Part shown: positions 1 to 32,106 of the stretch, piece after piece | Numbering within the stretch: the stretch's first letter is position 1 | Layout of the letters: every line of letters starts with the position of its first letter | IMG/VR virus record: IMGVR_UViG_2671180890_000008 | Direction: 5' to 3' (one strand) | DNA length: 32,106 nucleotides | From: a virus | Taxonomy: Duplodnaviria > Heunggongvirae > Uroviricota > Caudoviricetes | Translations under genes and position numbers: made by a program | The notes under the pieces: generated by a model | Seen by the model: only the letters and a program-made list of their open reading frames with translations | What the model was told of the DNA's origin: nothing | Databases searched by the model: none

Positions 1-219
1 TTACATCCACATAATTTGCTGCCCTGACGGCAACGGGTGCGGCCTCACGGCGTGGACTTCTCCCGGCTTCACGATGTATCTCTGTACCGACTCATAAGTG
101 ATGAACGTGGCGCTGCAATTCACGTTCTGGCACTGGTGATAACGCTCTTTTGTCGTGTCAGTGATATAGCGGCTTGTACGCGCATGTGCGGCATGCTGGC
201 ATAAAGGACAATGAAACAT
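1..219 (-). CDS. ogr: Late gene transcriptional activator Ogr (C4 zinc finger), 72 aa
   Basis: Starts at the internal Met 'MFHCPLCQHAAHARTSRYITDTTKERYHQCQNVNCSATF...' with four Cys; length and sequence match P2 Ogr as I remember it. The first 21 aa of the track ORF look like a spurious extension. Confidence 0.85.
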   Translation of the reverse strand: MFHCPLCQHAAHARTSRYITDTTKERYHQCQNVNCSATFITYESVQRYIVKPGEVHAVRPHPLPSGQQIMWM

Positions 220-300
220 CGCGAGCACCTCTTCCGGTTTTGTTGATGTTGCCATTTTAGTTAAATTACCCTTATAAAACAAATAGATAAATAAAACACA

Positions 301-1464
301 TCACTCATCATCTTCTGTTTCGTACTCCACATCAGAAAGCCTGACCTCAAGCTCTAAGGACGTCGTGAAGCCGCTATTATTCAGAAAATGTGTCACCTTA
401 GTGATTGTCCAGTCCTGCTCGTCTATGACGCGCTTAAAGCCTGACACTTTAACCGGTGTTTCCGTGTAAATATCTGCCCGACCGGTAGCCAGGCTGATGG
501 AAAACTCCGCGACGCCCCGTTGCAGTTTGTCCCACTTCGCCTGAGCGGCGCGCATGGCCTGCGCTTTCGTGGCATATACCGTGGTCAGTGCAAAAACGTT
601 GTCAGCCTCACCGGCCATGTATTCACCTTCGCGCGCTTCCGGTACTTTAGGCGCTTTCTTCTGCCTGACCGGTTTCGCTTTGGGATGCTCCAGTGCGCGC
701 AGGTGTTTCTCTTTCTTTTTGCGTTTCAGTTTTACCTTCTGCTTTTGCGGCTTCGGGTCTTTGGTGTGAAGCCACTTTGCCGTTACGCCGGTGTAGGCTC
801 CACGGTCAGCAATCGCAAAATGATGACGGTCGCCGTCGCTGCGGGTGATGGTAATCTGCGGGATTTTTTTACCGCTGGCCGTCACCCCCTGCCCCGCTTT
901 GAGAAACAACAATTTTCCCATTTTTACCGACACCTCACCGCCGTTGCGTTCAGCAAGGCGGGTCAGGAATTTTGCATCAGACTCCTGCGACTGGTCGATG
1001 TGCGGGATTTTAATTCCGGCCAGTGACGGAGCGACACTGGCTTCCAGCCTGTTACGGGAGGCTATCGCCTCAACAATCGCACCGAGCGTGGTGTCATGCC
1101 ATGAGCCTTCCCGGCGGGAATTGAGCGTCCCGCGAAAATCTGCACTCCGGGCGCGGATGGTAACCACATCCGGCGCGCCCCGGTGTTCAACCTCATCAAC
1201 GGTAAATTTCCCTTTGCATACCAGGGCAAAACCTTTCCAGCCGATATACACCGTCAGGACAGCGCCACGAACCGGCAGCCCGACCTGCCCGTCGGCATCG
1301 TTCAGTTCAATATCAAGCTGGTCAGCCTCAAAGCCCCGGTTATCCGTCAGGGTCATGCTCATCAGACGGTCGCTGATATTGCCGGTAATATCCCTGCTGT
1401 CGAGCATCAGCATGTAATCCGGCGTCAGCGTACTGCCTGCATCAAATGTCAGCGCATCCAGCAT
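301..1464 (-). CDS. D: Tail protein D (late gene D), 387 aa
   Basis: 387-aa ORF at the end of the FI-FII-E-T-U-D block; length and position match P2 gpD; start overlaps the U stop. Confidence 0.85.
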   Translation of the reverse strand: MLDALTFDAGSTLTPDYMLMLDSRDITGNISDRLMSMTLTDNRGFEADQLDIELNDADGQVGLPVRGAVLTVYIGWKGFALVCKGKFTVDEVEHRGAPDVVTIRARSADFRGTLNSRREGSWHDTTLGAIVEAIASRNRLEASVAPSLAGIKIPHIDQSQESDAKFLTRLAERNGGEVSVKMGKLLFLKAGQGVTASGKKIPQITITRSDGDRHHFAIADRGAYTGVTAKWLHTKDPKPQKQKVKLKRKKKEKHLRALEHPKAKPVRQKKAPKVPEAREGEYMAGEADNVFALTTVYATKAQAMRAAQAKWDKLQRGVAEFSISLATGRADIYTETPVKVSGFKRVIDEQDWTITKVTHFLNNSGFTTSLELEVRLSDVEYETEDDE

Positions 1465-1943
1465 TATCCCGCCCCCGTCATACCCGTGAATTTAGTCGCC
1501 ATACTGCCAGCCTTACCGATGAGCGATTCCGCCTGTTTACCGATATCGCCATAAAGCGCGGCCAGTGATTCATCAACGCGGGTGAGCGACAGCGTAAAAT
1601 CAATTTTTCGGGGTGTGCCGTCTGCAAAGAAAATACTCCCTGTTTCACTCACCCTGCTGATGACATACATGCCGTAAATCATGCCGGTGCCATCCAGCAA
1701 CGGCCACGCCCGACCTTCCTCTGCCATCAGCCTGAGCGTGGTCATCGTCAGCTTTCCGCCGGTCAGCTCGGGATAAAGCACACCGGCAAGCGTGATGTTT
1801 TCCTCGCCAACACCGAGAAACTGAAAGGCATCCCGTTTACCGATACGGGAATTTGACGGCCAGCGATAATCTGATTCACGCTGCATGGTCTGGTGTGGCA
1901 GCGTCTGGCGCATAAAAACAAACATACCTAACGCGAGCATCAT
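1464..1943 (-). CDS. U: Tail protein U, 159 aa
   Basis: 159 aa, directly downstream of the tape measure gene, as in P2. Confidence 0.85.
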   Translation of the reverse strand: MMLALGMFVFMRQTLPHQTMQRESDYRWPSNSRIGKRDAFQFLGVGEENITLAGVLYPELTGGKLTMTTLRLMAEEGRAWPLLDGTGMIYGMYVISRVSETGSIFFADGTPRKIDFTLSLTRVDESLAALYGDIGKQAESLIGKAGSMATKFTGMTGAG

Positions 1944-1957
1944 TTTTCGTCACCTCC

Positions 1958-4405
1958 TTAACCGTCATGCATCATGCTGGCACGGGCGCGCGCACGTTTA
2001 TCCCGCTCGTATTTTTCAAGCGCATCCTGTAACTGGCGGTCAAGCTGTGTCCCCGGCGCAGTACCACCCGTCAGGCTGATGTGATATTCGTTTTTACTCT
2101 GGTCTACATAAGAGCGACCAGCCGGTGCCGTGACCGGCTGATAAGCCTGATAGCCTGCATAAGAGCTGGTCGCCGGAATATAACCACCGCTGCCATACGT
2201 GGCGGCTTGAGTTCTGGCGGCGGTCTGGTCAAGTGTGTCTGACTCTTTGTTGATAACACCGAGTTTTTCCAGTACCCAGTCAATACCACTGCGCAGTTTG
2301 TTGAACGCATTAAGCGGCAGCATCAGCGCGTCAGCCAGTGCCTGCCCGAACATGACCCCCGTGTCACGGCAACTGTTCAGGGTGTCCTGAGTGGCTTTGA
2401 CCGGGGCAATCAGGTTTTTAAACCACTGCCACGCGGCCTGTAACTTTTCACCCAGCCAGTCAAACACCGGCTTAAGTGGCGTGAACAGTTCCCCCACCGG
2501 CGCAAATGCCACTTTCAGCCCTTCAACCACACCGCCAAAGAATGCGCTGACAGGCTCCCAGTATTTACGGATAAGCAACGCCCCGGCGACAATTGCGGCC
2601 ACCACGGCCACAACCGGCCAGCTAATAGCCCCGATGGCGGTCATAACAGCACTGCCAACCGTCGTGAAGACTGCCCCCATTGCGCCTGCTGCCGCGATGA
2701 TGCCATTGATGCCGGTGATAACCGGCCAGGCTACAAGACCAATTGCACCGATGATGCCAGTCAGCGCCAGCGCGCCACCGGCAATGATGCCGATGGTTGA
2801 CGCCAGTGATTTGTTTTTCTGGATCCAGCCGTCGAGTTTTAACACATACTTTGTGGCCGTCTGCGTGAGCTTACGCAGCGCGCCTTCCTGCTGGTCAAAC
2901 AGGTCAGTCCCCACCGCCTCATAAGCGGACTGAAACTCCTTAAAGTCACCGCCGAGGTTGTCCTGCATGATATTTACCAGCTCGGCGGTCTTCCCGTCTG
3001 AGGCTTTAAACGCAGCGGTCAGTTTGTCCAGCTTTCCGGTTGAGGCGGCAGTCATCAGCACGGTGGCGGCTGAGCTGGCTTCCTCCCCGAAAATGGTTTT
3101 CATGTATTCAGCCTGCTGGGCAGTACCGAGCCGGTTTTTCTCAAAACTGGCCTGCATTTCTTTCAGAATGGTAAATACTGGTCGGGTGTTTCCCTTACTG
3201 TCTGAGGTTTTCACGCCAAGCTCTTTGAGTGCATCCCATGCTTTTCCCGTCGGTGCCTGCAGGCGACTTAACACGGCACGGCTTCCCGTCCCCGCCATTG
3301 AGCCTGTGATTTTTGCATCATGCAGCGCTCCGACCATTGCGGCGGTTTCTTCAATGCTGACACCGGCATTTTTTGCCACAGGTGCAGCATAGGTCAGCGC
3401 ATCGCTCATACCGTCAAAATCGGCGGCGGTTTTGTTCATCGTCATGGAGAGAACATCCCCGATATGAGCGACCTTATCGTTTGAAAGCTGAAAGGCGGAT
3501 TTCATCCCCATCAGCAGGGCAGCGTTTTCTTCCATCGTGCGACGGTTCGCCAGCGCCATATTCAGCGTGACCGGCGTTGCCGCCTGAATGGCATCAACAT
3601 CCCCACCGGCTTTCGCAATAATAATCTGCGCACCGGCTGCATCATCTGCCGAGGCGGCGGTATTGTCGCCGAGCTGGCGCGCCTGTTTGCGTAGTGCAGC
3701 CATTTCGGCGGAGTCTTTTGCCACTCCGAGCACGGCCTGCAATTCTGAGTTTTTCTGCGCAAACTCATAACCGGGCATCAGCAGCTTAACTCCGGCCATC
3801 GTTCCCGCCGCCGCAATCCCCACACCGGCAGCGCCCACCGAGGCCATATTTCCGGCCAGTTCCTTGCCTGCCTGATAACGCTGTTTGACTGCGTTAAGTT
3901 TTGCCTGTTGCGCACTGACACGCGCCAGCGCGTCGCGCTGACGGTTAAGCTGTGCGGTGGTTTCACTGATACGGTTTTTCAGTCCCTGCTCATCATGTGC
4001 AAGATTGCGGGTATTAATTCCCACAGCGGCCAGTTCCCGTTGCTGGCGTTTAACGGAATCCGTCAGGCGGTTATATTTCGCCTGTAAGTCCTCCGCCGCA
4101 CGCTTTGCGGATTCCAGCACTTTCGCCTGAGCACGGGTCGGACGTTCGGTGTTTTTAAACTGTGTGGCAAGGGCTTCGGCTTCCTGCCGTGCCTTTTCAA
4201 GTGCATGACCAGTCACGGCAAGCTGTGCGCTGGTCTTGCGAAATCCCTCAATACGGGATGCGTGACCGTTCAGCTCGCGCAGTGATTTTTGTGTTTCCCG
4301 GATATCCCCCGACAGCGACTTACTCGCTGTGCGGATGGATTTAAACGGGCGGGATGCCTGGTCAACAGCCCTGAGCAATACCTGTAATTTTACATTGTTA
4401 CTCAT
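1958..4405 (-). CDS. T: Tail tape measure protein T, 815 aa
   Basis: 815 aa, coiled-coil-rich N-terminus and Gly/Ala-rich hydrophobic middle typical of tape measure proteins; length equals P2 gpT. Confidence 0.9.
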   Translation of the reverse strand: MSNNVKLQVLLRAVDQASRPFKSIRTASKSLSGDIRETQKSLRELNGHASRIEGFRKTSAQLAVTGHALEKARQEAEALATQFKNTERPTRAQAKVLESAKRAAEDLQAKYNRLTDSVKRQQRELAAVGINTRNLAHDEQGLKNRISETTAQLNRQRDALARVSAQQAKLNAVKQRYQAGKELAGNMASVGAAGVGIAAAGTMAGVKLLMPGYEFAQKNSELQAVLGVAKDSAEMAALRKQARQLGDNTAASADDAAGAQIIIAKAGGDVDAIQAATPVTLNMALANRRTMEENAALLMGMKSAFQLSNDKVAHIGDVLSMTMNKTAADFDGMSDALTYAAPVAKNAGVSIEETAAMVGALHDAKITGSMAGTGSRAVLSRLQAPTGKAWDALKELGVKTSDSKGNTRPVFTILKEMQASFEKNRLGTAQQAEYMKTIFGEEASSAATVLMTAASTGKLDKLTAAFKASDGKTAELVNIMQDNLGGDFKEFQSAYEAVGTDLFDQQEGALRKLTQTATKYVLKLDGWIQKNKSLASTIGIIAGGALALTGIIGAIGLVAWPVITGINGIIAAAGAMGAVFTTVGSAVMTAIGAISWPVVAVVAAIVAGALLIRKYWEPVSAFFGGVVEGLKVAFAPVGELFTPLKPVFDWLGEKLQAAWQWFKNLIAPVKATQDTLNSCRDTGVMFGQALADALMLPLNAFNKLRSGIDWVLEKLGVINKESDTLDQTAARTQAATYGSGGYIPATSSYAGYQAYQPVTAPAGRSYVDQSKNEYHISLTGGTAPGTQLDRQLQDALEKYERDKRARARASMMHDG

Positions 4406-4825
4406 TCGTGTTTCCGCTTCGCCGGAGCGCCTTTTCGCGCCATGTGATGAGTTCGGTCAGGCTCATGGGATACAGTTCTGATGGCGGCCAGTGAAATATC
4501 ACTGCCACATCCGCCATCAGGTCATCGACCGACAGATTTTTCGGGAACGTCACTGCACCGAGTTCGGCGACAAAAAACCGACCACCTTACCGGCCAGCGC
4601 CACAAGGTCAGGCAGTTCCAGCGCGGCGACTTCCTGCTCGGTCAGCATCGGTGCCGTCATGCGCGGCAGCACCTTAATCAGTGCATCGACTTCGGAGTTC
4701 GCGACCGCTGCCAGACTGACACCGCGCAGCGTCCCGGCATTGGGTTTCATCAGCGTGACCTGTTCGATAACCTGCTCACCACGTTTGACCGGATTGTCCA
4801 GGGTAATGACATTTTCTTTGTTCAT
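4398..4825 (-). CDS. E+E': Tail assembly chaperone E+E' fusion made by programmed -1 ribosomal frameshift
   Basis: Minus-strand heptamer T TTT TTG (plus coordinates 4571-4577). After a -1 slip the frame stays open to a TAA at 4398-4400, overlapping the T start at 4405. Hand-translated extension: '...VAELGAVTFPKNLSVDDLMADVAVIFHWPPSELYPMSLTELITWREKALRRSGNTNE'. Confidence 0.7.
4550..4825 (-). CDS. E: Tail assembly chaperone E, 91 aa (zero-frame product)
   Basis: 91-aa ORF between FII and T, ending '...GKVVGFLSPNSVQ'; a TTTTTTG slippery heptamer lies near its 3' end. Confidence 0.85.
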   Translation of the reverse strand: MNKENVITLDNPVKRGEQVIEQVTLMKPNAGTLRGVSLAAVANSEVDALIKVLPRMTAPMLTEQEVAALELPDLVALAGKVVGFLSPNSVQ

Positions 4826-4881
4826 GGTTTTCTCACTTCTGAATCGGGGTTAACCGGTCAGCCAGGCTGACCGGATGAAAA

Positions 4882-5400
4882 TCACAGGCCGATATTGCGG
4901 CGGTGTTGCTCCAGCCGGTCGACGCCGTTCACCTTCTCAATCATGTTGATGGTGTCGATTTCGACCAGCTCCTTACCGTCCATCGTCAGCCGGAAATAGG
5001 TGCAGACCACGGAGATTTTCGACTCGGTGTCTTCTCCCTGTTTGCCCTCGCCGGTGTCGATTTCTTTCTGACGTCCACGCATGACCACCTCGACGGCCAC
5101 CGTTTCGCCGGTATCGTCGCGCTGGTAAGAGCCTGCAAAACGAATCGGTACGGAATCCACACCGGTTGCGGCGTAAAGCTCCCAGATAACCGAATCCGGG
5201 AAGCCACCGAGCGACCACTCCATTGACAGCGCATCGTCATCAAGGCCGAGGTCTACCGGTGCGCTGCCGTTCATCCCCGCACCGCGATAGTTTTCGAGCT
5301 TACGGGTCAGTTTTGGCAGCGTGACGGACTTTGCAACGCCCTGATAGCTGTAGCCGTTCAGAAAGACGTTCATTAACTTGAGTTTGCGCGGCATTGCCAT
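4882..5400 (-). CDS. FII: Tail tube protein FII, 172 aa
   Basis: 172 aa, directly downstream of the sheath gene; P2 gpFII length. Confidence 0.9.
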   Translation of the reverse strand: MAMPRKLKLMNVFLNGYSYQGVAKSVTLPKLTRKLENYRGAGMNGSAPVDLGLDDDALSMEWSLGGFPDSVIWELYAATGVDSVPIRFAGSYQRDDTGETVAVEVVMRGRQKEIDTGEGKQGEDTESKISVVCTYFRLTMDGKELVEIDTINMIEKVNGVDRLEQHRRNIGL

Positions 5401-5412
5401 CGGTCAGGCTCC

Positions 5413-6603
5413 TTAATTGCTGTTAACCGAGGTGACCAGACTTGCCAGGTATCTTGAAGTAATACGCTGGCGCAGGGTCAGGTTTTCGAGGGGAGGCACC
5501 GGGGTATAGTCGTAGTCGATATACAGTTTTCCGGCCTTGAGGGTTTCCGCATCGTTGGATTCTTCACTGAACCAGCATGTGCCATCCACGATATAACCGT
5601 TGTTTTTCAGTTCGCGGAATTTGGCATTGATGCCGTCAATGATGTCGCGAATCAGCGTTGCGGTGATGGGCTTATCAATAGCCCACATGTGCGCCTCAAC
5701 CATCGTGTCGGCCAGTACCTGCGCAGTGCGTGTGTAGCTTTCAAAGAGGAACAGCGGGTCATCGGAGCAGGTACGGTTACCCCAGAAACGGAAACCGTCT
5801 CGGCGAACCAGCGTTGTGACGCCTGCCTCGTTCAGCAGGTCAGCATCAGTGCCAGACTTCTGCAAATCCCAGAATACAGATGCACTGATGCCGGTAACAC
5901 CGTTTACCCCGACGTTGGACAGCGTTTTATGCCAGCCCTGCTCCTGGTCGATTTTGGCACGCAGCCCCAGCGCACGGGCGGTGGCATACGCGGTGGCGGT
6001 GGTACTGGTGACCGTATCCCATGCGAGGAAATCCGGCCAGATAACCATCAGCTCACGCTGGCTGAAATTCTGGCGGTAGGCTTTCACCTCGGAAATGGTT
6101 TTACAGCCCCATGCGCTGATATACCCGAATGCATTCAGTTCCTGGCATACCGATGCCAGTGCGACGGCAACCTCTTTGGTGTCCAGCCCCGGCACACCGA
6201 GAATGCGCGGTTTAACGCCGGTAACCGACTCAGCCCCCATCAGGGCTTTCAGTCCGGTGTACTGACCGTTTTCGTCAGTGGTGCCGATGATATTGGAAAC
6301 GGTCTGCGCGAGTTTCGTTTCCTCGTCGTCGCCGGTGCCGTCTTCCACACGCACGACAACGGTGACCGGTTTTGACTGGTCGGCGATGGCCTGCAACGAT
6401 GCCGCCAGCGTGCCTTTTTTACCGGCCTTCGCAATTGCACTCTGCACATTGGTAATCAGCACCGGTTTATTGAGGGGGAAGGTTTCCGCATCCGCATCGC
6501 TGGCCGTGCAGACCATGCCGACAATGGCCGTGGATACGGTGGAAATGACGCGGGTGCCGTCGTTAATCTCCAGCACCTGCACGCCATGATGATAGTCACT
6601 CAT
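5413..6603 (-). CDS. FI: Contractile tail sheath protein FI, 396 aa
   Basis: 396 aa, first gene of the FI-FII-E-T-U-D operon; P2 gpFI length. Confidence 0.9.
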   Translation of the reverse strand: MSDYHHGVQVLEINDGTRVISTVSTAIVGMVCTASDADAETFPLNKPVLITNVQSAIAKAGKKGTLAASLQAIADQSKPVTVVVRVEDGTGDDEETKLAQTVSNIIGTTDENGQYTGLKALMGAESVTGVKPRILGVPGLDTKEVAVALASVCQELNAFGYISAWGCKTISEVKAYRQNFSQRELMVIWPDFLAWDTVTSTTATAYATARALGLRAKIDQEQGWHKTLSNVGVNGVTGISASVFWDLQKSGTDADLLNEAGVTTLVRRDGFRFWGNRTCSDDPLFLFESYTRTAQVLADTMVEAHMWAIDKPITATLIRDIIDGINAKFRELKNNGYIVDGTCWFSEESNDAETLKAGKLYIDYDYTPVPPLENLTLRQRITSRYLASLVTSVNSN

Positions 6604-6708
6604 CCGTTTAACTCCGTGGTTAATGGGTGCAACTATTTTCTGTTGTGCAGAGCATGAGACGCTATTTGCCCTGGATGGTCAGTGGATGAAACAACAGATA
6701 CAGAAAAG

Positions 6709-6725
6709 GCGGGCAATTCGCCCGC
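6709..6725. terminator. GC-rich hairpin (GCGGGC-aattc-GCCCGC) between the FI start and the cargo gene; possible terminator or insulator
   Basis: 6-bp GC stem with a 5-nt loop; the minus strand continues with CTTTTCT. Strand of action is ambiguous. Confidence 0.3.
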
Positions 6726-6919
6726 ATTTCCTAATTTGTACTAACCCAGCTTCCAACTGACAATTTACGTAGCCAAAAAGCTTTCAAGTCTGGCAGACTG
6801 ATTTGTACGAGGTGTGGATAACCATAATTATGTGCATGCTAACATCACGGTGCATGAGTCAATCGGGTCTATGCCAACGAATTACGCCTTGATTGACCAT
6901 AGATTGCTTGCCCTTGAAT

Positions 6920-6948
6920 TTGACCATTCCAATAAAATGAATTATGAT
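6920..6948 (+). promoter_or_regulatory. Candidate sigma70 promoter of the HTH cargo gene (-35 TTGACC, 17-nt spacer, -10 TATGAT)
   Basis: TTGACC at 6920-6925 and TATGAT at 6943-6948; GGAGG at 6960-6964 lies 6 nt before the ATG at 6971. The -35 is part of a TTGACCAT direct repeat (6893-6900 and 6920-6927). Confidence 0.35.
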
Positions 6949-6970
6949 AATCGTCAAATGGAGGTGCACA

Positions 6971-7615
6971 ATGATCAAACACACCGCAGCAGAAAGGGAA
7001 ACCAACACTTCAGCTAAGCTGAATGAATACCAGTTGAACCTTCTGAAAAGAATTAACAACCTCGCTATTTCCCTGATGCCTGAATTTGAAGACAAAAACC
7101 AGGCAATTAATGCTATCACGCTGGATGATAGTTCACTGATGCAATTGCTCTACACCGTTCAACTCGAACAGAAGACTCGTGTCAATGACTACGAACTACG
7201 TAAAGTGCGCCGTCGTCGCGAAAATCTGGAACGATTTTATCGTGGGCTTCAGGAGTTAGGCGGTACGCTAAAGGTAAATGACGTGGTCGATATTCTTGGA
7301 ATCACCCGCCAGGCGATCAACATTCGCGTTAAGAAGAACAAGCTTTTAGCATTCAAGCAGAACGGTGATTTTATTTTCCCGAAATTTCAGTTCACAGATA
7401 ACGGGCTGATTCCCGGCTTTGAAGACGTAATGGCGGCATTTGACGAGAATACCCATCCAATGCTGAGGTTGGGTGTGCTGAAATCACCAATAGAGGTTAA
7501 TAGCGAAGGCCTGAAAAAGACGCCGATTCAAATCATGCAGGACGGCGCTAAAAATAGTGAACTTAGTCTGGCTATCCGTGCCGCTAAACAGTTCGGAAAT
7601 CATGTATCCAGTTAA
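6971..7615 (+). CDS. Cargo gene: 214-aa HTH protein with an Xre/MbcA/ParS-like (DUF2384-type) antitoxin C-terminus and a ~100-aa charged N-terminal extension
   Basis: Start chosen at the second Met (MIKHTAAERE...) because of the GGAGG site. Putative HTH 'VVDILGITRQAINIRVKKNKL'. C-terminus '...TPIQIMQDGAKNSELSLAIRAAKQFG' fits the P-x2-hydrophobic...G...hydrophobic-rich...G pattern of RES-antitoxin toxin-binding domains as I recall them. Lower GC than the phage core. Confidence 0.5.
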   Translation: MIKHTAAERETNTSAKLNEYQLNLLKRINNLAISLMPEFEDKNQAINAITLDDSSLMQLLYTVQLEQKTRVNDYELRKVRRRRENLERFYRGLQELGGTLKVNDVVDILGITRQAINIRVKKNKLLAFKQNGDFIFPKFQFTDNGLIPGFEDVMAAFDENTHPMLRLGVLKSPIEVNSEGLKKTPIQIMQDGAKNSELSLAIRAAKQFGNHVSS

Positions 7616-7624
7616 TTGTTTTAA

Positions 7625-7650
7625 AAAGAGGGGCTAGCCAGCCCCTCTTT
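7625..7650. terminator. Bidirectional rho-independent terminator between the convergent cargo genes
   Basis: Perfect 11-bp stem AAAGAGGGGCT / AGCCCCTCTTT with a 4-nt loop (AGCC), sitting between the two stop codons (7613-7615 and 7654-7656). Confidence 0.7.
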
Positions 7651-7653
7651 GGT

Positions 7654-8364
7654 TTACATTGGTTCTGGCGTAATTTCGAATCCAAGCAGTTCTTCGAACA
7701 TCTCTTCACCTGACATCGTTCCTTTGTGCCACCCTTTAGGGAAGATACCTTCGTCATTTTCGATGTAACTGGCATAAGGCACCATCCCCTGAGGGGTATC
7801 GGTAAAGGCTGGTGTACTATCCGGTCGTTCCCAAAAGGCATAACAGCGTTTATAGCGTTTATGCCTTGAGGTATAGGCTATCCCGTCATAGTCACGCCCG
7901 AAATGTGTATAAAGATGTTCCATTAGCCATTGAGTAAAAGTGTAATCCTCGTTCTCTAAGCTATCCAAAGGAATATGTAACAACTCACAGAGCGCTACAA
8001 CATCGATCACTTTCACTGGCCTCATGACATCCACAGAGCACATATAGTGTTGTGAAAGTACCGATTCAGGATAAGAAATCGTCCCTTCGAGATGGAGCAA
8101 ACGCCCATAAGCTTCTGCCGCCGCCGTTAACGCAGAGTCAGAGGCATACCATACCGCCACACATCCCCCTGGGGGGTTGTATCGCCCACATTTATTTTCC
8201 TCAATTGGCGCTCTGAAGTTGATTGCGCTTTCATACAACGCCATTTGATGACGCTTCAAAAGACCAGAGCCTGGTTGAATGTCAATCGCCGGAATACGTC
8301 CAGATTTATTTTTTGCAGCAATTCCTTGTGCAACAATATTTTTTTCAAATGTCCATTTGGTCAT
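7654..8364 (-). CDS. Cargo gene: RES-domain protein (predicted NAD+-targeting toxin of the RES family), 236 aa
   Basis: Start set at Met17 (MTKWTFEK...), preceded by AGGAG with an 8-nt spacer. 'CGRYNPPGGCVAVWYASDSALTAAAEAYG' matches the RES-domain Arg/Glu core (G-R-x-N...Y-x-A...E), and 'GIAYTSRHKRY' supplies the conserved Ser region. Confidence 0.7.
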   Translation of the reverse strand: MTKWTFEKNIVAQGIAAKNKSGRIPAIDIQPGSGLLKRHQMALYESAINFRAPIEENKCGRYNPPGGCVAVWYASDSALTAAAEAYGRLLHLEGTISYPESVLSQHYMCSVDVMRPVKVIDVVALCELLHIPLDSLENEDYTFTQWLMEHLYTHFGRDYDGIAYTSRHKRYKRCYAFWERPDSTPAFTDTPQGMVPYASYIENDEGIFPKGWHKGTMSGEEMFEELLGFEITPEPM

Positions 8365-8481
8365 TTTTACTACTCCTTCTATAAACAGATTAAGCCATAG
8401 GCTCCTCTCCATATTGATTGAAAATAATCCCTACCGTGCTTGCCCGGCAGGGGGTATGAGAACATGTGTATCTCAATCTCG

Positions 8482-8490
8482 ATTATACCA
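8482..8490 (-). promoter_or_regulatory. Candidate extended -10 promoter (TGgTATAAT) for the RES gene
   Basis: Minus strand reads 'tttgctTGGTATAATcgag' about 120 nt upstream of the RES start; no convincing -35. The predicted leader contains a mini-ORF (GGAGAGGAGCCT ATG GCT TAA). Confidence 0.3.
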
Positions 8491-8779
8491 AGCAAATTTT
8501 CTATTTTTCGGAAATTTAGAGAGTTTTTTTAATGCTTCGCATGCCTTCTCGATGTATTGATGGGGCTGAAAAGAAGAAATAACGCAGGAAGTTTTACGGA
8601 AAGGAGAACTATAAAGATTTTTATCAAGTGAATTAGAAATAAGAACTTCGCAGGATACTGCATTTTTAGTGAAGATGGGTTGAGTTTCTCAGCAAGAGTC
8701 CCGCGAGAGCCGTATTGACAGCATGCATGACTCGGAGATTATTCCCCATGCAGGATGGTACACCAATGCAAGAGTTGGT

Positions 8780-8968
8780 TTACGCAAATGATTGGATGAT
8801 CGCGATTACCGACCGTACATTGCGCAAATAACGTTCTGCGTCGATGCTATTAAGATGCCCCGACCACACCGTACGACGGACGCCGTAGTGATCCGAGCTT
8901 AAGAATAGATAATCTTTTCTCTCCTGATTCACCGTTCGCAGTGCGTTTTCCATAGCTGTCGCAAGCAC
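8780..8968 (-). CDS. Short hypothetical ORF (62 aa in the track) downstream of G; possibly a gene remnant
   Basis: Open frame only; no convincing ribosome-binding site; sits next to an inverted repeat (8984-9023). Confidence 0.2.
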   Translation of the reverse strand: MLATAMENALRTVNQERKDYLFLSSDHYGVRRTVWSGHLNSIDAERYLRNVRSVIAIIQSFA

Positions 8969-9058
8969 AATACTTCCGCTACAGGCACAGAGCGGACTGT
9001 CAGATTAGGTTTTACTCTGTGCCATAGATGAGTAATCTCATACCAGAGCTAATACGAT

Positions 9059-9637
9059 TTATTGCGGCATTTCTGGCCATTCTATATCCGGAGCATCTTC
9101 CGGCTGAACGCGATTCAGTAGCACACGGTATTTTTTCCAGTGTGTCAGGCTTAACTTTTCTTCCTCGGTAGCCATATCTAAATCGACAGCATCCTGCAGC
9201 GTGGCAATAATTTCACCTGCATATGCAATCAGCTCTTTCTTCTGAGAGTCAGCCGCTCTGACAAGCGCATCACGCTCTGCATTCTCATCATTCACCCACG
9301 CATTTCCGTTCCATTTCTGATAATCCCCATCCGGGGAAATGGCTGTCACGTCTGGAGGTAATACGCCAAGTTCAGAAATATAAATGGCTACTCCCGTTTT
9401 CGTTTCATAGACGGTCTTTCCGCGATGGTCTTCCATCAGTTCCCATTTCATTTCATCTGCATTGAAAACGGCTGCATAACCAGCAGGAATATCAGGTGGT
9501 GCAATATCTGTACTGTTTGCAGGCAGACCTGTATGCGGCGGAATATATGCATCACTTTCGCCAATAAACTCATTGGTTCCATCAAGTAAATTGAAAACGC
9601 GGATAGTTTGTGCTTCTGCACTCATTCTGAAAGCCAT
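9059..9637 (-). CDS. G: Tail fiber assembly chaperone (lambda Tfa-like), 192 aa
   Basis: N-terminus '[54 protein letters not shown]' and C-terminus '[11 protein letters not shown]...[10 protein letters not shown]' closely resemble lambda Tfa and P2 gpG as remembered; start overlaps the H stop. Confidence 0.85.
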
Positions 9638-12255
9638 TATGCAAGCCTCACAATATAGTTAAATGCGATGTTTTTGACGGTGTTTTCGGTATTACCAGTA
9701 GCATTTACGGTAATGGAATGCCCGTGTGAGCCAATAGCAACAGTGTGTGAATGTGCACCAATACCAACAGTATGGTTATGTGCTCCAATGTCGACTGTAT
9801 GTGCATGATTGCCTGATGAACTTGTAGTCGTAGCACCTTTATCACTTCGCGGAACACCATAATCAGCACCGCCTGATTGCACGCTCACAGCAAAACCGAC
9901 GGTATGTGTATGATTGCCAGAAGTATTGGTTGATTTTGTGCCGTGGTTAAACGTACTGACTGTTTTTGTCCCGTAATCAAATGAACTGGTCGTTTTCGTT
10001 CCTAAGTCCGTATTTGACGCACTGGCGCTGTGAGTATGCGATTTAATCCCGTCCTGTTCCTGTGACAATACGGCACGCCCACTGGCGGGTTTGCCCTTGA
10101 TTGTCCAGCCGCGCATATCAGGAATAACACCAGAAGGATAGGCAATAGCCAGTTTCGGATATGCAGCCTTATCAAACGTCTGCCCCTGCATGATCGCATA
10201 GCCTGCAGGTGGTGTATCTGATGGCCACGGCAGCGGAACACCTGGCGGAAACGCTTCAATATTTGCCGAGCCGTCAAATTTTACGCCGTTAATTGTCCTT
10301 GGCGTTTTCAGCTTTGTAGCTGTAGCCGCATTGCCGGACAGTTCGCCTGAAATACCGGCGCTGAAGGTTTGTTTCGCCGCCCATGTCTGAGCTTCGTCGA
10401 TAATTGGCACACGTCTTGTCGTGATCGTGCGGCTTCCCGGATTTCCTGAAATACGCACCATAAAAAAGCGGTAATTCGCTTTACTTACAGTGCTGCGCCA
10501 TACATGCATTGAGCGCCCCGTACCGGAATCATCACTCGGACCAACTGCGATGTTTATCAGGTTGCCATCAATGACGCCCCAGTCCATACCGTCGGGAATG
10601 TTGGTCATGTTATCAAGCCGAACGGTTGTCAGGCTGCCCGGCACAAAGTCGTGGGTCTGCCAGTCCAGGCTGGTGAGCTTTGCCACTGCACCGCCGATAC
10701 CCAGATTCAGGGGAAGTGAATACGAGGTGTAGACTTCCCGCCATTCGCTCCACGAGCTGCCGGTATAGACGCGCTCAAACGTGCGACCTTTAAGGGTTGC
10801 ACCTGTTCCGGCAGTTGTATAACGCTGCCATACGTTAACACCATCAAAGCGCCTCAACACTTCCAGAATACCGAGGACTGTCACGCCGTTTCCGTCCAGT
10901 ATTGGGCCGTTGGTCGCTTTACCTGTAACGCTGTAAATACCTGGTGAAGTCACATCATTCAAATCCCCGTCGTAATAACGACTCTCTGACTGATGACCGA
11001 CTCTTAACCACGGTTCCCACTGCGGATTTGATGCATCCCAGCTTGCCGCAAGGCAGCGGACATACATATTTCCACGGCGAGTGGTATAACGTTGCGTTCT
11101 TCCATAATTCCCGCCTTCGAGGATCTCAAGCGTCCCCTGAGCAAAGCCGCCTTCCTCTGGATAATTGCGTTCATATGAAGCTATAGCCGAGCTACTGTTA
11201 CGCCATAAACCAAGATGTTCGGCGGCTCCAAGCGTATTCAGGTCTATAGTCGTACTCAAAGGGCGGGTAGCTGATTGAGTGTGACGCCATACGCCCCATG
11301 GACCATCAGTACCATTCCACTTATTGGCGAGTTTACGCATGTATACATTGCCGTCTCTCGTGATAAAGCGTTGCATGCCTGCAAAATTGCCGGCAGCAAA
11401 AACCTCAAGCACACCGACAGCATTATCTTCCGGGAAATTTTTCTCCAGTGTTGCGTTAGTTGAGGTAGCTTTAGACCAGATCCCCAGATAAGCCTTAACG
11501 GGACCAAATGTATTCAGATCAGCATCAACCGGCATTTCGCCGTTGTTTTTCATAAACGTCAGGCTGGTAACGCCAACATTGTCCAGAAAAGCTGATTTAT
11601 CCTGGATATCTGCACCATTCTGATTTTTCGCCAGACGTGAATTTGCGTTGTCATTTGCTGCCTTGACCGCTTTTGGCGTTGCCGCCAATGACTCACTGGT
11701 GCTGTTTGTTGCACTGCTTAACTGAGTAAAACCTTTTTCTGTCAGCGTGGCGTCAGGATGGCGGCGGGACTGCTCATGCTCTGCGATTTTGTCATCGACG
11801 TAATCCTGCGTCGCCATCACTGTGCTGGCATCAATACTCAGCTCAACGGACGCCACGTTGCTGAGAATAATAACCATGCGGCAGGTCTGCGCACGTCCGG
11901 AGCCTTCAGCCAGTTCTGGCTTATAGCTTTCTGCCATGTTGGATACCGCAATCAGTGTTCCGGCATCGTCATACAGACCAAGCTCACGCATCCAGAAGCC
12001 GCCCACATCTGGCGGAACAACCAGTTCAGCCACGATATAGTTTTTATTCTTGTTATCCACACTGACTTTATTCAGGGCATGACGCCAGACTTCATGCACC
12101 AGTTTCGTCTGACCGGCATCCGGCACCGGCAATTGGCCATTACCGTCACCCACAGCCATTGCAGACAGGTTTACTTTTTTCCCGCCGGGAACAGTGGCGG
12201 CTGCCAGCTTCGCGGCTCCGGCAGTAGTGATAACGGTTTTAAATTTCGTGCTCAT
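9637..12255 (-). CDS. H: Tail fiber protein H, 872 aa, mosaic C-terminal receptor-binding region
   Basis: P2 gpH-like N-terminus ([20 protein letters not shown]...); three internal ~80-90-aa repeats (residues ~242-510); a tail-collar-like motif ([31 protein letters not shown]); six His-x-His motifs in residues ~738-848. Confidence 0.85.
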
Positions 12256-12265
12256 TGTTTCTCAC

Positions 12266-12796
12266 TTATCCGGGATAAACAGTAATAACATCACCATCAC
12301 AGACCACACCGCCTGTATACAGATAGCCGGGAATGTCCTGGATAATGTTCAGACCGATAAGGTGGCGACTTGCGGGTTTGGCATCGGCAATAAGCCGTTC
12401 CATTTCCAGATACATCTCCTCCGTGATGCCGCTTTCCAGCACACCGATATCAAGGCGAAAGGTTCCGGGCGGGTCGTTTGTCTCCCACCATTCCTTTACG
12501 TTAATGAGATAGCCGAGCGGCTCCACCACACGCCGGATTGCGCCTATAGTGCCCTTATGGCAGTGAATGAAATAGGCATCGCGGATAACGGCGCGTTTTG
12601 TCGCTTCCGGCCACTTTTCATCCCACCTGTCGACCGAAAACGCCCACGCCAGCCACGGCAGCAGATTTGCCGGACAGGTGTCCGGGTTCCACAGCTCACG
12701 AATACTGACCGGCGTTTTTTCAATTTCCGCACAGGCTTTTGCGGCAGCGACTTCAAGCGGTGATGAGCCGGTCGGCAGCAGTCGCGAATCACTCAT
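12266..12796 (-). CDS. I: Baseplate protein I, 176 aa
   Basis: 176 aa, position and length as P2 gpI. Confidence 0.85.
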   Translation of the reverse strand: MSDSRLLPTGSSPLEVAAAKACAEIEKTPVSIRELWNPDTCPANLLPWLAWAFSVDRWDEKWPEATKRAVIRDAYFIHCHKGTIGAIRRVVEPLGYLINVKEWWETNDPPGTFRLDIGVLESGITEEMYLEMERLIADAKPASRHLIGLNIIQDIPGYLYTGGVVCDGDVITVYPG

Positions 12797-13697
12797 CCGA
12801 GCCTCCGGTCACGACGCTGTATTCGGTGCAGAAAGACGCCTGCGTACTGTTGAGCACAATGTCGGCCAGTGGTGCGGCCAGCTCGACACGCTGCACGCCT
12901 TCCACATGCAAAGCGGCATAAATGGCAGACAGACGGATGTCGCGCCCCAGCCGGTGCTGTGCCGTGATGTACGCTTCCAGTTTTTTCACGGCAGCAGCGC
13001 GGATGGGTTCGCTTTCGGGACCAGGGTAAAGGTAAAGCGTGGCGTTTATCTGGTATTCAACGATGGCGGCAGACTGCACGGTCACGCGGTCGGCCACCGG
13101 CCTGACGTCCTCACCATTAAGGGCGTTACGCACCACGGCCAGCAGGTCTTCGGATGCAACACCGTTATTTTCACGTGACAGCACAGAGATGGTGACGCAG
13201 GCCGGAGACGGACTGGTGACAGAGATATCCGCGACGCGCCCGTCGGCACTGCGACCATGATACTGATAGGCACCCACCGACCCGGCGACGCTTAAGCCCT
13301 CAAACGCCTGCTGAATACGCAGACGATAATCGGTGTCAGACTCCATCACTGCCGGTGTCGGCGGGATGGTCGAATCATCTGCCGGGGTGATAATCAGGCG
13401 CGTGGTGTTGTAATTGGCACCAATCACATCAAGGTCATTACCGGCGGCACAGGCCAGCATTACCGCCCGTGCGGCCTCATTCACACGCTGACGCCAGATA
13501 AGCTCACGATAAGCATTTTCCTCCAGCAGTTTGACGAGAGGCTCGGATTCCAGCGTCAGGGTACGGGCGACCGCCTCCTGCTGGTCTTCCGGGTAAAGGG
13601 AAATCAGTGTCGCCTTGCGTTCGGCGAGAATGGTTTCAAAGTCCAGCTCCTCGACCACATCCGGTGCGGGTAGCTGGTTCAGGTCGATAATCGGCAT
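12789..13697 (-). CDS. J: Baseplate protein J, 302 aa
   Basis: 302 aa, position and length as P2 gpJ. Confidence 0.85.
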   Translation of the reverse strand: MPIIDLNQLPAPDVVEELDFETILAERKATLISLYPEDQQEAVARTLTLESEPLVKLLEENAYRELIWRQRVNEAARAVMLACAAGNDLDVIGANYNTTRLIITPADDSTIPPTPAVMESDTDYRLRIQQAFEGLSVAGSVGAYQYHGRSADGRVADISVTSPSPACVTISVLSRENNGVASEDLLAVVRNALNGEDVRPVADRVTVQSAAIVEYQINATLYLYPGPESEPIRAAAVKKLEAYITAQHRLGRDIRLSAIYAALHVEGVQRVELAAPLADIVLNSTQASFCTEYSVVTGGSDE

Positions 13698-13701
13698 GGT
13701 T

Positions 13702-14049
13702 TCAACTCACAGGGATGGTTAACGAAAGTGGCTGGCCGGTGTCGTTGTGCTGGCCGGTTAACGTGACCGTCATTCGCCCGTCAAAGCTGCGCGCCGTGGT
13801 GACGGATGACAGGGTGACGCGGGGTTCCCATTTCAGCACCGCCATGTAACAGGCGACCTTAATCTGCAACTCAAGCGCCGGGGTCTGCGGCTGGTCAATC
13901 ATTGACGCCAGCAACGAGCCGTAATCACGACGCATCACCCGTGAGCCGACCGGTGTGCGCAGGATATCGCCGATACTCTGGCTGATATGCTCAAGGTCAG
14001 TGACAGTCAGGCCATCACTGCGATTCATTCCGAGATAACGCGCTGTCAT
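13702..14049 (-). CDS. W: Baseplate protein W, 115 aa
   Basis: 115 aa, position and length as P2 gpW. Confidence 0.85.
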   Translation of the reverse strand: MTARYLGMNRSDGLTVTDLEHISQSIGDILRTPVGSRVMRRDYGSLLASMIDQPQTPALELQIKVACYMAVLKWEPRVTLSSVTTARSFDGRMTVTLTGQHNDTGQPLSLTIPVS

Positions 14050-14681
14050 AAAGGACTCCCGGTTGTGCCGCCGCTGTCGCCGGGGTGTTTATGGGTATGC
14101 AGTACCTTACCGTTTGATGAGAGTTCACCGCCGGTGTGTTCAATGTTGCCGCGCATCGTCCCGCCCTTCTGCACTTCCAGCGTGCCGGTGATCAGCTTGT
14201 TTGTGCAGACCACCTCCGGCGTGTCCAGAGTGATGCGGGTTGATGCTTTCACCATGACCACCGGCACCGTGGCAGTAACAGAATCAGAAGCCGTCACGCT
14301 GGCCGTTTTAATTCCGCTTACCGTAAGCGCACTGGTTTCGGGTTCATACTCAATCACCGCCCCGTCAGGGAAACGGATATGCAGGGCATCAGCCGACGCA
14401 GACGGCGCGGGGTTATCGCCGGAATAAATCCCCGGCAGAACGAACGCCGTGTCGAGTTCACCGCCCACGGCCAGAATCAGCACCTGTTCCCCCTCGGAAG
14501 GTGCCCACCACGTGCGCGAACGTCCGGCGCGATGGGTCAGCCACTGAAGCCAGTCGGTGCACATGCCGCCGGTCTGCACACGGCAGCGACCGGCGTTAAG
14601 GTCGGTTTCGACGATAATGCCGGTGCGGATCATGTTGCGCAGTGCGCGCGCGAGTTCCTGAATATTTGCGAGAGTGTTCAT
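14046..14681 (-). CDS. V: Baseplate spike protein V, 211 aa
   Basis: 211 aa, position and length as P2 gpV. Confidence 0.85.
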   Translation of the reverse strand: MNTLANIQELARALRNMIRTGIIVETDLNAGRCRVQTGGMCTDWLQWLTHRAGRSRTWWAPSEGEQVLILAVGGELDTAFVLPGIYSGDNPAPSASADALHIRFPDGAVIEYEPETSALTVSGIKTASVTASDSVTATVPVVMVKASTRITLDTPEVVCTNKLITGTLEVQKGGTMRGNIEHTGGELSSNGKVLHTHKHPGDSGGTTGSPL

Positions 14682-14747
14682 AACGGGAAGGATGCCGCCG
14701 GGTCATACCGGCGGCAATGTGACGATGAGGTGTCGGGAATGGCACAA

Positions 14748-15200
14748 CTAACGGTCGAGGTGAGCCAGGATAATCTCTTCAATCATCTGCACATCCTCAC
14801 CGGTAAAGCCGAGCAGAGGACGCGCCGGATAATCAATTTTCTTACCGTCTTTCCGGTTTTCTTCCGACAGACCGAACTGATGCACGCTGGCAATTTTCGG
14901 TGACTTCCCGCCGTAAAACTCCATTGATGCCTGTTCCGGGCTGGCGCGGATATGCAAAAAACGACTGGTGATAAGTTTCGCAAACATTTTTCGCTTAACG
15001 CGACCGGTCTTTTTTCTGGCGCTCTGCTGCTGGCGTGGTGCGTAGGGTGTGCCGTCCGGGGCTTTCTGTGCCATCACCCGGCGCTGCTGACTCTGCCGCA
15101 GACGTTTCGCCAGTTCGGCACTCAGTCGCCGACGCCCTGACGGTGACAGCGACTCAATAAGTCCGGTCAGCCGGTCTTCAAAACGCTTAAACTCATTCAT
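14748..15200 (-). CDS. S: Tail completion protein S, 150 aa
   Basis: 150 aa, position and length as P2 gpS. Confidence 0.85.
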   Translation of the reverse strand: MNEFKRFEDRLTGLIESLSPSGRRRLSAELAKRLRQSQQRRVMAQKAPDGTPYAPRQQQSARKKTGRVKRKMFAKLITSRFLHIRASPEQASMEFYGGKSPKIASVHQFGLSEENRKDGKKIDYPARPLLGFTGEDVQMIEEIILAHLDR

Positions 15201-15660
15201 CCCACTTGCTCACCAGTTCGCCATTGATATAAAGCTCCATCGGGCGGGTGACCGGCTCCGGCGGCGGGGGTTCCGGGATATTCTTCACATGCAGCGCGCC
15301 GTCCACCTCACTGACCAGCGTGCGCTCGGTCAGCATCAGGCTGATGCTGATATCAAAGCTGCTGTCATTGTTGATGTCTGCATAAAACGTGAAGCCCTTT
15401 TTCTGGCCTGCGTCGGTGGTCATGATGTCGGGCTGATTTTCCCGCAGCCACGCCAGCACCGGCACGATGAGCAGGTCAAAATCACCGGTAAAGTCGGTCA
15501 CAATCACATTGAGCGTGTAACGCTTTTCGAATGACAACGACGTCGCCAGTGTGGAGGCAATACTCCCGTTATCCACGAATATCCGCAGCATCTCGGGACT
15601 GGTTTTCAGCACCGTGACGGCATCAGTCAGCGCCCTGCGCAGGCTGTCGGGTTTGAGCAT
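15193..15660 (-). CDS. R: Tail completion protein R, 155 aa
   Basis: 155 aa, position and length as P2 gpR. Confidence 0.85.
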   Translation of the reverse strand: MLKPDSLRRALTDAVTVLKTSPEMLRIFVDNGSIASTLATSLSFEKRYTLNVIVTDFTGDFDLLIVPVLAWLRENQPDIMTTDAGQKKGFTFYADINNDSSFDISISLMLTERTLVSEVDGALHVKNIPEPPPPEPVTRPMELYINGELVSKWDE

Positions 15661-15913
15661 CGTTTTCGTCCTGACAGTGTTTAATCATTTTTACCTGGCT
15701 GGCACAGCGTGCCAGCGCGTTCTCAAGCTGCCGGATATCGGCACTTAAATCGCCGTTCGTCTCCGGGTCACTGCCCGGCATCGGGCAAAGGCTCACTTTC
15801 GGGCAGGCGTTGTGGACAATCACTGGCGTCGGTGCAGGCCGGACGCTGGTGCAACCGGCGCACAGCATCAGGCAGGCCAGCGCCGTACCAGCGGCGAAAA
15901 TCTTCGTTTTCAT
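15623..15913 (-). CDS. lysC: LysC, outer-membrane lipoprotein spanin (Rz1-like), 96 aa
   Basis: Signal peptide with lipobox 'LCAGC', Pro-rich; starts inside the lysB 3' end in another frame and runs into R. Confidence 0.7.
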   Translation of the reverse strand: MKTKIFAAGTALACLMLCAGCTSVRPAPTPVIVHNACPKVSLCPMPGSDPETNGDLSADIRQLENALARCASQVKMIKHCQDENDAQTRQPAQGAD

Positions 15914-16193
15914 TCAGTAACCTCGTGATGGTTTTCTCGCGCTGTGCTTCACGCTTCGCGGCGTTTTCCAGCGCCTGACGCAGTGCCACCTGCGCCAGCT
16001 CGTTTTTGTCTGCCCTGGTGAGGGCAACATGAAGCTGATTTTTCAGCATGGTGATGGTCGTCTGCTGTTCACTGGCGACGCTGTTCGCCCTGTCCAGCGA
16101 GGCGCGCAGGCTGGCATTTTTGTGTTTCACCAGAAACAGACCGGCCACCGCCAGCGATAACAACACGACCAGCACAATCATCAGCTTTGACAT
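15768..16193 (-). CDS. lysB: LysB, inner-membrane spanin (Rz-like), 141 aa
   Basis: N-terminal transmembrane segment followed by a charged coiled-coil region; P2 LysB length. Confidence 0.8.
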   Translation of the reverse strand: MSKLMIVLVVLLSLAVAGLFLVKHKNASLRASLDRANSVASEQQTTITMLKNQLHVALTRADKNELAQVALRQALENAAKREAQREKTITRLLNENEDFRRWYGAGLPDAVRRLHQRPACTDASDCPQRLPESEPLPDAGQ

Positions 16194-16606
16194 AGTTCCC
16201 GCCCCTCAAGACGCTGACGACAGGCTTTACGTATCAGCCGGAAAAACAGCGACGCCACAAGATAAATCAGCGCGGTAAAAATCCACCCGGCAGCGACCAG
16301 CGAGATAAACGTCGCCACCATCACTACCAGAGCCGCCGCCCGTGCGCGCCACGGCACCGGCTGCAAAAACAGCGACGCGACAATCTTCACGGCCAGCGAT
16401 TCCGGCGGCAGCTCCCGCCCGTAGCGTTCCAGCACATACTCCGTGGCATACACGCCGAAACCACCGGCAACCACACAGATAACCGTCGCCAGAATCGCCC
16501 AGGCGGCGACAAAATTGACGGCCACGCTCTGCGGGTAAATCAGGGACAGTGCCAGCATCAGCGCCAGCGACACGTTCCGCATCAGTGAAAGGGATAATTT
16601 CTTCAT
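16181..16606 (-). CDS. lysA: LysA, lysis timing membrane protein, 141 aa
   Basis: Several hydrophobic transmembrane segments; P2 LysA length and position. Confidence 0.8.
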   Translation of the reverse strand: MKKLSLSLMRNVSLALMLALSLIYPQSVAVNFVAAWAILATVICVVAGGFGVYATEYVLERYGRELPPESLAVKIVASLFLQPVPWRARAAALVVMVATFISLVAAGWIFTALIYLVASLFFRLIRKACRQRLEGRELCQS

Positions 16607-16620
16607 GGTGTTTACTCCGT

Positions 16621-17118
16621 TTAAGCCGGTACGCCGCCAGCGGTACGCCAGACGGTGACCAGTTTTTCCAGTGAATGCTCACGCTGACCGTAACCGGCAC
16701 CCGGCAGGGACGCCCAGATATTGCGACAGCGTGAAATGGCGCGCTCAATGCGTCCCGCCCGGATGTCATCCAGCGCACCGCGTTCGCGGATCAACTGAAT
16801 GGCGAGTCTGTCCTGTGACAACGGACTGAAATCCGGCAGGGCAAGCTGTTTGCGGTAATGCGGCCAGAACAGGTAAAGCTGCTGATAGCGACCGGAGGCC
16901 GTGGATTTTTCACCGCGACGGTTAAACACCTTCGCCGGTCGGCCATGTGCGAACGGGTGGTCACTGTAGTCGGTGAAAATTTCCGGCTTTCCGTCCAGTC
17001 CGGTGACTATCACGTCATAGCCCCGGTTTTTCGTCAGCGGATGATTCGCCGTCCCTTCGGACACGGCCAGCATGTCGAGAAAGGCGGCGATATTCTGGTG
17101 CGTGTTAATTACCGGCAT
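16621..17118 (-). CDS. K: Endolysin K (lysozyme), 165 aa
   Basis: 165 aa between the holin and lysA; P2 gpK length. Confidence 0.85.
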   Translation of the reverse strand: MPVINTHQNIAAFLDMLAVSEGTANHPLTKNRGYDVIVTGLDGKPEIFTDYSDHPFAHGRPAKVFNRRGEKSTASGRYQQLYLFWPHYRKQLALPDFSPLSQDRLAIQLIRERGALDDIRAGRIERAISRCRNIWASLPGAGYGQREHSLEKLVTVWRTAGGVPA

Positions 17119-17399
17119 TACGGTTTCCCCCTGCCCTTAAAGCGGCGCTGAATGGCAATCTCAATCACCTGATAACCGGCGATACCCAGCATGGAGCCGA
17201 TGCCGCACACCGCAGGCAGTGACAGGTCAGGAAACTGCACCAGAACAACACCGGCAACCATCGAGACAAAACCACCGAGCAACATGCGCCCGATAAACAG
17301 ACGCGGGGTGATGGGTTCACCACCGGCAAGCACCTTGCCGACAACAATCAGCACTCCAATCATGAAAAGCGACAGGACGCTTTTTTCTTCTGCTGTCAT
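17118..17399 (-). CDS. Y: Holin Y, 93 aa
   Basis: 93 aa with hydrophobic transmembrane segments, directly upstream of the endolysin. Confidence 0.85.
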   Translation of the reverse strand: MTAEEKSVLSLFMIGVLIVVGKVLAGGEPITPRLFIGRMLLGGFVSMVAGVVLVQFPDLSLPAVCGIGSMLGIAGYQVIEIAIQRRFKGRGKP

Positions 17400-17402
17400 G
17401 CG

Positions 17403-17606
17403 TTACTCCCACAGATTGACAGTTTCAGCCACGGGCGCGGTCTGAACGTCGGGCAGTTCGACGGCGGTGCCATGTGGCAGCACCGCACCCAGTTCAGCCA
17501 GTCCCGGATTTGCGGCGAGCACGGCTTCGACCACGCCCTCAGTGCGCCCGTAATACCGGACACAAATGGCGTCGAGCGTGTCGCCCTGTAGCGCAAAGGT
17601 CTTCAT
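17403..17606 (-). CDS. X: Tail protein X, 67 aa
   Basis: Start at the internal Met (MKTFALQGDTLDAICVRYYG...), giving the P2 gpX length of 67 aa; start codon overlaps the L stop. Confidence 0.8.
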   Translation of the reverse strand: MKTFALQGDTLDAICVRYYGRTEGVVEAVLAANPGLAELGAVLPHGTAVELPDVQTAPVAETVNLWE

Positions 17607-18115
17607 CAGATTTGACTCACGATGCAGCGCGGCTTGTCCTGGATACGCGCCACCGCCCAGCGCATATCCCGCCACAGCTCATCAATGGTGCTGTCAATGC
17701 TGTCGGCCTTCTTGTCTCCTTTCGCACTGGCATCCACGCCGCGATAACGCTCATAAAGCGACGCGGTCGCCATCGCACACACGGCGCGCTCGTAGTAAAA
17801 AACTTTGATGCTTTCACCGTCGATATCGTCCGCCGGGACGTCAGCCAGACGCGTAAAACCGGCGGCAATTTTCTGTTCGCGGTACTCGTACAGCTCCGCA
17901 TTCGTCTCCGCCATGCCTGACTTGATGGCCTCTCGCAGACGGGCGGGGGCGACGGTCTGCTCAAGGCGCATACGTTCCCGGACGCGCTTCGGGTCGATAT
18001 CGGGAAAAAAGAACGTGTTTTTAATCACCGGCTCGTCGCCTGCCGGTTGCGGGATGACCACCGTACCCTCACCGGACACGGGAGCCTCCTTTCGCGGAAT
18101 AATCAGCGTCATCAT
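17606..18115 (-). CDS. L: Capsid completion protein L, 169 aa
   Basis: Start at the internal Met (MMTLIIPRKEAP...), giving 169 aa as in P2 gpL. Confidence 0.8.
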   Translation of the reverse strand: MMTLIIPRKEAPVSGEGTVVIPQPAGDEPVIKNTFFFPDIDPKRVRERMRLEQTVAPARLREAIKSGMAETNAELYEYREQKIAAGFTRLADVPADDIDGESIKVFYYERAVCAMATASLYERYRGVDASAKGDKKADSIDSTIDELWRDMRWAVARIQDKPRCIVSQI

Positions 18116-18214
18116 GACTACCTCTGAAAAGTCGGGCGGTGGACGCCGGTGCAGTGTCAGGTGATTCACCCTCACTGACCGGCGTGCCGCCCTGGCGCGG
18201 GGCGCATTCGGTTG

Positions 18215-18958
18215 TTAACTGGCTTTCTTTTTCGGGCGTCCACGTTTTGCCGGTGTCACGCTCCGGGTCTTACGCGGGGCGCGGGTGGCCGCTTTGGGCT
18301 GCGACTCCGGCTTCGGTTTCAGCTCCCGCTCCAGTCGTTCAATCTCTTTTTTGACGCCTGCCTGACAGTCGAGCTGTGTCGCACGTTGCAGGTGAGCCAG
18401 CGCACCGGCGGCATCACCAGCGTCACGCAGAAACAGACCGGTGATTTTGTGCAGCTTTGCGCGCACTTCATCAGGCATGTCAGCCGTGGCGGTCAGTTCG
18501 AGGGTGTCCGTCAGCAGGCGGGTATCCACAGACTCACCGGCAGCGTGGGCGCGCATGGCCGCAAGTGCCACCTCCTCGGTGAACATGTACGGCGGGGTGC
18601 GGCGGTGTTTACCCGGCATGGTCAGACCGTATTTCAGGGCATAACGGGCAATCTCCAGCGCACCGGCAATATCGCCGGTATCCAGACGCCACAGCATGAC
18701 CGTCATCAGAATGTCATCCTGTGCACCTTTGCCCTGCTCCAGCACACCGTTCACCCACGGCAACCAGAACGGCAGCAGCTCGCGCTTTTTCGCGGCCTTA
18801 AGCTCTTTTGAATAAATCGCTTTCAGTGTGCGCTGGTCTGCGGCCAGCTTGACCAGCATCTGCTCATAGACAGTTGCATGTCGCAGCGGGGCGGCTTCCC
18901 GCTGCGCGGTCATCGCTGCCGAGACCCGCATCATGTGGCGCTGTGCGGGACTCGTCAT
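18215..18958 (-). CDS. M: Terminase small (endonuclease) subunit M, 247 aa
   Basis: 247 aa, basic Lys/Arg-rich C-terminus; P2 gpM length and position. Confidence 0.85.
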   Translation of the reverse strand: MTSPAQRHMMRVSAAMTAQREAAPLRHATVYEQMLVKLAADQRTLKAIYSKELKAAKKRELLPFWLPWVNGVLEQGKGAQDDILMTVMLWRLDTGDIAGALEIARYALKYGLTMPGKHRRTPPYMFTEEVALAAMRAHAAGESVDTRLLTDTLELTATADMPDEVRAKLHKITGLFLRDAGDAAGALAHLQRATQLDCQAGVKKEIERLERELKPKPESQPKAATRAPRKTRSVTPAKRGRPKKKAS

Positions 18959-18961
18959 CGG

Positions 18962-20035
18962 TTACGCTCCCGGCTCTGCGGTCGCCTTAGCCGGTGTGGA
19001 GAAATCACCGACCTTAATTTTTTCCACCAGACAACCGGCGGCGTAGTCTTCCACCACGTAATCAATGTTCATTGACTCGTAGTTCTCCACGCGGTCGAGT
19101 TTCGGGTTTTCCACAATCACGCGGCGATGGCTGTCATCCATGTAGTAGATGGACAGGTTTTCCAGCTTCGTGATGAGCATCGCATCCGCCGGAAAGTACG
19201 GGACGCGTACCGCCGGCAGGTTACCGATGCGTTTCTGGCTGATAATGACGTCAGCGGCCAGCATTTCGCTGTTATCCTGCTCCTTGTTAACGATGGGGAA
19301 ATACTTGTCCGCCAGTAGCTGACGTCCCACAATCACCACAAGGTCAGGGTCTTCCTGATACCACGGTTCAATCAGGTTGTTGGTCGCATCCATCACCAGT
19401 GCATCAAGGCTGGCATAATCACCGCCCTTACCCACGCGGATAACCTCAGAGGTCGTGCGGCCTTCCTCGTCAGTGACCTTGCTCATCACGCGCGCCGGGG
19501 CTTCATTGCGGTATTTCTGCAGCCAGCCGACCGCCACATCCTGCAGCATCGGATTGCTGCTGCGGTCAGAGGTTTCGGCACGCTTCACGCCGTTAAAACC
19601 GGCCATGATGAAATCAAGGGACTGGCGTTTGATAATGGCGTTACGGATACGGAGCTGGAAATCCTGATAACGCGCCCACAGGTCAAGCGTTTTGTAGCGG
19701 ATATAAAAATCGAAGTTAATCTGGTCGCATTCGTACTTGTTGGACGCCAGCTTCGAGAAGTCCTTCGGCTGGCGCTCGGTGCCACCGGCGGTGTCGCTGG
19801 TGCTGGCAATGGAGCCGGTGACACCGATGCCAATTTTTTCCCCTTTCATTTCGCTGACCGGCACAATGTTGATGCGGGTCAGAAAATCAGAGGACTCCTG
19901 CATGGTGTTCATCAGGGTCTGGGTGACCGACGGTTCAACGGTGAATTTTTTCGACACATCACCTGCGTCGATGCCGTTCAGTTCGGCAACACGGGACAGA
20001 TAGGCATTAAATTTAAAGCGGGTTTCCTGGCGCAT
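18962..20035 (-). CDS. N: Major capsid protein N, 357 aa
   Basis: 357 aa, P2 gpN length and position. Confidence 0.9.
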   Translation of the reverse strand: MRQETRFKFNAYLSRVAELNGIDAGDVSKKFTVEPSVTQTLMNTMQESSDFLTRINIVPVSEMKGEKIGIGVTGSIASTSDTAGGTERQPKDFSKLASNKYECDQINFDFYIRYKTLDLWARYQDFQLRIRNAIIKRQSLDFIMAGFNGVKRAETSDRSSNPMLQDVAVGWLQKYRNEAPARVMSKVTDEEGRTTSEVIRVGKGGDYASLDALVMDATNNLIEPWYQEDPDLVVIVGRQLLADKYFPIVNKEQDNSEMLAADVIISQKRIGNLPAVRVPYFPADAMLITKLENLSIYYMDDSHRRVIVENPKLDRVENYESMNIDYVVEDYAAGCLVEKIKVGDFSTPAKATAEPGA

Positions 20036-20093
20036 AGTTTTTCCTGAAATTAAGGGTTAATCGTGAAGGTTTTCCCGGACTGACTGACGCCGG

Positions 20094-20948
20094 TCAGCAG
20101 TTCGTCATCAGGGCGTCACCGCCACCGCCGGTGGCCTTGCTGCGGCGCTGCTGGGTCAGACTTTCGGTGTGGTCGAGGCTGTTTTTCAGGCGGGTGAATG
20201 CCTGGCTGGTTTCATCCGCCCTGTCAGTCACCTCCTGCTTAAGTGCAGAAAAGGCGGTTTCCATCTCAGCAAGGCGCTGCTCAGTGGCGCTCAGTTTTTC
20301 CTGCACATGTTCAGCAACAGCGGTCACCGCTTCATGCACGTCATTCAGACGGGCGTCATCGCTGGCCTGTTTGCGGCCAAAAATGGATTTCACCTTTTCG
20401 GTCAGGGCGGTGAACACGGTTTCAGGCAGGTCTTCAAATTCCAGCTCAACGGGCGTTGCCACTGAAATCAGGTTTTCAGGGCTTAATTTGAAGCGGTTCA
20501 GAGGGTTGTGTTTTGCCGTGCGGCAGAATTCCAGGTATTCCGTGCCGAGGCTTGCCGGGTCATCGGTGACGGCCAGCCCCACCAGATAACATTTGCCGGT
20601 GTTGGCAAAGTTCGGCTGAATTTCCATTGAGGTGTAGACCTTCTGCGCGGCCTTGTTCATCGCGATAAGGTCATCGGTCGGGGTGATTTTCGCAAACAGC
20701 GCCCATTTGCCTTTCAGCGCCGAATCATCGTCAATCTTTTCGGCCTTCAGTTCGGCCACATCGCCATAACGCTTAAAAATACCGTCAGGCAGGATGCCGC
20801 GCAGATGTTCCAGGTTAATGCGGCAACCATAGACTCGCGGGTCAAAGGTTTCGGCCATTTCCTGAATATCCTGCGCACTGATGACACGCCCGTCACAGGT
20901 GTCACCCTCAACGCCGATACGAAAGAATTTTGAGACTTTTTTTGCCAT
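20094..20948 (-). CDS. O: Capsid scaffolding protein O, 284 aa
   Basis: Start at the internal Met (MAKKVSKFFRIGVEGDTCDGR...), giving the P2 gpO length of 284 aa. Confidence 0.85.
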   Translation of the reverse strand: MAKKVSKFFRIGVEGDTCDGRVISAQDIQEMAETFDPRVYGCRINLEHLRGILPDGIFKRYGDVAELKAEKIDDDSALKGKWALFAKITPTDDLIAMNKAAQKVYTSMEIQPNFANTGKCYLVGLAVTDDPASLGTEYLEFCRTAKHNPLNRFKLSPENLISVATPVELEFEDLPETVFTALTEKVKSIFGRKQASDDARLNDVHEAVTAVAEHVQEKLSATEQRLAEMETAFSALKQEVTDRADETSQAFTRLKNSLDHTESLTQQRRSKATGGGGDALMTNC

Positions 20949-21121
20949 TGTCAGGAGTCCTGAATAGTGATTAGAGGAGTCACATGTCGGCATCAGTTTC
21001 CCGACGATGCGCATCCTCCGCCATCAGTCCCGGATGGCTTATCACTGACACAACAGCACCTTAGCGAATCGCGGGGCGCGACTCAGTAGCCTTGCCGTGT
21101 ATTCATCACGGCGAGGTATTC

Positions 21122-22894
21122 ATGACCATCACCACAGACACCACTCTTTTACACGACCCGCGTCGTCAGGCGGCGCTGCTGTACTGGCAGGGATTTTCCG
21201 TGCCGCAGATTGCCGCCATGTTGCAGATGAAACGCCCGACGGTGCAGAGCTGGAAACAGCGCGACGGCTGGGACAGCGTTGCCCCCATCAGCCGTGTCGA
21301 AATGAGTCTGGAAGCGCGGCTGACCCAGCTCATCATCAAACCGCAGAAAACCGGCGGTGACTTCAAGGAAATTGACCTGCTCGGACGCCAGATTGAACGA
21401 CTGGCACGGGTCAACCGCTACAGCCAGACCGGCAACGAGGCAGACCTTAATCCGAACGTCGCTAACCGCAACAAAGGCGGGCGGCGCAAACCGAAAAAGA
21501 ATTTTTTCAGTGACGAGGCCATCGAAAAGCTGGAGCAGATTTTCTTTGAGCAGTCTTTCGAATATCAGTTGCACTGGTATCGCGCCGGGCTTGAGCACCG
21601 CATCCGCGATATCCTGAAATCCCGCCAGATTGGCGCGACGTTTTATTTTTCCCGCGAGGCGCTGCTGCGCGCCCTGAAAACCGGTCATAACCAGATTTTT
21701 CTGTCGGCCAGTAAAACGCAGGCGTATGTGTTCCGCGAATACATCATCGCCTTTGCCCGTCTGGTTGACGTTGACCTGACCGGTGACCCGATTGTCCTGG
21801 GCAATAACGGCGCAAAACTGATTTTTCTCGGCACCAACTCCAACACCGCACAGAGCCATAACGGCGACCTGTACGTCGACGAGATTTTCTGGATCCCGAA
21901 TTTTCAGGTACTGCGTAAGGTGGCATCAGGTATGGCCTCACAGAGTCACCTGCGTTCGACCTATTTCTCCACCCCGTCCACGCTGGCGCACGACGCCTAC
22001 CCGTTCTGGTCAGGTGAACTGTTCAACCGGGGACGCGCCAGCGCCGCCGAACGCGTGGAAATCGACGTCAGTCATAACGCCCTTGCCGGTGGGCTTCTCT
22101 GTGCGGACGGCCAGTGGCGGCAGATTGTCACCATTGAGGACGCCCTGAAAGGTGGCTGCACGCTGTTCGACATTGAGCAGCTCAAACGTGAAAACAGCGC
22201 CGACGATTTTAAAAACCTGTTCATGTGTGAATTTGTTGACGACAAGGCGTCGGTGTTCCCGTTCGAGGAGCTGCAACGCTGCATGGTCGACACGCTGGAA
22301 GAATGGGAAGACTATGCGCCGTTTGCCGCAAATCCGTTCGGCTCCCGCCCGGTATGGATTGGTTACGACCCGTCACACCGTGGCGACAGCGCCGGATGCG
22401 TGGTGCTGGCACCGCCGGTGGTGGCCGGTGGCAAATTCAGAATACTTGAGCGTCACCAGTGGAAAGGCATGGACTTTGCCACCCAGGCTGAATCCATCCG
22501 CAAACTCACCGAAAAATATAACGTTGAATACATCGGTATTGATGCCACCGGCCTCGGTGTCGGCGTGTTCCAGCTCGTGCGCTCGTTCTATCCCGCCGCG
22601 CGCGATATCCGCTACACGCCGGAAATGAAAACCGCAATGGTGCTCAAGGCAAAAGACGTTATCCGCCGAGGCTGTCTGGAATATGACGTCAGCGCCACCG
22701 ACATCACCAGCTCGTTTATGGCTATCCGCAAGACCATGACCAGCAGCGGACGCAGCGCCACCTATGAGGCCAGCCGCAGCGAGGAAGCCAGCCACGCCGA
22801 CCTCGCCTGGGCGACCATGCACGCCCTGTTAAATGAGCCACTCACCGCCGGTATCAGCACTCCGCTGACATCCACCATTCTGGAGTTTTACTGA
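21122..22894 (+). CDS. P: Terminase large (ATPase) subunit P, 590 aa
   Basis: Start at the internal Met (MTITTDTTLLHDPRRQ...) preceded by GAGG; 590 aa as P2 gpP; divergent from O. Confidence 0.9.
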   Translation: MTITTDTTLLHDPRRQAALLYWQGFSVPQIAAMLQMKRPTVQSWKQRDGWDSVAPISRVEMSLEARLTQLIIKPQKTGGDFKEIDLLGRQIERLARVNRYSQTGNEADLNPNVANRNKGGRRKPKKNFFSDEAIEKLEQIFFEQSFEYQLHWYRAGLEHRIRDILKSRQIGATFYFSREALLRALKTGHNQIFLSASKTQAYVFREYIIAFARLVDVDLTGDPIVLGNNGAKLIFLGTNSNTAQSHNGDLYVDEIFWIPNFQVLRKVASGMASQSHLRSTYFSTPSTLAHDAYPFWSGELFNRGRASAAERVEIDVSHNALAGGLLCADGQWRQIVTIEDALKGGCTLFDIEQLKRENSADDFKNLFMCEFVDDKASVFPFEELQRCMVDTLEEWEDYAPFAANPFGSRPVWIGYDPSHRGDSAGCVVLAPPVVAGGKFRILERHQWKGMDFATQAESIRKLTEKYNVEYIGIDATGLGVGVFQLVRSFYPAARDIRYTPEMKTAMVLKAKDVIRRGCLEYDVSATDITSSFMAIRKTMTSSGRSATYEASRSEEASHADLAWATMHALLNEPLTAGISTPLTSTILEFY

Positions 22895-23928
22895 TGAGCA
22901 AGAAAAAAGGGAAAACACCGCAACCTGCGGCAAAAACAATGACCGCCAGCGCCCCGAAAATGGAGGCATTCACCTTTGGTGAGCCGGTACCGGTACTCGA
23001 CCGCCGTGACATTCTGGATTACGTCGAGTGCATCAGTAACGGCAGATGGTATGAGCCGCCGGTCAGCTTTACCGGTCTGGCAAAAAGCCTGCGTGCTGCC
23101 GTGCATCACAGCTCACCGATTTACGTCAAACGCAATATTCTGGCCTCGACATTTATCCCGCATCCGTGGCTTTCCCAGCAGGATTTCAGCCGCTTTGTGC
23201 TGGATTTTCTGGTGTTCGGTAATGCGTTTCTGGAAAAGCGTTACAGCACCACCGGTAAAGTTATCAGGCTGGAAACCTCACCGGCAAAATATACCCGCCG
23301 TGGTGTGGAAGAGGATGTTTACTGGTGGGTGCCGTCCTTCAACGAGCCGACAGCCTTCGCGCCCGGCTCCGTGTTTCACCTGCTGGAGCCGGATATTAAT
23401 CAGGAGCTGTACGGCCTGCCGGAATATCTCAGCGCCCTTAACTCTGCCTGGCTGAATGAGTCGGCCACGCTGTTCCGCCGCAAGTATTACGAAAACGGCG
23501 CACATGCCGGATACATCATGTACGTCACCGATGCCGTGCAGGATCGCAACGATATCGAAATGCTTCGCGAAAACATGGTCAAGTCGAAAGGCCGCAACAA
23601 CTTTAAAAATCTGTTTCTCTATGCCCCGCAAGGGAAAGCCGACGGCATTAAAATTATCCCGCTCAGTGAAGTGGCAACGAAGGACGATTTTTTTAATATC
23701 AAAAAAGCCAGCGCCGCTGACCTGCTGGACGCGCACCGCATCCCCTTTCAGTTGATGGGCGGCAAGCCGGAGAACGTCGGGTCGCTGGGTGATATTGAGA
23801 AAGTGGCAAAGGTCTTTGTCCGCAATGAGCTTATCCCGTTACAGGACAGGATCCGCGAGATAAACGGCTGGCTCGGCCAGGAGGTCATCCGCTTTAAAAA
23901 CTACTCACTGGACACTGACAACGGCTGA
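22894..23928 (+). CDS. Q: Portal protein Q, 344 aa
   Basis: 344 aa, P2 gpQ length; last gene before cos. Confidence 0.9.
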   Translation: MSKKKGKTPQPAAKTMTASAPKMEAFTFGEPVPVLDRRDILDYVECISNGRWYEPPVSFTGLAKSLRAAVHHSSPIYVKRNILASTFIPHPWLSQQDFSRFVLDFLVFGNAFLEKRYSTTGKVIRLETSPAKYTRRGVEEDVYWWVPSFNEPTAFAPGSVFHLLEPDINQELYGLPEYLSALNSAWLNESATLFRRKYYENGAHAGYIMYVTDAVQDRNDIEMLRENMVKSKGRNNFKNLFLYAPQGKADGIKIIPLSEVATKDDFFNIKKASAADLLDAHRIPFQLMGGKPENVGSLGDIEKVAKVFVRNELIPLQDRIREINGWLGQEVIRFKNYSLDTDNG

Positions 23929-23933
23929 ACATC

Positions 23934-23955
23934 GCCGCCTGCGGGCGGCTTTTTT
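23934..23955 (+). terminator. Rho-independent terminator after Q
   Basis: GCCGCC-tgcg-GGCGGC stem-loop followed by TTTTTT, starting 6 nt after the Q stop. Confidence 0.7.
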
Positions 23956-24097
23956 ACACCCCGTCATCACGCCCTCACACGCTCACCACCGCACAAAACA
24001 CCCCGCAGACACACCAACGCCCCGGCGCACAATATAAACGCCATCACGACGCGCTCAGACGCTGAAAAAATAAAATCAGCACCACCGCCAGCGCGCA

Positions 24098-24116
24098 GTG
24101 CTTTCCCCGCCTCGCC
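24098..24116. other. cos: cos site (19-nt cohesive end core)
   Basis: 'GTGCTTTCCCCGCCTCGCC' is the reverse complement of the P2 cohesive end as I remember it (GGCGAGGCGGGGAAAGCAC); located between Q and A. Confidence 0.6.
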
Positions 24117-24267
24117 CGCCCGCTTCATGGGTCGGTTTGAATGCAGTTGAATTACAACTACCAAACCAAGCAATCCCTACTATTACGCAGAAAATGCATA
24201 CTGAAATACCTCGTGCAAATTGATGCAGCTAAGTATGCATAGGTTTTATGCCTCAACGTATACGTTA

Positions 24268-26100
24268 TCAAACAGAGCCCTGTTCAAATACAGTATCAAA
24301 ATATGGTAGGAGAGGATAAGCACACAGAAAGAAAATCAGGATGCATGCATATGTCGTTGTTTCATCGTAACAAGCATTAGTATATAAATTACCATGTGCT
24401 AATTTATGTCTTAAGGTTGCCCCACTCTTTCTATTAAAAAGAACATCGATAGTTAAAACAAGATTCTTAGAAAAGATACTTTCCAAATCATCTCTGCATT
24501 TATCTAGAAGCTGAGAAATACTTGTTGACTCCTCTAATCCCTTATCCAAATATCTAGTAGCATCCTTTCCACTAAGCTCATAATAATAACGAACCATACC
24601 TTCCATTTGTGGTATTAAAAGATAAGCTGCACTGATGTAATCTCCCTGCCATAATTTGTAAAAGCCCAAATTAAAAATCTCCCTAAACTCCGGCTTGACA
24701 ATTGGACTAGTTGTAACTAATTTAACGAATGTTGACAACGTCAAGCCATGTTCTTGAGAAAGTACATAGCGAGCAGGTTCAAAGACACCGTTTACAAAAA
24801 TCTTATGAGTAATCTCGAAATTTCTTAGATATTGATCAATAACAACATCATCACTCATATCTTTTTTATTATCCAACGGCGGGATTGTATATACCTTACG
24901 CCCACTCTCATCATTAATTTCTGTTCCAACAAAACTAGAGAATAAACTTTTTTCTGATAATCTTAAAACTTGCTCCCTCATGCTTTCAATATTTTCAATC
25001 GGTGTTTCACGCATTAAAACTTTGAATATATCGGGCAAAGAACGCCCCGTCAGTTTTTTTTCACTTTCAGCAACCAAGTCACTAATATCAATAGAATGGC
25101 TTAAAGTGACATATTCACTCCTTACTTCTTCTCTCAAATTAGCAAGTTGTTCCTTTAAATCTTCTATCTGTTGTCTATCACCACCGTACTGTCTTAATTC
25201 AGAGATAGCTGTTCTTAACCAAGAGATCTTACCCATATTATCAGGTCGATCTGTTGCAACTTTAATAGTAATATTTGCAGATGCCAGTTTACATCTCTTG
25301 GCACGTTCATACTCACCATTTTTTTCATAAATAACTGCACTTGTCATATAAAGTGATTTTACAGCATCATAATATTTTTTATCTTTATGCTGCTCAGCCA
25401 TCTTCTCAGCATTTTCCGCATACTGCAGATTATACCCATCAAAATCACGCACCATAAACCAAGTCAAATTATTGAAACCTTCAAAGATTAATCTTTCATT
25501 TTGAATACTATAAAGAGAATGAATGGCATTTTTAATCGCCATGTTTCCTTCTGATTTTCTAGGGTAGACCATTTTATTAATGTGCAAAGCCCTAGCAATA
25601 TAATCACGAGCAAAAATAAAGCAATTTAAATCACTTTCATTCATGCTTTCGTTTTTTATTATTAGTTTTTCAATTGCTATATTTAGCATTTCAGCATAGG
25701 AATCAATTGCTTTAATTGCCACGTCTTTATTTTTCCGGTTATTACACCAAACAACATCATATATTCTTGATAACAAAAATGGATTGGTTATTTTTTGAGA
25801 AACATATAAAAGACAGTCATTCACCTGCTCATCAAAATCTTCAGGCAATATTGATCTTTTATTACCCCAAATCATTTGGGGTTCAAATGATGGAGTGTTG
25901 TTAACAACTTGCAAATTGAAACTATATAGCATACCAAAAAGAGATGCTAATTTTTTCTCTTTGGGGTTTTCTGATGATTCAGCAATCCCATCCAGATATT
26001 TTTTTATTTTATGTGCATGAAATGTAACTGGTATATGCATAAAAACACTATAATCTAGTGTTTCAAGCTCTTCCCTTGTAAGAACAAAGATATCATTCAT
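24268..26100 (-). CDS. Cargo gene at the tin/old position: 610-aa protein of unknown function with a C-terminal R-x4-H-x-G (HEPN-like) motif; candidate single-gene anti-phage defence protein
   Basis: Long open frame in a strongly AT-rich island. Start at Met35 of the track ORF (MNDIFVLTREELETL...), preceded by AGGTG with a 6-nt spacer. No Walker A motif. 'ATLRHKLAHGNLY' is encoded at 24394-24411. Replaces P2 tin/old. Confidence 0.8.
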   Translation of the reverse strand: MNDIFVLTREELETLDYSVFMHIPVTFHAHKIKKYLDGIAESSENPKEKKLASLFGMLYSFNLQVVNNTPSFEPQMIWGNKRSILPEDFDEQVNDCLLYVSQKITNPFLLSRIYDVVWCNNRKNKDVAIKAIDSYAEMLNIAIEKLIIKNESMNESDLNCFIFARDYIARALHINKMVYPRKSEGNMAIKNAIHSLYSIQNERLIFEGFNNLTWFMVRDFDGYNLQYAENAEKMAEQHKDKKYYDAVKSLYMTSAVIYEKNGEYERAKRCKLASANITIKVATDRPDNMGKISWLRTAISELRQYGGDRQQIEDLKEQLANLREEVRSEYVTLSHSIDISDLVAESEKKLTGRSLPDIFKVLMRETPIENIESMREQVLRLSEKSLFSSFVGTEINDESGRKVYTIPPLDNKKDMSDDVVIDQYLRNFEITHKIFVNGVFEPARYVLSQEHGLTLSTFVKLVTTSPIVKPEFREIFNLGFYKLWQGDYISAAYLLIPQMEGMVRYYYELSGKDATRYLDKGLEESTSISQLLDKCRDDLESIFSKNLVLTIDVLFNRKSGATLRHKLAHGNLYTNACYDETTTYACILIFFLCAYPLLPYFDTVFEQGSV

Positions 26101-26116
26101 CGTTTTCACCTTTTTC

Positions 26117-26144
26117 AGTATAAATTTGCACACATTATTAGCAA
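26117..26144 (-). promoter_or_regulatory. Candidate sigma70 promoter for the 610-aa cargo gene (-35 TTGCTA, 16-nt spacer, -10 TATACT)
   Basis: Minus strand reads TTGCTA-(16 nt)-TATACT about 17 nt upstream of the start codon. Confidence 0.35.
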
Positions 26145-26216
26145 CATAATTATCAATAGTTAACACATGCAGATAAACAGCAATTTTACTATTATGCAAC
26201 AAATTAAATCAGATGT

Positions 26217-28499
26217 TTATTGCTCTGAATAACAATAAAACCAACTCCACTCATCAGCGACCGGATACGTGAATTTTTTCCCGTCATAATTTACGGTCGC
26301 GCCACGCGCCAGCGCCTCAAGGTCCCATCGCTGCGGCCTGATACCGTTCTGAGCAAGGTCAACGCGGATACGGGTAATTTGCATTCTTTCTGACCGGGTC
26401 AGTCTGGCAGATGGTGCAATTTCATGCGGTTTTAACGGGATTCCGTTTCTTTGCTGACGATTTGGTGTTCTCAGTCCGTGTTTTAATGCGCCCCTGAGCG
26501 CCATCACGACCTCCGGGTCACTCCATTCGATAACACCGTCATCTACCAGATTAAGCACTGCTGCGGCGTGCTCAGAAGGTGTGGGAGCCGGTGACGAAGT
26601 ATCACCACCGGTGAGCTTTCCACAGTTATTGACAGGACTCCGAGGCGCGGCGATGCCGCTTTTTAAAGTCAAAGGCTCAACGACCGGAACTTTCGGCACA
26701 ATGCGCCAGTCCGTCGTTCTGGTGATATGAATATGACGCGCGCCGAGATGCGGCGCGTAAATGCCGACCACTCTCTCGACTTCTTCCTCGTACTCGTTAA
26801 CGTCATCCGACGGACTACGGGCAACCCTGACAGTCTGACAATCGCGCGGAACATTTGCCCCACCCTGCGCGCTGATATACAACGCAAAATCACCTCTGTC
26901 TGCGGCAGCGCGTGCAGCCTCGACGCGTTCGTCAAACTCATCAGCAATACTGACGCCGCGAGGCAATTTGCGTAGTTCACGGTAAGCCCCCATTGTCGGC
27001 AGGCCAACCGTTTTAAATTGCGGGATGCGCCACGTTGACGCCCATGCGGTAACAGCCGCAGCAGTATCTTTCAGCGGCCTGCCGGTATCGTTATCGAGCT
27101 GACCATCCAGTGCATAGCCGTCGATGTTTTTTGAGATGTATTTCGCGATATACCCCGCAGCACCGCCCCGATTAAGGTGTTTTGCCTGAAAACGGTTTCG
27201 CGCGGCTCCTCTTTCGTCGCCATCCTCTTTGAGCGCATAGCGACGCATGATTTCGATAATCTGGTTACGCTGGCGCGGATTACAAAAAAGCATCATATGC
27301 CAGTGCGGCGTTCCGTCGTGGTGTGGCTCGACGACACGCAAACCGTAGACCTGTAAATCATTATCCTTGAATGCCGTGCGCATCAGGCTCCAGATATGGC
27401 AGAGATAACGCTGCGCATCCTTTGGATTAAATGCCTCATCGTTCCAGCCGTGATTTAGCTGGACAGTTTTACTTTCGCCTTTTCCGACCTGACGTGTCGG
27501 GTGATACTTTGACGGCGCGGTCAGCGTGATAAACATCCCCACATCACCCTCTGCTGCGGCGTAACGCTCAATACCGGCAATGGTGTTCATCAGCTCCATC
27601 CGGCGAATTTCAGGATTAGAAATACTGCCCATCACCTTACTGATAAGGTCGATGCGCTCGCCGGTTTCCCTGTTTTCAAGGTCACACGATTTAAGAAATT
27701 CCAGATTTGCCTGGCGGCGCGCACGCACATCACGAATGGCATGTTTACTGGCATAAGGAGAACGGTCTTTATTGACCTCCCCGACAGCAATCAGTAACGC
27801 CTCATGCCAGCGCATACGCTGGCCTTTAAGCTGATGAATCCACCACTCATCGTTAAACAGGCGGGCAATGGCAGAATATGCCTGCCTCGTGGTCATCTGC
27901 CCTTTACGGTATTTTTTCCAGTAGAGCGGGGAAATATTGAAAGCACGTGCAGCGCCAGCAACATGACCATACAGGTGAGCCTGCGCCTCATCCGTAAACA
28001 GCGATTCTTTTTCGCCATGGGCATCCACCCAGGCATCGCAGAGTTCCTCATACATCATGAAAAGCTGCGATGAGATACGGGCGGCAAATTTTTTCAGCTC
28101 CTTGTCATTCATTCCCGGCAGGCGCGCATAGTGGTCACGCTCTGCCAGAAACAGTAACGACGCGTCGGTGTTCATTTCATGGCGCTGATTCACGCGCTCA
28201 ATGCGCGGCCATAAACGACGCTGAAAAGTGGCTGTGAGGAAATAAAACCCGTGCACCGGGCTTTTATTGCGCCGGATGTAGTCATAGCGTGAAGTAAACA
28301 GCGAGCGCAAAAAGTAAGGCAGGCGGTTAATCGTGGATAAAACACCTTGCACCTGACGCATCTCGTCACGTGTAAGGGGTCTTTCGCGCCCGACAGCCTC
28401 GCGTGGCGTGTTCCATGCATAAGCACCGGTAAACGCCTTACCGGTGCCTGCGGCAAATGCTGACGGAGGGACAAAACGCCCGGAGGCTTTAACGGCCAT
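26217..28499 (-). CDS. A: Replication initiation protein A (rolling-circle nickase), 760 aa
   Basis: Start at the internal Met (MAVKASGRFVPPSAFAAGTGK...), which matches the P2 gpA N-terminus as remembered; length about equal to P2 gpA. Confidence 0.9.
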   Translation of the reverse strand: MAVKASGRFVPPSAFAAGTGKAFTGAYAWNTPREAVGRERPLTRDEMRQVQGVLSTINRLPYFLRSLFTSRYDYIRRNKSPVHGFYFLTATFQRRLWPRIERVNQRHEMNTDASLLFLAERDHYARLPGMNDKELKKFAARISSQLFMMYEELCDAWVDAHGEKESLFTDEAQAHLYGHVAGAARAFNISPLYWKKYRKGQMTTRQAYSAIARLFNDEWWIHQLKGQRMRWHEALLIAVGEVNKDRSPYASKHAIRDVRARRQANLEFLKSCDLENRETGERIDLISKVMGSISNPEIRRMELMNTIAGIERYAAAEGDVGMFITLTAPSKYHPTRQVGKGESKTVQLNHGWNDEAFNPKDAQRYLCHIWSLMRTAFKDNDLQVYGLRVVEPHHDGTPHWHMMLFCNPRQRNQIIEIMRRYALKEDGDERGAARNRFQAKHLNRGGAAGYIAKYISKNIDGYALDGQLDNDTGRPLKDTAAAVTAWASTWRIPQFKTVGLPTMGAYRELRKLPRGVSIADEFDERVEAARAAADRGDFALYISAQGGANVPRDCQTVRVARSPSDDVNEYEEEVERVVGIYAPHLGARHIHITRTTDWRIVPKVPVVEPLTLKSGIAAPRSPVNNCGKLTGGDTSSPAPTPSEHAAAVLNLVDDGVIEWSDPEVVMALRGALKHGLRTPNRQQRNGIPLKPHEIAPSARLTRSERMQITRIRVDLAQNGIRPQRWDLEALARGATVNYDGKKFTYPVADEWSWFYCYSEQ

Positions 28500-28764
28500 A
28501 TGAGCCAAAAGCCTCTGAACAACGCTTGCTGAGTTGCTCAACCTGCGCGTTTAAATCAGCAAAAGACTTTGCGCTTCCGGTCAGAATATCGTGATGCATC
28601 AGGCCGGAAACGAGCTGGCTTAATTTCGGGTAATAACCAACCACCGCCAGCCATTCCTGACCGGCGTTTTTACCGCTTTCCGCTCTCTTTTTCTCGTGGA
28701 GAATAAACTGAAAGCTGTCACTGGTAACGACATAACGTTCGCCAATTTCGATACGAATACTCAT
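28489..28764 (-). CDS. Small early-operon protein, 91 aa, function unknown
   Basis: ORF in the B-to-A interval where P2 carries orf80-83. Confidence 0.6.
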   Translation of the reverse strand: MSIRIEIGERYVVTSDSFQFILHEKKRAESGKNAGQEWLAVVGYYPKLSQLVSGLMHHDILTGSAKSFADLNAQVEQLSKRCSEAFGSYGR

Positions 28765-28985
28765 GCCATTCTCCGGTAATGTTTGTTTTTTGCTTCAAAG
28801 ACTGACTGACAGGAAACACAACGCGTGGCTGACGGATAAGCCGCACGACGGGCAGCAGGTATTGGCGCGTCACACTCTTCGCAAACCAGCGCAGAAGCAC
28901 CGCAATGTTTTACCCTTGCCGCGTTAATCTGGCGCTCCAGTAATTCAGCCTGTTGTTCCTGAATAAAATCTACGTTGTCCGGCAT
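28761..28985 (-). CDS. Small early-operon protein with a C4 zinc finger (DksA/TraR-like), 74 aa
   Basis: 'CGASALVCEECDAPIPAARRAAYPSATRCVSCQ' has a CxxC...CxxC arrangement. Confidence 0.6.
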   Translation of the reverse strand: MPDNVDFIQEQQAELLERQINAARVKHCGASALVCEECDAPIPAARRAAYPSATRCVSCQSVFEAKNKHYRRMA

Positions 28986-29290
28986 TACCAGCTCCTTTTA
29001 TCGTTAAGTTTCCTGGATACATCAGCGCAATAACTGGCGAGTTCTGTCGTTAATTTTGTCAGTTCATCCACGGAGGAAATTTGCTTGTGGAACACAGCGC
29101 GTTTAACAAGTAAATTGACCACATCAGACAGGAGGTTTAATTCATTCTGATAAATCGCGATAACAGATTCACTTATGTCGCGTTTTTCTTTATCAAGACA
29201 AAGTTGAATAAGAGACAAATCGCCATTTTTCATAACGGCGATTTTTAAGGCGTTATTCAGTAATACAACTGAATGAGAACAGGACATCAA
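28985..29290 (-). CDS. Small early-operon protein, 101 aa, function unknown
   Basis: ORF in the early operon, lower GC; start overlaps the upstream stop. Confidence 0.55.
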
Positions 29291-29544
29291 AGCACCTCCC
29301 CGCGAGACAATCCGATATTGTGAAATTTTTCCGACTCCTGACTGAGCAGCTCGACTATCTCCACGCGGGATAACTCCGCCTTTGTGATATGGCGAATCAT
29401 GGCGTCAAGATGAGAAGAAAAGCGCGTCGCAGCATCAGCCTGTGCTTCGGTTCTGGCCTGTTGCAGCAGTAATGCGTATTTACCGCACTGATTTTCAGAA
29501 ACTGTATGCATGACTTTCTCCAGGCAAAAAGAAGCCCCGCACAA
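29287..29544 (-). CDS. Small early-operon protein, 85 aa, function unknown
   Basis: ORF directly downstream of B in the early operon. Confidence 0.55.
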
Positions 29545-29574
29545 TTAAGTGCGTTAAAAACTCTGGTTAATTAC

Positions 29575-30075
29575 TTAATGCAGATATTGCTCTGGTTTTA
29601 CCGACGTCAGAATTGTCGGTGCATACTCAAACAGACTGAATAATTCACGTAATGCACGGAATAAAGCATCACGCCAGTAACATGATTCTTCATTAATTCG
29701 CCAGTATGGCTGGTTAAATTCTTTTTCTGTCAGTCGTGCGTGCATAAATAAAGTGCGACGCTGACTGACTGTTAAAAAACTAATATATGCATACTCACTT
29801 GCGCCAACCTGACGGCGTTTTGAGAATGCCCCACGCAATTCATCAATTGCACATACCAATCGTTCACGTTCGACGTCGTTCATTTCTTCAAAACGCATCG
29901 TTGCGTGACGCTGTTTTAACTGAGCATGGAAGCAAACCGTTAACCGTTCGCGCTCCATCATCTGATTATAATAATCACATGTATCCTGCCAGCGAGGAAC
30001 GGCAAGATGCTTACCAATTATCCGGCGCATGGTTGCTGGCTGTTTTTCAACGAGATTGAGCGTCATCACTGTCAT
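29575..30075 (-). CDS. B: Replication protein B (helicase loader-like), 166 aa
   Basis: 166 aa, P2 gpB length and position. Confidence 0.85.
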   Translation of the reverse strand: MTVMTLNLVEKQPATMRRIIGKHLAVPRWQDTCDYYNQMMERERLTVCFHAQLKQRHATMRFEEMNDVERERLVCAIDELRGAFSKRRQVGASEYAYISFLTVSQRRTLFMHARLTEKEFNQPYWRINEESCYWRDALFRALRELFSLFEYAPTILTSVKPEQYLH

Positions 30076-30308
30076 TTCCAGACCCTCCGGCTTTTCAGAA
30101 AGGTCAGAGCCTTTTTTACCGGACTCTGTTTTTTGGTGCGGATAATGATTCCCTTACGCCCCTTACCGTGGGTGATGGTGAAGTCAATCGCCCTGGGGCT
30201 TTCGTTACGCAATAACTGAGCAATACAACGAGGCTCGTTCATCCTTTCCACCTTAAGCCGCACGGCCATGTCTTGATTTGCTGTAACTAATGCGATTTTT
30301 CCAGTCAT
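30072..30308 (-). CDS. orf78: orf78-like small early protein, 78 aa
   Basis: Internal Met (MTGKIAL...) gives 78 aa, sitting between cox and B as P2 orf78 does. Confidence 0.55.
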   Translation of the reverse strand: MTGKIALVTANQDMAVRLKVERMNEPRCIAQLLRNESPRAIDFTITHGKGRKGIIIRTKKQSPVKKALTFLKSRRVWK

Positions 30309-30624
30309 GCCATTCTGTCGGAGCTTCATCAACTAGCTGGGCTGCGTACTTGTCCCACTCACGGCGATTAATCCATAATTCAGCTTTCCCTCTTGGTTTT
30401 AATGGGTCTGTCATGTAGAAGGCTGGCAGCTTTCCTGCTTTAGCCATTTCAGCCACCGCGCGTGGTGTCTTACCGATGTAAAGAGCAAAACCTTCTTTCG
30501 ACAGCAAATCAGATGGGCGCTCTGAAATCTGAATGCTTTTACGTTTGGCTTCATTTTCGAAACTTGCCTCATCGCTAGTTGGACAAGAAATTTCTACATT
30601 TGTCGTCACTTTGCTATCCTCCAT
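30253..30624 (-). CDS. cox: Cox-like excisionase / early-promoter regulator with an N-terminal extension (118-123 aa; start uncertain)
   Basis: 'FALYIGKTPRAVAEMAKAGKLPAFYMTDP' parallels the P2 Cox HTH region as remembered; first gene of the early operon, divergent from C. A GTG at 30607-30609 with an upstream GGAGG is an alternative start. Confidence 0.6.
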   Translation of the reverse strand: MEDSKVTTNVEISCPTSDEASFENEAKRKSIQISERPSDLLSKEGFALYIGKTPRAVAEMAKAGKLPAFYMTDPLKPRGKAELWINRREWDKYAAQLVDEAPTEWHDWKNRISYSKSRHGRAA

Positions 30625-30717
30625 AAGATTTGCGATTCACCAACTGGAGCCATCTAGAGCCTTTTTGAGCGAATCACAAATTGCCAAGTAACAATATAAT
30701 TGGAGATTAGCAAAATT
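30625..30717. promoter_or_regulatory. Lysis-lysogeny switch region with divergent promoters and candidate operator direct repeats
   Basis: 93-bp interval between divergent cox and C. Direct repeats GCGATTCAC (30632-30640) and GCGAATCAC (30669-30677); TATAAT at 30695-30700 on the plus strand. Confidence 0.45.
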
Positions 30718-31017
30718 ATGTCAAGTGAACAAAGTGAGAAACTAAAGCTCATCCGTGAATCCGAACGCCTTAAAACTAAGGAACTTGCTGAATTAATTGG
30801 AATTAATTACTACACATATCATGGATATGAATCAGGAAAATCAAAAATGCCTATGGAAGCAGGTATGAAGCTGTTTAAGCATCCACGCTTTCGCAAGTAT
30901 CGTGACTGGTTCATGTTTGATGAAACAGATCCAGCAGCTGGACAAATAGCCCCGGCTCTCGCACACATTGGGCAAGACTCAACAACCTTGCACCACTCAG
31001 ACCAGAAGACTGGCTGA
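30718..31017 (+). CDS. C: Immunity repressor C, 99 aa
   Basis: Start at the second Met gives 99 aa; C-terminus '...AGQIAPALAHIGQDSTTLHHSDQKTG' closely resembles the P2 C C-terminus as remembered. Confidence 0.8.
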   Translation: MSSEQSEKLKLIRESERLKTKELAELIGINYYTYHGYESGKSKMPMEAGMKLFKHPRFRKYRDWFMFDETDPAAGQIAPALAHIGQDSTTLHHSDQKTG

Positions 31018-31110
31018 CGATTTATTCAGCATATGTGTGTAGTAAATGTACGAAAGAAAATTGCATTAATTTTCAAGTAGTAGAAGTAAACAGCGTCATC
31101 GGAGGGCTTT

Positions 31111-32106
31111 ATGTCTATTAAAAAGCTCGATGATGGTCGTTATGAAGTGGACGTCAGACCGCAGGGTGCAGATGGAAAACGTATCAGGCGGAAATTTAAA
31201 ACTAAAGGTGAAGCTCAAGCATTCGAACGTCATGTACTGGTTAACTACCACAACAAAGAGTGGTTGGAGAAACCAGCCGACCGCCGAACTCTTACAGAGT
31301 TGTTAGGCAGATGGTGGATATATCACGGAAAATCACATGAGCGTGGAGATATTGAACGGGGGCGTTTAACGACAATAATCGCCAAATTTGCAGAAATGGG
31401 AGTGTCCAGAGCTGACCAGCTAACAAAGAAAACGATAACTGATTATCGCGTTGTAATGATGAACGATGGTCTGAAACCAGCCAGCGTAAATCGACATCTG
31501 GCAATAATGAGCGGGATGTTCACCAAGTTAATTGACGCCGGTGAATACCACTCTCACAACCCGTTCCGTGAGATTAAACGGTTACGTGAAGCTGTTACGG
31601 AAATGGCTTTTTTGTCCAGTGAAGAGATTACGCGGCTGTTATCCATGCTTGATGGTGATGAATTAAATGCAACTCTGGTCTGCCTTTCTACTGGTGGACG
31701 CTGGAGTGAAGTGTCTAATTTAAAAGCTGAACACATCATTAACCAGATGGTTACGTTTATGAAAACTAAAAACGGAAAACGCAGGACAATTCCCGTTTCG
31801 CAGGACCTGATTAAACGGATCAAGACCAAAAATTCAGGCAGGCTTTTTAATGCCAGTTACTACAAAGTGCGTAACGCTCTCAGGGAAGTAAAACCCGATT
31901 TACCTGACGGACAAGCAGTACATGTTTTGAGGCATACATTTGCCACACATTTTATAATGAATGGAGGTAACATAATCACATTGCAGCGCATCCTGGGTCA
32001 TTCTAACATTCAGCAAACTATGACCTACGCACACTTTGCACCGGATTTCTTACAAGATGCTGTGACTCTTAACCCGGTGTCAGGAATGTCCATAATGCGT
32101 CCATAA
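31111..32106 (+). CDS. int: Tyrosine integrase, 331 aa
   Basis: C-terminal catalytic region 'VHVLRHTFATHFIMNGGNIITLQRILGHSNIQQTMTYAHF' has the R...HxxR...Y residues of tyrosine recombinases; GGAGG 5 nt upstream of the ATG. Confidence 0.9.
   Translation: MSIKKLDDGRYEVDVRPQGADGKRIRRKFKTKGEAQAFERHVLVNYHNKEWLEKPADRRTLTELLGRWWIYHGKSHERGDIERGRLTTIIAKFAEMGVSRADQLTKKTITDYRVVMMNDGLKPASVNRHLAIMSGMFTKLIDAGEYHSHNPFREIKRLREAVTEMAFLSSEEITRLLSMLDGDELNATLVCLSTGGRWSEVSNLKAEHIINQMVTFMKTKNGKRRTIPVSQDLIKRIKTKNSGRLFNASYYKVRNALREVKPDLPDGQAVHVLRHTFATHFIMNGGNIITLQRILGHSNIQQTMTYAHFAPDFLQDAVTLNPVSGMSIMRP

What the first reader, a model, noticed from the sequence alone, without database searches (positions are those of the whole stretch)
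6604..8500. Convergent RES-toxin and Xre/MbcA/ParS-like HTH gene pair at the FI-G (Z/fun) position
A RES-domain protein (a family of NAD+-targeting toxins) and a 214-aa HTH protein with an antitoxin-like C-terminus face each other with only a perfect bidirectional terminator between their stop codons. Each has its own promoter-like signal. Known RES-Xre toxin-antitoxin pairs are co-directional operons with the antitoxin first, so the convergent layout is atypical. It sits where P2 carries the T5-exclusion gene Z/fun. I cannot recall the P2 Z/fun sequence, so one of these could be a Z/fun homolog.
Basis: partly seen in the sequence, partly recalled or inferred. Interest (0 to 1): 0.8.

Follow-up and report, generated by a model that had tools for sequence, protein, structure and literature searches.

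The report
Convergent RES toxin and winged-helix partner
A P2-like E. coli prophage carries, in place of the Z/fun gene, a mobile two-gene module of a likely NAD+-destroying RES toxin facing a DNA-binding partner that probably keeps it in check; the face-to-face layout is conserved across many bacteria and, as far as I could find, has not been studied.

Summary
Window 6971-7615 (+) encodes a 214-aa HTH protein. Window 7654-8364 (-) encodes a 236-aa RES protein (Pfam RES E 2e-12; model closest to MbcT). A perfect 11-bp hairpin lies between the stop codons, and the pair fills the P2 FI-G (Z/fun) slot.

- Neither protein resembles P2 Z/fun.
- Similarity to the DUF2384 toxin-binding domain is only sub-threshold.

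The convergent layout is a conserved family trait, not an accident. It recurs, with a GC hairpin in a 27-39 nt gap, from 99% down to about 25-30% identity, on plasmids, ICE-like islands and this prophage. Every intact RES gene sampled has the partner. The partner often survives beside RES remnants.

A conserved palindrome brackets the partner's promoter and is almost always missing upstream of RES.

Best reading: a non-canonical RES toxin-antitoxin or abortive-infection module. It is a new variant of a known kind. No activity has been tested.

The parts
6604..6818 (.). P2-backbone flank upstream of tail sheath gene FI. It belongs to the phage, not to the cargo, and marks the left edge of the insertion slot.
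   Evidence: 87-89% identical to P2, Wphi and other Peduovirus genomes. The homology stops at about 6811-6818.
6909..6968 (+). Promoter of the HTH gene (-35 TTGACC at 6920-6925, -10 TATGAT at 6943-6948), bracketed by an operator-like palindrome: ATTTGACCAT at 6918-6927 and ATCGTCAAAT at 6950-6959. The Shine-Dalgarno GGAGG is at 6960-6964.
   Evidence: Promoter scan and inverted repeat I1. The half-sites are exact and occur as a pair only here in the 32-kb window. TTTGAC...GTCAAA at the same spacing is kept in nearly all loci down to 50% protein identity, while the surrounding DNA diverges. A remote clade carries a different inverted repeat at the same place.
6971..7615 (+). 214-aa partner protein. 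It has an N-terminal helical region (about residues 1-95), a winged HTH (about 98-140) and a C-terminal helical domain (about 150-213). It is the putative antitoxin and autoregulator.
7625..7650 (.). Bidirectional intrinsic terminator: an 11-bp perfect stem and 4-nt loop in the 38-nt gap between the two stop codons.
   Evidence: In 25+ related loci, a GC-rich hairpin sits in a 27-39 nt gap, kept with quite different stem sequences.
7654..8364 (-). 236-aa RES-domain protein, the putative NAD+-degrading toxin or effector.
   Evidence: Pfam RES E 2.2e-12. AF2 pLDDT is 87. Foldseek top hits are MbcT 6fkg (E 1e-7), NatT, P. putida RES, VPA0770 and ParT. R61 and E84 are invariant in 23 homologs, with S166 at 90% or more. 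dN/dS is 0.16-0.28. RefSeq names it 'RES family NAD+ phosphorylase'.
8365..8495 (-). RES leader and promoter. It holds an extended -10, TGGTATAAT (8490-8482), and a leader of about 110 nt with two hairpins. One hairpin is terminator-like (8452-8429, followed by ATTATTTT). A conserved AGCCTATGGCT element lies just before the Shine-Dalgarno.
   Evidence: Alignment of RES upstream regions, terminator scan and fold (z -1.9, so only weakly better than shuffles). The HTH operator half-sites are absent here.
8496..8757 (.). Non-coding tail of the mobile module, carried along with the two genes in other genera.
   Evidence: Homology to Pantoea, Rahnella and Proteus loci runs to 8657-8757.
8780..8968 (-). 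Transposase C-terminal remnant (62-aa ORF). It is likely a scar of how cargo entered this slot, not part of the two-gene system.
   Evidence: PHROG transposase families at E 1e-6 and 2e-5. Other P2-like prophages carry an annotated partial IS3 transposase at the same place next to G.
8972..9058 (.). P2-backbone flank downstream of gene G. It marks the right edge of the insertion slot.
   Evidence: 88-94% identical to P2 and to other P2-like prophages.

Best explanation
This is a mobile, two-gene toxin-antitoxin-like module of a previously undescribed architecture.

Proposed mechanism:
- The RES protein is an ADP-ribosyltransferase-fold enzyme. When free, it destroys NAD+, most likely by phosphorolysis to nicotinamide and ADPR-1''-phosphate as in MbcT and aRES, and so arrests or kills the cell.
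- The convergently encoded 214-aa protein is its obligate partner. It binds its own promoter through a winged helix, at the TTTGAC-N27-GTCAAA palindrome, to set its own level.
- The partner most likely neutralises RES by direct protein-protein binding through its Rv2175c-like C-terminal domain and/or its N-terminal helices.
- The two genes are separate transcription units, insulated by a bidirectional terminator. RES has its own promoter and a structured leader.
- In the P2-like prophage the module sits in the Z/fun moron slot. There it most likely acts as an abortive-infection or superinfection-exclusion device and, as a side effect, as an addiction module for the element that carries it.

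What is shown and what is inferred:
- Shown here: the domain identities, the conserved architecture, the genetic linkage and asymmetric decay, the conserved operator and the mobility.
- Inferred: the enzymatic activity, the toxicity, neutralisation by binding, and the anti-phage role.
For: RES identity:
- Pfam RES E 2e-12.
- The model matches MbcT, NatT, P. putida RES and ParT.
- The name-giving R and E are invariant and S is at 90% or more.

Functional linkage:
- The convergent pair recurs in 12 of 19 genome loci found through the partner.
- It recurs in 3 of 3 loci found through RES.
- It recurs on plasmids of E. coli, Klebsiella, Pantoea, Vibrio and Aeromonas.
- It recurs in remote relatives at 25-30% identity.
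- It moves as one block, window about 6810-8757, between unrelated contexts.

Toxin-like asymmetry:
- No intact RES was seen without the partner.
- Intact partners sit next to RES remnants, a frameshifted RES, an IS, or nothing (L004, L005, L007, L014-L017, L024, L032).

Autoregulation and post-transcriptional control of RES:
- The palindrome bracketing the -35 and -10 of the partner's promoter is conserved down to 50% identity. It is replaced by a different inverted repeat in a remote clade.
- It is absent upstream of RES in all but one locus.

Partner fold:
- Rv2175c-like wHTH plus C-domain.
- Sub-threshold Xre-MbcA-ParS_M and Xre_MbcA_ParS_C hits in relatives.

Selection: both genes are under purifying selection.

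Defence context:
- The P2 Z/fun locus is a known defence hotspot (PMC13586616).
- RES NADases defend against phage (aRES, bioRxiv 10.64898/2026.01.28.702374).
- Relatives lie beside a type I RM system and on ICE-like and plasmid backbones with ArdC, TraI or MobA.
Against: - No experiment exists and no complex model could be run. Toxicity, NAD+ degradation and neutralisation are all inferred.
- The window partner has no Pfam hit. Its similarity to known RES antitoxins is not significant (Foldseek MbcA E 0.65).
- Asymmetric decay would also arise if the partner were only a transcriptional repressor of RES.
- PADLOC v2 has no model for either protein, so there is no prior defence evidence.
- In P2-like prophages the cargo is rare: 10 of 936 E. 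coli genomes that match the slot flanks, and 4 identical IMG/VR contigs.
- In the A. salmonicida pAsa2 derivatives pAsa7 and pAsaXII, orf2 and orf3 (two hypothetical ORFs that I take to be this pair, a correspondence I did not verify) were replaced without obvious harm. pAsa2 was still present in those strains (PMC5736529).
Confidence: 0.6

Rival explanations
1. Regulator-plus-effector defence system. In this reading the RES protein is self-inhibited and senses phage by itself, as the standalone aRES proteins do. The wHTH protein is only a transcription factor of the BrxR/CapW kind that keeps RES expression low. It does not neutralise RES at the protein level.
For: The two genes have separate promoters and an insulating terminator. 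The partner's best-supported property is DNA binding. The RES protein has about 45 N-terminal and 35 C-terminal residues beyond the Pfam RES match, which could act as a sensor or lid. aRES shows that a RES NADase can be held inactive without an antitoxin (bioRxiv 10.64898/2026.01.28.702374). The asymmetric decay fits a repressor equally well.
Against: The partner's conserved operator is almost always absent upstream of RES, so direct repression of RES would need a second, unseen site. The partner carries a large conserved non-DNA-binding portion: an N-terminal region of about 95 aa and an Rv2175c-like C-domain with weak antitoxin resemblance. A pure repressor would not need this. The 236-aa RES lacks the second domain (PF18870) that defines aRES.
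Confidence: 0.25
2. Pure addiction (post-segregational killing) module. It stabilises plasmids, ICEs and the prophage and has no role in phage defence. Its presence at the Z/fun slot would then be hitch-hiking.
For: The family is found mostly on plasmids: 141 PLSDB records, 114 of them conjugative, plus the 5.2-kb pAsa2. The canonical RES-Xre knaAT stabilises a Klebsiella virulence plasmid (PMC10896132). An IS remnant lies next to the module.
Against: The P2 Z/fun and cos-proximal slots are enriched for defence cargo (PMC9122126, PMC13586616). A RES NADase has been shown to defend against phages (aRES preprint). The two roles do not exclude each other.
Confidence: 0.3
3. The pair is the P2 Z/fun (T5-exclusion) locus, or a diverged homolog of it.
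For: Only the position between FI and G.
Against: BLASTP of both proteins against P2 Z/fun gives no alignment better than E 0.68. Z/fun and orf30 fall in phrog_5814 and phrog_31842, and the window proteins do not. P2's two genes are co-directional on the opposite strand to G.
Confidence: 0.01
4. Two unrelated genes that happen to be neighbours.
For: None beyond the lack of a shared operon.
Against: The same convergent pair, with the hairpin, is seen in dozens of unrelated contexts and at 25-99% identity.
Confidence: 0.02

Closest known systems
RES-Xre type II toxin-antitoxin systems (MbcT-MbcA of M. tuberculosis, P. putida RES-Xre, NatT-NatR, KnaT-KnaA, ParT-ParS)
   Same: The toxin has the same RES / ADP-ribosyltransferase fold. 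It is a two-gene module with a DNA-binding partner, it is carried on mobile elements, and the partner is probably autoregulated.
   Different: The genes are convergent, with separate promoters and a terminator between them, rather than a co-transcribed operon (knaAT is co-transcribed, PMC10896132). The partner has a winged helix of the HTH_17/Rv2175c type and a 95-aa N-terminal extension instead of an Xre HTH. The DUF2384 toxin-binding domain is not detectable above threshold. The operator is almost always missing from the toxin promoter. The toxin is only about 15% identical to MbcT.
aRES, antiphage standalone RES proteins (Osterman et al., bioRxiv 10.64898/2026.01.28.702374)
   Same: A RES NADase used against phages in Enterobacteria, found in defence-rich regions. 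It is the closest precedent for the function expected at a prophage defence hotspot.
   Different: aRES proteins are 300-600 aa, carry PF18870 plus RES, and have no partner gene. The window protein is 236 aa, has no second Pfam domain, and in this sample never occurs without its partner.
Rv2175c of M. tuberculosis (PDB 2kfs), a DNA-binding wHTH protein
   Same: It is the best structural and profile match of the partner, and the match covers both the winged helix and the C-terminal helical domain.
   Different: Sequence identity is 13-14%. The window protein adds about 95 N-terminal residues. I did not examine the gene neighbourhood of Rv2175c, and I recall no RES gene next to it.
P2 Z/fun locus and other cargo of P2-like hotspots (Rousset et al. 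2022, PMC9122126; PMC13586616)
   Same: It occupies the same variable slot between FI and G of a P2-like prophage, which holds exchangeable accessory or defence cargo.
   Different: It has no sequence relationship to Z/fun or orf30. Full-text word searches of the two hotspot papers for 'RES' found only journal abbreviations; their supplementary tables were not searched.

Membership tests
RES domain superfamily (PF08808) | Significant match to the RES profile above the curated threshold | tested here: met
   47.7 bits against a cut-off of 23.2, E 2.2e-12, residues 66-198. All 34 homologs carry PF08808.
RES domain superfamily (PF08808) | ART-like fold shared with solved RES toxins | tested here: met
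   AF2 model pLDDT 87. Foldseek: MbcT E 1e-7 with probability 1.00, NatT 1.6e-3, P. putida RES 1.3e-2.
RES domain superfamily (PF08808) | Conserved Arg, Glu and Ser that give the domain its name | tested here: met
   R61 (GRYNP) and E84 (AEAYGR) are invariant, and S166 (YTSRH) is at 90% or more, in 23 homologs. Equivalence to the catalytic residues of MbcT or KnaT is inferred from motif context, not from a superposition.
RES domain superfamily (PF08808) | NAD+ degradation (phosphorolysis) and growth arrest | not testable with these tools
   Needs expression and metabolite assays.
Canonical RES-Xre type II TA | Co-directional, co-transcribed operon of antitoxin and toxin | tested here: not met
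   The genes are convergent with a terminator between the stops. The same holds in all relatives sampled.
Canonical RES-Xre type II TA | Antitoxin with an Xre-type (HTH_3 / Xre-like-HTH) DNA-binding domain | tested here: not met
   The best matches are Rv2175c_wHTH, HTH_17 and MerR/excisionase-type winged helices.
Canonical RES-Xre type II TA | Antitoxin C-terminal Xre_MbcA_ParS_C (DUF2384, PF09722) toxin-binding domain | tested here: inconclusive
Canonical RES-Xre type II TA | Partner neutralises the toxin by direct binding | not testable with these tools
   No multimer prediction was available. Only genetic asymmetry supports it: RES is never seen alone, while the partner often is.
aRES antiphage system | Standalone 300-600 aa protein with RES plus PF18870, and no partner gene | tested here: not met
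   The protein is 236 aa, RES is its only Pfam domain at E<=1, and it is always paired.
P2 Z/fun | Sequence similarity to P2 Z/fun or orf30 | tested here: not met
   BLASTP finds no significant alignment. The PHROG families differ.
Rv2175c-like DNA-binding proteins | wHTH followed by the Rv2175c C-terminal helical domain | tested here: met
Known or candidate defence systems in PADLOC-DB v2 | Match to any PADLOC model | tested here: not met
   No hit for either protein at E<=1.

The most novel reading that the evidence does not exclude
The convergent RES / Rv2175c-like pair could be a distinct, widespread class of NAD+-depleting abortive-infection system. In this reading the winged-helix partner is at once autorepressor, antitoxin and phage sensor, and the insulated convergent layout is what lets the toxin:partner ratio flip on infection. 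A corollary follows: the Rv2175c C-terminal domain would be an ancient toxin-binding module. That would give a first functional handle on the M. tuberculosis protein Rv2175c, whose C-terminal domain Pfam still lists as 'of unknown function', and on the more than 1,400 relatives found here.
Probability: 0.2. Interest if true: 0.75.

Novelty: new variant of a known kind. Interest (0 to 1): 0.55.

Why it matters
RES enzymes are established NAD+-destroying toxins, and a 2026 preprint reports that RES enzymes also act as antiphage effectors. This module would add a third way of wiring them. The partner is unlike the canonical Xre/DUF2384 antitoxin, and the two convergent genes are separate, terminator-insulated transcription units. 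That layout challenges the usual rule that type II toxin and antitoxin must be co-transcribed.

The module is common on large conjugative Klebsiella and Raoultella plasmids. It is also on the A. salmonicida plasmid pAsa2, which is called 'cryptic' and for which no stability system has been described. So it may explain plasmid persistence as well as prophage-encoded immunity.

It is directly testable with simple toxicity and rescue, NAD+ and phage-plating assays. The conserved palindrome gives a ready target for DNA-binding tests.

Tried and rejected
- **Z/fun homology:** rejected by BLASTP and PHROGs.
- **Known defence system:** PADLOC and NCBIfam have no model for either protein.
- **aRES membership:** rejected on length, domain content and pairing.
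- **Sequence link from the RES family profile to solved RES toxins:** none found. Only fold comparison links them.
- **Direct proof that the partner's C-terminus is DUF2384:**
  - Pfam on the protein, on 28 close homologs and on 80 remote homologs gave only sub-threshold hits.
  - PDB profile searches found Rv2175c but no antitoxin.
  - A single remote member found nothing.
  - A regex for the canonical W..P...LGG..P motif found nothing.
  - I could not obtain canonical antitoxin sequences for an hhalign test.
- **Operator shared between the two promoters:** not found.
- **Known RNA family in the RES leader or the intergenic region:** none. The leader folds only marginally better than shuffles, z -1.9.
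- **afdb50 fold search:** the library was unavailable.
- **Literature searches** for a convergent RES pair, for Rv2175c with RES, and for the pAsa2 orf2/orf3 function: no description found.
- **Phage distribution:** IMG/VR holds only four identical copies of this same prophage.
Full report
**What is there**

The window is a P2-like (Peduovirus) prophage; it is IMG/VR contig UViG_2925897562_000005. Between tail sheath gene FI (5413-6603, -) and tail-fibre assembly gene G (9059-9637, -) lies a 2.45-kb insert.

The insert holds two convergent genes.
- ORF 6971-7615 (+) encodes 214 aa. Its ATG follows GGAGG by seven bases.
- ORF 7654-8364 (-) encodes 236 aa, and its ATG follows GAAGGAG. The mechanical ORF reaches 8412.

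RefSeq calls the two genes at the same coordinates, as 'hypothetical protein' and 'RES family NAD+ phosphorylase'.

The 38 nt between the stop codons contain a perfect 11-bp GC-rich stem with a 4-nt loop (7625-7650), flanked by T-runs on both strands.

P2 itself carries orf30 and Z/fun in this slot, both on the strand opposite to G. Homology to the P2 backbone ends at about 6818 and resumes at 8972.

**The RES protein**

- Pfam RES scores 47.7 bits against a gathering score of 23.2, E 2.2e-12.
- The AlphaFold model is confident, with pLDDT 87 and pTM 0.84.
- Its best matches among solved structures are the RES toxins MbcT (E 1e-7), NatT, P. putida RES, VPA0770 and ParT, followed by diphtheria-toxin catalytic domains. 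That is the expected ADP-ribosyltransferase fold.
- In 23 homologs at 55-88% identity, R61 (GRYNP) and E84 are invariant and S166 is nearly so.
- The family profile does not reach any solved RES toxin by sequence alone, and identity to MbcT is about 15%. This is a divergent RES clade.
- About 45 N-terminal and 35 C-terminal residues lie outside the Pfam match.

**The partner**

The window protein has no hit in Pfam, NCBIfam or PADLOC.

Close homologs give Rv2175c_wHTH and HTH_17 hits, and one exceeds the gathering score. PHROGs sees an excisionase-type HTH.

An exhaustive profile search found 1,451 relatives at E<=1e-3. A profile of 80 of them hits Rv2175c at E 8e-12 across both domains.

So the partner is an Rv2175c-like wHTH protein with an extra N-terminal helical region of about 95 aa. 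It is not an Xre-type protein.

Whether its C-terminal domain is the DUF2384 toxin-binding domain is unresolved.
- Foldseek gives MbcA E 0.65.
- Among the 80 remote relatives, only 4 give sub-threshold PF09722 hits, 8 give Rv2175c_C hits and 12 give hits to the 'Xre-MbcA-ParS middle domain'.
- By eye, the remote members' consensus C-termini (e.g. ...PWMQ..FFL....RL.GR.P.D.L..G....V.RAA..YGE.GA) resemble the DUF2384 motif as I recall it. That is a lead, not a test.

**The pair is a unit, and the convergent layout is conserved**

The identical insert is present in 10 of 5,426 complete E. coli genomes, always in the P2 slot.

Strain A28 has the same pair at 87% identity in an unrelated island with ArdC and IS66. 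The DNA shared with other genera spans window about 6810-8757. The module therefore moves as a block that includes both promoters.

The convergent pair was found repeatedly:
- In 19 species-representative genomes found through the partner, 12 have a full-length RES gene convergent to it.
- All three loci found through RES homologs have the convergent partner of about 213 aa.
- On plasmids the RES protein is found in 141 records, mostly large conjugative Klebsiella and Raoultella plasmids.
- In E. coli IncI, K. pneumoniae IncFIB/HI1B, Pantoea, Vibrio atlanticus and the 5.2-kb A. salmonicida pAsa2, the neighbour is again a convergent protein of 200-213 aa.
- Remote partners at 25-30% identity still face a RES gene. 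One faces a RES-like 227-aa protein without a Pfam hit.

Across these loci the inter-stop gap is 27-39 nt and folds into a GC-rich hairpin. The stem sequence differs between clades: GAGGGGC/GCCCCTC, GTGTCGCC/GGCGACAC, GCACTGC/GCAGTGC and AGCCTGGC/GCCAGGCT. The exceptions are two loci with gaps of 10-13 nt and one with only a weak fold (L010). The terminator itself is therefore under selection.

Both genes evolve under purifying selection. dN/dS is 0.08-0.09 for the partner and 0.16-0.28 for RES.

**Asymmetry**

I found no intact RES gene without the partner. The reverse is common.
- Intact partner genes lie next to a 25-85-codon RES remnant in L004, L007 and L016.
- One lies next to a frameshifted RES in L005.
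- One lies next to an IS in L015.
- Others lie next to no RES at all, in L014, L017, L024 and L032.

This is the pattern expected when one gene is harmful without the other.

**Regulation**

The partner's promoter (TTGACC-17-TATGAT) is bracketed by exact inverted half-sites, ATTTGACCAT at 6918-6927 and ATCGTCAAAT at 6950-6959. They occur as a pair only here in the window.

TTTGAC...GTCAAA at the same spacing survives in nearly all loci down to 50% protein identity, while the neighbouring DNA is unalignable. A remote clade carries a different inverted repeat (TTTACAC/GTGTAAA) at the same place. This co-variation of site and protein argues for autoregulation by the wHTH.

The half-sites are absent from the 260 nt upstream of RES in all but one locus. 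RES has a conserved extended -10 (TGGTATAAT, 8490-8482). Its leader of about 110 nt holds a terminator-like hairpin (8452-8429) and a conserved AGCCTATGGCT element before the ribosome-binding site.

Because the partner's operator is not at the RES promoter, control of RES by the partner is more likely post-translational than transcriptional. This is an inference.

**Best explanation and rivals**

The data fit a toxin-antitoxin-like module. A RES NAD+-degrading effector is held in check by an autoregulated Rv2175c-like partner, and the module is carried on plasmids, ICE-like islands and, here, the Z/fun moron slot of a P2-like prophage. In that slot an abortive-infection or exclusion role is the natural expectation. 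The slot is a recognised defence hotspot (PMC13586616; the cos hotspot is described in PMC9122126). RES NADases defend E. coli against phages (aRES, bioRxiv 10.64898/2026.01.28.702374).

The main rival is that the partner is only a transcription factor and that RES is self-inhibited like aRES. The missing operator at RES and the partner's large non-DNA-binding portion count against this rival, but do not exclude it.

An addiction-only role is compatible with the plasmid distribution and does not exclude a defence role.

Z/fun homology is refuted.

**Comparison with what is known**

Canonical RES-Xre systems are co-transcribed operons with an Xre/DUF2384 antitoxin (e.g. knaAT, PMC10896132). Here two of the defining features fail (operon layout, Xre HTH) and one is inconclusive (DUF2384). 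The module works like a RES TA system but should not be filed as a canonical member.

It is not aRES, which is standalone, 300-600 aa, and carries RES plus PF18870.

Iyer et al. noted that some phage-borne TA systems couple RES to an HTH antitoxin (PMC9503650). The general idea is therefore known.

I found no description of the convergent architecture or of the Rv2175c-like partner. pAsa2 is still described as cryptic, with orf2 and orf3 called hypothetical (PMC5736529). I infer, but did not verify, that these are the RES and HTH genes.

Verdict: a real, conserved, uncharacterised variant of a known kind. Interest is moderate. Every functional step awaits experiment.

Noticed in passing
window 24268-28541 (-): Two large ORFs (644 and 774 aa) lie after gene Q, which is the cos-proximal P2 defence hotspot. 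The 644-aa protein matches the PADLOC candidate system PDC-S39 (E 4e-84). The 774-aa neighbour has no PADLOC hit. The prophage therefore carries candidate defence cargo at both hotspots.
   Followed up: partly
window 8780-8968 (-): A 62-aa ORF is a transposase C-terminal fragment (PHROG transposase families, E 1e-6). Other P2-like prophages carry an annotated partial IS3 transposase at the same spot next to G. This suggests IS-mediated turnover of cargo at this slot.
   Followed up: partly
window 8429-8452 (- strand) and 8392-8404: A terminator-like hairpin followed by ATTATTTT sits inside the RES 5' leader, between its promoter and start codon. A conserved AGCCTATGGCT mini-palindrome lies just before the Shine-Dalgarno. 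The hairpin could attenuate RES expression or block read-through from the phage late operon ending at G. No clear intrinsic terminator is seen right after G.
   Followed up: partly
window 9096-9200 (-): There is a weak Rfam match to IS009 (35.5 bits against a gathering score of 117, E 6e-6) inside the tail-fibre assembly gene G. It is probably sequence homology to a P2-like remnant from which that family was defined.
   Followed up: no
L043 (A. salmonicida pAsa2, NC_004925) 476-1850: The 5.2-kb plasmid pAsa2 carries the same convergent RES / HTH pair at about 32-35% identity. pAsa2 is described as cryptic, and no stability system has been reported on it. The literature calls its orf2 and orf3 hypothetical and notes that both are lost together in the derivatives pAsa7 and pAsaXII (PMC5736529). 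That orf2/orf3 are this pair is my inference.
   Followed up: partly
L026, L028, L042, L043 (upstream of the partner gene): In the remote clade (about 30% identity) the partner's promoter carries a different inverted repeat, TTTACAC...GTGTAAA, instead of TTTGAC...GTCAAA. Operator and protein appear to have co-diverged.
   Followed up: partly
L024 (GCA_023988745.1) and L032 (JGI 3300053034): Orphan partner genes without RES sit in islands of other TA or defence genes: RelE/HTH_3 and HipA/HipB in L024; a caspase-like peptidase, Fic/HTH_3 and a SAVED-domain protein in L032.
   Followed up: no
L005 (Erwinia sp. AnSW2-5) and protein P0008: The partner homolog is annotated as 335 aa rather than 214, and the adjacent RES gene is frameshifted. 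This may be an assembly or annotation artefact, or a decaying locus.
   Followed up: no

Follow-up and report, generated by a model that had tools for sequence, protein, structure and literature searches.

The question raised by this locus is what a helix-turn-helix (HTH) protein does beside a gene for a RES-domain enzyme in a P2-like prophage of E. coli, and which element of its promoter it may recognize. The window, that is, the whole stretch of 32,106 nucleotides analyzed here, was compared with related loci from phages, plasmids, and bacterial genomes. It is reasonably probable, in our judgment, that the product of 6971-7615 regulates a non-canonical RES toxin module in the manner of an antitoxin. 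On the comparative sequence evidence described below, the HTH protein most likely neutralizes RES and represses its own promoter via an inverted repeat.

The two genes face each other in a self-contained cassette of 1.7 kb, with a GC content of 42-45% versus 51-58% in the flanking phage genes (Table 1). Homology with the unrelated contexts of loci L002, L007, and L008 begins at CCATAATTATGTGC (window 6822-6823), which sets the left edge, and stops near 8495, which sets the right one. The interval between FI and G is a variable cargo site, the contents of which differ among otherwise syntenic P2-like phages: one 259-aa gene of unknown function in L-413C, three small genes in P2_4A7b, and hypothetical genes plus IS3 in other E. 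coli prophages. The cassette is rare at this site (9 of 5,426 complete E. coli genomes); its other carriers are conjugative plasmids (of Klebsiella, Raoultella, and Escherichia; clinically relevant), integrative elements, and the small plasmid pAsa2. Elsewhere the cassette adjoins defence-type genes (GmrSD_N, ScoMcrA/HNH). No Rfam family matched within 6600-9060 at E up to 1. The stop codons of the two genes are separated by 10-41 nt in 16 loci, the window included, and a terminator-like hairpin lies between them in the window and in the 15 other loci. Because the genes are convergent and each has its own promoter, the pair is not a toxin-antitoxin operon.

Table 1. Features of the cassette, its flanks, and the encoded HTH protein (window coordinates unless residues are given)
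Feature	Position	Strand	Remarks
Tail sheath gene FI, P2-type	5413-6603	-	Flanks cassette
Mobile two-gene cassette	6822..8495 (approximate ends)		Two inward-facing genes and their own promoters
Upstream TTGACCAT copy	6893..6900	+	Exact match; DNA unconserved across 21 loci
Left arm of putative operator, ATTTGACCATT	6918..6928	+	Contains -35 TTGACC (6920-6925) and second TTGACCAT
-10 hexamer TATGAT	6943..6948	+	17 bp after -35; TAnnAT at the same place in all relatives
Right arm of putative operator, AATCGTCAAAT	6949..6959	+	Overlaps predicted transcription start near 6955
Shine-Dalgarno GGAGG	6960..6964	+	6 nt before ATG 6971; GGAGGTG conserved in 21 loci
Gene for 214-aa HTH protein	6971..7615	+	ATG start at 6971
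GC-rich hairpin between both stop codons	7625..7650		Likely bidirectional terminator; better T-run on RES side
Gene for 236-aa RES-domain protein	7654..8364	-	Convergent with HTH gene; predicted NAD+-consuming toxin
RES upstream region	8365..8490	-	Own promoter, structured leader
Tail fibre assembly gene G	9059-9637	-	Flanks cassette on other side
Helical N-domain, clade-specific	Residues 1-70		HTH protein
Basic Arg/Lys/Glu-rich helix, conserved core	Residues 73-95		HTH protein
Rv2175c/HTH_17-type winged helix	Residues 96-140		HTH protein
Helical C-terminal domain	Residues 141-214		HTH protein

The enzyme gene is assigned with ease: its product matches the Pfam RES model (PF08808) with an E value of 2.2e-12 and 47.7 bits against a cut-off of 23.2, and is annotated at NCBI as 'RES family NAD+ phosphorylase'. 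Among 13 paired RES sequences, down to 28% identity, R61 and E84 do not vary; S166, in the motif YTSRH, is found in the window protein and most others and is replaced by Gly in L013 and L027. The promoter of this gene has an extended -10 element, TGGTATAAT, at 8482-8490. In the leader of about 115 nt, a hairpin resembling a terminator (8429-8452) precedes a U-run, and the region also has a conserved AGCCTATGGCTTAATCTG element and the Shine-Dalgarno sequence AAGGAG.

The start of the HTH gene given in Table 1 is also the one used in the NCBI annotation of identical E. coli loci. An alternative ATG at 6944 (223-aa open reading frame) was rejected: it lies inside the -10 hexamer, has no Shine-Dalgarno sequence, and stop codons interrupt its frame in the more distant loci. 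The first-pass annotation had proposed an extra N-terminal domain of about 100 residues, charged and coiled-coil-like, that could act as a sensor or oligomerization module; an untranslated N-terminal region would have refuted it. The extension is real, with about 95 residues preceding the helix-turn-helix (roughly aa 99-137). In addition, dN/dS over residues 15-95 is 0.07-0.12, equal to that of the C-terminal domain; N-terminal positions are conserved across the family down to about 21% identity, and R27, D53, and F89 hardly vary among 46 sequences reaching this level. To judge from these substitution patterns, the HTH protein is translated over its whole length and is under purifying selection. 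The dN/dS of the N-domain does not differ between loci without RES and loci with it, and is therefore uninformative on which domain contacts RES.

As to the character of the extension, its charge is moderate (D/E/K/R 31% versus 23% in the rest of the protein), and the AlphaFold model (mean pLDDT 89.8; 84-93 over N-domain residues 11-60, with a dip to 82-83 over 61-80) has five short helices with breaks (6-15, 19-34, 42-49, 53-69, and 73-95) instead of a long coiled coil. Moreover, the extension consists of two separate parts, an added clade-specific domain (approximately residues 1-70) and a core basic helix (73-95), the latter being present in all relatives, even those of only 141-152 aa.

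The proposed RES partnership was borne out by the distribution of the two genes, and the HTH protein is a conserved partner of the neighboring RES gene. A convergent RES gene was found in 10 of 20 species-level genomes, E. coli A28 (L002) has one as well, and the convergent pair occurs on plasmids L031, L032, and pAsa2. All four distant long relatives examined have a RES partner, that of L025 being without a Pfam RES match. The partners, of 208-239 residues, stand tail to tail with the HTH gene. Viewed from the RES side, the HTH gene is present at both loci looked up, and the plasmid record counts of HTH and RES are nearly equal by genus. The HTH gene is kept while RES is disrupted or absent in L004, L005, L007, L014, L015, L016, L017, and L019; no RES gene without the HTH gene was seen in the loci examined, and orphan HTH genes are common. 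This pattern of gene content, with RES never alone, fits an antitoxin. In the distant branch P0166 the same core is followed by an overlapping co-directional RES gene, the canonical antitoxin-toxin order.

The same losses bear on another division of labor, in which RES would be inactive by default, the N-domain of the HTH protein would sense a phage cue and activate or release RES, and the inverted repeat would only set the level of the sensor. The location of the cassette at the FI-G interval of a P2-like prophage, a site where cargo varies, and its defence-type neighbors elsewhere agree with such a role, as does the specificity of the N-domain to the convergent RES-linked relatives examined, the N-terminus of the RES-linked P0166 being unrelated to it. 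The aRES proteins, moreover, show that RES proteins can be anti-phage NAD+ depleters (bioRxiv 10.64898/2026.01.28.702374). However, an activator predicts both kinds of loss, and only HTH-only loci were found; the canonical operon order in P0166 also counts against it, as does the frequency of the cassette on conjugative plasmids and small ones, as expected of an addiction module, and we consider the sensor arrangement unlikely.

The antitoxin-like reading includes autoregulation, and here the promoter could be compared across loci. The sole promoter-like site upstream of the HTH gene is a sigma-70 sequence, TTGACC-17 bp-TATGAT (6920-6948, 10 of 12 positions matched), the transcription start being inferred from the position of the -10 hexamer. 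The first-pass annotation had drawn attention to TTGACCAT, which is indeed present as exact matches at 6893-6900 and 6920-6927 of the + strand, the two starts being 27 bp apart, with the second copy overlapping the predicted -35 TTGACC; from this direct repeat it suggested autoregulation. A conserved repeat does lie at the promoter, but it is the inverted repeat 6918-6928/6949-6959, and the motif noted earlier is one half of this palindrome. The two arms are 10/11 complementary and 20 bp apart, with the consensus ATTTGACnATT-N20-AATnGTCAAAT. Position and spacing (TTGAC...GTCAA span of 38 bp) are kept in 20 of 23 related loci, which are related by descent and do not count as 23 independent observations, and some conservation of the left arm would be expected from the -35 element alone. 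The arms are perfectly complementary in L006, L011, L012, L019, and L020, and in Erwinia and Kalamiella both arms change together, from ATT to AGT. Analogous repeats at the equivalent promoter position extend to loci of 28-33% protein identity, namely L029, where the 13-bp arms are perfect, and L025, L027, and pAsa2.

Conservation of the intergenic DNA is confined to the arms, the -10 hexamer, and the Shine-Dalgarno sequence. In the 32-kb window the exact operator motif is confined to these two arms, and in a control a random 14-mer reached 10/14 matches to the partner site in 1.8% of cases. By these alignments, the conserved operator is an inverted repeat and not a direct one, a putative binding site, and its conservation at the promoter points to autoregulation of the HTH gene. 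In the 170 nt preceding the RES gene, compared across 16 loci, TTGACnAT/ATnGTCAA was not found, and TTGAC/GTCAA essentially not either; repression of RES by the HTH protein via the same operator was rejected on this absence.

An operator formed by the direct copies at 6893 and 6920, with the HTH protein bound head to tail, has precedents in BldC and in excisionases of the same HTH class, which bind direct repeats. Nevertheless, the comparison of loci makes it quite improbable. Within the closest clade, only some loci retain the upstream copy (TTGACCAT in L004, where the two copies differ, TTGACGAT in L005, and TTGAACAT in L008); it is lost or degenerate in L002, L003, L006, L007, and L009 (GTGATCAT in L003 and L006, TCGGCCAT in L007, and CTGGCTAC in L002), and is absent from all more distant loci, from L010 onward. 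Its spacing to the -35 element varies among close relatives by a 7-bp indel, and the conservation profile is flat upstream of -35. Nor does the repeat stand out as a feature of the sequence: the window has 33 exact 8-mer direct repeats 8-40 bp apart, compared with 18 after shuffling, the probability of finding one in these 120 bp is about 0.035, and TTGACCAT is counted 3 times in the window versus 1.2 expected, 10 of 100 shuffles reaching 3. On this evidence, the upstream copy probably has no function, or serves at most as an auxiliary site specific to the clade. A third copy of the motif at 6970-6979 (TTTGATCATT, one mismatch) was also rejected; it overlaps the start codon, is accounted for by conservation of the codons for Met-Ile-Lys, and has been lost from L011 and L013.

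The first-pass annotation had compared this protein with the typical plan of RES-partner antitoxins, a short protein with an HTH plus a toxin-binding domain. The HTH protein from the window has no match in Pfam, NCBIfam, or PADLOC models; its only library match is a weak HTH match to a PHROG excisionase family (E 1.6e-4), and no close homologue turned up in the phage collection. The family profile matches Rv2175c with an E value of 3.2e-5. Among 46 relatives, HTH_17 matches 38 and Rv2175c_wHTH 27; Xre-like-HTH matches only 3 and HTH_3 only 4, all weakly, and the toxin-binding domain DUF2384 (PF09722) was detected by HMM in none. The protein is of the Rv2175c-type winged-helix class and probably not an Xre/DUF2384-type antitoxin. 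That it is a transcription or excisionase-like factor of a mobile element, functionally unrelated to the adjacent RES, would agree with the excisionase match, with a fold class common to Rv2175c, Xis, AlpA, and MerR proteins, and with the relatives of 141-152 aa that have no adjacent RES gene, but is highly improbable for a pair that is kept as a unit with its short stop-to-stop gap from E. coli to Aeromonas and metagenomic relatives (about 25-33% identity), that lies in prophages, plasmids, and integrative elements with no other genes in common, and that has no linked integrase.

For an antitoxin-like regulator the following mechanism can be proposed. Two winged helices in two-fold symmetry would bind both arms of the operator and shut off the HTH gene's own promoter. 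The arm centers are 31 bp apart, about three helical turns, and would therefore face the same side of DNA. Such half-site spacing is unusual for a simple dimer; to span it, the HTH protein would have to dimerize in an extended form, most obviously by means of its N-domain, or else two HTH proteins would have to be bridged by a RES dimer, and in the bridging version the toxin would be a co-repressor, as in Xre-RES complexes. The HTH protein would also bind the RES enzyme and keep it inactive, RES being made separately from its own promoter with a structured leader. Loss or titration of the HTH protein, triggered by cassette loss, host transcription shut-off, or a phage factor, would free RES to consume NAD+ and stop growth, and the arrest would either stabilize the carrier element or abort infection by another phage. 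Several observations count against parts of this scheme. Against the antitoxin role stand the lack of detectable DUF2384 in the relatives and of a library model for the HTH protein, as well as the convergent genes with no operator upstream of RES; against the operator, the wide spacing of its half-sites, the kinship of the loci, and the left arm doubling as the -35 element.

With these reservations, we describe the cassette as an uncharacterized variant of a toxin-antitoxin type already known, and as a candidate for phage defence. Tentatively, one may go further and suppose that it is a previously unrecognized two-gene abortive-infection system distinct from aRES and RES-Xre, with the N-domain as a trigger-sensing or release module, although we hold this to be a doubtful extension. 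In that case a phage factor or host transcription shut-off would remove the autoregulated inhibitor, and the separately transcribed RES would deplete NAD+; prophages, conjugative plasmids, and small plasmids would then benefit from the cassette in two ways, through defence and through being maintained themselves. No model in PADLOC matched the cassette, and the literature search found no paper testing the HTH-RES pair for phage protection. The small size and self-containment of the cassette make toxicity, neutralization, autoregulation, and phage protection separately addressable with simple constructs.

The NAD+-destroying RES enzymes were known from classical toxin-antitoxin operons, to which an anti-phage protein that stands alone has very recently been added; the cassette would be a third arrangement, with a different class of DNA-binding partner, convergent separate transcription, and a widely spaced operator. 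The RES-Xre type II systems include MbcT-MbcA, ParT-ParS, Xre-RES of P. putida, NatT-NatR, and KnaT-KnaA, and convergent genes are unusual for type II pairs. The predicted toxin resembles these systems in its RES domain (PF08808) with the conserved Arg and Glu, and Ser in most. In contrast, its partner has an HTH of the HTH_17/Rv2175c winged type and not of the Xre/Cro type (PF20432 or HTH_3), lacks a DUF2384 (PF09722) match, and has about 100 more residues; the two genes converge, each under a promoter of its own, where those systems have one operon, and the RES protein, at 236 aa, has extra N- and C-terminal segments. The proposed autoregulation has a precedent in Xre-RES complexes, which repress their own promoter via imperfect inverted repeats (PMC12204516). 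The aRES of Osterman et al., by the criteria in the methods of the preprint, has 300-600 aa, carries PF18870 as a second domain, and stands alone without a partner gene; it is proposed to act by NAD+ depletion arresting the growth of the infected cell (bioRxiv 10.64898/2026.01.28.702374). The window protein is likewise a RES-domain enzyme in defence or mobile contexts, but it is shorter, matches the RES model alone, and has a conserved convergent HTH partner. Canonical operons and aRES were all that the literature search returned when a characterized convergent RES system was looked for.

Among the closest known counterparts of the partner is Rv2175c of M. tuberculosis (PDB 2kfs), a winged-helix DNA-binding protein and a substrate of the kinase PknL. 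The HTH protein shares with it the type of winged helix followed by a helical C-terminal domain; it differs in sequence (13% identity), and Rv2175c, at 146 residues, is without the helical N-domain. To our knowledge, no link of Rv2175c to a RES toxin has been described, and a search of titles and abstracts for 'Rv2175c' with 'antitoxin' found none. As cargo of the P2-like FI-G (Z/fun) interval, the cassette shares the insertion site, the low GC content, and the variation of content from phage to phage. P2 fun(Z) is a single gene blocking T5 and has no known relation to RES, whereas the cassette is an HTH and RES pair. Finally, orf2/orf3 of the A. salmonicida plasmid pAsa2 represent the same convergent pair, with an HTH protein of 210 aa and a RES protein of 235 aa (32% and 35% identity to the window proteins, respectively) and an analogous inverted repeat, TTGACGTTTTA ... 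TAAACGTAAA, at the HTH promoter, although the carrier is a 5.2-kb mobilizable ColE1-type plasmid and not a prophage. Both are still described as hypothetical proteins (PMC5736529), and the cassette probably accounts for these two unassigned genes of a long-studied "cryptic" plasmid.

Comparison across genomes establishes that the HTH gene and the convergent RES gene form a mobile cassette, and it establishes their pairing, the domain structure of the HTH protein with selection acting on its N-terminal domain, and a conserved palindromic promoter. The cassette lies in a P2-like (Peduovirus) prophage of E. coli, in the interval 6604-9058 between the counterparts of P2 genes FI and G, which we take to be the Z/fun cargo position of P2. 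Cargo at this site differs among related phages, with a single gene of unknown function, 259 aa long, in Yersinia phage L-413C and three small ones in P2_4A7b. In a megablast search, 9 of 5,426 complete E. coli genomes contained the whole interval (100% coverage) at 99.7-100% identity. NCBI labels the first gene 'hypothetical protein' or 'DNA-binding protein' and the second 'RES family NAD+ phosphorylase'; the product of the latter matches the Pfam RES domain (E 2.2e-12). At 42-45%, the GC content of the cassette is below that of the flanking structural genes (51-58%).

Coordinates of features in the window, and of one plasmid locus
Feature	Position	Strand	Sequence or remark
Tail sheath gene (P2 gene FI)	5413-6603	-	annotation in matching E. 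coli genomes
11-nt direct repeat	6731-6741 and 6798-6808		CTAATTTGTAC / CTGATTTGTAC, 67 bp apart
Block at cassette left end	6822-6850		CCATAATTATGTGCATGCTAACATCACGG
8-mer direct repeat	6893-6900 and 6920-6927		TTGACCAT
Inverted-repeat arms	6918-6928 and 6949-6959		ATTTGACCATT and AATCGTCAAAT; 10/11 complementary, 20 bp apart
Promoter-like site, HTH gene	6920-6948		TTGACC-17 bp-TATGAT
Conserved block 1			TTTGACcATTcC; -35 and flanks
Conserved block 2			TAnnAT then AAT; -10 and flank
Conserved block 3			cGTCAAATGGAGGTG; right arm and Shine-Dalgarno
Shine-Dalgarno, HTH gene	6960-6964		GGAGG
HTH gene	6971-7615	+	214 aa
HTH N-terminal helices	residues 6-15, 19-34, 36-39, 42-49, 53-69, 73-95		AlphaFold model, 46-member alignment
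HTH winged helix	residues 99-137		same model
HTH C-terminal helices	residues 150-156, 163-171, 185-190, 195-210		same model
RES gene	7654-8364	-	236 aa
RES leader	within 8365-8490	-	about 115 nt, two hairpins
Conserved element in RES leader region	8385-8405	-	AGCCTATGGCTTAATCTG
Second RES-leader hairpin	8429-8452	-	followed by U-run
RES extended -10	8482-8490	-	TGGTATAAT
62-aa ORF	8780-8968	-	
Tail fibre assembly gene (P2 gene G)	9059-9637	-	annotation in matching E. coli genomes
HTH-RES pair of pAsa2 (L043, NZ_CP085539.1)	3414-4788		convergent

At the left end of the cassette, homology to three loci in unrelated contexts (L002, L007 and L008) starts exactly at the tabulated block. The 11-nt direct repeat just outside this end may be the scar of an insertion or have arisen by chance. 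The 62-aa ORF, with a match to the C-terminal portion of IS3-type transposases (PHROG E 1e-6), looks like an insertion-sequence remnant adjoining the cassette; an IS3 transposase is present at the same site in other E. coli P2-like prophages. Neither a repeat nor a recombinase accounting for mobility was detected.

Among 20 species-level genomes encoding a relative of the HTH protein, 10 keep an intact convergent RES gene, 6 lack it, and in 3 (loci L005, L019 and L016) it is split, stopped or fragmentary; the contig of the remaining one ends too soon to judge. Between the two stop codons lie 10-41 nt in each of the 16 paired loci. Each of the four distant long relatives inspected (P0128, P0133, P0139 and P0156; 22-28% identity) is faced by a convergent gene encoding 208-235 aa, which in three of them matches Pfam RES, and the reverse look-up from two RES homologues found a convergent 213-aa gene beside both. 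The HTH protein occurs in 235 plasmid records (159 conjugative) and RES in 141, with nearly equal HTH/RES counts in Klebsiella (95/92), Raoultella (18/18) and Escherichia (7/7); the count of 8/0 in Leclercia agrees with the orphan HTH genes of Leclercia chromosomes. The convergent pair itself was seen on two annotated plasmids. Within this sample of a few dozen loci RES was never seen alone and the HTH gene often outlives RES decay, as expected of an antitoxin.

Individual cases of decay were also observed. The HTH gene is intact in Erwinia sp. CGal63, where an in-frame stop interrupts RES (L019 4608-5315), in Erwinia sp. AnSW2-5, where RES is split, and in Chimaeribacter, which has a RES fragment; in Leclercia an insertion sequence adjoins the intact HTH gene. 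Another arrangement is found in the more distant relative P0166, whose core is 34% identical (hhalign probability 99.8%) and whose N-terminus is unrelated: its gene overlaps a RES gene that comes after it on the same strand, the canonical antitoxin-then-toxin order. No RES gene adjoins any of the four short HTH relatives examined. About 1.5 kb downstream of a short (142-aa) relative lies a separate canonical-looking pair (L038 3132-4012), comprising a 119-aa Xre-like protein with a weak DUF2384 match and an overlapping 174-aa RES gene; thus both kinds of RES partner can share one neighbourhood.

The 5.2-kb Aeromonas salmonicida plasmid pAsa2 carries a convergent HTH-RES pair with 32% and 35% identity, respectively, to the prophage proteins. 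Since the plasmid's annotation otherwise lists mobilisation genes plus two short hypothetical ORFs of 171 and 306 nt, the pair presumably represents orf2 and orf3 of the plasmid, which were described as hypothetical and were lost together in derivatives coexisting with pAsa2 (PMC5736529). If so, the 'cryptic' pAsa2 would possess a maintenance module, as pAsa1 and pAsa3 are known to do.

The HTH protein of the window has no match among Pfam, NCBIfam and PADLOC models; in PHROGs it weakly matched an excisionase HTH over residues 99-130. Among 5.8 billion proteins searched, 127 relatives were recovered, nearly all of 209-214 aa with full-length coverage. The first-pass annotation had described a charged, coiled-coil-like N-terminus of about 100 aa. 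That this region is translated is shown by the full-length relatives, by the positions invariant among 19 aligned relatives (Q21, L25, R27, I28, F39, A48, D52, D53, L56, L60, R81, L86, F89, Y90 and L93), and by the Shine-Dalgarno sequence, 6 nucleotides 5' of ATG 6971 and kept together with the ATG in 21 loci. Codon-level comparison with eight orthologues is in agreement, with dN/dS of 0.07-0.12 for residues 15-95, 0.08-0.13 for the C-terminal domain and 0.00-0.03 for the winged helix; residues 2-14 are the sole stretch free to vary.

AlphaFold with the 19-sequence alignment modelled the C-terminal two thirds well and the N-terminus poorly (pLDDT 56-67), and with 46 diverse full-length members the mean pLDDT was 89.8 (84-93 over residues 11-60, 82-83 over 61-80). 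Among these 46 relatives, 38 match Pfam HTH_17, 27 match Rv2175c_wHTH and 15 match the 'Xre-MbcA-ParS middle domain' (best E 5e-4). Among the families matched, DUF2384, the toxin-binding domain, does not appear. The DNA-binding core is of the Rv2175c family, and structural comparison of the N-domain gave no convincing relative. The predicted N-terminal helices are short and interrupted and hence do not make up a long coiled coil, and the excess of D/E/K/R is modest (31% in residues 1-98 versus 23% in the remainder). When 1.84 billion cluster representatives were searched with a profile, 1,547 relatives emerged in two size classes, one of about 200-245 aa aligned from roughly residue 12-50 on, the other of 127-155 aa aligned from about residue 72. 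Since the short relatives keep the basic helix (e.g., 'KLEKRKAATISFYKRIDDLGG' in P0146), residues 73-95, the Arg/Lys/Glu-rich stretch remarked on earlier, are part of the conserved core. The extension is therefore real, not as one module of about 100 aa, but as a compact clade-specific domain (about 1-70) followed by a core helix.

Autoregulation had been proposed from the direct repeat of TTGACCAT. Both copies lie where they were reported, and the second opens the sole promoter-like site upstream of the HTH gene, thus meeting its -35. Taken alone, this repeat carries little weight: exact 8-mer direct repeats at distances of 8-40 bp number 33 in the window versus 18 ± 5 in shuffles, and the chance of at least one in this 120-bp region is about 0.035. 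The upstream copy is variable even within the closest clade, and a 7-bp indel alters its distance to the -35.

Alignment in register of the upstream regions of 21-23 loci revealed three conserved blocks and no conservation 5' of the -35, the position of the first direct-repeat copy included. The outer blocks are reverse complements of each other; the two arms are centred 31 bp from each other, roughly three turns of the helix. In 20 of the 23 loci TTGAC...GTCAA spans 38 bp, and the arms are fully complementary in loci L006, L011 and L012 (14 bp), L019 and L020. Erwinia and Kalamiella have ...GAC(G/T)AGT in place of ...GACnATT in both arms, a two-sided change. At 28-33% protein identity an analogous repeat occupies the same place in L029 (GTTAACGATTGTT-N17-AACAATCGTTAAC, perfect), L027 (TTGACAATTTA / TAAATCGTCAA), L025 and pAsa2 (TTGACGTTTTA / TAAACGTAAA). 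The exact motif TTTGACNATT occurs only at the two arm sites within the 32-kb window, and in a control a random 14-mer reaches 10/14 matches to a partner site in 1.8% of trials. The loci share descent and hence are non-independent trials, yet synonymous sites are saturated between clades and the spacers have diverged. One arm lies over the -35 and the other over the start site predicted from the -10 (near 6955), the layout of an autorepressed promoter. Autoregulation is thus plausible through the conserved palindrome, and not through the direct repeat, whose upstream copy is unconserved; the first-pass observation was largely right and its interpretation half right.

The region upstream of RES does not contain the operator of the HTH promoter. 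The RES leader folds better than shuffles (z -2.7), and its second hairpin with the U-run resembles an intrinsic terminator; hairpin and U-run are kept, with different sequence, in loci L011-L013. The leader could be an attenuator that limits synthesis of the toxin, or else a short RNA made upstream of its gene. Separately, the element AGCCTATGGCTTAATCTG, about 40 nt 5' of the RES start, is conserved across clades. In the distant loci L023, L025 and L027 the corresponding GCTTATG belongs to an inverted repeat, CATAAGC-N14-16-GCTTATG, as its right arm, and L012 has TATAAT at the position of the element, which may be a weak promoter or a site for another regulator.

We propose that the HTH protein would bind both arms as a two-fold symmetric assembly and repress its own synthesis; the long half-site spacing might reflect an extended dimer that forms through the N-domain, or a RES dimer that links two HTH proteins. 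In NatRT and in the Xre-RES system of P. putida, it is complexes containing the toxin that repress (PMC12204516). The HTH protein would also keep RES inactive through direct contact, and upon loss of the inhibitor the freed RES would consume NAD+. For the element, the role could be either addiction, to which the plasmid contexts and pAsa2 point, or anti-phage abortive infection, to which the location at the P2 cargo site and the presence of GmrSD- or McrA-like neighbours point, or both; aRES is a precedent for RES in abortive infection (bioRxiv 10.64898/2026.01.28.702374).

Our literature search found no paper characterising a convergent HTH-RES pair. Judged from sequence, the module probably works like a RES toxin-antitoxin pair. 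However, the RES-Xre family is defined by an Xre-type HTH, DUF2384 and an operon, whereas the cassette has neither an Xre-type HTH, nor a detectable DUF2384, nor operon organisation. Its RES protein also differs from aRES, which is standalone, 300-600 aa long and carries PF18870.

Follow-up and report, generated by a model that had tools for sequence, protein, structure and literature searches.

Genomic context and base composition of the island

The window analyzed here, a stretch of 32,106 nt, corresponds to a P2-like prophage of E. coli. The genes for the terminase P (21092-22894, + strand) and the portal Q (22894-23928, + strand) are followed by a P2-type cos site, with its 19-nt cohesive end GGCGAGGCGGGGAAAGCAC at 24098-24116 on the - strand. 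This is an exact match to the cos sequence of P2, annotated as cosR in NC_001895, and none of 100 shuffled sequences produced a match. Replication gene A occupies 26217-28541 (- strand). Between cos and the stop of A we found an AT-rich island of 2.06 kb (24160-26216, without strand), delimited by GC content and by comparison of the flanks. Its GC content is 0.33 (0.331 for the ORF that it carries) versus 0.531 in the rest of the window, 0.559 in P and Q together, and 0.532 in A. Along the GC profile, values of 0.30 to 0.35 over ca. 24200-26200 stand against 0.53 to 0.59 on each side, and the island is the 2-kb stretch of lowest GC within the window. The first-pass annotation, made from the sequence alone, had described an AT-rich segment of ca. 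2.1 kb at the cos-A junction and had stated that the same interval holds tin and old in P2; both statements hold, with the addition that P2 carries orf91 there too. The island limits that it gave (24120-26215) need a correction on the left side, since other P2-like phages have only positions 24100-24159 of the cos-A interval in common and stay conserved to ca. 24159, which places the true edge at ca. 24160.

The cos-proximal region between gpA and gpQ of P2-like phages is a hotspot of anti-phage systems, which also holds nondefense cargo such as partition systems and a cytolethal distending toxin (Rousset et al. 2022, PMC9122126). The island has the position and the behavior of such cargo: it lies between gpA and gpQ, beside cos, and its content varies among relatives. 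An Rfam scan of 23800-26400 gave no match, and no convincing flanking repeats of the island were found. A gene nearly identical to the one in the island is present in 55 of 5,426 complete E. coli genomes, versus 1,422 that have the flanks alone. The horizontal acquisition proposed at first reading is supported, and the island is best seen as acquired cargo at the cos-A hotspot of a P2-like E. coli prophage.

A single gene and its upstream region

The island contains one long ORF (24268-26100, - strand, stop codon at 24268-24270), further ORFs being only antisense and inside the gene, which agrees with its earlier description as a single-gene island. The ATG at 26100 gives a protein of 610 amino acids plus stop, and an alternative TTG at 26202 would give 644 amino acids. 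The 610-aa form is the one annotated by RefSeq in E. coli S88, and homologues align from M1. The spacer upstream of the gene measures 116 bp (26101-26216, - strand) and includes a Shine-Dalgarno-like AAGGTG at 26112-26107, 7 to 12 nt 5' of the ATG, together with sigma-70-like matches. Three of these (9/12 each) span 26219-26117, the first beginning 3 nt upstream of the spacer, in the end of gene A. A promoter-like signal belonging to the gene had been claimed before; the matches do exist, but their number is not above chance (13 in the AT-rich region versus 8.7 ± 2.6 expected from shuffled sequence). In the stretch that separates the stop of A from the ATG we detected nothing resembling a terminator, which leaves room for read-through from A. 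From the sequence, an independent promoter for the ORF seems plausible. Upstream DNA showed no conservation across the homologous loci, a comparison that is uninformative because these regions are too divergent.

Domain architecture and family membership

The protein is best read as an all-helical three-part chain composed of a DUF7380 domain, TPR-like repeats, and a C6orf70-type HEPN domain. The N-terminal DUF7380 domain (aa 4-184, 25549-26091, - strand; helices plus a small beta-sheet) matched Pfam PF24098 with an E value of 3.9e-39 and 134.7 bits versus a cutoff of 27, and the RefSeq product name is accordingly "DUF7380 domain-containing protein." Across 158 aligned full-length proteins of the family, the source of all conservation counts given here, its near-invariant residues are R82, D88, R112, D115, W118, Y135, and R170. 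The central part (aa 185-452, 24745-25548, - strand) is an alpha-helical TPR-like repeat region, for which whole-chain fold searches return TPR/solenoid proteins. In the same alignment, D397 and G400 are conserved just ahead of the HEPN domain.

The C-terminal DUF4209 (C6orf70-type HEPN) domain (aa 453-606, 24283-24744, - strand) was assigned by Pfam and by helix order. With the full 610-aa protein as the query, the DUF4209 match covered residues 524 to 590 with 19.5 bits, below the Pfam cutoff of 22.3, and with the C-terminal fragment it reached 21.8 bits (E value of 2e-4), just under that cutoff. Among the relatives, DUF4209 was detected in 28 of 29 C-terminal fragments at an E value of ≤10 (best, 1.5e-13) and in 37 of 50 full-length proteins at ≤0.001. 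Judged by these profile scores, the family as a whole appears to belong clearly to DUF4209, and the 610-aa sequence itself is a borderline case. A relaxed Pfam scan of the 29 C-terminal fragments gave DUF4209 only and no other HEPN family.

The PADLOC model PDC-S39 matched over the full length of the protein (residues 7 to 598, E values of 3.5e-84 and 8.3e-84), and the gene, which has no conserved partner, conforms to the single-gene composition of that system. PHROGs assigned it to phrog_5183 (function unknown), an NCBIfam scan of the 610-aa protein gave no match, and neither Pfam nor the structure model gave any indication of a membrane segment. When 50 diverse relatives (20 to 64% identity) were scanned, DUF7380 and PDC-S39 were recovered in 50/50 each. 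The identity of the gene and of its family is thus nearly certain, and the earlier statement that the family could not be named has to be withdrawn, given the matches to Pfam DUF7380 and DUF4209 (C6orf70 HEPN), PDC-S39, PHROG 5183, and system #13 of Rousset 2022. The same reading had denied a P-loop, correctly: the 610-aa protein has no Walker A motif and no ATPase or TOPRIM match in Pfam or PADLOC, and an Old-type ATPase is ruled out.

HEPN signature and predicted fold

HEPN domains are recognized by an Rx4-6H motif whose arginine is followed by N, D, or H and by a conserved acidic residue upstream, in helix 2, typically as Ex3[KR]; they fold as an up-down bundle of four helices in which an insert separates helix 2 from helix 3 and the motif ends helix 3, and the activity expected of the superfamily is metal-independent RNA cleavage that leaves 2',3'-cyclic phosphate ends (PMC3710099). 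In the window protein, "LRHKLAHG" corresponds to residues 563 to 570 and provides the catalytic-type motif R564-H-K-L-A-H569 with a polar residue after the arginine, followed by G570 (24394-24411, - strand, codons read). Its form is therefore R-x4-H-G, and not R-x4-H-x-G as written in the first-pass annotation. The upstream acidic element of HEPN active sites is found in E500-G-M-V-R504 (24589-24603, - strand, codons read), within a model helix that runs from 488 to 509. All 158 members have E500, R564, and H569, and 157 of them have R504; at residue 565, H occurs in 129, N in 26, D in 2, and S in 1, which makes 157 with H, N, or D. These counts, and the polar residue after the arginine, argue for a conserved active site, and the C-terminal HEPN-type domain proposed earlier, with its R564 and H569 invariant, is supported.

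The structure model of the protein (pLDDT of 92.7) places helices at 470-485 and 488-509 (with E500 and R504), an insert at 510-544, a helix at 545-568 ending in RHKLAH, and then a helix at 580-606. As modeled, this order would fit the described HEPN topology. The top matches of whole-chain fold searches were only TPR/solenoid proteins and included no solved HEPN structure, and searches of PDB sequences with full-length and C-terminal profiles gave nothing below an E value of 0.3. The survey of Anantharaman et al. 2013 (PMC3710099) classes DUF4209 as the C6orf70 HEPN family and describes it as largely bacterial, "fused to TPR," found in operons related to restriction-modification (R-M), and with a predicted catalytic activity. 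According to the same survey, loss of catalysis in a HEPN lineage usually goes along with loss of the Rx4-6H motif, and the eukaryotic C6orf70 branch is predicted to act in endoplasmic reticulum (ER)-associated RNA degradation, not in immunity.

Distribution and genomic neighborhoods

An exhaustive HMMER search retrieved 3359 clusters at 50% identity with an E value of ≤1e-3, and 615 with ≤1e-30, nearly all of 600 to 640 amino acids and matching end to end. In the E. coli genomes with a near-identical copy, the neighbor was a "replication endonuclease" in 20/20 among the matches listed. Further copies are found in phage vB_EcoM-569R9 and on a Salmonella plasmid. The question of whether homologues recur at the cos-A position, raised in the first-pass annotation, has a positive answer: genes with 53 to 64% identity lie between gpA and the portal gene in P2/186-like prophages of Klebsiella and Kosakonia and on a metagenomic contig. 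In a wider search, made with a subset of 15 aligned sequences and with identities given relative to an alphaproteobacterial representative, distant members (22 to 47%) appeared in Alpha- and Gammaproteobacteria, Verrucomicrobia, Acidobacteria, Chloroflexi, and cyanobacteria. Family members are also plasmid borne, one of the plasmids being haloarchaeal.

Among 130 ORFs flanking 33 of these loci we found no conserved partner gene, and no protein family recurs more than three times. Scattered among them are genes for type I restriction enzymes, RmrA, IetS, PifA, and methyltransferases, as well as mad genes, together with mobility genes (integrases, resolvases, and IS66 transposases). The distant homologues fit a solitary mobile gene in variable or defense-type neighborhoods, an association that is qualitative. 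A HEPN-MNT pair or other HEPN toxin-antitoxin module was also considered and rejected, there being no second ORF in the island and no recurring neighbor family in the 130 flanking ORFs.

Previous records and the published plaque assay

The gene is already known, having been catalogued both as PDC-S39 and as system #13 of Rousset et al. 2022. The latter appears in Table S5B of that work under the Pfam name "DUF4209," with 193 occurrences in E. coli P2 hotspots (PMC9122126), and its protein, which starts with MNDIFVLTREELETLDYSVFMHIPVTFHAHK, is the window's protein. In Table S2B, the plasmid pFR103 ("Putative HEPN") is entered as a one-gene system of the P2 locus of E. coli S88; the insert begins inside the 3' end of A, the reverse primer sits at the end of Q, and the native promoter is included (PMC9122126). 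The S88 protein (WP_000997854.1) is identical to the window protein in 606 of 610 residues (99.3%), with four substitutions. The cloning and plaque assay proposed in the first-pass annotation were therefore already done, with a near-identical allele, its native promoter, and eight phages in MG1655. In the tables cited, pFR103 is placed among the "additional tested systems" and not among the validated ones, and the accessible part of Rousset et al. 2022 holds no check of pFR103 expression (PMC9122126). Three of eight further P2-hotspot systems cloned in that study were active, a homologue of PARIS did nothing under its own promoter and worked once induced, and the authors anticipated a larger share of validated systems if further phages were used (PMC9122126). 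In a 2026 study of P4/P2 hotspots, most previously untested candidates were protective against a panel of 28 phages.

PDC-S39 itself is one of 145 candidate systems predicted by guilt by embedding, the selection criterion for PDC systems having been a location inside BREX, DISARM, or type I RM loci (bioRxiv 10.1101/2024.01.29.577857). DefensePredictor classifies other E. coli DUF4209 proteins as novel defense genes, with log-odds of 4.3 to 8.1, their nearest known family being the AbiJ C-terminal domain (HH probability of 62 to 67), and its tables of tested and validated genes contain no DUF4209 relatives. In the literature, no paper mentioning "DUF7380" was found, and the HEPN survey of 2013 was the sole match for "DUF4209"; "PDC-S39" is reported merely among detected systems in the portions of those papers that are accessible.

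A predicted HEPN RNase and its proposed role in phage exclusion

The explanation that we favor, with moderate confidence, is that the gene encodes a single-gene, trigger-activated HEPN RNase used for phage exclusion. Under this model, the HEPN site would be held inactive in the uninfected lysogen, and the DUF7380 and TPR part would either respond to a cue that a competing phage provides or keep the enzyme switched off. The cue would lead to dimerization or unmasking of the HEPN domain, dimerization being probable, as in other HEPN RNases. The composite E500/R504/R564/H569 site would then cleave RNA (tRNA, rRNA, or mRNA) in a metal-independent manner, translation would be arrested, and the infection would abort with exclusion of the competing phage. 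Location, architecture, family membership, invariant signature, horizontal mobility, and lack of a partner gene are established for the 610-aa protein; the RNase activity, the trigger, and the anti-phage function are what we infer for it.

In favor of the HEPN defense model we counted the hotspot position and composition, the PDC-S39 match, the invariant signature, and the helix order, and also the presence of relatives in the same A-Q slot in other genera and in prophage P2-EC46, their occurrence on plasmids, and the DefensePredictor scores of relatives. To these we added the classing of DUF4209 as a HEPN family, the TPR-like middle part, the size and constant length of the family, and flanks with no shared neighbor family but scattered RM and mobility genes. 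Against it we counted the negative pFR103 plaque assay, which is the only direct test, the sub-cutoff DUF4209 score, the lack of a solved HEPN structure or PDB profile match, and the qualitative nature of the defense-island association. The anti-phage function stays a prediction because the published allele, 99.3% identical, was not validated.

The most serious competitor, to which we give a clearly minor share of our belief, is a HEPN-type RNase with no anti-phage role, acting, for example, in stress or translation control of the lysogen, in postsegregational addiction, or, when transcription reads on from A, in lytic growth of the phage itself. The negative plaque assay speaks for it. The ORF is codirectional with A and begins 116 bp downstream of it, with no terminator-like site and no promoter signal above chance between them, the P2 hotspot does hold partition systems and a cytolethal distending toxin, and the eukaryotic branch is predicted to work outside immunity. 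However, relatives are embedded in BREX, DISARM, and RM loci and have been noted in R-M-related operons, their sporadic, mobile spread through prophages, plasmids, and variable islands follows the usual pattern of defense genes, and DefensePredictor scores relatives as defensive. An addiction module in particular is at odds with the lack of an antitoxin-like partner.

Defense or exclusion might instead be directed at targets beyond the tested panel, such as other P2-like phages, P4-type satellites, or plasmids, or appear only under other conditions (temperature, higher expression). Such a reading refines the main explanation rather than adding an independent mechanism, and we regard it as improbable. 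It would sit well with the small panel of the published assay (eight phages), with the PARIS homologue that became active only when induced, with the rise in validated fraction expected from more phages, and with the 2026 study, in which most of the previously untested candidates were protective against a larger panel. Finally, a noncatalytic HEPN-like bundle serving in binding or regulation (cf. the MtlR type), the protein then being a scaffold or regulator dominated by interaction-type TPR repeats, could account for the fold searches that recovered no solved HEPN structure, but it is very unlikely given R564, H569, and E500 in 158/158 members, R504 in 157/158, and the typical polar residue after the arginine.

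A bolder extension of the predicted HEPN RNase model, which we put forward tentatively and consider rather doubtful, is that the family represents a widespread single-chain immune sensor-RNase, the prokaryotic prototype of ERMARD/C6orf70, in which the R/D/W/Y cluster of DUF7380 would form a new trigger-binding module. If this were true, the negative assay of 2022 would be explained by an activating cue absent from standard coliphage panels.

Were the family defensive, a broadly distributed type of HEPN effector (at least 3359 clusters from many bacterial phyla, and an archaeal plasmid) would be added to the prokaryotic immune repertoire, and both the eukaryotic ERMARD branch and the DUF7380 domain would become accessible to functional study. 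The window provides one more copy of a candidate that is already catalogued and that was tested once and not validated, and a reminder that PDC-S39, of the DUF4209 family, is without a phenotype.

Comparison with known systems

The closest counterpart is system #13 of Rousset et al. (pFR103, from S88), which is the same gene at the same locus (606/610, four substitutions), with a clone that is not among the validated ones in the tables cited. PDC-S39 shares the full-length match and the single-gene organization, PDC systems being candidate predictions; its setting is that of BREX, DISARM, and RM loci, whereas the window gene sits in a prophage hotspot.

At the family level, C6orf70/ERMARD proteins have, like the window protein, a C-terminal DUF4209 domain with Rx4H and Ex3R elements and a TPR-like fusion. 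In eukaryotes, proteins of this family have a transmembrane segment and a predicted ER association, in contrast to the window protein, with its bacterial DUF7380 N terminus and no indication of a membrane segment. HEC-08 (DUF3644-HEPN) and DS-11 (CBS-HEPN) likewise combine HEPN and a putative regulatory or sensor module in one polypeptide, and mutations of their HEPN catalytic residues abolish defense (the histidine of Rx4-6H in HEC-08). They belong to other HEPN families and have other accessory domains, and defense is established for them, whereas it is predicted here.

The old and tin genes of P2 occupy the same interval between gpA and cos and are lysogenic-conversion exclusion genes. P2 Old combines a P-loop ABC ATPase with a TOPRIM nuclease, unlike the window protein, which lacks Walker A and shows no sequence or domain kinship with either old or tin, and the orientation is also opposite (from cos toward A for old and tin, and from A toward cos for the window gene). 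Another member of the family is ORF612 of P2-EC46 (AM157366.1), from a P2-like prophage of ECOR46, which has 612 amino acids, is annotated as hypothetical, and aligns over 99% of the query. Since it is only 33% identical to the window protein, we take it to be a second lineage of the family.

Conserved residues outside the HEPN site

In an alignment of 158 full-length members of the DUF7380/DUF4209 family, a second near-invariant polar cluster was found within the DUF7380 domain (window positions 25549 to 26091, minus strand), formed by R82, D88, R112, D115, W118, Y135, and R170, which are conserved in 94 to 98% of the members. The same alignment showed conservation of D397 and G400, located in the hairpin that precedes the HEPN domain.

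Surroundings of the gene and a second low-GC patch

The 610-aa ORF is flanked by a 15-nt imperfect inverted repeat (24192 to 24206 and 26113 to 26127, 87% complementary), probably a chance match given that the surrounding DNA is so AT-rich. Elsewhere in the window, a patch at ca. 7000 to 10000 has a lower GC content (0.445 versus ca. 0.55) and includes two ORFs. One codes for a 252-aa RES-domain protein (7654 to 8412, minus strand; PF08808, E value 2e-12), had no match in PADLOC, and neighbors a tail-fiber assembly gene (Caudo_TAP, 9059 to 9637). It probably represents cargo carried at the Z/fun position, the second variable locus of P2, and its product may be a RES-type toxin. The other (223 aa; 6944 to 7615, plus strand) matched nothing in Pfam or PADLOC.

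Relatives in plasmids and other P2-like prophages

A copy of the 610-aa gene with 99.5% identity is located at 80684 to 82513 of a Salmonella enterica plasmid (NZ_CP019203.1, a 178-kb record). Distant members of the family are plasmid-borne in Klebsiella, Aeromonas, Deinococcus, Bacillus, and the archaeon Natrinema. Among prophages, the A-Q hotspot of a 186-like element of Kosakonia cowanii (locus L005, 9070 to 10675) contains a homologue together with three more ORFs that lack annotation, of 286, 85, and 151 aa, which shows that the family can coexist with other cargo in this hotspot. ORF612 of P2-EC46, a P2-like prophage of ECOR46 (AM157366.1, 220 to 2058), is annotated as hypothetical and belongs to the same family, with 33% identity to the 610-aa protein. 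Table S5B of Rousset et al. (PMC9122126) contains another "DUF4209" system besides #13, namely #55, with 76 occurrences.
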